DNA of 48,878 nt, counting the filler, from Bipalium vagum (taxonomy: Eukaryota): assembly GCA_037834085.1 (NCBI GenBank). It is 2 parts of 2 records of this genome, joined end to end, with 100 filler letters (N's around TTAATTAATTAA, not from the genome) between each part and the next. Parts side by side here need not be neighbours in the genome. Positions count along the whole stretch, not along the records: positions 27,857 to 48,878 come from JBBMKC010242941.1; 1 more part is not named here. One strand, written 5' to 3'. The first letter of the stretch is position 1; each line of letters starts with the position of its first letter. The notes beneath the pieces are model-generated. The model was not told where the DNA came from and did not search any database. It saw nothing but the letters and a program-made list of their open reading frames with translations. The position numbers and the translations under genes were made by a program. Positions 1 through 48,878 of this stretch are shown here, piece by piece.

Positions 1-2
1 AT

Positions 3-167
3 CACGGATCCAGCGACTCTCATCATATGGAGAATCATCATCATCATAGTGCACATTCAATGCCAAATCGTTCCCATGGTAGCAATCAAGTTTCTCCTCC
101 TCGGATGACACTGCATCACAATAACAACAACATCAATGACTTTACCGATGACGACTTTTTTCTATAA
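3..167 (+). CDS. Terminal coding exon (partial) of an unidentified gene; His/Asn-rich low-complexity C-terminus ending ...NDFTDDDFFL*
   Basis: Open frame from base 3 (HGSSDSHHMENHHHHSAHSMPNRSHGSNQVSPPRMTLHHNNNNINDFTDDDFFL) to TAA at 165-167. GC-richer than the flank and followed by an abrupt switch to AT-rich 3'UTR-like sequence. Confidence 0.6.
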   Translation, partial: HGSSDSHHMENHHHHSAHSMPNRSHGSNQVSPPRMTLHHNNNNINDFTDDDFFL

Positions 168-1873
168 ACACTTATAGAGCACATTTATAATATTAGATAA
201 TAATATATTATTACTTCTATTTTTTTGTTATTTTCTCAATTATTTCGATTTAAATTAATCTAAACAGAATAGAGTGAAATAGAAAAATGAGTGAAGATAA
301 AAGTGATGATTTTTGTCGATCTTTAATTATTTCTTTTTTCAAATGAATTGATGTATGTAAAAAGGAAAGAAGACTGTATTTTTAAAATTATTTTTTCTGA
401 TTGTTTATTCTATGCTTGGTTGGGAGTCATCAATTAAAAAGAAAAGAGGATAGGACAAGTAGTAGAGAAGATCATAGTTATCATACATGTCATTAGTTCG
501 GGTAGTGAGGAGAATTGTAATAAAAAAAAGAACTAATAGTAATAATTAATAATAAATTAAAATAAACTAATAATAATAAGGAAAAGAATACTTAAGGGCA
601 TATCCACAAGGCAGCGAGCAGGATATAAAATAATATTAATAAATTAATAAAAAATAATATTAAATAAACCTGTGGGAAGAATTTGTCCTGGTACCTGAAA
701 AAGAACCAAAATGAAAATAATAATGGACATAAAAACAACCTACACAAAATAAATAAGGATAAGTGGCATAAAGAAAAAATGGGTTTTGAGTACCAAAATA
801 ATATAAGTAAAATCAATAAGGGTGAATTGGTTTAATAATGTGCGAGGAAAAGACTTTTATGTTAATTATATCAGAATAATATATTTAATAGAATAATAAG
901 AATAATATAAATGATAATAACAATATCATAAATTAAAAAAAATATTAAAAAAATGGTAAAAATAATAGTAATATATATTAAATGGAATAATGAGAATAAT
1001 AGAAACAATAATAATAACACAAATTGTAAAAAATAATATCAATGATATCAGAAAAATACTAAAAATAAAATTAATAGTAGTGAGGAAGTAATGTGTAATA
1101 ATGGTAACAAGTATTAATGAGTAATTACGTCAAAAATTAAAATTGAGATAGGAAATGGCGCAAGTAATAATTATTACAACAACAGGAATAATGACGTCAA
1201 ATAGAAAAAAAGGAAAATGAAGTCATTTAAAAATACACCAATAACAATCGCAGGAACACTAGCACACATGATAAAAATAGTATAAATACCCAAAAGAAAA
1301 TCATAAAAATCGCCTTCAAAAATCTCTAACTGTTAGTTTATAATAACTAAACATTGGTGTTTTGAATAATAGAGTTTATTATAACTCGTTTAAAAGAGTA
1401 ACCTTGTCAGTGAATTATCATATTCACTTTAATTAAATAAATAATTAATTTTACAGAACGCGAATATAAGTTTAAGTTTTTGTCTTTATTCAATTAAATT
1501 TCCAGATTCTTCTTTTTATGTTTAATTCTAACAATTACGATCTTGTAAACTAGTTATCAGATTCGATATTTTACTTCAGGGCGTCTACACATTTATTAGT
1601 GTAGATTGATATCTTCTTTAATTAAATATTGTCATTTTGATTTTAGTAAAAGAAAAACCTTTTAAAAATTTGTAAAAAGTGTATTAAAAATAAAAGTTTT
1701 AAAAAAATCATTTTGTTGCCTTATTTGTGATCATTACACTACCTTAAGGAGTCAGATTAAGTTAAATTACACACACCCTCACCTTCACTAAACTTAACAC
1801 TTGATAAGTTTTATTTTTTAATCAAAGATTAAAATAATTAAAACATTAAAAACAGACTTTGCCAGTTTTGGTT

Positions 1874-2090
1874 TCAAAAACTCATTTCTTCAAATTTTTT
1901 CTTGTCGCATTTTCTAGTAATGTCCAAAGGACACTTCATGTCGACCAGAAGTATGGTTTTATTGTTGATATTTGTGATCAATAAGTCAACTCGACCTGTT
2001 GAATTTGGAATCTCTTTGCAAGTGGTGTCCTTAGTATTGATAATGTTTGGAGACATAATGGAATCGATTTTGGAATTTGTGCAGATGTGT
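1874..2090 (-). mobile_element. Relic of a restriction-like endonuclease (RLE) domain of an R2/NeSL/R4-type non-LTR retrotransposon
   Basis: GRVDLLITNINNKTILLVDMKCP resembles the RLE motif (K/R)PD-hh-x(n)-hhhDhxxP. Confidence 0.45.
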
Positions 2091-2749
2091 TTTAGCCAAA
2101 GATAAGCTGCAGGTACATACATCATTGCCTTAAATTCTACATGACCTTTGGGCTTAAAAGGCCGATAATGAAGTGTTACTGTATTGGTATGAGCTTTATG
2201 TATAAAATTAAAAAACATGAACCAAGGTTACTTCTGAAGATCATTTTGTTAATTCAAGATAATTTAAACGTGTCACCACATCGGAATCAGTTATAGCACT
2301 GGCTCCCACTTATGAAGAGTGTAGTATCAATATTTTCTTCAAAGGCCATCAGGATACCCAAAAAAGAGTGATTTCCGAAGTCAGAGTCGAACTCGGAATT
2401 ATGAGCCATCGACGCCGCCATCATCCCACTCATCAATATATTCCCAGAAACGTTCGCTATATCTCTGATATATTTAAACCCTCTCCTCTATTTCTTCTCA
2501 ATAATTTGCTACAAAATCACTTCCCGTAATCACAAAAAATATTTTTCTCTTTATCACCAAAATCTTATTTATAATAATAATCACTACAAAAAATGTTTAT
2601 CACAACAAAAATATCTCAGATAGAAACCGCTTTTGGTTCGAAAACCTTTGTTAACCTTTTTAAAAAAATCAAAATCATTTTCCATTGGAAATAAAACCAA
2701 ACCAGCTATGTCTGATTTCATAAAACAAAAAATATATTAAAAACTACAG

Positions 2750-3050
2750 TTACTCTAATAACTGGAAGCAGAATGAAATTAATTTAAAATATTTTCTTTT
2801 TAGTAATGGTTCTTCACAATATGTAAATCTAAATGAATCGATCAAAAAATCAAGCCTCATATCACAAAACCAAAAAACTCTTCTTTCAAATAATGGATGC
2901 TCGGAGCACAACTCTTATTTGATAAGCCTATTGGAAAGAATTAAACTAGACAATCTTGAATAACATATTCGCTGGCACCATCTAGCTGACACTTTCGGAA
3001 GTATTCCTCTGGAGCTTATCTGGCTGACTCTTAGTAAGATTGTATGTTCC
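2750..3050 (+). mobile_element. Degraded reverse transcriptase fragment of an RLE-clade (NeSL/Utopia/R4-like) non-LTR retrotransposon
   Basis: From about 2853: SLISQNQKTLLSNNGCSEHNSYLISLLERIKLDNLE*HIRWHHLADTFGSIPLELIWLTL, which matches QKGF...GCxEH...WLDLxxAFGSVPH. Contains an in-frame stop. Confidence 0.7.
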
Positions 3051-3111
3051 TCTACCTTATTAAAAAAACCACGCACCAATTTCATTCATATTTATTATAT
3101 ATATAAAAATA

Positions 3112-4620
3112 TACTGGTTGACATAATTATTTATACTACGATTAAAAAATGTTAATTAACTGTTTACTTTTATAAAAATGAATACGAAACCTGAAATATG
3201 ATAACTTGATGTATTTATTTGTTAAGGATATTCAAATAGGTTAATTAAAATTATTTTGTTTATATAATTTGCAATATTTATAATTTATGCTCACAATTTA
3301 AAGGACATAATTATTTATACCGTAAGTAGTTTTGATAATTAAATTCAAAAATTATAACTTTAAATAGATGTATTCTAAAGAAATTAAGAGAACGACAATT
3401 GAATTAAGAAAAAATGGCAAGACATATACAGAAATTGGAAAGATTTTAGGATTAACGAAGTCTGCAATTTAAAATTTAATTAATTATCAAAAATTTTGGC
3501 ACGAAAAGAAACAAGGTCCCAAATTCAAAATAAATTAAAAAAATTCAACAATCTTACGGCGGCATATATCAAAAGAAAACGAAAATGGTATTAAAGTGAA
3601 TGCCAACACCATTCTTAGAAATAATAATTTAACAGTCTCTGCAAGAACCGTTTCCAGATGGTTGTAGCGACATAATTTCCATTACCAAAAGGAAGCACAA
3701 CGTATCATAACACAAGGTTGACAGAATTTTTAAAGTATCTTCATGGAAATCCACAAATATTGTATGGGAAAATACTGCTTTTGTTGACGAAAAGGGGTTC
3801 TCCTTAGATAGTTTTAAATATTATTGCAATATTATTTTAATCCATGAAAATGAAAATAAGGTTTATATACAATGCTGGGGGAAACGTTTTATGCCGTCAG
3901 CGAAGACAAAAAGGAGGTGGTGGATTGATGTACTTTTGCATCACTTTTCCTAATGACCTAATTTTACTTCGTGAGTTAGTAGGTATTCAGAAAGGTGAGG
4001 AATACAAAGCAACATTCAATACCTTAATTGTGCCATCAATTTGTTTGAATATAGGAAATCCAGCAAACTTGGTGCAAGATAATTGCCGGATACACACCAG
4101 AATCGCTCAAGAATGTTATCAGACCAACGATATAAATATCATCGACTGGCCTTCGAGGTCACCAGACATTAACATAGTAGAAAACGTTTGGAAGTTGCTC
4201 AGTGACTTTGTTTATGCTGAGAAGCAGCCGAAAAACCTACTTGGACTGCGACAGAAAATCAATCAGGCTGCAGATATGATAAATAACACAAAATGATATG
4301 TTATTATTAATCTGTATAAATCTTTTAGAAGTAGGTTGGTCAATGTGTTGATTAAAAAAGTAAATACAATTAATTAAGCTTTTCTTTCTTTTCTTTTCAT
4401 AAGATACTGTAGTGGTATAAAAAGTTATGTCCTTTATTTTATTATTGATAATCAAAATTACAAAATAATTTACAAAATTATATATTTCCAATTTAGAAAT
4501 ATATATCAGTACGTAGGAGATTACAACAGACATTTTTAAAATTGAACCAACAGCAAATTCCTTAATTGAGATAAATTCACTTAAAGAAACAATAAGTATA
4601 AATAATTATGTTTACCAGTA
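3112..4620 (+). mobile_element. Tc1-family (DD34E-type) transposon, near full length, decayed, with IR/DR-type termini
   Basis: Ends TACTGGTTGACATAATTATTTATAC (3112) and GTATAAATAATTATGTTTACCAGTA (to 4620), each flanked by TA. Inner copies of GACATAATTATTTATAC at about 3304 and inverted at about 4415-4431. Transposase motifs FVDEKGFSLD (about 3780), VQDNCRIH and WPSRSPDINIVENVW (ORF 3844-4296). Confidence 0.9.
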
Positions 4621-5251
4621 TATTTTAGATTAGAGTACAACCCCAATACTATCATGTAGGTAAACACACAACCTCAATCCAAATAAATGGCTTTGATTGA
4701 CTGGTTTAAAATGGTTCGGACGGGTTCATATATCTCTACAAAGCAATCTCTAAGATATTACTGATATAATTCAACAAAAACTTTTTAAACTCAACTTTAA
4801 AATGTTTAAATCTCAAGAATTTTAACAAACATAAAATATTTTAAAAACCCAATCCATAAATCCATTTGGTTCTGGAATTAAAAATTGATTAAAACCTAAT
4901 GAAAATTATTTTCCGTAACATTATATATCGTATAAAGTATTATTAAGTAATATTTTATATTTTTTATTAAAATTTATCAAAAGTAACTCTAAAAGTAATT
5001 AATATTATCAAGTTTCTAAGTTTTTCAAATCTACCAAATCACCTAGTTAAGTAAAGGCGCTCAGTTTTTATTTTAATGTCGTTAGTTGTATTTCTTAATA
5101 TTGTTGATTTTGTTAATCTGAAATGAAATTATTCACTTTCAAAAGAGCGCTAATTTAAATTATGCCTTATCAATTTACGTATTATGATTAGTTGAAAACA
5201 ATAATCGATTCTGATAGTCAATTATCATCTCGAGTTTTTATTTTTAGAATA

Positions 5252-5561
5252 ATGGGAGTGTTTTGGTCCTATGGGATAAACTGTGACAAGAAAACAATAA
5301 AGAAATTGATTGATAATGAAACTTGGTTTGGAGCCACCCTGATTGAATACAACACATTATCCACAATGAAACACAAAGATTGGAATAGTACTATACCAAG
5401 AATGTCGAAAACCGTTACTTCTAAGTCCAATGTAACACCGGCCAAAATCTTTTTCAATAACATGAAAAAATGCTTCGGCCGAATCAGCGTCAACAATAAC
5501 TGCATAATATTTCAAGGAGTCAATTGCAACGTGTTGCTCAATATCATTATCGCTAACCAAG
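5252..5561 (+). CDS. FRS2: FRS2-like adaptor, exon 1: N-myristoylation start and N-terminal half of the IRS-type PTB domain
   Basis: ATG at 5252 gives MGVFWS (MGxxxS). ETWFGATLIE and CFGRISVNNNCIIFQ align by eye to FRS2 NKFKVINVD and GSGIMELTDTELILY. Donor CAAG|GTAAAC is phase 1, matching the 14615 acceptor. A pyrimidine tract and AG lie 4 nt upstream of the ATG. Confidence 0.65.
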
Positions 5562-6207
5562 GTAAACATTTTAAGATTATTTCATTGTTTGTTGCTGTTG
5601 TTGTTGTAAAGCAAAATCTTCATTTCACTTAACGTTTGTTGGTGGTCCAACATTTGTCGACGGAAACATTCACTGTAGAAATCTCAAATAAATTATAATT
5701 CCGTGTACCTTTGACTTGAAAATGACACACGTACACAAACACTCTTACAAATACAAACGCGCACACGAACACTTTGAGTTTAACACACGTCCCCTGGTTT
5801 TGTTCAGCACACACTGACGGAAAACTTTTGCAGTGATTGACAAATCCTTTACTTCTGCCACGAAGCGTTCTACATGAGTGAACTCGCAGGAAATGATTCA
5901 AATTCAAACTTTTGGAAATTTGTCGAATACAAATTTGTGTGATGACTGAACCAATGTGCAAAACTCGGGACATTGTACTTTCGAGATTGGTTAATTATAT
6001 AATGCAATTGTTATGAATCTGCCCGTTACATTAGTTCCACTTAACTGAAACATGAATTATCATAACAATATTATTCAAAAATTCAGTAAGGGTTTTTCTT
6101 GACACATTCTTATGTAATATTTGTTGTAGGGCTAAAAATTCTTAGACTATCAGAAATAATCGAATCAACTTAAAGGTATTTTAACAATACGAATATATTT
6201 GTAGGTC

Positions 6208-7103
6208 TCATTTCTCAACACAACCGCCGTTTATATTGACCTACTTTTTCGTATCTGAAGCGTATTTTTAAGACATTTTTTATCCTTCTCCGTGAGAAAT
6301 TTCGACACATTATCCTACATATCATTCTTTGAAAGAAACTTGTGGCTGCGAATATGTTACTTCAGATGGCTGAACAACAAAAAATCAATTTGTGTAAGAT
6401 CTGAACTGTACGGAGGATGAACCAGCTGAACTAATGCAGCTTTTGTCGATGTGTCTTGTGTTTCCTTGTATGTGTGAATAGAAGCGTTATAATGGATCAA
6501 GTATGAGGTTACTGTAATAAATGAATTTAAGATTTCTAACTCAAAAGACTTCAACATGACACATTTACGATGCAAATTTCCCAGAAGCAAGACGTTTGAT
6601 GACTTCTTATTCAACAATCCATTCCTTTGGCTTTCTTTTTAGAATAAGGAAGATAAAGACTCAATGATGAGTCGTCTGTAGTTATTATTTTTTAAAAAAA
6701 TCGGTCCAACTGCAGTCACAGGACAAACATTCCTTTTACAGAGATCATTTTTCGCCAAGCCATCATCTTAGGTGTTAAAAACCTCGATTAGAACTAGTTA
6801 AATAGGTTTCGAATTCCCATTGGGTCTTGAAGCAGCTTATTGGTTCTTTTGCAAACATCTAGCCTCTCAAACTGCTGCGTTTGAGGAATTTTTCGTTCAT
6901 TTGTCACAATATCTTTGTCTTTGGTTGCATCGAAAACACATCTTCAACCAGATGAAAATTCTCGAATCTAGTTATAAATATTCACCTGAGATAGTTCTTC
7001 TTCACCTGTATACCTCTTGAAGCTAATTAATAATTTCCTGCTTGTCTGATACTTTGAAAAGTAAAAAACGGATCAAACTGCGAAATTTAACATTTCTGAA
7101 CAT
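6208..7103 (-). mobile_element. Decayed mariner (DD34D) transposase
   Basis: N-terminus MFRNVKFRSLIRFL at about 7103; HYNASIH...HPPYSSDLTQIDFLLFSHLK (ORF 6357-6617); C-terminus NGGCVEK* at about 6208; many frameshifts. Confidence 0.85.
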
Positions 7104-7667
7104 TTTGATGAATTAATCAAATCCAGTCAAACAAAAATGTGAATATTTAAACCAATCTTATATTTCATACTTATTTTTTGTGATTGGAATTTTATGTGCA
7201 CAATTTTATTTAGGTATCTTCAATCTTTCTGGTAGAGTCTAACCACTTTTTATGCTTATCGCGCGGGTGTACTTTCGTTTTCCTCTGCATTTTATGTTTT
7301 GAATTTTATTTTTCAATTACACAAATTAATTATTTTTCAAACAGATTTTAGAATAACAGAAAAATAATCCATTAAAAGTTCGATGCAAAACAGATAAATC
7401 GAAATTAATGATAATTAAATGATTATTTAATTGAAAATTGATTTTAAATTATTAAATGTGAAACTATAACATAATTTCGTATTCTAAAGTAATTAATTAA
7501 ACGGAGAATCACATTAATTCGGAAATAATCCTTGTGACCACGGTGCAACGATGAAAATGGTAAGTATTAATGCACTTTATGAAAAGTCACAGGACATTCG
7601 GAAGTACCAAAAATAGTTCAATAGAGTTAGGAGAGGAAGCGATGATCTTGAAGTATTCCGGTTGTAG

Positions 7668-8020
7668 ATTCTAAGCTGTTTTGTCACATTGAAACAGTTG
7701 AAAATGTTGAACGTCGGTGAAAATCTGCTGGAAGAAGTTAACATTTTATTAAACGAATTCTTCATATTTTCTGCGATGTGAAAGAATCACAGAGGTCGTC
7801 TAGATATAACTTGATTTTAGACTTCAATAAAAATAAATTGATTTTTCAGGTTTTCACAACAGATATTTATTCTCTTTGTTAAAACTATGGTGATAAAATA
7901 ATTTTCAGAGTTAATATAATTTTAAAGATGAGATTCCTGGAAGAAAACTTGTTATCTTTTTTTCATGAACTTGACAAGGTTCTTCTGTTAAAACGTGCAC
8001 GTTATTCAACATAATTTATA
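7668..8020 (+). pseudogene. Leucine-rich-repeat gene remnant nested in FRS2 intron 1
   Basis: tgtag|ILSCFVTLKQLKMLNVGENLLEE|gt is a 69-nt exon-like unit (7668-7736) fitting LxxLxxLxhxxNxL. Degenerate LRRs follow (VFTTDIYSLC*, LKMRFLEENLLS) with stops and frameshifts. Confidence 0.4.
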
Positions 8021-9475
8021 AACCCTTTTGTTGTTCAGACTTTTTTCAATTTGTGTAACAGTCAGATAATGCGACTTTGAAATTCATATGGAAAATAATA
8101 AATAGAAAATATTTTTTATTATAATTTTCTTTTCTTTTAAAGGGAAATACTTTTTAAATTACATTTTCCTGCACTTCTGATTTTTTGATTCTTTTATCTT
8201 ATTTTCCTTTTTTAATTAGTGCTCGCTTTTTCAAAATTATCATCTTTTATTTGAAACATCTTTGAATTCCTGAGGTATTTTTAAAATTTTTGTTTTAAAT
8301 TTATTAATCATTTACTTTTGTTTTTTACATAGGAATATCAGCAGAGTAAAATTGGCTAGTAGAGACCACACCCAACCATAAATCTCACTCTACTACAAGA
8401 TTAGATCATCATTTATATATCTTTATTATTATATCCAATAATCAATTTATTTTATTAGAAAATTGATTAAAAATGATATTTTAAAGTTAAGGATTTTAAT
8501 GAAGATGATATATTAAGATTGCAGATTTTTCATTTGTAACAGGAGAGAAAGATTATAAAATAATATTAACAATTGTTGATTTATAACAATAAATGCCTTT
8601 TTTGTTCCTTTAAAAAAATAAAACTGGGAAATCTGTAGCATATGCTTTTGATAAAGTATTTGGAGATTGCCAAAGAAAACCTAAATAACTTTATTTGGCA
8701 TCGCCAACTTCGAAATATTGCACGTACTCCATCGACTACCGATAAAAATGAGTTAGTTTCTGTTACCCATTTAGTAATACTACATTGAAATGTAACATGG
8801 TGGTTAGATTAACGCACTTATAAATAAGAATAAAAATAAAAATAATAATAATTTTAAAATATTATTTATTTTTCATTATGATACTATTTATATTTTTCTC
8901 TCCTTTTACTTTTTAAAATTTTTTTTATTTTATTTAATAAATGAATTTTATTTCAAAACTTTTTTTATAAATAACTTTCATTAATTAATTAAATTAATTA
9001 ATTAAATTAATTAATTAGTGTGAATGCATAATTGCCTTTTCTTTTCATTTTGCTCCAACTCATTGCACCACAGTCACATTTCTGAAAGAATTTTCTAAGT
9101 CTTAAAGGTTATGGTAAAATCAATATCTCCGTGCAACGAATGCATTAAATGAATTAACAATCACCAACTCTTGACTGAAAGCAATCGTTTTATTTCAATT
9201 GTTTCAACTGTTCAGTCTTGGTCTGGCAAGGAGACAATGGTTACAATGTTTTCTGCTTTATAGTAACAACTGTAAATATGAATTCTCTGGTTTTTTGGCT
9301 TTTCTGCCAGCATTTACGATCTTTGTGGACCTTGTCTAAGGTTTTGAGGAAAGGAATTGGTTCTATTATTTCAAAAAAAATTACAGTGATAGGTCTGGAA
9401 AATATAATTTCATTTTTTACAACAATAATTAAACAAAAACAAAATCGATTGATTTAGAAGCCAGAATAATTTAAT

Positions 9476-9615
9476 AAAATAATAATAATAATAATAATAA
9501 TCATAATAATAATAATAAAATTTTAATATTCATAATAATAACAATAATAATAAAATTTTAATATTCATAATAATAATAGTAATAAATATTATTAATAATA
9601 TTAATATTAATTAAT
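9476..9615. repeat. (AAT)n microsatellite containing a short internal duplication
   Basis: AAT runs, with AATAATAATAAAATTTTAATATTCATAATAATA present twice. Similar AAT tracts at about 12910-13013, 14545-14605, 17940-18010 and 42640-42715. Confidence 0.9.
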
Positions 9616-9757
9616 TAAAAATTAATTTCTTGTTATTTTGTCACAAGAGATATTTTTCTTTATTTTATATATCATAAATATATATTAAGAGGAGCTTATT
9701 AAAACAAATGTGATAATAATAATTATTATTATATTGATCAATGCGCATTTAACCGAT

Positions 9758-9840
9758 AAAATATATAGACCATTTGTGTAAATATTATAAATTTTTAAAT
9801 CTTATTGCACGTCAAATATAATAATTTTTTTAAAATAATA
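9758..9840 (+). repeat. ~83-bp dispersed direct repeat, copy 1 (copy 2 at 13356-13437)
   Basis: Both copies share CCATTTGTGTAAATATTATAA...AATCTTATTGCA.GTCA...TTTTTAAAATAATA. Confidence 0.75.
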
Positions 9841-9949
9841 TAAATATTCGTGCACACTGCAATATGACATATAATGGTTCAAGGGGTGAATACGTCCGTT
9901 GGGTTTGCAAGACGGAGACTGAAATAATTATTTTATTAATATAGAATTT

Positions 9950-10800
9950 AATCAGTGATCACCTGCGATCTTCTCACCAGGTTTATTGTTTAAAGGTTGT
10001 AAAATTGCATGGAAGTTTACAAGGAAAATTATTGAAGACATCTTCTTTTGTTATTGAATGTTCTCCACCTCAGGAATTTCTACAGAAATCAATGTAAATG
10101 GAAAATCCACGACTCGGGTGAGATCAAGAAAAGATTTATGCTAACCCATCCACATATATATGATCATATAATCACTTCTGACTACTTGTGCTCTTGTGAT
10201 TTGCCCAATCTGGAACCCCTTTACCCTATTTTCATATCCATGTTTTTCAATTGCAGCCATTACACATAAAAAATCCTTTTTTGTAATTCATAGCACTTAG
10301 AGGTACAGATAACCATAAAAATCCTAAAAATTGAAACAGTGATCTCCTTGAACAGGACAGTTTTAGCGAGTCGTTTGCCAAATACAAATATTATTCACAC
10401 AGACATCGATTTTCGCAATTGATGAAACAATTGGGACGATTTACTAATTTGACTGCGTCCTGAGAAGAATGTGACCCGAAGAAGAAAACAAAAGAATTCA
10501 TTGACAACCCAATTTTAGTTGACAAAGTTTTGTTAATTGAGCAGGATAAAATCTCGTGAACATTAAGATTCTTTTGGAACTGGTTCAGATAAATATGAGC
10601 TAATTCTTATTAAAATTTTTGAAGATCAATAAAAATGTTCTCCACACTTATTATTGTAAAATTGATAAAGAAAGTAACCCCAATGTTGCTAATCTCTTTA
10701 TTCATAAAGAATTATTTACTCTAAAAGTCCTTCAGTAATCCTTTATTAACTCCTGGGCCAATTATTGTCTTGGTCTGAAGGTTATTTAATTTTCAGTTGC
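9950..10800 (-). mobile_element. Very decayed APE-type (RTE-like) non-LTR retrotransposon fragment
   Basis: Scattered minus-strand motif echoes in the expected order: IGVTFFI (GVGFLI), STKIG (FNAKIG), GDH (SDH), AILQPLNNKPG (AIxxLKNNKAPG). Weak. Confidence 0.3.
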
Positions 10801-11378
10801 AACTAACCATTTGTGCATTCTCTCAATGGGAGCACATAACTATTATTGTTAGGAGGCCAAAAAGAGTTTACTGAGACGCCGAATCACCACTATAAAAATA
10901 AGGAAGAACGATGCCGAGTGTCGACCTGCACCACTAGTCCCAAGCAACCAGCCTATCAAGTTTTGAATATAATCCATTGGATGCAAATTGCGATTGATAA
11001 TATTGAAATCATTTTTCGACAAATCAAAAATCAATAGTTCTACTGGAGCTTTGATTTTTGTAGGTCCGTTGCTTCTAAATCTCGAACGTACAAAAATTTT
11101 ATTTTTTACAGCATATCACAACAATTTTCCAATCGGAAAATCCACGTACATTACGCAGAGCCTTTGAATTTTGGATTCTTCTATAACCAAACTTCTCTCT
11201 TCTTACTTGATCTTCGTTCAACCCTCCACTTTTACATCTATCTTCAGCTTTGAGTTGTTTCTAAAACTCGTACAGCATGCCGCGTACTTTGTCAGTTTTC
11301 ACATTTAAACCGTAATGTTTGAAACGAACGGAGTGAGGATTTAAAATTTAATTATTTAGTAAACTCAACGATCGATAA

Positions 11379-12243
11379 TAAGGGGTGTGCATAATGCAAA
11401 CATCCGATTTTAAAATGTGATACCGTAACATATATAGTCCGCATAAAGCTGCAGATTTTTGACAGAGAAACATTTATTCATTATTTTTCGACGGAAAGAC
11501 TTTAATGAACTTATGTGGGCAATTATAAAAGTCGTTCAGAACATTTTGACACATTTCTCGTGATATTCTCGATAGTTCCATTTTAATAATATCTTTTAGA
11601 TCTTGGACATCTTCGGTTTTCTTCTATACATCCGTGTCTTCTGGTGTCCACAAAGGAAATAATCAAGTGTTGTTGTGTTTTGAAGAAAAGATTGATTATT
11701 GTCGATTTCATTAAGTAGGCCTCCGCTCACTGCTCTTCTTTCAGTATAGTCTTTGTCATATAACTTAAGGATAATGTTGAGCTTGTCTTGATAAAGTTGA
11801 AGAACTTTTCGTACTACATTGTGTACAGCTTAAAAACTGTATCCAGCTTTCTTAACAGCAGTTCTCAGGTGCTTCTTCATAAAACTGGCTTATTTTGTAT
11901 ACTTTTTCATCGTCCATTAATGGTCTTTGAATTTTGAGAATATCTTCCTCTTTGTCATCGATGTAGGTATCCTTTTCCATTTCAGGTGTTCTAACTAATG
12001 TGACTCATTCCATCTCAGCTTTCAGTAAAACAATTTGCACTCTTTCTTCAATGGAGAACATTATTAAAATGGGAATTGATTGTAATTAAAATCGATAATA
12101 TCGATTTATTAAAAAAAATTAAACAAAAACAATTAATCTCAGAAATTCTCTTTCTTAGAAAAATGTCAATTAAATCTACTTAATTGTGATACATATATTG
12201 TGCTGAGTTCCAAAATCGATACTTACTTTATGCACACCCTGTA
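11379..12243 (-). mobile_element. Internally deleted Tc1/mariner-superfamily element (rosa/Tc3-like, CAGGGTG termini)
   Basis: TIR pair AGGGGTGTGCATAA (11381) and TTATGCACACCCTGTA (to 12243). Minus-strand N-terminus MFSIEERVQIVLLKAE at about 12061; catalytic region mostly missing. Confidence 0.75.
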
Positions 12244-13013
12244 TACATTGGTGATTTCTACTTATCTCTATTGATCATAATATATCTATTTCTAATTTTT
12301 ATTTCATCTATCATGTCCCCTTTAGCACTTTGTCAGCCCTAATAATCCTCTCATGTTACAAACGTAACTCCTATCGAACAAAAAGACCAGTTTTCCCAAT
12401 TCAAAACATTCATGTCAAATGAAGTTGTGTATGATAACCAAGGCACTATTTACTTATAAGCGAATTCGTGTCACCTTGCTCCACTTCGTTTGCTAGTTAC
12501 ACCGGATAATGTCGAACAGGGTTCACCCCCATCATCGTCATGACTATTTCATTTTAATCCATATTAAAGCAACCGTTGTTGATCATAATAAAATTCGTTT
12601 CACATTAACATTAATAAATGATAATCATTCATTTTGTGAGTTTTTCAAAACAGCCAGGTCTTAGATTGACAGTAATGTGATATAAACACCGTTTTGCATT
12701 TCAGTTGCCTTGTGGAATTTGATCATGATTTACAGCATGATGAAAATCGGTAATTGAAACACTATCATATCTCTAGGGTTTTGCATTCAACACCTTTCAC
12801 GAAGCAGAATCGATTTTAGCGAAGGTTACAAAAGTGAAAAGAAACAGAAATAAAAAATAGACAAGGGAACCATAGGGGTGAATTCTGCTTTTTTTAAAAA
12901 ATTAATTATAATATATAATGATAATAATAACATCATAATAATAAAATAGTAATATAATATTATTATTAAAATAATATATAATAATAATATTATATTATAA
13001 CAATATTATAATA

Positions 13014-13146
13014 NNNNNNNNNNNNNNNNNNNNNNNNNNNNNNNNNNNNNNNNNNNNNNNNNNNNNNNNNNNNNNNNNNNNNNNNNNNNNNNNNNNNNNN
13101 NNNNNNNNNNNNNNNNNNNNNNNNNNNNNNNNNNNNNNNNNNNNNN
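13014..13146. other. Assembly gap (133 N)
   Basis: Run of N next to an AT microsatellite, inside FRS2 intron 1. Confidence 1.
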
Positions 13147-13355
13147 ATAAATAAATTACCAAAACGTTTTCCTGGCTTTTGTCTATTTGTTGAGAATGAG
13201 TCTACCCTCATTACTTCCCTGGGTCGGTTGAAAAATGTAGCCAACCTTTCACATGAACAATAGTCCAAGAACAGTGGATACCACAAATACATTGCGCGAA
13301 ACCTCGTGAAACAAATGTGACATTTATTTTATTGAACAATATGGATTTTATTGTG

Positions 13356-13437
13356 AAAATATATGAACCATTTGTGTAAATATTATAAGTCTTTCAATCT
13401 TATTGCAAGTCACAACCAAGAATTTTTAAAAATAATA
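13356..13437 (+). repeat. ~83-bp dispersed direct repeat, copy 2
   Basis: Matches 9758-9840. Confidence 0.75.
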
Positions 13438-14614
13438 AAAAATATTATAACGAAAATATTATTTTTCCAAAATATTTTTTTTTAAAAATAAATAAAATTA
13501 TTTAAAAATTTTATTAAATGAAAAAAATTTAAATTATAAGTGAAAAAGAAATACAGAAAAATTATTTTTAAATAAAACAAGAATAAAATTTAAATTAGAA
13601 TGGTAGTTTTGAAAACTGAGTTTTTATTGGTTATAAATGTAAATTAATAATTGATTGGTCAATTTTTTCTTTATAAATATATTTCATATTTGAGTCATAA
13701 ACTATTCAATGTTGATTCCAAAAGTTATAAAAATTTTCTTTTTCTGATTCTCTATTTCTTATAAAAAATTTTTCAGGAGAACATGATTTGAATTTTATTA
13801 AAAAGGTATAATTGCAAAACACCATCATCATTTTTCAACAAAATTTGGTCCCTCAAAACTTGTAAAATTCAGAAAAAATTATTACTATATATTTTTTGTT
13901 TTGCATAAATAAAGACATTTTCTTGGTAAGAAAATCTCACTTTCAACGCACACGCGTGATATTCATATGTTACAAATTAAAAGAATGACGAAACGAATAT
14001 CTGTTAATTGTAGTTGGAGTGTCATAAGTGATAAAAGTTTCATCATAATACTAAAGTGTTCGGTGGTTGCAACCATATTAAAATCATTACGGAAACAAAG
14101 ATCCATTGATGAAGTTGAGCACAGAAATTGAGAAAAGACAGAATGAACAGGAACGAAGACCGCTTATACTACTTCACGACACCTTCAGTCGTCTTACTAT
14201 TTTATAGATCAGGTGAATGCGGTCTATGTGTCACTAATTCTACATATTTAGAGACTTAAAAATTAAAGTATTATTATTTTATTTTTATTAATTTTTTTAT
14301 TATTATTTATATATTTGAGTTTTATAAAAATATTTCAAATATTAAATAAATAAAATAAAAATGTTATTCGATCCTTTTCATCCCAGGTTGAGAGAAAATT
14401 TTTCAATGATATATAAATATATTAATCAATAAATGGGAACATTGCACGATACAATCGAATGCAATTAATATTTTTAATCATATTTTAAAATTAAGACTCC
14501 CCATTTATGTTCACATTTTCAGTTTTTTAATAAATAAATATTTTTATTAATTATAATCATAACAATTATAATAATCATCATTATTATTACTATCATAATT
14601 ATTACAAAAATTAG

Positions 14615-14910
14615 ATGGAAGAGACAAGTCTCCAAGTTCTTTGGATACTTCATTGGATGATTCCTCAGACAACTTCCAATACTACAGGAATGTATTTTAC
14701 TTATATTCATCAACCTCACCAACAAGTGACGGGATTGATAATGAATCTGTAGATAGACTCCGCACGTTCGTTTGGCCCATTGAATCCGTCAGACATTTTG
14801 GATTCAAAGACATGTTTTTTTCGTTCGACTCTGGAAGATCCTCTTCAACTGGAGAAGGACGCTTTACTTTTAAAATCAAAAAACTAACTTTGTTTAAATC
14901 ACTATTCCAG
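14615..14910 (+). CDS. FRS2: FRS2-like adaptor, exon 2: C-terminal half of the IRS-type PTB domain
   Basis: Acceptor ttag|AT (phase 1). FVWPIESVRHFGFKDMFFSFDSGRSSSTGEGRFTFK matches the FRS2/DOK signature WxYxxLRRYGxDxxxFSFExGRRCxTGxGxFxF. Donor CAG|GTAGCA is phase 0. Confidence 0.9.
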
Positions 14911-15199
14911 GTAGCAATATATATTTATTTATTTTATAAATGAAAGAAATGTATAACTTTTTTACTAAAAGAAAGGAATGTTTGAACAGTCTTGAAATCT
15001 TCAATATTTTTAGATAAGATATAAAAAATTATTAAGAATGAAAAAGAATTCATTATTTTATTCCTTTATTGAATAAAAATGTAAATAAATAAATCAGAAA
15101 TTAAAGAAATATTGGTTTCATGAAAAAGTATTTGCCTATTTTGCTTTAATTGTATCTTAAATAAAATAATCGATGTTTAAATAATATTTAAAGATCGCC

Positions 15200-16395
15200 G
15201 ATGGATTCAAATTTAAATCAATAAGTTAATTTCTTAAAATGCTTTGTTTTGATATTAATGTTACCAGTATAATATGAAAGATTGAAACATTCATTTGAGG
15301 CATATTTTACTTTTCTTTAATCGGAAACTTTTTAATCAGAGGAATCAGTGCAGATGTCATCTAAAGAAGGTTGTACTATACGATTGGTGGGATTATCATA
15401 AAATCTAATCTTTAATCGAAAACAAAAGAAATCCATCACAAGCTTGCAAAAATTGTGTATCATGATGAATAAAAAGAAAATCAATGTCGCTATTAGTTTG
15501 AGAAAAATCGAAGGAGTTTTTTTCAAAGATAAACAACGATTTGGGCTTCCAATAAATGTAAATGATGACGAAATCAAAGCTTTAATTTTGATTAATAAAG
15601 ATCGTCACAAAACAACGCTTGACATTGCAAGAATGTCAGCGTATCACATGTAATAATCAAAAACCATATCAGGCATATGAGCTAGGTGAAAAAACTCGAT
15701 TTATAAGTTCCTTACCAACTTAAGGAAAGTCTCATTTGATTCACACTTTGAAATCTCCAATCTCCTTATCAAGCTCAACAAAATAGCTCAATTTATATAA
15801 TTGGTAACGGGTGACAAAGAATGTAATCACTACAAAAATTTTCATCTGAAAAGATCATGGTACAAGTCAGAGGAACCAGTGAAGACGTCATCTAAAGAAG
15901 GTTGTACTATACGATGGGTGGGATTATCAATGAATCTAAATTTTGTCAAGCAGACAAAGGATTAGTTCTGATATTTACAATGATCAATTGACAAAGATAA
16001 ATATGAAAATCGAAAACACCCAAAATTGACAAACTTTTCTTCATGACAATTTAAAACCACACACTTTTCCCACTCAGTAAAATTATTAACTCTTGATTGG
16101 GACTTATCGACACATCTGCCATATAGGTCAGACCTCGTCCACTTTGATTACCATTTGTTTAGGCTCATGCAAAACTTCTTGAATTGTAAAACTTTTATTA
16201 ACGGTTATGACATCAAATCCGACTTGTTACAGTTTTAGTGAAGGTAAACCAAAAAGGTTTTATGGAAAATGAATTATTTTTCTTTCTGAAAGATGGCAAC
16301 AGGTTCTTGGTAACAATGACAAATATTATTTCATAAAGTTTCATGTCTTTTATTTGTTCAAAATAATCGGCAATTACTTTCTTGCCAACCTAATA
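15200..16395 (+). mobile_element. Decayed mariner in FRS2 intron 2
   Basis: N-terminus MKD*NIHLRHILLF (15274); LVTGDKEC, HDNLKPH and HLPYRSDLVHFDYHLF; right TIR ...GCAATTACTTTCTTGCCAACCTAATA ending 16395. Confidence 0.85.
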
Positions 16396-16619
16396 CATTG
16401 ATTATTTCATAAATTATTAAATACTTCCAGTGGTCTACACAATTGATTTTATATTGTTTTCCCTGAACATATTATGTTGCTGGAAAATTCATGATGCGTT
16501 TTCACCACAAATGGGAATAATTTATTTTTTAAAGTAATATATTTATTTGCAATTATTTTATTGATATATTATTCATCGGTGAATATAACTACTGATGTAT
16601 ATTGATTGATAAAAATCTT

Positions 16620-17492
16620 TATTAGGATTTGTTTTAATTTTCATAGATTTAGGAACTATTTGAAATTGAAGTTGAAAACACACATTTTAGACATGTTTAT
16701 TATTTTATTTTCACAAAAGGAAAAGCTCACGTTAAGGTTTAAAAAATTTGAGCAAAGTGTATGACAATAAGTTTCAAGCAACGTCAATGTCAACAGTGGC
16801 TCAATAAATTCCATTTCATTAGTTGATGCAAATCAGCATTACACGATGTGGAACATTGCTCAAATATTGAGCATTTATAATTCAGATATTCATGATCGTT
16901 TAAAGAGAGTAGAATATATTAGAAGGCTTGGTGTATGGATTTCTCATGAACTCAAAAAAGTTCATTTGAGGGCACACATATACATCTGTGAAAGGCCTTG
17001 GTCCAGACTTTCTAATTCTCCTCAAACGACATTGACAGTCATCAGAAGATGATTATACTCTCCGCTTGTGGGATTGCAAGGGTGTCATCTACTTTGAACT
17101 CTTTCAGAGGAGTACAACTATCAATTAGATTGTGTATTTTTAGCAATTGAACAATTTGGTGAAGTATTATGTACAAACGACCATCATTATAGTGCAAGGT
17201 CACACATTTGATGACCCGACATACTTACCAGACCTTGCGCCATCTCTCTTCAAAATCCCATATGCGGTTCAATTCAATTCAAAATTGAGGCTTTAAAACT
17301 GCACATCTTTCCAGTTTTCGACTATAAAAACAAGTTCTTCTATGAACGAGGAATTTAAAACTCAGCAAAAGAGTGAAAAGGATAATCAAACAGAATGAGA
17401 AAGAAACAACTGGTCGATTGTTGTTTTGTACGTAGATAAATAAACTTTCCAAAGATTAAAAAATGCGTCACGACTTTTCCAACATCCTCATC
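16620..17492 (+). mobile_element. Decayed mariner in FRS2 intron 2
   Basis: THFRHV...; LKRVEYIRRLGVWISHEL (WVPHEL); WDCKGVIYFELF; right-TIR-like CACGACTTTTCCAACATCCT. Confidence 0.8.
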
Positions 17493-18120
17493 ATTTTATG
17501 TTGTTTACACAGTACTTGTGATAAATCAATTGTTTGCAATCTTTATGAAACTTTATAATAACAAGGATGCCAAAAAATGATCTGATCATGTTTTCAGACC
17601 TATTTTAAAAATTATCAAATTTATATTTGAATAATATTAAATATTAATATTATAAAAAATAATACTATTATTAATAATTATATTTAAATTAATAATACTA
17701 ATTATAGTTATTGTGATAATAATATTCTTAATAATAATAAAATTATTAAATTTAAGTATTTCAAATGAAAATTTAAGATACAAGTGTTGAGAGTGTACAT
17801 TACTGGATTTCCAGGTCAAATGAAAGGGAAAGTACATTTACTTGGGTTACTTATTTAAACACTTCGTGAATAATTAAATAATCATATGAGACATTTCTAA
17901 ATGGAAATACCCATGTTATATGGAAAATAAAAATAATAATCAATAAAAACAATATAAATAATAATCAATAATGATAATCAATAAAAATAATAATAATAAT
18001 ATTTTATATTATAGTAATTATCACAATAAATAGACTTTGTTGCAAGGTTAACGTGTTTCGAGATCGTGCACAATTGTTTGCGACAACAGCCGATTAATCT
18101 CCCTATGTTTTTGTTCGTAG

Positions 18121-18249
18121 GCTGCCAAGGAGCGTCTTGTCATCTGCAAGCCAAGCTCAGTCTCTCCGCATCAGATATCACCTGATTATTACAATCTAGT
18201 GACTTCGGATTCATGTCCGATTTACAGAAGTGGTTTGACAGCTGATCTG
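18121..18249 (+). CDS. FRS2: FRS2-like adaptor, exon 3
   Basis: ttgttcgtag|AAKERLVICKPSSVSPHQISPDYYNLVTSDSCPIYRSGLTADL|GTAAGT. 129 nt, phase 0/0, consensus donor, carries a YxN (Grb2-type) motif. Confidence 0.85.
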
Positions 18250-18689
18250 GTAAGTCTTCGTTTTGTCAATGTAATTATTGGATGCTGTTGTTTATATCGA
18301 CTGACTTGACTTCCGGTTCGTTTGCCCTAAATTTGATCATTTTGTCCTATGTTGTCCGATATCAGTATGTTATCACAATATTCTAATGTCGTAATCTAAT
18401 GACGAAATGTGATCATTGGTTAAGAATGTGCCTGTTAAACCATACAAAAAGACAATAGGTGTCTCGACAATTGGGAAGAATTGTGTCTTATTTATTGCCA
18501 CTGGGAATCTTAATAATATCCATTGAAGATAAAGTACTTTTTTGAATGCAAATTTAAGAATCACTATTTGTATTTCTAATGGACCAAAGAGACCTCTACA
18601 AAGAAGAAACCAATACTTAACAACGTTGAACCCCTAAAAGATTTCTTTCTTCGTCGCGATAACTGGTGACGACAAAAAAGGCGATTTTT

Positions 18690-19770
18690 TTTAACTTCTT
18701 CACTACACTGAATTAACTGTTTCCTGAACGTCCTGGGCGAGGTGTACTACAACATTGAAGTCTTCAAACATTTTGTAACAATATTCAATCCTTCTACGTA
18801 ATTGTTCGACATTGGCGACATGCCAATTATTCTTGTATATTACCAATCCTTTTAAAACACTCCAAAAGTTTTCAATCGGATGACATTCAGACAAGCTTGG
18901 AACGTTACCATGCTTCTCTAAAAAAATATTTTTCTCTTTCGAGTCAGCAATAACAGATTTGGCATAATGTACTCTTACCAAATCTACCCAATAGAGATAT
19001 TGGCCATTCTGTATTGAAAGGGATGGTTTTCTTCTTGATGCACTGCTTTAAGTAAATCTTTTGATTAACGACAAAGCCATTCCTCATGAACGTCGATTTA
19101 AGAACATTCTTATCGGAAAAACAAATATGGACCAGTACTTTGGATTCGTATTTCGCAACTGGACTGTAATTGACATAAACAGGGCTTGCAGATCTGTGGC
19201 TTGAGTAATGTCTTATTTCTCTGGATATTGCTGCTGTGCACAGTAAAATAAGATTTATCATCAAGAACGACCGAAATCTTTTGAATTCCCGTCATGGTCG
19301 ATCAGATCAAGGTTGACCAAGTGACTTTTGATGTTCAGATCTCATCTTTATTTTATGTCTGTGAGTATCTCAGCTAACAATATCAATTCTTTATTGAAGT
19401 CTTTCTCGTTATAAACATGTCTTGAAGAGTACTGATACTCTTTTTGAGTATTGATCAATTCTATCACTTTTCTGAACCCTTTCATGTCCAGCTTCATTTT
19501 AAAAACGTGTGATTATTGTATGGTGTTCTGGTGTATTTGTGCTTCTCCAGAATACTGTACTGTGATACTTTTATCTTCAGCTCCATGTTCTAAATAATAT
19601 TTGTACAAGCGGTCTCTGTCCTGCCCTTACTTTATTTTTTTTTAATATCCAAATTAATAAAGATTTAAATGCGCTCCAAAACTTTCATTTATTTAAACAA
19701 ATTTATCTTAGTTTATCTTTTGTAAATAATCCATAATTAAAGATTTTCTCAGTTTTTGTCAGCACCTGTT
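18690..19770 (-). mobile_element. Decayed DD37E-type (ITmD37E/TRT-like) Tc1/mariner-superfamily transposon
   Basis: VVLDDKSYFT (MDDESYF type), DLVRVHYAKSV (DLASxHYA) and NVPSLSECHPIENFW. D-to-E spacing is 36 in this copy, close to DD37E. Confidence 0.8.
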
Positions 19771-20699
19771 TGTTATCAAATCTACAAATAACAAAATATC
19801 CTCAACGAATTTTCTCCAATGAAAACCAAGTTCTACTTTGACTATAATCAGCAAACCATCCTAAATGTCATTCCTGAAGAAATGTCATTTGTCCCAGTTC
19901 TCAAAATTGCAGACAAAAATAAAATAATATAAATAAACAAAGAAAAATATATCCATGATTGTAGGTACCAAATGTTCCCATAATATCTTATGTAATACTT
20001 TGGGGGAAACATATCTTTTGAAGGACTCGACAGCGATTTATGAATTGTGATAATATTTGTTTTAATTAATAATAATAATTAATACAATGTGTGGTCGATA
20101 AAAATAAATTAAAAGAAAATATAAGATATATAAAATTAAACAATAACTTTAATAATAATTATTATTGTTATTATTATATTTATATTTATATTTATATTTA
20201 TAATAATGGTAATAATAATAGTAATAAAAATCTATTTTTTCATATTAGATTTGAGAAAAACGTTTTATGAGAGAAAGTTTGTTTACGAAACCTCCTTAAG
20301 GTTTGACGATATTTGTATATAATTTCACCATGAAAAACAGTGATTATTCAAGTGATTATTCAAATTTCCGTCATGATAAAATTTACTTAATTAATGTTAA
20401 TAAAAAGTTAGAAAGACGTTTTTTTCCCAAAAAAAGTACGTGTTGCATAAAATTTTTTTTTTCAAAGATTAATTAATTTTTTTATTCATTTTATTTTCAT
20501 GGACTGAAAATTTTTTTTTAATTGAAAATGATTCGGATAATTCTAAATTATCAGGTAACCAAAACGGTTCGTCCGTATTTTTATACACAGATTTCCATGA
20601 ATTTGTTGAAGCTGAGTATTTAGGTGGTGTATTTTTTAATGATTTAGTATTAATCCATCTTTATTTTAATCAATAACAGTTTGGATATATTTTCTGAAA

Positions 20700-21480
20700 C
20701 CATATTTCAAATGGACATCAATAAATCCTTAATACGGGCTTACTTATTATACGAATTTAAATTGGATTCCAAAGATATTGAAACGACCCAACAAATATTT
20801 CTTGTGTTCCGTGATCACGCTCTAAGTTCTCAAACTGTATAGAAGTGTTTCAAGAGATTTTCTTTGGATATTACAGCTTGACGGACGAAGCACACTCTGG
20901 AAGACCAATGACCGTAAAACAATTATTCAATCTTAAATAATTTGATTGGAATTAAGTGGAAGTTAAGCAAATGAGTCCACATGAATTGTCAAAAGATAAT
21001 AAACCATGTCTTCTTAGCATATTTTTATTACAAACTGATCACGCAATGAAAAATAATATTTTTCTGATATTTTGTTAACTTGTGACGAAAAGTGAATATT
21101 TTAATTCTAAGCGTTCTTTACATTGGTTATCATCAACCTATCAAATATGTCTTACTTCAAAGGCTTCGTTGCATCAAAAAAAAGATTTTATTGTTTGTTT
21201 GGTGGACTACATTCGGTATTATTCATTTTTGAAAATTTGTCAAACCTTAACCTCTTGGTTATATTTATTGTGAACAGCTAAAGTGCATACAGGAAGAAAA
21301 AAAAAGAAAGAGATATTCTTAAAAGACAATACCATTCCACATTCCGCAAAACTCACTCTGAAACATTTTCTCCTGACATTTTGCCAAGTGATTAACACCT
21401 TTTCTTGGTTCTTGAGAACTTTATCAACCAGTTTATCAGCAGTTTGAAACCTGACTCGAGATAATAAATTAAGTCTGTCA
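20700..21480 (+). mobile_element. Decayed mariner
   Basis: MDINKSLIRAYLLYEFKL N-terminus; SPHEL; LTCDEK*IF; LHQKKDFIVCLVDY; DNTIPH. Confidence 0.8.
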
Positions 21481-21789
21481 ATTTTTTGATGAATTAAGCT
21501 TTTACTGTTTTGTTAAGTAAACTCTACATTATCTGAAGAAACGTGGAACTTTTTGGTTACCTGATATTACTGATTATTGATAATACACAAAAAAGGTTTA
21601 TTTTTAAACAAAAAAAATCCGAATATATTAAGTGCAAAATATGAGTGTGCTTTTTTCTAATTACTCTTATTATTTGGTAACAAAGAAATATGTCAAAACA
21701 ATGTCTTTGTTTGTCTGTAGTGCAGTTTAAGCGCTGTTTACCTTTATGTTGCAGTTTTGAAAAATGGTTGTGCATAATTTTCAACTTTA

Positions 21790-22700
21790 TATTTTGGATC
21801 AAGACATTTCGGCTGAAAAACACCATTTACAGACAGCGTTACTTTATATGTTTAAGAAAAGTGCTGTCGATGCACATAAATTGATTGTCGAGATTTATGG
21901 AAACCATCTGATGAGAATTGTTTCAAGGATTCAAAATCGGTGATTTCTATACGGATGACAAAGGAAGGAAAGTGGATTCCTTATGAATTAACAGAAAGAA
22001 ACAAGCAGCAGAGAAAATACACTAGCACATTTTGATTGAGAAGAATAAAAGAAAGTCTTTCCTTCTTGAGATGAAAAGTGGACTTCTTTCAGCAATCTTA
22101 AGCTTAAAAAATTATGGGTTTGATCAAAACAAGTCGATAAATTCAACCGCAAAATGATATTTTCATGGACAAAAGTTTTATTGTGTGTATGGTGAAATCA
22201 AAAAGGTATTATTTACTATGAGCCACTTAAATCAGGTGAAACTGTTACCGGCCAAGTTATGAAAATCAAGTGATGCATTAAATCAAGAATCCTCAGTAAG
22301 ACGACCAGAACACGCTGCCAACCATGGGAAAACGGATATTACTCCATGACAACGCCCCGTCTCATGTTGCGATAATTGTGAAAGACAAATTAAAAGAGCT
22401 AACTTTAAAAGTATGACCCTGCCCGTCGTACCCACCGCAAACTACTTCGTTGGATTATCACTTGTACCGGCCCATGGCTGTCGAAGCTTAGCTTCGAGAA
22501 TTATGAAGACGTTCAAAAATAGCCAGAGGATTGGATTTCGTCGAAATATAATCAATTTTTCTAAGACAGAATTTACAAATTTCCCAAAGTTTTTGAAAAT
22601 TTTGTCATAAAAGATGGAAATTATTCGTAATAAAAATTTAATTTGTTTTTTACCTTTGTCACTGACCTTTTGAACTATAAAAATGGCGGAGTCACGCCTG
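21790..22700 (+). mobile_element. Decayed mariner (Mos1-like)
   Basis: WIPYELTERNKQQR; DEKW; LLCVW*NQKGIIYYEPLKSGETVTG; LLHDNAPSHVA. Confidence 0.85.
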
Positions 22701-22855
22701 GTCAAAAAATGCAAACGTGGTATAACAATAATTCCGCTTATTTATAATCTGTCTGTCTTCATAATCCTTTATGGAGTATGGAATAGCAGAGAAGGCCGAT
22801 AAGCTTTACAATTTACATTTTATTGTTTGTTTAAAATGTCAATTAATTTATTTAG

Positions 22856-23149
22856 GAACAAATCAAAATTCCTTCCAAAGGAAATAACTTTTTCTTTAAT
22901 AACCGTGGATCCTTGACACCGTCGGCTAAACGAGAGTCTTCAAGCCTGAAATCCTCTCCAATCAACTACTGTCACATCGACTTTTCCGAATCGTACGCCA
23001 ATATCTCGGACATGACTCGAAGCTCTCTTAATCCTCGTCTCGACGCAAAGTCGAATTGGAGGGCCTCTGCCGGCCAGTCTTTGCACTATTTAACCATCTG
23101 CGAAAATCAGACCAAAGCCGTTGAAAAGGTCCTGAAACGAATAAGCTGA
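22856..23149 (+). CDS. FRS2: FRS2-like adaptor, terminal exon
   Basis: tttag|EQIKIPSKG...SPINYCHIDFSESYANIS...SLHYLTICENQTKAVEKVLKRIS*. Phase 0. INYCHIDF and HYLTICENQTKAV parallel the FRS2 SHP2 sites LNYIQVDL and LYAVIDIERTAAM; YANI is YxN. The four-exon splice is 1029 nt and open (342 aa). Confidence 0.85.
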   Translation, partial: EQIKIPSKGNNFFFNNRGSLTPSAKRESSSLKSSPINYCHIDFSESYANISDMTRSSLNPRLDAKSNWRASAGQSLHYLTICENQTKAVEKVLKRIS

Positions 23150-23937
23150 GAAAAATGATTTTTGAAGCAATTCCAGGAAACTCTTCCGTGTACAGAATCA
23201 TGTGTACAGAAAAATATCTTCCATGTTAATATTGTTGCTATACAAACATTATAATCACTTTTGCGAACAAAATGTTGTGACAGCCGTAGGCAGGTTGAAA
23301 TGACAAGTAAACGTTTCCTGTAAACAAGAAAATACAAATTTATGATGGAAACATCATTTCTATTAATATCTTTTCCCTCTTTATTCTTCGATATTTTTAT
23401 TGTTTCTGTTTTTAAGAAATATTTCGCTTTGTCTTTATAACTTATGATAATATATAATTTTTATAAATATTTAGGCCACACTGAAACAATGTCAGATGAA
23501 TACTCAAAATGTAATAACAGGGAAGAAGATAAGTGAAAATAAAATGATAAGATTAGATGAACATTAGGTTGTTTCCAAAGATTCTGAGTTTTCATAGTTT
23601 AATTTCCTTTTATCAGAATAAATATTTTAAATAACAATTCTTAAAAATTGATATTTTACCGTGAAACTTTATTTGTCAGTTTTGTTTAAAAAAACACATC
23701 AACGCATTTATTTGAATTTATAATTAGAGTAAAATCAGTACAGAGGAATTTCAATTCGATGTTTGATCTGTCATTATTCGGAAATTTGATTTATTATTGC
23801 TGCCACCACAGGTTAGAGAATGCACTAAAACATTGGATAAATCAATGTAACCATAATAACCTTTTGATAACGGATGCTTTACCAAAAAGAAAACCATTAA
23901 AATTCGCTACATCTCTCAAAATATATAATTTTAAAGC

Positions 23938-25339
23938 TACCTGAATTTTCTGAATAGAGGCTCACATGTATACAAGTCAACTACGTCCACTATATGGAAT
24001 TTGCATGTATAATTAAGGCCCATGTCCCAGTATTAGGAGAAATAAATGTAAACATTTTTAGTTGCTAATGAGCCACCCTATTATATCATGACATTATCCT
24101 ATTAAGTTTGTCTAGCGAATTTTTATTAATCTATATATCAGGTTGTGTAGTATGAAATTTGTAGGTAATCATTTTACAAATTTGATACTACACAACCTGA
24201 TAGTCTAAAAATAGCTAAAATCCTACACCATCCAGGAAAAACTGCAGTTTGTGGCACACTTAAGGGCAAATAAAAGCCAAAATTTGATATCGCAGCAGAC
24301 AGGCATTGGTAGGATGAATATTCGTCATTAGTTAAAAAACGAATTTGCACGTTTGACTTTTTAGGAAGCAAAAATGTTGATGGTGCTGATACAGTGTACC
24401 GAAAATGCGATACACTGTTTCTTTGACAATATCATTGGATGTATGCACATATGATTAATTTTTGTTGCTTAAAGAAAATTTAAAGTAACAATCCCCCTTG
24501 CATTGTAACAAATCCGTTGTTGTTGTAAACCAACACGCATCAATGAACACAACTATTTGGAAGAATTGGGTGGATATCGTTTTCTGAAAGAGAGGATCTT
24601 ATTTTAATAACACTCGGTCAGTAAAAACTTCTGATCCATATGGAACTCATATGTCGGAAGAAAATTTGAAATATCTTTATAAAAAATATGTATCAACGGC
24701 AGTAATAATTCCAGGAAAAACGACGCACTACATGCATCAACTAAATTTTGTAATAAATTCCAATTTCAAAAATGCTATGAGAAATGAATGGGTGAATTTG
24801 ACTAGAGATGGAACTCGTGAGTTTAGTCAAAAGTGTATCGAAAAAGACCATCTTACCAAAAGATTGTTGGAGTGGTTATTTCTGCCTGTAATTCAATCTA
24901 ACCTAAATCAATTCAGAGAGCATTTAAATGTTGCGAGAAAGCTGCAAATTGACAAGAAGTAAGGTACAATATTTTTAATGAAAAATTGCAAATCATCTTA
25001 AAAACAATCTTGGGCTTGAAACTGATAATGATGATGATATGGAAGTTAGTGACGGAAGTGATCAAGAATTAACAGAATTGGGTCAAGACGATAATAATTC
25101 TCCCATTACTGACTCAGACTGGTCTGATACAACAATTTCTGAATGTTATTAAATTGTATATAACACTGATTAACCAATTATTCCATTGTCCTTATTCTTT
25201 TATTTTTTTATACTATTTATAGTAACGGTCTTTCTAATGTTTAAATATATGAAATTTATATATTTGTTTCCGATTTGACGAGCATACAAAATTTATTTCC
25301 TTTTTGAGGCCCATGTGCCTCTTAACGGAAAATCCGGTA
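23938..25339 (+). mobile_element. Decayed pogo-family (DDE_1) transposon
   Basis: Degenerate TIRs TACCTGAATTTTCTGAATAGAGGC (23938) and GCCTCTTAACGGAAAATCCGGTA (to 25339). IIPGKTTHYMHQLNFVINSNFKNAMRNEW matches IPGGxTxxLQPLDVxINxPFK; acidic C-terminal tail. Confidence 0.8.
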
Positions 25340-26099
25340 CCAAACGCTGGTTAGCAAGACTTTTAAATAGAAAAAACTAAAACTCATAATATCTGAATGA
25401 TGAAATCGGTGCACTCAATCCCCATTATATTGAACAAAATACGAACTGTACACCATAAATTAGATAAATATCAAGCGAAGGATATTTAAAATCTTGACGG
25501 ATATGATTTGTTGTAAACCTATCTACCTATGAGAACAATGTTAAATGAGCTTATGACAGGCACTCGGAAAAGTAAAGTAAATAATAAATAAAAAACCATT
25601 CTGTTATGTTACAATGCAGATGGAGGTGATAAGCGAAAGCCTTCTAGTAATTGAAAAGTACCTGAATAATAAATGTTTTAAAGATTTGAATGTGAACCCT
25701 TTTGTCGGTTATGAATACAGTGGAAGTGACTGGATAGTTGTCATTAAATTCAAAAGTTATGTTCATAAACTGGATGCTGAAATCAAGGCTCAGTCGGAAC
25801 CTAAACTAATTACTGTTATAAAAATTAATGAATTTTATTTTTCAAACCTAATACGACTGGTTTATTACAACCACTAAGCGCTCGGGTTATTCGCTCTTTT
25901 AAAGAGTTTACCATGTGAATTTTATTTTAGATCAATAAACCAAGTATTCCCTAATCCCCTTAAGTCGATCTCATTCAAAGGTTTTTATTTATATGTAGAA
26001 AACTCTGAAAGAATTATCTGTCTGAGCTAGAAAGATTAATTAATTATTTGGTTTTCAAAGGAAACCAGTTTAGTCAAATGGTCTAATATTGTATCAAGT

Positions 26100-26570
26100 A
26101 CACAGTTTTGCGCCCCTAATTAATTTTTTAAAAATATATCATTTCGTGTTTATGTTTTTATTGTTTTATATGCAAGGTTTTCGTGTTTATAAACACATTA
26201 ACCAGGTAACAGTATAAAAGATTTACTCAAAGTATTTTCCAAACATTTTTCTCCATTTTCAAACAGTTTCATTTTCCTTGACAATAAAACTTGGAATCCT
26301 GTAACTCAAAGAGCTCTGGATGAAAATCAGAAATTTAAAGGAAAGCATATTCTGTTGAACCAAAGCTTGAAGTCATTAATTTTTAAAAAATTCATTCAAT
26401 GTATACTCAAAATAATTTTTACCAGAATTAACATGGATGTTCCCTTCGCTAACCCAACATTAACAAACCTTATTATCATTGAAAAACTCTTCCAAAAACA
26501 TTCTATTAGAAACCTCTACTTATTTTCGGTTAATTTCAAAAGTGGACGGTTCTCTTATTATTTGTAATAT
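26100..26570 (-). mobile_element. Decayed DDE (IS630/Tc1-like) transposase fragment
   Basis: Minus-strand FHPEL echo of LPKFHxELNPIE; TACACAG-type end at about 26099. Weak. Confidence 0.35.
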
Positions 26571-27044
26571 TGTTTATTTTTATCACTATTTTTATTGCCA
26601 GGTACTAATTATTAATTGTTGTTAATATTATTATTATTAATCATACACTTTCAAGTGGCCCCCATAATTAACTGTACTCGGGTGATATTTGGAGTAAACC
26701 CAACATAATGGACTAGCAAAATCTTGATAAGCATAAGACAATCAGTTTCAATTTTGAACTTGAAATTAGTGAAAATGAAGATAGTATCGAATTCTGAGGT
26801 AAGTTGGGTAAACTGGAAAGACTGAACAGACCAAAAGTGATTAACCATTCCGTGATTTGTCACTTTTATTTTTCCTTCAGTAGTTATCAAATAAATTTAT
26901 TATTTCCTTTTTATTTTTACTCCAAAGTGAACGTAACAAAAGTAAGGCATTAGAGTTAATTAGTATTAGTATTAGTATTAATCTGTTCTTCATTACAAAT
27001 TATTTCATTTTCACTGATTTCTTTTCTACTTTGTGCATCTTGTG

Positions 27045-27300
27045 TTATTCTTTACCCTTAGGAGATATAATTTTGATAATACAGTAGTATTTGAGGCGAG
27101 TATGATGGCAGAAATCTGTCATCAACTTAATAACATCTTTGTGGTGATGGAAACTGCAATTGTCCATCACCGATACATCCTCAGGATTTCGATCGAAATA
27201 ATTGAATAGCTTGTCACTAATAAAGTCCATAAAACTGTTTCCATCGAAAGATCCGTCTTTGATTTCGAAGCATAATATGCCTGTAAATTTGATTTAATAA
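27045..27300 (-). mobile_element. IS630/Tc1-like transposase fragment
   Basis: DVSVMDNCSFHHHKDV (hMDNxxFH), preceded by ILCFEIKDGSFDG. Confidence 0.65.
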
Positions 27301-27756
27301 ATAAACAGATTCTTAAGACAGTACTTTGGCTGACTAAAATGCAATCAAATTAAAATATAAAAAATTTAATATTTTTTCTATATATTTCTGCATAGCTCTG
27401 TAATATTTCAATCTCAAGATTACGATTTGTTTTAATATCAAAATTTGAAGGGATACATGATATTGTTAAGTTTTGATGCTTAGGTCTAGTGACGTAAAAG
27501 ATATTTGCAAAACTTAACTAAGCTCATGATTAGTTCAGAAGGGTTTATTGAGTGTAACGTTCGAGAATAATTTACGGTTGCGTTACCAGTATGTTAAATT
27601 TTAAATCGACAAGGTAGGGAGGTTTTAAGTGCGATTAATATTACCAAAAATTCACTAAGTCAAATCAAAATCAATTTATGAATTAAAATATTTATTTATA
27701 AATGATTCAATTTACAGTCTTTGTTGAACAGATTTAATATTATTAATTTTAGATGA

Positions 27757-27856
27757 NNNNNNNNNNNNNNNNNNNNNNNNNNNNNNNNNNNNNNNNNNNN
27801 TTAATTAATTAANNNNNNNNNNNNNNNNNNNNNNNNNNNNNNNNNNNNNNNNNNNN
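27757..27856. other. 100-bp scaffold gap with an artificial six-frame-stop linker TTAATTAATTAA (27801-27812)
   Basis: Exactly 44 N + 12 nt + 44 N. The 12-mer is palindromic and gives stops in all six frames. Confidence 0.95.
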
Positions 27857-28158
27857 CAATGACGATTTGAAAGCACTGGTTGAGAGTGATCCACTTACCA
27901 CTGTTCGAGAAATTAGCCGTAAGGTAGGCGTTTCCGCTATGGCTGTTTCGAACCATCTTCGCCAATTAGGAAAGTCAAAGAAATTGGACAAATTGATTCC
28001 ACACAATTTTTTCGAATCGGGATAAATAAGCTTGTCGTTCGCTGGGAGTGTACAGTCTGGCGGATTCTATTTTGATATATAAAACTTTGTTTAAGCTGTC
28101 ATGTGTTCCTTTAAAGTTAGATGTTAAAAACCGCCATTTATTTCTTTACCACCTAACA
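27857..28158 (+). mobile_element. Mariner fragment (HTH region and right TIR)
   Basis: NDDLKALVESDPLTTVREISRKVGVSAMAVSNHLRQLGKSKKLDKLIPH; end AAAACCGCCATTTATTTCTTTACCACCTAA. Confidence 0.8.
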
Positions 28159-28556
28159 TAATAAATTGATTAATTTCCCATATAATTCAATAAATTGAAT
28201 TAAAAGTAAATAAATTAATTTAAATCAAAATTCTATCAATTAATCAATTACTAAATTAATTAATTTTAAATTCAATCAATTTACTCGATTAATTTAACAT
28301 ATTTTATTTAATTTAAAATAAATTAATTGATTTGTATTTAAATTCTATCAATAGAATTGATTAATAAATTAATTAATTTAATTAAAAGTCAATTGAATCA
28401 ATTAATTAATTAATTTTCATTAAGCTAATAGAAAACTATTTTTCTTCCTTTATTTCATTTTAAAAAATCTTATTAAATAAAATGAAACAAACGAACAACG
28501 TTATTTTATTAAGTTCTTGTTAAAACAGTTTTCCCCATATTTACAGACACTGAATA

Positions 28557-28835
28557 TCATCGTCCAAAATGGAAAGGTACATATGGTGCTCTTCTTCTCT
28601 GATATTGGCCAAAGGGAAAGTTCCTCATCTGGTGACCCTCTTGTGTGGATAAGACGTTCCTCAACCAATTAGTATCATGTCTCAAGTTTTCCGAAAACGT
28701 TTTGTAGTCTGTCAACAAATGAATTAAGGTGTAATCAAATATTAAATATAAAGTACCATCTTTATCGTATTCCGCGTTCCCATATGAAATAAGCATAGCT
28801 TGCAGGACAAGGACAAGTGCCAGAAATGTTTCCAT
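28557..28835 (-). CDS. Secreted neuropeptide precursor (exons 28835-28757 and 28708-28557; 76 aa), predicted product APYVPFHF-amide
   Basis: Hydrophobic signal peptide METFLALVLVLQAMLISYGNA. In-frame 48-nt GTACTT...TTGACAG intron at 28756-28709. C-terminus RRR-APYVPFHF-G-R-stop (convertase site plus amidation Gly). CTAAC...TTTTCAG acceptor 10 nt before the ATG; AATAAA about 50 nt after the stop. Confidence 0.8.
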   Translation of the reverse strand: METFLALVLVLQAMLISYGNAEYDKDGTLYLIFDYTLIHLLTDYKTFSENLRHDTNWLRNVLSTQEGHQMRNFPFGQYQRRRAPYVPFHFGR

Positions 28836-29479
28836 ATCAAAATGTCTGAAAATATAAAACCGTTAGAAATGTTCCACTACCGTAAAAGTCAAATATCGAA
28901 TGCGTTCTCTGATCCGATGACTTTTCCTCCACCTTCATCATTCAATTATGCCCTACACATTATGCACACCAAAGGGTTTTTGAACTCACCTCACCAAAAA
29001 AGCCTACAAATCCGCTCATTCCATCAATTGGCTGAAAGGCGACTTTATTTTTTGTTTAAATCAGATTTAAAAGGATAAGAAATAAATAAATAAATAAAAT
29101 AATTCTATTTTAAAAACAATTATTTGTTTAAATGTAATGGTTAATTAGAAGGAAGTTTCAGATCTCTCTATTATGGCCCAATAATTGAACCAACAATTAC
29201 CCTATTATATGAAACGTTAATTGGGAAAGCTGATAAAATAAAAGCGCTTTGCCACAATGGCAAAGGTAATTGAAGGCGACCATGCCACCAAATTGCCATC
29301 ACTTTTCAGTTGGCTTTATAATTGAGTACAAAATAAAATAAAATAATAAATAAATAAATAAAATGAAACTTGGAAACTGTTTCAGAAAAAATGTTTCAGG
29401 CTCTTTCAATATTTGAGGGCCTGAAAAATATGTTGTTTTAATCTGAACCATCGAAAACGAAAGGAGATCGTTCTTTGAT

Positions 29480-29830
29480 TGGATTTTCTGAATCTCAAGA
29501 CCGGTGATATATCGATTTGTATGACGAAACAAGGAATGATATCAAAAGGATTGACTTGGTCAAGATCATTGGTCGAACGCTAAGCGATCACGTGATTCGT
29601 CTACTACATGACAACGGCCCCATCCGAGCATCTTTCAAATACAAAAACAGGAATACAGTCCTGATCCTTCAAATGTTGCCTGTGCCAATTCGGGTGAAGA
29701 ATTATTTCAAGAATTATTTATACTCAGAAAGAAGACGGAGAGATTTCCAATGAAAAAGAATGCAAATTCGAATATTGATCAGCTTAATTTGGAGGGACGG
29801 AGGGTGGCAAATATTTGTACCGAATTTGTA
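29480..29830 (+). mobile_element. Mariner C-terminal fragment
   Basis: IRLLHDNGP motif, followed by remnants of the typical ..RW..hh terminus. Confidence 0.5.
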
Positions 29831-32800
29831 AAGAGAACTTTGATTGAGTTTGCTTTATTTCTCCATGGTAAGAATGGGGCATTTTTTATTTTTACTACGC
29901 GACTCTTTTATTCTTTAGAAATTATTATTTTCTGTTTACAAAACAAAGCCCTTTCGATTTTGTACGGGTGCAAACAATAAATATCCACTTCGGACAGATA
30001 CAAATTTTCCTAGACTGATAAAGTATGCATTATCATTATGGCTCTCGTCGTAATATGAGCGACAGTCTCAAGAAATGATTTATGACGGACTCTCAGACAT
30101 TCATCAAAATATGAATTTATGGTCTCCTTGTTCGGAAGGAGAATAATATTATCACAACATCGGGCGAACATTATTTTGTATTATATTAATAAAAGTATTG
30201 TATAAGGTCAAATGATCAAAAACACAATTTCGTTAAGACTTGTAAACTCGTCCAGTGACAAATTACTCGATTCTTTACCATCTCAGAATAATAGTTGGAA
30301 AAATGAGACAAATTAAGCATCCTCAAAGGATATCGTTCTATGAAGTTGTTCGAATATGAAATTCTCCATGATACGTTTCAAGAGAGGATCATGAGCAGCC
30401 GAGGAGAAGAAAGATATGAAGGTTTGAGATTTCAAAATATTCGTACCGGTTTCAAATGTGAGGAATAACAAAAAAGTTTCTTTTTCACTGAAACAGCGTT
30501 CTAAGACTTACATCGTAATAGAATTAGTATCAAATAAATACATTAATATACAATAACGACGTCTTCCTCATTCATTCGTTAAATTGCCTTGGAAAATACT
30601 TCAGACTTGAGTAAAATATTACTATTATTATTATTATTAATTCGGCATTTTATATATCTTCTGATAATGTCCTCAGAAAAATAATTGATTGAGTTGTTCA
30701 TAATGACAGTCATAAGAGTAAAAACAAGAAACAAAAATAATATCAATAATAACATTAAAAAATAATATTATCAATATTGATAATAATAAGATAATGAAGA
30801 AGAGCTTTATTTTTATTACTAAAATAATATATAAATTTTATATTTATTATATTTATATATTTATCTAAATATTATAAATATAAATAAATTAATAAATAAG
30901 TTGAAGTGAATTTAAAATAACCATATTTTACAAGGACGTTAAGTTTGTTTAATTAAATCATTTTAAAAAATAATTAACGTTTAATAATTTGAAAAATTAT
31001 TTCATTAATTTCAGTTTTGGTTTTACTTGTGATCAATAATTTTTTATTTATTGCTTTGACCTTTTGCCGATAAAAGTCTCCCGGTTTCTCTTCATCAAAA
31101 AATATTTTTCTTTGAGTCCTGATATAGTTAATATGATATAGCAAATCATCTAATTATAGATTATACTAATCAATATATTTACATATAACGATTAATAAAT
31201 ATGAGGCTTTTGGATTAAATTGGTTAATTTAAACAAACAGAAATTTTGGATATTTACGTGCATGTTATCGTTAAGACTGTTATATTTACGAAAAACGAGT
31301 GTTTATCAAAAAATATTCATTTTATATTGACAAAGATAAATTAACGAATCCCTATAAACATTTTTGAACTTTAACATACGGGACACAACGCAGGCTAACT
31401 CTTTCGGCGTCCATTTCAAAACAACTTAACAAATAGAAATTTAACGTGCACAAATTTCATTTCAAATAAAATAATTTGTCATCTAAGTGTGAACACGCAC
31501 GACGAAAACCATTGGATAAAAACGATGAGTCATTTCACTACAAATATTAACATTAATTAATATAATTAAAAAGTAAAATTAAGATGAAAGAAAGAAGTCT
31601 GGATTCCGTAGTGTAAGGGGACTTCCAGTTTTAATTTATTATTTAATTTGAGTTAAAAATAATTATTATATAAATTCTTAAAAATTTGAAATTTAAAAAA
31701 GAACAAATTTCGGTAATTAAAAAAAATGATGCATTAAAACAACTTTTTCTAATCCCTAATAGTTTTATAACATAATTTAATTTTAATATAAAAGTAAAGA
31801 AATGTTTCATAAAAGTTAAATCAGAAATATTTACACCAGCTTTCAGAAATTAGGTCTTATTGTTTTTCAGCAGAAAAGAAAAGCCTGCCAAATTTAAACA
31901 CCGTGGAAAATTGGTGAGCAGCACTCGATAAATCGTTTGGGATTTTCAAAGCAAATGGGAAATCTCTTATTAGACCAATATCCTCTGTGATAGTTTTTAT
32001 TTTATTCAGTAATAATCGAGACCTCTTGAATAATAGTAATAATAATAATAATGATCAACTGGCTTTAACGGAACCTCCAAGAAAATTTGTCAAATAAAAT
32101 TATCATTTGAAAATAATTAAATTATCCCCAGTGTCAGCGGATCGGGCCTTGTCGTCATGCATGAAAGATTTGGAAATAAACCCATCATTGTTATGGTGAT
32201 ATCTTGCCTAATTTGTTGTGTTTCTCCTGTCTTTGTCACGCTTCATTGAGCTTAGCTAATGAAAAATTGGTTCAAAGTCATATTGGCACATACATTTAGT
32301 AAAAGTAATCAATTAATAAAACTCATCATAATTTTGTGGAATTGATTTTTAAGTCCCCTTACAGTTAGTTTTATGCAAGGCACCAATAATTGTAAAAAAA
32401 TAAAAATTAATGTCAGTGAAAAATAACATTTCTAGATCCTAGTGTGAAGTGGTGTTTGCCATCTTTCGAACAATTTCAAATTTTCCTGAAAATCTGTTTC
32501 TTTTTATTGTCAGGAACATCTTTCAAAGTCTCCTTAATTATGTAAATATTCATCTTAAATATGAAGTACCCATTCATCTGTCAAATCAATCAGAAATTGC
32601 ACCGAATCCTCATCTATCAATACATGCATTGCTGGAGTGTGTGCAGCTCCTTATTGCCTGTAGGACAACATGTAAACATCAGAGTAATTGAAACGTTGCT
32701 CATGAAGAATCGAGTGCTTTAACAGCTGTAGCCTGGTTGTATGACTTTTTTGGTTTTAATATATTTATGTGGGCAAAGAAACCCTTGACCGCAGTATTTC

Positions 32801-34349
32801 GGGTCTTCGATCATTAAGAAACTGAAGCTGATCTTCGTCAGCAGATTGAAATGTGACATGGTCACCTTAGGCTACATGTATTATACGGAATTTTTCTTCA
32901 AAACAAAAGGTGAACTATAAATTTCAAAAATATATATACGGAATTCATTTTGATAGGTTTAAGCGAGATAATATTATTATTATTACTATCAATATTAATA
33001 ATGATAATAAATAATAATAAAAGAGTTTTCTGTCGAAAATAAGGTACAGATATTTTTATTTTATATTTCAATGATGATTGACACTGGGGATATAAAAGAC
33101 TGACTGTGAATTTCTTTTACATTTGGCACTGGGTTGCCCTTGAGATGTCAATTAATTCTGGTCTACTTGCATAGCCAAAGGGTTATGAACCCAAATGCTG
33201 AACTGATCCGAATAAAGAGAAAGAAATATTGAAGAATGTTTCTAAACATTTCCTCGGGGATTCTCAATAATGGAAACTAAGCAAATGAACGAAATCGCTT
33301 TTATTCATGGGGCTGGGTCTCGGCCTGACGAAACAACATCTCAAAAGGAAGAGAAAGTCAAGAATCACCTAAATCTATTCAGCGATGTTCAGTTCAGTGT
33401 GGTATACATGAATGATTTATGTTTCAGTTTCGTGATACATGTCTGACGGAGAGTAATGCACTAGAGACTTCCGTTATTTGTCCCTTTTCACCTTTTCTGA
33501 CTGATCCTAGTTCAGCCTTGACATGAAATCGTAAACTCCCCCCTACACATTGGAATGTTAACTCAGATTTTCATTATTTTGGAGACTTTTCTACAAATAA
33601 ATATTTCGTTTTAAAAAGAAACTATTTGGAATAAACGATTCGTGACCACACCAGTCCTTACATGTGATTATGACTCTTTTATAGAAAAGGGTGCCATCAT
33701 CAAATCTCCGGAATCCTTTTTATGTCAGTCTCTGGTTTTGCTTTATGTCATTAATCCCTATTGTTAACAACATCACTTTTGAAAAGTAATAAAGGGTCAT
33801 TATGGTCAAGGTAACTATGATCACTAAAGTGCTAATATACTTTTTTGAGCTTTTCTTCCAAGAATTATTTCCCAAGAAAAATATTATAAAATATATTAAG
33901 AATAGCTTAGGAGAAATATATTCTGTGTCGAAGGAGTTAATTAGGGAGGGGGCGGGAAGTACACATTTAAAATGTAAAAAATATAATTGATTGATGTTTT
34001 TGTTTATCGTGAAATAAATGTCATTATTTTGCTTAAATATTATTGATTAATAAATGATTAAAAAACGAACGAACTTATGCTTCAACCTAATATATCATGA
34101 CTGAAGAGAAAATCGGATCTGTTAAAATATAATATGTCACTGAAAGCATTATATCAACTTCAATAACTGCAAATCGACACTATCGAGGAATGGTTACGAT
34201 ATGATCGATTTTCTAAGAAAGTGGGTTATCATTTTCCGAAGTGCTGCCATTCAAAGCCAAAACGTGACGATTGGTTTTTCTGATTTGGTTGAGTACATCC
34301 ATGAATCATCACTATTGGCAATGTCATGGAGATGCAATTAACCAATTTA

Positions 34350-35137
34350 ATATCACGACGTCCGTTACAGAGAAAATAATGATTTTAACGGGATTGTGAC
34401 ATTAACGAACGACCACATATGTTTTAAAATCAATTATTTTTCATTTGTACGTGATATTCGAAGGTTTATTACAACAAACAAAGTGATAATAAGCAGGTTA
34501 CACTCTATTTTGCAATTCTTTTGATGAATTGTTTAGACTTGACTTGATGTTTTTAATGTAATCTGGTATCAACTGTGAACAGAGCTTCCTCAAATACAAG
34601 TTCCCGTTTACAGTGGAATATATCGAGTTTCAAGAAATATTCTGTGATTGCTGAGTGTCACGGTTTACTGTTCCATCGTCTTTTGGTACAATCCAGCCAA
34701 CATTGTTAATATTCTCATCATATAATCAGACACCCCACAATTGAAACCCCTGATTACATGTAGTTTTTAATGATCCCTCATCACCAACGTCATTTTGAAA
34801 TGTTTTTTAAATCAAAAGAAAATATGTAGTCTCTTTTTTCTTTGATCCAATTAATTTCGTGCTTTTTTAAACCATATTTAAACTGATATGACCATTTCAA
34901 TGGCATGGCAATAGTTTTTTATTGAAAACAATCATATTTTTACGATTGAAAGCAATTTTCCCCCAAAAACCTCTTCCACAATCATTTGCTGACTGGCTCT
35001 CGACCGACCCTCATATTAATTACTTTGATTTGATAATATATTTTTTTATTTATTCTCGATACAAATATTTTATTAATTAAAAATAATTTTGAAAGTCAAC
35101 GTGACATTTTGATAGGAACCCGTCTCAAAAATGTTAA
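34350..35137 (-). mobile_element. Possible highly decayed piggyBac-like remnant
   Basis: Minus-strand echoes of IxxYNxxMGGVD and a Cys/His-rich C-terminus; possible end ...AAATGTTAA at about 35137. Weak. Confidence 0.3.
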
Positions 35138-36289
35138 GATCCATGGATTCGATGTTGTTATTTTATGCTGGCCAGTTATTTTTATAAAATATTTTTATTT
35201 TATTTATTTATATTTTTAAAATATTTATTGATTTTACATTAACTGATTAAAAACGCTTAACATAAATAAATATAAATAAATAACACTAAAAAGAAATTGT
35301 CTTCAGGAAGTCTCGAAAAATTGTAAAAAGCACTTTTTGCAGTTTTTTGTTTAAATCGTTGAGATTTTAAAAATGGAAAAATAATGTGGAGACAAAAAAT
35401 TTCCAAATATTTTCAGTGGGTTTGTAAAACGTTACAAATTTGTTTCCTTTGAACAAGATTTCAGAAAGAAGCTGAGTATTTTCAATGAAAATAAATAAAT
35501 ATTATTAGGAAAATAAAATAATAACTTACTCAAGTTTTATTTTGCGATAAAATGAGCTGACGGTGATAAGCCACTGGAAATATATGAATGGAAAACAAAT
35601 TAAACTGTGGCAATATATAACGTTCATGTTTATTGGCTGAATTCTGGGCATCGCCTCCTCTCTGCTTACCTGCATTTCAGTGAGGCAGTGATGTTTCAAT
35701 GTTGGACTTTATTTCATATTTATATATGAAAAGAAGAGGGGTTCTCAGGGTTTGGTCTCAATACTGCAAAACCATTGGAAAAATATGATTGATTGAGAGG
35801 AAGGACGCCCATTGTTTTTTATTTGAAGTCGAAAAACTGATATTAAAAAAGGAAAGTTTAGACTTAAAAAACAGTAAATAATACATAATATTAAATATAA
35901 TATATATTATACCAAAGAATATCATATGATTAATGTGTGGAGTAATTGGAAAGTTTGTGGAATCAGATAGTTCAAGTGATTTTACTTTTATTAAATGACA
36001 TCATCGTATTCGACATTGATTTAATATTAATCATTTGAATAAATATAGAGAGTTTTTCATAAATATGTATACGAGTTTAAACAAATATAAATTAATCAAT
36101 TTATCAATAAACATGAATCATTTTTATATATTATTGTAGATAAATCACTGAGGAAATATAAATATTTTTTATAGATGTTTGGAAAAAGAAAATAAATTCG
36201 GTTGAAAATTGTTGATTATTTTTGCTTTAAGCGTGTATGCACATTTATGAAACACTGTTTATATTGATAAATTTGTTTTAAATTTAAAT

Positions 36290-37006
36290 ATTGTTTGTCT
36301 TCCTGATTTTTTGGCCCAACTCGAACAGTTCTTGACCACAAACGATGTAAAACATTTAAATAATATTCTGCAATAACACTTTGACATTTTAAAACAAATT
36401 CCTTAAGGACTATACATTTTGAATTATAAAAAGTAATAAGCATTGTCTTAATTTTTAAAAACGTAGATTTTTGGTTTCGGCTCATCTACTGACTTCCATT
36501 CACTACTTTGACGCTCGGTTTGTGGATAATATTTGAGACACCACGTCTCGTCACCAGTTATAATTGAGTCAATATAATCTGGATTGTTTGCCACATTGTT
36601 GAAGAAATCTTTACAAGATCCAACATGAGCAGCTGTTTGGTCTTCATTTAATTCATGTGGAACAAACTTGGCACAAACCTTTCTTTTACCCAAATCTTTC
36701 GTTAAATTGTCCAAAAGGTAAAGAAATTTGTATTTACTTCTTCTGCTAACATTCTCAGTCATTTTACCACCATACGTAATGATTTCCCGTACTTTTGCCA
36801 ACAAATGTAGACGATTTTCAGCATCCGGATGTCCAAGCGTTACATCGTTATTTAAATCATAACAAACATTTTTAAATCGTGTAACCCATGTAGAGATATG
36901 TGTATGAGACATGCAATCATCACCATTAACTTTTTGTAGCAATTCATATGTCTGTAAGTTTTTTCCCGATTTTAAACGAAAATTTAATATTTGCTCTTTG
37001 TTCCAT
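36290..37006 (-). mobile_element. Mariner transposase, 3'-truncated and frameshifted
   Basis: MEQRANIKF at 37006; KVCAKFVPHEL; IITGDETWCLKYYPQTERQSSEW; KTMLITFYNSKCIVLKEFV (ORFs 36448-36942 and 36216-36485). Confidence 0.9.
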
Positions 37007-37142
37007 TATAAATCTATGAAATAAGCATTATATATACCTTTATTTAAATGCAAATTGAATTTAAACCTACTATCCGAATAAAAAAAATCTTGATGATTTT
37101 CAAAAATGAATGATTTAATTTTAAATTAAAGATTAGTTTAAA

Positions 37143-39150
37143 CAAGTGATTTTCAACTGGGGTTCTTCGGAACCCAGAGGTCCCGCGAGGGAGAGTCAAG
37201 GATTCCACAAAAAATATCAAATTTTCAGAATTGAGTTTAAAAAAATCCTGAATAGTGATTTTATGAAGGTATAAGTCATTCTTTAATCAGTTAATACGTT
37301 ACGATACTTTATATTGCCAAAAAAACTCATTTTTAATCAGTGTTATTATATATATAGAATCAAAAAATTTGTTTTACTGCTTCAAATAATATATATTTAA
37401 TTTTATATATGTCAATGAAACTTATTGATTGGATCTATTTTCTTAAATTACCATTTTGATCGTGAACATAGTCAGATTTTTTAAAGTGTTTGTTGAAATA
37501 CGCTCGTAACATACGACAAAACTAAGGTTATGGAGCCGATTGAAGCTGCTACCATCAACACTACACCAACTCAACTGCAGTTGCCAAAAAATGAAACTGG
37601 CAATTGGCAGTTCAAAGTTCGTCAGTGCTGTGACAATTATCTAGCTCTGGGGTTCACTTGGACGGGTGATCCAGCCCTTAACCACTGTGTGTTGCTTGCG
37701 GCGAAGAATTTGCCAATAGTGCCAAGGAGCCAGCTAAACTTAAGCGGCACTTTACAAATAGAAATCCGGAGGTATCGAATAATAACGCACAGTACTTCCA
37801 CAGAACACTGTCCATGAATAAAAAGTAAATGGCTACGTTTGAGAAAAGGTTCAAGACAAATAAAAAAGTTCAAAAAGCAAGTTACGCTTTAGTGGAGATT
37901 TGATATGTAAATATTTTCAAGATAATTTTGGTATGAAAAATCAACATTAATGAAATAAATCTTTGGTGTTAATAATACTTTAATTTTCAATGCGTTTATT
38001 TATATGTGTTTTTGTAGAATAGTTATCAAGAAATGGTCTGGGGATGTTTTTCGAGTTTGGGTGTTGGAAATTTAGTCTTCCTAGATTGAATAATGCATAA
38101 GGAAGATTATTTGAAAATTTTAGAAGAAAATTTGTTGGAATCTGTGCAACACCTTGGTCTTCAGACTGACTTCATATTCCAGCATGACCGAGACCCAAAA
38201 CATACGGCCAAAATTATTACACATTGGCTTAATCAATCCGGTGTTAATGTCTTGAAATGGATTAGGCAATCACCGGACATGAACCCAATTGAAAATTTGC
38301 AGGTTTTTATGAAGAGAAAACTCAAAGGCAGAGAAATTTCTGAAAAAGATATGCTGAAAAAGTACATCTTGGAAGAATGGCAACAAATTAACCCAGATTT
38401 TTGCAAAAAATTGGTTACTTTTATGAATATGAGATGTAATATGATCATCAAGAATAGGGGTGGTCAATAAATTATTAAGAACAAAATTTTGATACAAATT
38501 TTTTGTTCGCTTATAATAAATGTATTCGTATGGTTAATTTTCGTATTACTCATTTTCGAACATTCAAAAATAATTTATGCTTACAATTCTAAAACAAATA
38601 TTTATATATTCTTATTCTTATTTTATATATCCGGGATAGCTATTATACTTGGAAACAATAGACTTTTATAAAAATGTTTTCTTTTTTAGTGAAGTTATTA
38701 TTTTTTTTATTTATATTATTATCGTACGGATAATTATTGGAGAATATGTACATGACGAGAAATTGTGAGGATTGTGTTTGGAGAGGATGCCGTATCAGAA
38801 ATCAATAAGATTCCGCTTTCAGATAACACGATAAGCAGGCGTATGTTCTCTCAAAAATTAAAAGTCGAGAGTTTTTGCAGTCCAGGTTGTGGAGAGCACA
38901 GATATCAGTGGTAAAGCGCAGCTGCTTGCGTTTGTTCGCTTTATGGACAAGGAAGTTGTCATGGAAGACTTTCTTTGCTGTAAGGAATTGCCGAAAACAA
39001 CAAAAAATCAAAATATTTGTGATATTTTGAATTCGAATTTGGAATCTTGCAAGTTGACTTGAGAAAACTGTGTGCATTTTTTACGGACAGGAAATGTCAA
39101 ATCCTTTGTCTCGCTGACGCAACGACCAAATCCCAATATTATAGTCACTC
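37143..39150 (+). mobile_element. hAT Buster/Charlie-type (ZBED5/SCAND3-like) transposon, decayed and interrupted
   Basis: Left end CAAGTGATTTTCAACTGGGG. BED-finger region VRQCCDNYLALGFTWTGD...CV..C and PAKLKRHF. Resumes after a Tc1 insert with IVRIVFGEDAVSEINKIPLSDNTISRR and ESTDISGKAQLLAFVRF. Confidence 0.85.
37900..38725 (+). mobile_element. Tc1 (DD34E) 3' fragment nested in the hAT element
   Basis: MVWGCFSSLGVGNLV (38033); FQHDRDPKH...QSPDMNPIE with exactly 34 residues between D and E (ORF 38093-38470). Boundaries approximate. Confidence 0.85.
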
Positions 39151-39177
39151 ATTTTTTTCTTTTTTATTTAATATTAA

Positions 39178-39700
39178 CCCATTTCATTCAAGAGGGCATA
39201 GAATGATTTGATTTATGTAGTGTATAATAGTTGATATAGGACCTATTAAGACTAAGTATAAGTTTCATAAAAATTAAAAAAACATTATTTACTTTGATTT
39301 TAGGACTAGTTCCATTTGAGGATTATGGAATGTAGGCGTGTTACTTATAAATTGTGTTATATTCAAATTAAAAAACATTTATTCAAAACCTCTATCATAA
39401 TAATATCATTACAATTAGAAAATTACCACAAATTGCATCAAACACTCGGTACATGAAATTTACAAATAAAGCAAAGACAAAAAATCTTACCTTGAAGTTA
39501 TAAAGTGGAAAATTCGAAAATAATACAAATTTGAGATGAAATTTAGAAGAAAAAATATGCAAGTAAAAGTCCATCAATGCCCAATTAAAATATGTCTCTG
39601 AGCATGATTTAAATTGATTTATATTTAGTACAATCTTCAAATAAAGTGTTAATTTCACTCTAAAGGGACATTCCCAAATGGGCTTATGGAATGAAATGGG
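39178..39700. mobile_element. Non-autonomous piggyBac element (523 bp)
   Basis: TTAA|CCCATTTCATTC...GAATGAAATGGG|TTAA: 12-bp perfect TIR and TTAA target-site duplication (39174-39177, 39701-39704); no coding capacity. Confidence 0.9.
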
Positions 39701-39919
39701 TTAATATATTTTTTACCAAACTTTGTTTATTTATCTGATAAAACCTCCATACAGAAATTAAATTATCGTTACAATTTTATATGACGCCTTCCGAGTTCGG
39801 TTAGAAAATATATATTAGCACAAAAAAAGCAAGTTTTTTTTAAATTGAAAAATCCGATGCTCTTACAATATCAAAGCTTCTTTTGATATATTTAAATATA
39901 TTATAAATTAAAATAAAAT

Positions 39920-40370
39920 AAAATTGGCACATTGTTCCATTGTCCATCATACTGGTCATCTAAATGCGAAAACGTACCAAAAAAATCTGAATTTTGGCAC
40001 ATTCAATTTATTTATCAAGGACGTATAATTTTTCGTTTAAAAAATATTATTCATAAAATACAATTTTTTTATTTTTGAGTTCATTAAAATTCTGCACTAT
40101 TATATTAATTACTGTTTTATTTTAAATGAAAAACTTTATTGATTTGACATACCACCATACTCGCCTCAACTAAACCCAATCGAAGGGTTTTTCAGCAGCT
40201 TTATAAGTCACAAATATCATCCTTTATGAGAACCATTATAGATCGGGATGATTAAAAGAATTGATTACCCAAGCACTCATACACGAAGATATCGATTTAA
40301 GTGTGGTTATTTTCGCAACATGAGGAGGTTTATAGAAAAATCCTTGGCGAGGCAAGAATTTATTTAGTGT
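39920..40370 (+). mobile_element. IS630/Tc1-like transposase C-terminal fragment
   Basis: IPPYSPQLNPIEGFFS at about 40148-40196; ends RHMRRFIEKSLARQEFI*. Confidence 0.7.
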
Positions 40371-40699
40371 ACATTTCTACTCGTGTATTTGTTATGAAAT
40401 ATCTTTTTTCTATATATTTCTGAATATTTTTCTATATAATTCTGCTTAACCCTGTAACTAAATTTTAATTATTGATTCTAAATTTAATAATAATATTATT
40501 ATTATTAAAAATTTTGAGGTATTGTAAAACAAATCATGGTTTTATTATAAAGAAAAATTCCACAGTCTGATTAAACTAATTATAAAAAGCTAAAATCCGA
40601 GTCAAATTATATTATAACCCAATAAATCAATGTTATGTGATCATTAATCAGTTCAAATGTCGATTGTTAATTTGGATCAAGAGCTGCCTTAAGCGTGCC

Positions 40700-41298
40700 C
40701 TGTTCAATCCTGAAACCTCTTAAAGACGCATAATAATTTTAATTGCCAGAAACGTAAAAGAGATTATCAATGGGACTGGAAAGAAATCATGTATTATGAT
40801 TTGATCAAACAAAATAAAACAATCGATTCCAGTAAGTATTGCACACACAGCTCAATAAATTGAAGGCGGCAATCAAAAAAAGAGACCGGAATTGAGCAAT
40901 ATATATGGTGTAATTTTTCAACAAGACAACACGAGACCACATGTTTCCTTACCGATCCGACAAAATATTTTTGCAATTTTTGGCTGCAATCTTTGTTCTC
41001 CACCCACCTTACTCACCAGATCTGGCAGCATAAACATATTTTTATTTATTCCGATCCTTACAGAATTCTCTTTATGGAAAACATTCCAGTTCTTTAGAGG
41101 ATTGTCTAAAGCACATGAGTGAGTTCATAGATCAATGAATATTTCCAGAGAAATCCTGGAAGGAGGGGTTTTCAAATTATCTGGAAAAAGTCAATGATTT
41201 AAACAGTTCACATATTGTTGAGTAAGATTTTTATCAATAATAAAAAATCGATTTTGATTTCTTGTAAAACTACGAAAAGACTTTTTACTCAACCCAAC
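40700..41298 (+). mobile_element. Mariner 3' fragment with right TIR
   Basis: WDWKEIMYYDL; VIFQQDNTRPHVSL; PPYSPDLA; end AAAACTACGAAAAGACTTTTTACTCAACCCAA. Confidence 0.85.
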
Positions 41299-42744
41299 CT
41301 GATACGATAATATAATAATATAAATAATAATAAAATGCATAAAAATAACAATGGCAACAGTAGCAGTCTTGCTAATGACGAACATTTCTCTCACTTTCAT
41401 CACTTGAACAGTGAAAACGTATCGCAGCTTTCAAATTGCCGAAAGCAGTCGTTTGAGCCCTTTCCCAATCCATCCCGAATGAAATCGTTATTTAATTGAT
41501 GTGGCTCTAGAATGGGAAATGAAAGCAAAGCGATCGTTGGGAATTCCTGAGAGATGAAGCGAATACAGAATGGCGCCTTCCCTCTACTTTAAGACGTTAT
41601 CCGTTATCTGCCTGCACATTGATTCACTTATCAATGAATATTGCGTTCTTCGGGGTAAAAAAATTCAGCTCGCAAGAGAAGCAGAAGTCCTCAAGAACCA
41701 CAGTAAACCAACAAAATCGTCTAATTAACGAAAAAGAAAAGGAAATCATTTCCCAATAAAATCGGTTTTTGTCGAAGAGCTGACCCCTGAAACGGACGGT
41801 GAAGAGTAAAATCGGAGTGTTGCCAGGCTCAACAGAAACGACAAAATCGAACTGCTTCATTGCAGAATGTTTTCCTTTGACAATCTTTTCCAGCTCACAT
41901 TCTGCCCAAAGATAATACCAACACAAAAAAAATAATACTAATAAAATAATAATAATAATAATTTCTCATTTATTTAAATTGGAGGAAAAGTAAAACGGAA
42001 TGTTAAGTGCACTGGCAAATTGCTGGTTTCAATTTCCAATTAAAATCCCATCGCAACGCAAGATTATTTCGTCAATCTGGTCTTTCCTCTTTGCCATTCC
42101 ATACTTAAATTTTGATTAGGCAGAATTAAACAGGGGAAATTAAATGAAGATATTTAATGACATTGAATATTATTACCAAACCATCTCTCGGCTCCTTTCC
42201 AGAATTCCCACTTTCATCTCTGTTCCATGCGGGAGAACGGCATTTGCTATTTCATTAGTAAAATGGCCATTTCGATCGCCATGGCGATGTTGCGTTATTT
42301 TTATACATTTATATAATGGAATCAGTTTTTATTTTATTAATTTCATTGATGCCATTAATTTCTTTGCAAAAAAGGCAACTGTAAAGACAGGAAAAATCAA
42401 TTATATATTTATCTTTTCCCGTTAATGGTTCGGTATAAATAATGATGATTATAATAATAACAGTTGGTAACAACATCAGAAACCCTTTGTAAGCCCTGTG
42501 AGATGGGCTTTGGGGTGTCAAGGTTAATCCGTTTCATTTTTAATTAAACCAGAAATTTTAATCATACAAATTTTTTTTATTATCCAACAAAATTGAATAT
42601 TTTTAATTCTTAAATAAAATATAATTACTAAATATTAATAATTTAATAATAATATTAATAATTTAATAATAATAATTTAATAATAATAATAATTTAATCA
42701 TAATAATAATCATAATACCAATCAAAGATATTGATGATATTGAT

Positions 42745-42860
42745 TATGGATTAACGAATTTCTTCGAATCCAAAGATAGTAAATATTCCGAAAATGGTAT
42801 CGACAAGTTTGAAGAACGTTGGAAAGCGATGATTGATAACAATTGTGAATATATAATGAT
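42745..42860 (+). mobile_element. Mariner extreme C-terminal fragment
   Basis: LTNFFESKDSKYSENGIDKFEERWKAMIDNNCEYI. Confidence 0.75.
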
Positions 42861-42959
42861 AAGCTTGACGTTTAGAATAATAAAATAATAGGAATATATT
42901 CTCATTCTTTCAAATTTATTTCCGATGCACCTGATAATAATAATAATAATGAAGCATAC

Positions 42960-43470
42960 ATGGAGCATTCGTCGGAAAAACAAATTAAAAATATCAGTTG
43001 GATATGGTTTGAGTATGGCTTCACAAGCGTTGGTAAAGCGCTCAATATCGTCATGAATAAAAGAATTGATTTTTTGTTTACATTTCATAACTAACCCATT
43101 TTTCATCTCCAGTTATTAATCGTCTCAGAAGGAAATCTCAAAGGCTAATGCTTTGAGTTAAGTTAATTTCATTAAGATTATATGGAGTCCATAATACAAT
43201 TTTTCATATTCCCACAAGGCGATCAGTTTATATTGTTTTTCGGATTTTTTCATGAGAAACATGTAATGCACGGCAAGGACGTGGGGTTCATCTTTCAAAG
43301 AAAATTTGGCACCAATTTTGGCACTACCTAATTTTTTGCATTTGAGTAATATTTTTCCCTTTTTTGAAATAATAAAGCGAAATGTTGCGATACTGAAAAT
43401 TGTCATCTTCCATTCTTTTCAAGTAATTGCAAATAAAAATCTAAGAGATTGATTAAACAACGACAAATAT
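42960..43470 (-). mobile_element. Internally deleted mariner
   Basis: MEDDNFQYRNISLYYFKKGKNITQMQK; CQNW; FSLKDEP; LRRLITGDEKWVSY; HDD and PYS echoes. Confidence 0.8.
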
Positions 43471-43494
43471 ATCAACATATAAGACTGAAAGAAT

Positions 43495-43581
43495 TACAGT
43501 CAATCCCCGTTATAAAGGAGACATTGGTGAACTCGAAAAACATCTTTATAACAGGGTTCCTTATAACGGGGATGTTACGCA
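43495..43581. mobile_element. Miniature pogo/Tigger-like hairpin element
   Basis: TA-CAGTCA start; 13-bp perfect inverted repeat ATCCCCGTTATAA (43503-43515 and 43561-43573) plus an inner TTATAACAGGG copy; related motif at 48496. Confidence 0.6.
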
Positions 43582-43618
43582 ACACTAGAATGAGTACAGA
43601 CTGAGTACCACTGATTAC

Positions 43619-43666
43619 TTCTCCCACTGCTATTTGGTTATTTGATTGATAATTTAAACATAAACA
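43619..43666 (-). CDS. KNL2: KNL2-like gene, candidate exon after SANTA-2 (donor uncertain)
   Basis: ctttcag|CLCLNYQSNNQIAVGE, phase 0 matching the 43864 donor; candidate donors GAA|GTAATC or G|GTACTC. Confidence 0.4.
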
Positions 43667-43863
43667 CTGAAAGTACAAGGTCAAATATCAACATTACGTT
43701 TTAACCCAGCAAATAAATATAATAATATAAATATAATTGGAACATTTAAGTTGATCCGAAAATAATGATTACTTTCAAAATAAAAACACAATTACAAAAG
43801 ATTTTTTTCATTTTAAAGTGAAAGACGTTTGAAATCATTATTTATTTATTGAATCACATTTAC

Positions 43864-44242
43864 GCTATTTTCTTCATCATCAAAGTCCATCAAAAGAACC
43901 AATTCGATAATGGTTATAAACTCCTGCCAATATTGGGGGAACCCGTACAGAAAAAAAAGTATAAACGGTTCTGCAAGCCGACGAAACCGTTCGGCGTTGA
44001 CAATCTGTTCCCACTCCAATTTGCAAACGGGTCCCACTAATTTGACCAGCCCCGCCTTGGTTAAAACGTTTCTACCTCCACGAAACACTTCTACAATATC
44101 CGACGAAAATGGAACGACCATTCCGTCTGGATCATAAACATGTCCGTTTAAAACATAAGCATTGGCAGTTCCACTTTTCTTTCGGGGCACCCACAGAAAT
44201 ACCGGTTGATAATCGTCAATGGCCAACAGATTTCTGTTGAAT
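43864..44242 (-). CDS. KNL2: KNL2/MIS18BP1-like gene, exon encoding the second SANTA domain
   Basis: VFLWVPRKK...YVLNGHV...FSSDIVEVFRGGRNVLTKAGLVKLVGPV...FLYGFPQYWQEF fits SANTA (W...hxG...SSxI...LxTxxGxxxxLxG...FxxGFPxxW). Acceptor aacag|A is phase 2; donor AGC|GTAAAT. Confidence 0.75.
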
Positions 44243-44295
44243 CTGTTCGATTTTAAAATCAAAAAGGATAAAGAAAAAATCTGATAAAAACTAAC

Positions 44296-44327
44296 TTGTT
44301 CTTGGAAATTACGAACGACTGAATATT
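44296..44327 (-). CDS. KNL2: KNL2-like gene, 32-nt mini-exon
   Basis: gcttcag|NIQSFVISKN-AA|GTTAGT; phase 0 in, phase 2 out; 53-nt intron to 44242 restores the frame. Confidence 0.55.
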
Positions 44328-44625
44328 CTGAAGCAAAAAATATAATTAAGCTAAAATATATAATATATTAAGCTATTAATATAATTAATATTCAAAAAAA
44401 GTGAATTCTATGTTTCCTAGCAACAGTGACTTTTTAAGATGTTAGAATGTAAATTTTTGTAATTCGAAACTGATCGAAATATCATTTCAATCAGTCGATC
44501 GATAATTTACAACTGTACACGGGTTGGAGAGAGTCGATAGAGTTTTTCGGTCGAACGCTCCTCTGCACCAGATTTGAAACAAACAAAAAAGAATGTGGTA
44601 GGAAAATATCAAAAAAAGCAATTAC

Positions 44626-44694
44626 CGGAACTAAATTTGAAAATCGATTTTCAATCAAGGCATTGATTATTGTTTCTTTCCACCGCTTGTTTGC
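44626..44694 (-). CDS. KNL2: KNL2-like gene, exon 4
   Basis: caatag|ANKRWKETIINALIENRFSNLVP|GTAATT; 57-nt upstream intron; phase 0/0. Confidence 0.7.
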
Positions 44695-44751
44695 CTATTG
44701 ATTTATAAACGTTTTCAATGAAAATAACAGTGGATTGCATAACTCAAATAC

Positions 44752-44890
44752 CTGGATTTCGGCTGACAATTTCTGGAGGCACCTGATCATATTCAGTTCC
44801 TGCTGTGTTAGGACCTGAATACTGCTCTTGCACATGGGGTTTAAAATTTCCTGAAAGTCTGGATTGAATTCATTTTCAATGTCATCGCAC
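44752..44890 (-). CDS. KNL2: KNL2-like gene, exon 3
   Basis: CTAACTTAG|(R)CDDIENEFNPDFQEILNPMCKSSIQVLTQQELNMIRCLQKLSAEIQ|GTATTT; 51-nt upstream intron; phases fit. Confidence 0.75.
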
Positions 44891-44941
44891 CTAAGTTAGA
44901 TCGTCAATACTTTCGGTCATTTTTAATAATGCCGGTCTCAC

Positions 44942-45323
44942 CTAAAATGTGCACCCTTGATGAAAGTATTTAGATTATGAACTTCAATCAGCCATTCGTG
45001 TTTGAAACCCTCTGAGAAAAATTTTTGACAGAAAGTTTTAATATACTTTATTGCCTCGTTCTCATAGTAAATATCATACATCTCAAACGTTTTGATCGAT
45101 AATTTTCCTTCCAGTGAATACAGCTTTGACGGTGATCTCAAAATTCTACCACATTTCGATACACAGATTATCGGCTCGCTCATAAATTGTTCATTAGTAT
45201 CTAATTTAAATCCAATAACAGCATAATAACCACTGAAATACACTGGAAACCAATCTCGGATTCGAGTAAGACTAATATCATTCGATACCTTTTTACCAAG
45301 TATTTCACCATGAACATCCCATA
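44942..45323 (-). CDS. KNL2: KNL2/MIS18BP1-like gene, exon 2 encoding the first SANTA domain
   Basis: TRIRDWFPVYFSGYYAVIGFK...FMSEPIICVSKCGRILRSPSKLYSLEGKL...KFFSEGFKHEW fits the SANTA consensus. Donor AG|GTGAGA. Confidence 0.75.
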
Positions 45324-45379
45324 CTATTAATAATAGATTGTTAATATTTTGTTTTATTATTATTATTATTTAAAGGTAC

Positions 45380-45413
45380 CTATCACGTTGGATTTATTAA
45401 GATCATATTCCAT
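45380..45413 (-). CDS. KNL2: KNL2-like gene, exon 1
   Basis: ATG at 45413, MEYDLNKSNVI-G|GTACCT; 56-nt intron to taatag|TA keeps the frame. Confidence 0.65.
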
Positions 45414-47554
45414 GTCTTTATCGAAGGAAATTTTTATTGTTAATCCAAATTGATAATTATTAAAACAATTTATATTACTTAAGAGAGGTTAGATATGAAA
45501 TCTATCTTTTAATTGATATTTTAAAACGACACCGTCCAATATTTGTATGTTTAATGAAATTCAAATATAAATATCTCGATTTAATTGTTGCATTTACCGT
45601 TTGTCTTTATTTATAATTTCAATATTCAAAAAATATCAAAAATTTAAACTTATTTAATTTAATTAAAATTTTTCATTAAATAACTTAAAATAATAAAAAT
45701 TTTATTCAAAATTTTCAAAATTAATGATATTTTTATTCAAGGAGACATGCACCAATTTTTTAATACAGAAATTTTTTTTCTAATGTTCAGAATTATATAT
45801 TAAGAAATTAATACATATGATCACAATGAAGGCATTTTGTTCTTTTCTATATAATTTCTAAACAAAATTACAATTTCAAAATAATACATAAAATTAACCT
45901 TGAAATAAATCATTAAAACAACTTATAAATGAAAGTGTAATCTCATTTCAGCCGTTAAGGCTTCTGTGAAATGTGGCTTCAGATTCCATTTTTATAAACT
46001 TTAATAAATTTTTTTCAAAATAAAATTTTAGAACAGCAAAGTTTTTCTAAAATTTTAATAACAAATTTAATATTAAATATTTTCAAAGATTCTATTTACA
46101 TTGATTTAATTTTTTATTATATAATAATTATTTTAATTTCTTTAGAAATCTTATTATTAGCATGTTTTTTATATAAAATATATTTACATAAACCAGATAC
46201 CTGTTATTTTCAAGGTCACCTTTTGTTTATATAAATTAATCATATAATACCCAAATTACCTTATTATTTGTGTATTTTAAAATTAACTTTAAAAATTTTT
46301 AATTTTATAAATGTTAGTTAATTGATTTAAATAGTTAATTTAAACAACGGTTCTTCAGGCACCTCAACTATAAATCCCAAGGACCTATGCAACTAAAATA
46401 TTATAAAATGATAATCATTTTAACGAATACCCAGAAATGGCGACAAAACTAAGCGAAAGAACTGACTTTCTAATATTCAATGCTTAGAAGTAAAATACAG
46501 ACTTATCAAGGTAAACTTAAAGGTTATTTTAATATATTTTTATTTATAACATGATATTGGTATAGTAAAGAATAATTAAGCCGACTACTGGGATCAGGTT
46601 TGTGGCGTTTTGGCATGGCGTTTTCAGGGAGTAAGTGAACCCGAAGAGGACTTGGGGACCATGTTGTTGTTATATCACTGGAAGATTTTATGCTAACAAA
46701 CAAGATGAATATGATGACTCAATTTTATAATTCCTACTAAATAATCTCACCTAAAAAAACAACAGTGTGGTCCTAATCATGTATCACATCATCTATGGAT
46801 TGAAAAATCATTTTTAAAATACATTAACAGAACACTTAATTTAGTTTCTTCTGTTATTTAAAATCTCATGTTATCCTCCTTTACATCTATTATTTATCTT
46901 TTCTGTAGTAATATTTTAATTATCATTACTGTTTTCATTTAAGGTGTTGTCAAAGTACTCATATTTTAAGAAAAGATTTCCCACATTAATTCTTGTTTGC
47001 ATATTTTGGCATTATTACACTTTTACACGTATTCATAAGGCGGAGACGGAACCTCAAGTGATTCATCTAGCGTTTCACACTTGGGTTTTTTAACCATCAT
47101 TGTGAAAATCGTACTTTTATTTACCAAACGTTTCCATGGTAAATTTCTGTATTGACATAAATTTTTTTTCGAACTCTTCAATTTAAAACAAAAACGAAAG
47201 AATGAAACACAAAATATTATTTAACACCTGATATATTATCAACTTTAACAGTCACTGCGGAACTGTTATCTGCTAATCCCGGAAGCTTGCGATCTCTTTG
47301 TCTTATGTATTGGAATTACTACTCATGTTGGAATCGACGCACATTCTTAAAATTCAAAATAATGAAAATGATGAAAATGGAGATAAATTGATGATGAACC
47401 TTGATGTCCCCGTACTTAAAACTAATAAACTATATACTATTATCAAAGTGTTGTCTTTCTTCATTGCCAGCCTTTGTGAATTTTTTATGTATCTTTCGCG
47501 TGACTACATCCATTTTTGTATAATTAGAAAATAATATAATAAAAATAAATATAT

Positions 47555-48460
47555 ATACTGATCAAAAAAATTGGGCAGGTACTCGCATTTATAAATAGAA
47601 CATAAATAGAACATTTTGTTTACGACAATGTTTTATAGTTAATTTATTTATAAAATTTAGAAATCCTTTTTATATTTATTCGAACTAAGAAAAAATATTT
47701 ATTTTTCATCATATATAAAATTCATCAAAGCGGCCCCCTTGATTTTTCATAACAAATCCTTGGCACATGATTGAGCAATTTCCGTAGAATTTCTTGTGTT
47801 ATTGCATCCATTGTACTTTTACTGTCTCCCAAAGACTCTTTGATGAAGATATCTGTTACTACCGAATTTTTCTATCTAATTCATCTCAGAGTAAATCAAT
47901 ATGGTTAAGATTTCGGGATTGAGGAAGCATTTAATTACTTGGAGGATATACTGCTGTTTTAATTCTCCAAAAAGGTTTTGTATATCTTGTTAGTGTGTTT
48001 GTGATTATTGACATGCAAAAAATATATTTCTCTTGAAATAATAGTCTCCTAGATTGCTAAAACATTTTCATTATACATTTTTCTGCAACCAATTTTTTAA
48101 CGAACGTTCAGAGAGGAGAACCGAAAAATTGGAAGTCCAGTTCTGTCTATAGCACCTTTTCCCATTGATAAATGGTTCAATTTCAGTTTTTGATGGCCCA
48201 CCCATCTCAGTCTTTTTGCTTTAATAACTTGTCTTAAAGGCTATTTTGCAGCTACTCGACCGTACAACCATGTACAAGCCAGAACTGTTCAACCTGCGTT
48301 TAATAGTAGATACGATGACATTCACTTCTGAAATTTGTTATATTTTTCATCTAAATTTACCGCTGTTAGACATCGATTTAACAAGCAATTTTTCTTAATT
48401 TTTCTATCTTGTACTCTGTTTTTATTTCGTGGTCTCCCCCAAATTTTTACCATATTTGAA
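47555..48460 (-). mobile_element. Decayed Tc1 (DD34E) transposon
   Basis: GRPR near the N-terminus; LPQSRNLNHIDLL*DELDRKIR (WPxQSPDLNPIELLWDELDR); KGAALMNF end; TACTGATCAAAAAAATTGG terminus. Confidence 0.8.
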
Positions 48461-48719
48461 TAAGAATATTAAGTTATTACCTTGTTTAAGGAACCCCCGT
48501 TATAAGGGACACTTTCCCCTATTTTTTTCTAATTTGATATTTTTTTATTTTCAGTACATTTATTTTGTAAACATTTATTTGTCATAATGTCAAAAAATAT
48601 TTCATAAAAATATTGTTTCCTTTATGTTAATTTTATAAAATGAATAAACGAATCACACTGATCATGAAAGAGAAAATGAAAATGTTCCTTTATCTCAGTT
48701 TACAAGAATTCTCAATTTA

Positions 48720-48878
48720 AAGAAGCAATTATAGATTTTTCAAAAATCTTTAAAAAAACACTCAAGTACGTGGTGCACGACCAGGGAAGAAATTCGTTTC
48801 TATTTAAATGCTGTATATGGTGATCAGTGCCCATCAGATGCAACAATTTACCGATGGTACAACAACTTCAAAGATGGC
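48720..48878 (+). mobile_element. Mariner transposase N-terminal HTH, truncated by the window end
   Basis: TREEIRFYLNAVYGDQCPSDATIYRWYNNFKDG. Confidence 0.8.

Follow-up and report, generated by a model that had tools for sequence, protein, structure and literature searches.

On the minus strand of the window (the whole 48,878-nt stretch of DNA that was analyzed, with a GC content of 29%), a single open frame runs from an ATG at 28835 to a TGA at 28559-28557 and encodes 92 amino acids without splicing. In its layout, the frame resembles a gene for a secreted precursor from which one amidated peptide, APYVPFHF-amide, is predicted to be released. The features at this locus are listed below in the direction of transcription of the frame.

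28881..29229, minus strand, possible upstream exons (29229-29201; 29031-28990 or 29031-28995; 28952-28881)
28846..28866, minus strand, predicted splice acceptor region 5' of the ATG, with a branch-point-like CTAAC at 28866-28862, a T-rich tract, and TTTTCAG (last G at 28846)
28757..28835, minus strand, coding exon 1, with the ATG, the predicted signal peptide, and the beginning of an acidic spacer
28709..28756, minus strand, predicted intron of 48 nt, GT-AG, phase 1
28599..28708, minus strand, spacer or propeptide portion of exon 2, with single Arg sites and NFPFG at 28622-28608
28590..28598, minus strand, RRR, a prohormone convertase site predicted from the sequence and established convertase rules
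28566..28589, minus strand, APYVPFHF, the predicted mature peptide, with the His codon CAT at 28571-28569
28557..28565, minus strand, Gly-Arg-stop, with the amide-donor Gly at 28565-28563, Arg at 28562-28560, and TGA
28470..28510, minus strand, predicted polyadenylation site, with AATAAA at 28510-28505 and a GU/U-rich tract at 28499-28470

The encoded protein begins with a hydrophobic stretch (residues 4 to 16) in which hydropathy reaches 3.1 in 9-residue windows, followed by a small-residue cleavage region and then by an acidic and polar spacer. On the basis of hydropathy and the -3/-1 rule, a signal peptide of 19 to 21 amino acids is predicted, ending at 28779 or 28773. The features that characterize precursors of amidated peptides as a class are present, namely, a hydrophobic N terminus and a basic site followed by a peptide and Gly plus a basic residue, and the precursor carries one copy of the peptide. 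The layout put forward in the original prediction, from the signal peptide and spacer through RRR and APYVPFHF to Gly-Arg-stop, was recovered in full, and removal of the GT..AG segment at 28756..28709 gave the 76-amino-acid spliced form that had been proposed. The upstream NFPFG, which had been read as a decayed second copy, did not hold up as such: Gln comes after its Gly where a basic residue would be needed for amidation, and its alignment with the C-terminal peptide is limited to FG.

The short intron and poly(A) signal that had also been claimed for the gene were located as the 48-nt GT-AG segment and as AATAAA with its GU-rich tract. The GC content is 0.23 in the intron versus 0.42 and 0.42 in the exons on either side, and, as scored with a rough splice matrix, the intron donor is at the 92nd percentile of all GT sites in the window and the acceptor at the 95th percentile of all AG sites. 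Since the segment is in frame and stop-free, its splicing is something that we infer, and the C-terminal peptide would be identical whether the intron is retained or spliced. Upstream, the TTTTCAG acceptor lies 10 nt before the ATG and scores within the highest percentile among 4,184 AG sites; of 1,704 ATGs, 0.47% have TTTCAG together with CTRAY in the 40 nt ahead of them. The acceptor at 28846 may close an intron in the 5' UTR or serve as a trans-splice site. TTTCAG occurs 66 times in the window versus 32.8 times expected from base composition, with no enrichment under a higher-order model, and this count is not enough to be taken as a sign of a nematode-type acceptor. Downstream, AATAAA lies 47 nt past the stop and the GU/U-rich tract comes next; under thresholds that were set on the candidate itself, such a pair comes after 0.13% of 13,728 sampled positions, compared with 17% for AATAAA alone. 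Exon 1 has a coding-like base pattern in the signal-peptide frame (G1, 0.38; GC1, 0.62; R1, 0.62), and exon 2 gave no codon-position signal in any frame. The minus-strand DNA signals do not depend on the protein features and agree with them.

The layout was also searched for in shuffled sequence. The filter required a Met, an uncharged hydrophobic 8-mer, a length of 50 to 160 amino acids, a dibasic site, 4 to 20 residues, a Gly, a basic residue, and a stop, and within the window it matched the precursor open reading frame (ORF) alone. Among 360 local shuffles, the layout came up 0 times (once when the final basic residue was optional), and it came up in 0 of 1,000 further shuffled windows read unspliced. 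With one permissive intron, 12 of these 1,000 produced it, and 1 of the 12 had an aromatic residue before the Gly. The criteria were chosen after the candidate was known, and a genome holds thousands of such windows; the shuffle evidence for the layout is strong but not final. In DNA run X1, the locus is further covered by a single contig (depth, 14.3), which spans 28425-29319 with 0 differing letters, although this run is possibly the source sample, so that the agreement may not be independent. In the same contig, again perhaps derived from the source sample, the His codon at 28571-28569 is identical (CAT), in keeping with the residue called originally.

We regard it as unlikely that the frame is not a functional precursor and is instead a frame that arose by chance, a pseudogene, the terminal exon of a longer gene in which the signal-peptide exon is not included, or the antisense of a plus-strand gene. 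Such a reading draws on the lack of a homologue among the searches described below and on the 12 of 1,000 shuffles obtained with one free intron. It also draws on the plus strand, where the acceptor at 28546 ranks at the 98th percentile and the donor at 28577 at the 96th, and where a 96-codon frame is open at 28788-29078. However, the base pattern of this 96-codon frame (G1, 0.11; C1, 0.32; R1, 0.42) is not that of coding sequence when set against 8 reference frames (G1, 0.20 to 0.33; R1, 0.50 to 0.63), and the 20 plus-strand chains from 28548 that were listed, of 476, all contain several exons shorter than 30 nt. On the minus strand, the ORF is flanked by the acceptor with its branch-point-like motif on one side and by the poly(A) signals on the other. 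In favor of a longer minus-strand gene, upstream exons can be spliced to exon 2 in frame through sites that all rank at the 95th percentile or higher. Splice-like sites were identified on this strand at 29230, 29200, 29032, 28994/28989, and 28880 (percentiles 84 to 100), and 29 of the 109 exon chains in which every site is at or above the 80th percentile terminate at the precursor stop. Some of the chains that reach the last exon in frame lengthen the N terminus, and some omit the signal-peptide exon. The upstream blocks could be 5'-UTR sequence, first exons used as alternatives, or the tail of an adjoining gene, which leaves the 5' structure ambiguous.

Searches for relatives of the precursor were performed at the levels of sequence and of learned features. 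A word search of proteins (1 candidate) gave 0 matches, and comparison with Pfam and with PDB sequences gave 0 families and 0 matches, respectively. The sole HMMER match among 1.84 billion representatives was a 2,021-amino-acid tandem-repeat protein, which was rejected because it had 0 matched stretches. A metagenome scan produced 115 matches to the pattern and a single locus (L001), where 24 residues matched in GC-rich DNA; this locus did not have the precursor layout and was attributed to chance. A comparison of the window with Rfam gave 0 matches. In the databases searched, no relative of the precursor was found. An exon at 14599-14940 on the plus strand, which encodes an IRS-type PTB domain (PF02174; E value, 5e-8) of the FRS2/DOK-like kind, indicates that the host is an animal. 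Since no homologue turned up for this exon in a word search, nor for a second neighboring exon, the lineage may be poorly covered, and the blank searches for the precursor would then be weaker evidence. Among the openly accessible papers listed, there was no match to APYVPFHF-amide or to a PFHF-amide core, nothing relevant emerged for the neuropeptides of Nematomorpha, and PFHF was absent from the searched supplements of PMC8764417, PMC7615250, and PMC7737342. A cockroach transcriptome contains VPFHF twice in the part available, without a Y before it or a G after it (PMC4864078).

The precursor sequence itself is absent from the ESM Atlas, and a feature search of this resource returned peptide-hormone precursor clusters in 7 of the 8 rows listed, with scores of 0.89 to 0.92 (DH31, NPFF, gastrin/CCK, myosuppressin, PDH, QRFP, and tachykinin-3). 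Gastrin/CCK accounted for 12 of 30 matches and myosuppressin for 6 of 30, and a family was common to 3 of the ten best, a level at which, by the rule for this search, the family is probably wrong. The recognition value was 2209, below the mark of 2300, and only 134 to 152 of 256 features were shared. Among unnamed clusters, the top 2 were of the myosuppressin type (0.91), with 147 of 256 features in common. This result weakly backs the neuropeptide-precursor class and no family in particular, and the score may simply mirror the signal and RRR...FGR features that are already visible.

Taken together, the frame, the motifs, the DNA signals, the shuffles, and the class-level Atlas likeness support the core of the original prediction, a single-peptide amidated precursor, and we consider it probable that the locus encodes a real secreted precursor of this kind. 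For the fuller reading, in which a small spliced gene gives a product that is cut at RRR and amidated to a lineage-specific peptide belonging to no known family, our estimate is balanced evenly between yes and no; the weights given to this and to the other readings are judgments and were not calculated. By established pathways, the precursor would enter the endoplasmic reticulum (ER) and lose its signal peptide after residue 19 or 21, a convertase would cut after the Arg run, a carboxypeptidase would strip the last Arg, and PAM would turn the Gly into an amide, yielding APYVPFHF-amide. The N-terminal Ala-Pro could be protective or could be trimmed by a dipeptidyl peptidase. The peptide would be expected to be secreted by neuronal or endocrine cells and to act via a rhodopsin-class G-protein-coupled receptor (GPCR) as a neuropeptide or hormone. 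The gene is likely to be of an ordinary kind; neither a transcript nor a relative was found for it.

To place the predicted peptide, it was aligned by hand from the C terminus to sequences given in papers. Its C terminus is best described as Y-x-P-F-x-F-amide, of the FxF-amide type, and the best motif match that we found appears to lie with the F-type SALMFamides. In the accessible part of the source on Apostichopus japonicus, ARYSPFTFamide is identical to APYVPFHF at 5 of 8 residues and GYSPFMFamide at 4 of 7, and F-type SALMFamides have the same Y-x-P-F-x-F-amide ending, with a penultimate residue that is variable and often polar (PMC3594158). These peptides match better than the LPxRFamide and PLRFamide types to which the spacing had originally been likened. 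SALMFamides activate kisspeptin-type receptors, and the ligands of the protostome receptors are undiscovered, according to the available text of PMC13020265. This would allow the ending to be homologous to that of F-type SALMFamides, with a kisspeptin-type receptor and a likely muscle-relaxant action, a reading that we hold to be very unlikely. The ending F-H-F-G agrees with FxF-amide, but Val stands in the place of the Ser of SxFxF-amide, and the SALMFamide precursors described in that source are echinoderm and multicopy whereas the precursor here carries one copy (PMC3594158). A 5-of-8 match would be expected about once per roughly thousand F-amide peptides (a rough hand estimate), and the SALMFamide receptor clade, as far as the available text goes, comprises echinoderms and hemichordates only, with the protostome-type receptor lost in ecdysozoans (PMC13020265). 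The bolder version, in which APYVPFHF-amide is a SALMFamide/kisspeptin-type peptide from outside the echinoderms and supplies the ligand that the orphan kisspeptin-type receptors of protostomes have lacked, is a long shot; it would hold only for a lophotrochozoan host or one from a comparable lineage in which the receptor was retained. We doubt that the peptide is a diverged cholecystokinin/sulfakinin-type (NLP-12-like) ligand of a CCK-type receptor with a likely role in feeding or locomotion. The Tyr lies 6 to 8 places from the amidated Phe, as in CCK, sulfakinin, and NLP-12, and the Y-x-P-x-x-F-amide spacing of Tyr, Pro, and Phe-amide is that of NLP-12 DYRPLQF-amide, to which 3 of 7 residues are identical (PMC8764417). 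An acidic residue before the Tyr and an RPL core are present in 10 of 10 aligned NLP-12 rows, whereas the peptide here has Ala-Pro before the Tyr and lacks the R and L of the core; the NLP-12 precursors in these rows have 2 to 3 copies, compared with one here (PMC8764417). The wider CCK-family features, an acidic residue in DY or DYG and an RF, DF, or RPLQF core, are likewise missing, judging by the accessible parts of PMC13485628 and PMC8428848. In favor of this reading, the same accessible text describes nonsulfated ligands as functional in nematodes. NLP-18 (SPYRAFAFA), reported in the available excerpts to be a ligand of CKR-1, shares P-Y-x-x-F-x-F with the peptide and is identical at 4 of 8 positions when its final Ala is ignored (PMC10952047, PMC11004728). 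Its precursor ends the peptide in Ala without an amidating Gly, whereas APYVPFHF is followed by Gly, and the nonamidated FAFA ending, the Y-[RG] motif, and the multicopy arrangement of NLP-18 are not found here (same excerpts). The precursors of NLP-12 and NLP-18 are short, like this one. In the Atlas, the 12 of 30 gastrin/CCK matches speak for this family, and the presence of the family in 3 of the ten best matches speaks against it under the same rule.

An origin within the RFamide family (myosuppressin, FLP, or LPxRFamide type) by replacement of Arg with His is, in our judgment, improbable. Arthropod myosuppressin precursors have a signal peptide, a spacer, a basic site, and one C-terminal F-amide peptide, which is the layout seen here, and myosuppressin accounted for 6 of 30 Atlas matches and the top 2 unnamed clusters (0.91), though with just 147 of 256 features shared. 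The myosuppressin peptide has an LRF-amide ending, for which APYVPFHF offers no counterpart. The predicted peptide carries His (CAT) where an RFamide has Arg, with neither LRF nor MRF and with nothing of the myosuppressin motif, and word search, Pfam, and HMMER gave no sequence match to myosuppressin precursors. The His had been treated as a surprise or as a sign of receptor coevolution, an argument that loses its force given that HF-amides have been published in flies, chelicerates, nematodes, and acoels. The accessible parts of the sources give an HF-amide ending for Drosophila FMHFamide and chelicerate FaLPs (PMC12035899), nematode NLP-13 (PMC8153747), and acoel SxLHFamide (PMC6188537) and, by name only, for polyclad XHFamide (PMC13551398, bioRxiv 2023.01.04.522730). 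The Drosophila peptide is still an activator of the FMRFamide receptor, according to the same accessible text, so that the fly receptor tolerates the change from Arg to His (PMC12035899). However, the HF-amides whose sequences are given in these excerpts retain L, M, or I before the His or come from multicopy precursors, whereas here F precedes the His and there is a single copy. An FxFamide precursor from Urechis unicinctus has F-x-F-G before a basic site with a variable middle residue, as here, but is 509 amino acids long with 15 copies in the available description, and its supplements contain no PFHF or FHFG (PMC7737342). Flatworm npp-26/spp-15 peptides (FDPIxF) were compared and rejected, since just 2 of 8 residues match in the part of PMC2953531 at hand. 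Each of the named families has at least one defining feature that is missing in APYVPFHF-amide, and convergence most likely accounts for its resemblance to several unrelated families. Likenesses to casein-derived opioid peptides and to angiotensin are presumably coincidence. For short motifs of this sort, convergence is described as likely in the accessible text of PMC6188537.

Single-peptide precursors as short as this one are readily overlooked by annotation, and APYVPFHF-amide would be an additional candidate ligand for receptor matching from a poorly sampled animal lineage. If it were an ortholog of CCK/sulfakinin, the motif of that family would be widened; if it activated a protostome kisspeptin-type receptor, a stated open question would be answered.

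Several other elements were noted in the surrounding sequence. Directly upstream of the precursor, the minus strand at 29229-28881 contains three short blocks that look like exons and have strong splice sites. The block at 29031-28990 (minus strand) reads PIDGMSGFVGFFGE, which is loosely GF-rich in the manner of nematode NLP-14 and annelid pedal peptides and is without dibasic flanks. The block at 28952-28881 (minus strand) has a G-rich frame with a TGA three codons short of the donor and would be in phase with the precursor once spliced. On the plus strand, single-copy coding-like frames at 29146-29270 and 29612-29867 (R1, 0.66 and 0.58) have good donors at 29266 and 29868; together, they are probably an unannotated adjoining gene oriented away from the precursor, and 29612-29867 gave no Pfam match. 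Farther away on the minus strand, 44941-45369 and 43849-44367 are coding-like adjoining exons, which by eye resemble the SANTA domain of KNL2/Mis18BP1. This likeness received no backing from Pfam, the PDB, pairwise comparison, or folding: a single-sequence fold of 43849-44280 had a pLDDT of 38, and its comparison with 44944-45324 was not significant. An open frame at 1877-2227 (minus strand) gave no Pfam match; by eye, it presumably contains a short HSP90-like stretch and a restriction-endonuclease-like retrotransposon motif.

Transposase remnants of the Tc1/IS630, pogo, and Mos1 types occur at 3841-4293, 24588-24959, 27048-27293, 36451-37005, and 38090-38467, with matches to DDE_3, DDE_1, and HTH_48 that are all under the Pfam cutoff. 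Just beyond the predicted poly(A) site of the precursor, the sequence at 28160-28430 has a GC content of 0.08 to 0.16 and contains degenerate direct and inverted repeats. A Mariner-like transposase fragment with HTH matches lies at 27857-28156 on the plus strand. The summed contig depth for this fragment in run X1 is above 50,000, versus about 16 for single-copy DNA, a depth that is not a copy number; the fragment belongs to a very abundant repeat family.

What the first reader, a model, noticed from the sequence alone, without database searches (positions are those of the whole stretch)
43619..45413. KNL2/MIS18BP1-like centromere factor with two tandem, strongly diverged SANTA domains
Seen: a spliceable minus-strand gene (introns of 56, 51, 57 and 53 nt) with two separate blocks fitting the SANTA pattern, RDWFPV...VIGFK...SEPII...LYSLEG...FSEGFKHEW and LWVPR...LNGHV...SSDIV...TKAGLVKLVG...FLYGFPQYW, joined by a roughly 90-aa linker. 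Established: SANTA marks KNL2/M18BP1, the CENP-A loading licensing factor, which in vertebrates and plants has one SANTA plus a SANT/Myb and/or CENPC-k motif. Inference: a double-SANTA protein with no Myb or RSGR-type CENPC-k motif in the roughly 360 aa I could model suggests a rewired CENP-A deposition module or a specialised paralogue. Some invertebrate KNL2s may already have two SANTAs; I cannot check this.
Basis: partly seen in the sequence, partly recalled or inferred. Interest (0 to 1): 0.8.

Follow-up and report, generated by a model that had tools for sequence, protein, structure and literature searches.

The report
Compact gene with two SANTA-like domains
A small, intron-containing gene encodes a 350-residue protein whose C-terminal half folds like the SANTA domain of the centromere-licensing factor M18BP1/KNL2 and whose N-terminal half looks like a much-diverged second copy, with none of the other usual KNL2 modules; that architecture is unusual, but neither expression nor function has been shown.

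Summary
The gene is real and conserved. Six minus-strand exons (45413-43846) join in frame through five GT-AG introns (56, 51, 57, 298, 53 nt) to give 350 codons. A 26%-GC soil-metagenome contig (L002) carries the same block 1 / linker / micro-exon / block 2 layout, with intron phases conserved. A third contig (L001) carries the 3' half.

Block 2 (last exon) is SANTA-like. Its AlphaFold model's best PDB match, and the only one at E<=1e-3, is the human M18BP1 SANTA crystal structure 9R6H. Its best ESM-Atlas match is a 100%-PF09133 cluster. A homologue scores 17.5 bits (E=0.006) against Pfam SANTA, below the 21-bit cut-off.

Block 1 gets no Pfam or fold support, because its model is poor. It does match block 2 in register: hhalign 25-26 against 12.0±2.5 for column shuffles (0 of 300 reach it). 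It also keeps both literature SANTA motifs (IRDW; FSEGFKHEW).

No Myb/SANT domain or CENPC-k motif is present, and the reading frame ends just after block 2 in three species.

There is no RNA evidence, the organism is unidentified, and centromere function is inferred from the domain alone.

Verdict: a new variant of a known kind, of moderate interest.

The parts
45380..45413 (-). Exon 1 (34 nt): ATG plus 11 codons, ends in phase 1
   Evidence: L002 has an equivalent 22-nt ATG mini-exon ending in the same phase.
44942..45323 (-). Exon 2 (382 nt): block 1, the diverged SANTA-like repeat. The domain spans about 44953-45270, from IRDWFPV to FSEGFKHEW.
   Evidence: Translation. L002 homologue at 40% identity, E=8e-24. 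hhalign against block 2 in register, P=7e-4, beating 300 of 300 column shuffles. No Pfam hit. AF2 model pLDDT 48 with no SANTA match.
44752..44890 (-). Exon 3 (139 nt): first part of the linker (..FQEILNP..LNMIRCLQK..)
   Evidence: Weakly conserved in L002 (33% identity, E=4e-5). No Pfam family.
44626..44694 (-). Exon 4 (69 nt): second part of the linker (ANKRWKETIINALIENRFSNLVP)
   Evidence: L001 has an exon of the same 69-nt length, '..KERSW..FSNLVP', followed by a GT donor.
44328..44625 (-). Intron 4 (298 nt, GTAATT...TTCAG).
   Evidence: L001 (80 nt) and L002 (45 nt) have an intron at the same place.
44296..44327 (-). Exon 5: a 32-nt micro-exon (NIQSFVISKN), ends in phase 2
   Evidence: Equivalent micro-exons of 32 nt in L002 (KISSFKLKSI) and 29 nt in L001 (IVSSFATQS), in the same phase.
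43846..44242 (-). Exon 6 (397 nt including the stop): block 2, the SANTA-fold domain (about 43882-44211, from VFLWVPR to FLYGFPQYWQE to TIIELVL). The stop is overlapped by AATAAA.
   Evidence: Homologues P0001 (1e-25) and P0002 (8e-20). P0002 scores Pfam SANTA E=0.006, 17.5 bits. Foldseek PDB top hit 9R6H, E=6.2e-4. VIA Z 5.9 over 100 residues. Atlas top hit is a PF09133 cluster, TM 0.51.

Best explanation
This is a genuine, conserved, six-exon protein-coding gene. Its 350-residue product consists of little more than two SANTA-type domains joined by a linker of about 100 residues.

The C-terminal domain is a recognisable SANTA fold: a beta-sandwich core followed by three helices. The N-terminal domain is an old internal duplicate that has diverged so far that only profile comparison and the two flanking SANTA motifs still show the relationship.

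SANTA is known only from M18BP1/KNL2, where it is indispensable for centromere recruitment. The most likely role (inferred, not shown) is therefore as a centromere/kinetochore-targeting factor derived from the KNL2 family that has lost, or never had, the Myb/SANT and CENPC-k modules.

A plausible mechanism (speculative): two SANTA domains in one chain give the divalent binding that human M18BP1 obtains only by dimerising on MIS18alpha/beta.
For: Gene model:
- Six exons, five GT-AG introns, 350 codons and no internal stop.
- The last exon has no ATG between the upstream stop and the domain, so it must be spliced to upstream exons.

Conservation:
- L002 has the same order of parts and the same intron phases, giving 329 codons.
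- L001 shares exon 4, the micro-exon and the last exon.
- P0003 is a further relative, 88% identical to P0002.

Block 2 is SANTA:
- 9R6H is the only PDB chain at E<=1e-3 (E=6.2e-4, probability 1.0).
- VIA Z 5.9, 100 residues aligned exactly on the SANTA part of the fusion construct.
- The Atlas top row is a 100%-PF09133 cluster, TM 0.51.
- Pfam SANTA at E=0.006-0.007 in the L002 homologue, covering profile positions 22-91 of 92.
- An exact FxxGFPxxW motif, as defined in PMC9210943.
- The predicted strand and helix order matches the published description of the fold.

Block 1 is related to block 2:
- hhalign gives 76 collinear columns, P=7e-4.
- The score of 25-26 compares with 12.0±2.5 (maximum 21.5) for column shuffles; 0 of 300 reach it.
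- In HMM-versus-sequence tests, 4 of 5 comparisons were reached by at most 2 of 1000 shuffles.
- MAFFT on its own places both blocks in one register with 10 invariant columns.
- Block 1 has IRDW and FSEGFKHEW 86 residues apart; block 2 has its W and GFPQYW 88 residues apart.

Valency idea: artificial dimerisation of a SANTA-containing M18BP1 fragment drives centromere recruitment (PMC12953894).
Against: - Neither window block gives any Pfam SANTA hit at E<=10, and the homologue's hit is below the gathering score.
- No sequence search, single or profile, finds 9R6H.
- The block 1 model is of low confidence (pLDDT 48), and its fold matches are unrelated small alpha/beta proteins.
- One of the five HMM tests was not significant.
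- The block 2 helices are poorly modelled (pLDDT 38-50). TM 0.39-0.51 is modest, and phage proteins score about as well in the Atlas.
- The surface Trp-His pair that human SANTA needs for localisation does not seem to be kept: the family has P/A-F before its invariant SS-I. This placement is by pattern only.
- There is no transcript evidence: the only run holding the locus is DNA.
- The function is inferred from domain identity alone.
Confidence: 0.6

Rival explanations
1. A single-SANTA protein. Only the C-terminal block is SANTA, and block 1 is an unrelated lineage-specific domain whose motif resemblance is coincidental or convergent.
For: Block 1 has no Pfam hit in either species. BLASTP between the two blocks is not significant. 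hhalign probability is only 27%. The block 1 model does not match SANTA. L002 block 1 lacks the GF of the C-terminal motif.
Against: The collinear profile match exceeds all 300 column shuffles. Four of five HMM tests give P<=0.002. MAFFT finds the same register without guidance, with 10 invariant columns. The W-to-W spacing is alike (86 versus 88 residues). The block 1 model is too poor to count as negative evidence.
Confidence: 0.22
2. An ordinary KNL2/M18BP1 orthologue whose Myb/SANT, CENPC-k or Mis18-binding exons lie outside the modelled region, so that 'SANTA only' is an annotation artefact.
For: There is no RNA evidence to fix the gene ends. A GTAAAT lies a few codons before the stop and could act as a donor.
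Against: The reading frame stops 3-15 residues after the conserved TIIELVL in three species, with no shared donor. AATAAA overlaps the stop. About 3.8 kb downstream and 2 kb upstream hold no CENPC-like or genuine Myb pattern. The tested downstream ORFs hit no family, and the only recognisable domains in the piece, several kb further on, are transposase remnants. Both the window and L002 begin with an ATG mini-exon in the same phase.
Confidence: 0.08
3. Not a functional host gene: a decaying pseudogene, or a gene carried by a mobile element or virus. SANTA-like beta-domains occur in phages, and the locus sits among transposon remnants.
For: The region is rich in transposon remnants and poor in genes. 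Phage clusters score TM 0.46-0.49 in the Atlas. Exhaustive search finds only two relatives. Three of four coding differences in a second DNA sample are non-synonymous.
Against: The 350-codon frame is intact across six exons. Intron positions and phases are conserved in contigs of 26%, 29% and 53% GC at 37-52% protein identity, which argues for long purifying selection on a spliced cellular gene. There is no second copy in the piece and no terminal repeats around the gene. Flanking sequence is not shared with the relatives.
Confidence: 0.08

Closest known systems
Human M18BP1 SANTA domain (crystal structure PDB 9R6H; Walstein et al. 2026, PMC12953894)
   Same: It is the best and only significant PDB fold match of block 2 (Foldseek E=6.2e-4; VIA Z 5.9 over 100 residues). 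The order of elements is the same: a beta core followed by three helices, the last one long. The C-terminal FxxGFPxxW motif is present.
   Different: About 13-16% identity, undetectable by sequence search. The Trp-His surface pair appears to be replaced. Human M18BP1 has 1132 residues with one SANTA, a SANT/Myb domain, a Mis18-binding N-terminus and pre- and post-SANTA motifs. This protein has 350 residues with two SANTA-like domains and nothing else recognisable.
Plant betaKNL2 (SANTA-containing KNL2 paralogue without a CENPC-k motif; PMC9210943, PMC13294675)
   Same: A KNL2-family protein that relies on SANTA without the CENPC-k motif. It is precedent for stripped-down SANTA proteins that still act in kinetochore assembly.
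   Different: It has one SANTA domain at the N-terminus and a longer C-terminal region, and it belongs to the plant lineage. No sequence relationship was detected here.
C. elegans KNL-2 (SANTA plus Myb; acts without Mis18 or a classical HJURP; PMC8351560)
   Same: An invertebrate example in which the CENP-A loading pathway around a SANTA protein has been rewired.
   Different: It has a single SANTA and a Myb domain and is a much larger protein. No detectable sequence similarity.
Phage proteins with SANTA-like beta-domains (noted in PMC12953894; Atlas rows 3-4)
   Same: Comparable structural similarity to the block 2 model (TM 0.46-0.49 by the query).
   Different: They are single small proteins of about 105-112 residues from Uroviricota, with no introns. 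They lack the Pfam SANTA signal and the GFPxxW motif evidence that tie block 2 to eukaryotic SANTA.

Membership tests
SANTA domain (Pfam PF09133) | Score at or above the Pfam gathering threshold (21 bits) | tested here: not met
   Window blocks 1 and 2 give no hit at E<=10. The block 2 homologue P0002/L002 scores 17.3-17.5 bits, E=0.006-0.007, over profile positions 22-91 of 92. L002 block 1 gives no SANTA hit.
SANTA domain (Pfam PF09133) | Fold, block 2: two packed beta-sheets followed by three helices, as in 9R6H | tested here: met
   Foldseek top hit 9R6H, E=6.2e-4, and the only hit at E<=1e-3. VIA Z 5.9, rmsd 5.0 Å, 100 residues aligned on the SANTA part. Atlas top row is a PF09133 cluster, TM 0.51. 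Model core pLDDT 72-85, helices low.
SANTA domain (Pfam PF09133) | Fold, block 1 | tested here: inconclusive
   The model comes from a two-sequence alignment and has pLDDT 48. No SANTA match with Foldseek or VIA-wide. Strand and helix order is compatible with block 2, and the profile similarity to block 2 is significant against shuffles.
SANTA domain (Pfam PF09133) | N-terminal VxLxDW and C-terminal FxxGFPxxW hydrophobic motifs (Zhang et al. 2006, as quoted in PMC9210943) | tested here: met
   Block 1 has IRDW and FSEGFKHEW (K in place of P). Block 2 has VFLW (partial) and FLYGFPQYW (exact). YGFPxxW is invariant in the three block 2 sequences. L002 block 1 keeps only F...W at the C-terminal motif.
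SANTA domain (Pfam PF09133) | Exposed Trp-His pair on beta4, needed for centromere localisation in human M18BP1 (PMC12953894) | tested here: inconclusive
   No residue-level structural alignment was available. By pattern, the invariant FSS-I of block 2 is preceded by P or A, and block 1 has FM-SE/VI-TE. The pair therefore seems not to be kept, but the correspondence rests on my recollection of the canonical WHSS motif.
KNL2 / M18BP1 | At least one SANTA domain | tested here: met
   Block 2, by fold.
KNL2 / M18BP1 | SANT/Myb domain (animals) | tested here: not met
   No Pfam Myb/SANT hit in any exon tested or in the neighbouring ORFs. The only W-W-F spacing match lies inside block 1 and is not a Myb domain. 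The frame ends right after block 2 in three species.
KNL2 / M18BP1 | CENPC-k (CENP-C-like) motif. It is present in many KNL2 proteins but absent in mammals and in plant betaKNL2, so it is not strictly defining. | tested here: not met
   No R[RK]SxR, RSGR or RxSxR..P..[YFW]W pattern in any minus-strand frame of 40000-47500.
KNL2 / M18BP1 | Binding to Mis18alpha/beta, centromere localisation, requirement for CENP-A loading | not testable with these tools
   These need experiments. The rest of the genome is also not available, so the presence of CENP-A, CENP-C and Mis18 could not be checked.
KNL2 / M18BP1 | Orthology by phylogeny, and being the only SANTA gene in the genome | not tested
   Only a 21-kb piece is available, and no canonical SANTA sequences could be retrieved with the capped searches.

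The most novel reading that the evidence does not exclude
A stand-alone tandem-SANTA protein family (SANTA, linker, SANTA; 330-350 residues; no Myb, no CENPC-k) that is intrinsically divalent. It would target centromeres without a MIS18alpha/beta dimerisation scaffold, making it a natural counterpart of the artificial M18BP1 dimers that bypass MIS18alpha/beta in human cells (PMC12953894).
Probability: 0.2. Interest if true: 0.7.

Novelty: new variant of a known kind. Interest (0 to 1): 0.5.

Why it matters
SANTA is the one M18BP1 element found indispensable for centromere recruitment in human cells, and its binding target is still unknown (PMC12953894). That work also showed that valency, meaning dimerisation of SANTA-containing fragments, controls recruitment.

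A natural protein that is essentially two SANTA domains on one chain would be a minimal, genetically encoded divalent module. It could help identify the SANTA ligand and show how CENP-A licensing is rewired in lineages that lack parts of the Mis18 complex.

The case also shows how fast this family drifts. An exhaustive HMMER search of 1.84 billion representative proteins found only two relatives, so such genes are easily missed in annotation.

Tried and rejected
Sequence searches that found nothing useful:
- Pfam on each window exon at E<=10.
- Word-index homologue searches with block 1, the block 2 profile and the block 1 profile. These returned nothing beyond P0001 and P0002.
- ESM-Atlas feature search for both blocks. 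Only sub-0.9 bacterial rows came back, treated as noise.
- PDB sequence searches with single blocks and with the A1 and A3 profiles. 9R6H never appeared.
- A metagenome scan with the block 2 profile, which re-found only L002.

Other dead ends:
- The RNA run search found only one DNA run. Its reads confirmed the sequence but say nothing on splicing.
- Rfam and tRNA scans of the piece were empty.

Considered and rejected:
- The extra exon after a 63-nt intron ('RSVRPKNS...') runs into a stop and is absent from the relatives.
- Reading block 2 as an SH2 or DNMT1-RFTS-like domain was dropped. Those matches are weak (Foldseek E>0.02; Z 2-4.4), cover only the beta core, and rank below 9R6H.
- The ferredoxin-like matches of block 1 (PurS, ribosomal proteins; Z<=4.8) were dropped because that model is of low confidence.

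Left out:
All searches were run exon by exon by reference, so no full-length fold or two-domain prediction was made.
- The organism could not be identified. The piece carries no marker gene, and run and organism names were coded.
Full report
**Scope.** Only places 27857-48878 of the window are genome, and all work was confined to that piece. Every search and fold used single exons by reference, so no full-length search or two-domain fold was run.

**1. Is the observation there?**

Reading the minus strand and checking phases by script gives six exons:
- E1 45413-45380
- E2 45323-44942
- E3 44890-44752
- E4 44694-44626
- E5 44327-44296
- E6 44242-43846, stop included

There are five GT-AG introns of 56, 51, 57, 298 and 53 nt, and 350 codons with no internal stop.

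An alternative exon reachable through a 63-nt intron after E4 runs into a stop and has no counterpart in the relatives. The stop codon is overlapped by AATAAA.

The last exon has no ATG between the upstream stop and the start of the domain, so it cannot be a gene on its own.

**2. Is it a real, conserved gene?**

Exhaustive phmmer of block 2 against 1.84 billion representative proteins found only two relatives:
- P0001: 114 aa, E=1e-25, 52% identity.
- P0002: 106 aa, E=8e-20, 39% identity.

Both are prokaryote-style gene calls on short eukaryotic contigs:
- L001: Logan SRR33002330, 978 bp, 53% GC.
- L002: JGI soil metagenome 3300031718, 3186 bp, 26% GC.

A fourth relative, P0003 (ENA), is 88% identical to P0002.

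tblastn shows that L002 carries the whole arrangement on one strand:
- Block 1 at 534-842 (40% identity, E=8e-24).
- Linker at 926-1024.
- Block 2 at 1282-1605 (37% identity, E=1e-27).

A parallel model of L002 gives five exons, 329 residues and introns of 42-47 nt. It has the same ATG mini-exon in phase 1, the same phase-2 junction after block 1, a 32-nt micro-exon, and a phase-2 junction into the last exon. L001 shares a 69-nt exon 4 (..FSNLVP), a 29-nt micro-exon and the last exon.

Intron positions conserved across contigs of 26%, 29% and 53% GC, at 37-52% protein identity, are strong evidence for a spliced cellular gene under purifying selection. Flanking sequence is not shared, and the piece holds no second copy.

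There is no expression evidence. The only public run holding the locus is DNA. It gives an unspliced 2518-nt contig with six substitutions: three non-synonymous, one synonymous and two in an intron.

**3. Is block 2 a SANTA domain?**

Direct Pfam says no for the window sequence at E<=10. The L002/P0002 homologue hits PF09133 at E=0.006-0.007 (17.3-17.5 bits; gathering score 21), covering profile positions 22-91 of 92.

An AlphaFold2 model from the three-sequence alignment has a mean pLDDT of 58.8. The beta core is at 72-85 and the helices are weak.

[quoted passage not shown] It is the only hit at E<=1e-3. VIA-align gives Z 5.9, rmsd 5.0 Å and 100 residues aligned. Model residues 15-138 align on chain residues 246-357, which is the SANTA part of the EGFP-SANTA-nanobody fusion. 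The next hits are at Z<=4.4: DIM2 and DNMT1 RFTS beta-barrels, and SH2 domains.

The ESM-Atlas shape search ranks first a cluster whose members are 100% PF09133 (TM 0.51, 101 residues aligned). Two phage clusters follow at TM 0.46-0.49. This fits the published remark that phages have SANTA-like beta-domains (PMC12953894).

The predicted element order is five long strands followed by three helices, the last one long. [quoted passage not shown]

The C-terminal SANTA motif FxxGFPxxW (Zhang et al. 2006, as quoted in PMC9210943) is exact in block 2 (FLYGFPQYW), and YGFPxxW is invariant in the family.

I take block 2 as a SANTA-fold domain that is too diverged for the Pfam threshold.

**4. Is block 1 a second SANTA?**

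Direct tests fail or are uninformative:
- No Pfam hit in either species.
- BLASTP against block 2 is not significant.
- The two-sequence AlphaFold model is poor (pLDDT 48), and its matches are generic small alpha/beta folds.

Indirect tests are positive:
P=7e-4, probability 27%.
- The score of 25-26 exceeds all 300 column-shuffled controls (mean 12.0, sd 2.5, maximum 21.5). A reversed control scores 12.
- In HMM-versus-sequence tests with 1000 shuffles each, four of five comparisons were reached by at most 2 shuffles. One, the block 1 HMM against window block 2, was not significant.
- MAFFT, given the five domain sequences without guidance, puts them in the same register with ten invariant columns: W7, P9, Y19, G23, I39, G46, L58, G60, F87, W95.
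- Block 1 carries both literature motifs, IRDW (xLxDW with I for L) and FSEGFKHEW (FxxGFPxxW with K for P), 86 residues apart. The corresponding spacing in block 2 is 88 residues.
- In L002 the C-terminal motif of block 1 has decayed to F...W, which shows how far this repeat has drifted.

I put the probability that block 1 is a diverged SANTA duplicate at about 0.7-0.75.

**5. What is not there?**

- No Myb/SANT hit in any exon tested or in the neighbouring ORFs.
- No CENP-C-like motif (R[RK]SxR, RSGR, or RxSxR..P..[YFW]W) in any minus-strand frame of 40000-47500.
- The frame ends 3-15 residues after the conserved TIIELVL in all three species.

By pattern, the Trp-His surface pair that human SANTA needs for localisation (PMC12953894) seems to be replaced: P/A-F precedes the invariant SS-I in block 2. 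This correspondence rests on my memory of the canonical WHSS motif and was not verified by a residue-level structural alignment.

**6. How it most likely works.**

Shown:
- A conserved spliced gene.
- A SANTA-fold C-terminal domain.
- An N-terminal domain related to it.
- No other known module.

[quoted passage not shown] The protein is therefore most likely a KNL2-family derivative that binds centromeric or kinetochore chromatin.

Speculative: in human cells a pre-SANTA plus SANTA fragment localises robustly only when dimerised artificially, and dimerisation bypasses MIS18alpha/beta. A tandem SANTA would carry that divalency in one chain.

Plant betaKNL2, which has SANTA but no CENPC-k (PMC9210943), is precedent for reduced KNL2 proteins that still function.

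**7. Membership versus resemblance.**

Membership in the SANTA fold class is met for block 2. The Pfam threshold is not met. Membership in KNL2/M18BP1 as an orthologue is not established:
- Myb is absent.
- CENPC-k is absent.
- Mis18 binding and localisation cannot be tested here.
- The rest of the genome is not available.

The full-text library holds no paper that mentions two or tandem SANTA domains. I could not query InterPro architectures, so 'first tandem SANTA' cannot be claimed.

**8. Organism.**

Unidentified. The piece is about 29% GC, is littered with mariner, Tc1 and hAT-like remnants, and has introns of 51-57 nt. The relatives come from a soil metagenome and an unnamed sequencing run. 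An invertebrate animal is likely, but an early-diverging fungus or another soil eukaryote is not excluded.

**Verdict.** This is a new variant of a known kind. Interest is moderate (0.5): it links directly to the 2026 valency model and the unknown SANTA ligand, but block 1, expression, taxon and function all remain open.

Noticed in passing
window 36216-37005 (-), 27858-28022 (+), 43158-43420 (-), 40859-41119 (+): Decayed mariner-type transposase fragments. The stretch 36451-37005 hits HTH_48 (E=2e-4) and continues in another frame at 36219-36485. The other three were recognised by eye only, from Mos1-like 'YYFKKGKN' and 'QQDNTRPH' motifs; Pfam gave nothing for two of them (43161-43418 and 40859-41119).
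   Followed up: partly
window 38090-38467 (+) and 38862-39059 (+): A Tc1-like DDE_3 transposase fragment (E=2e-5), with a weak DUF4371/hAT-like fragment (E=0.009) beside it. The 21-kb piece has no other recognisable host gene.
   Followed up: partly
window 43503-43573: A 13-nt perfect inverted repeat (ATCCCCGTTATAA / TTATAACGGGGAT, 45 nt apart), plus a third imperfect copy, about 270 nt downstream of the gene's stop. It could be a MITE-like end or a hairpin. Its meaning is unknown.
   Followed up: no
window 44171, 44175, 44615, 44617, 44694, 45061: A DNA contig from the only public run holding the locus differs at six positions. Codons 242 (S to C), 243 (G to E) and 186 (A to S) change, codon 99 is synonymous, and two differences are in the intron. 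Coding polymorphism therefore sits in poorly conserved loop and linker positions.
   Followed up: yes
L001 (978 bp) versus L002 and the window: The family spans very different base compositions (53% GC in L001, 26-29% in L002 and the window) while keeping intron positions. L002 introns are only 42-47 nt. In L002 a possible 33-nt in-frame mini-intron lies where the window has its 57-nt intron 3.
   Followed up: partly
window 28560-28862 (-): An ORF that begins with a signal-peptide-like stretch (METFLALVLVLQAMLISYGNAE...). It has no significant Pfam family and may be a fragment of a retroelement or of a secreted protein.
   Followed up: no
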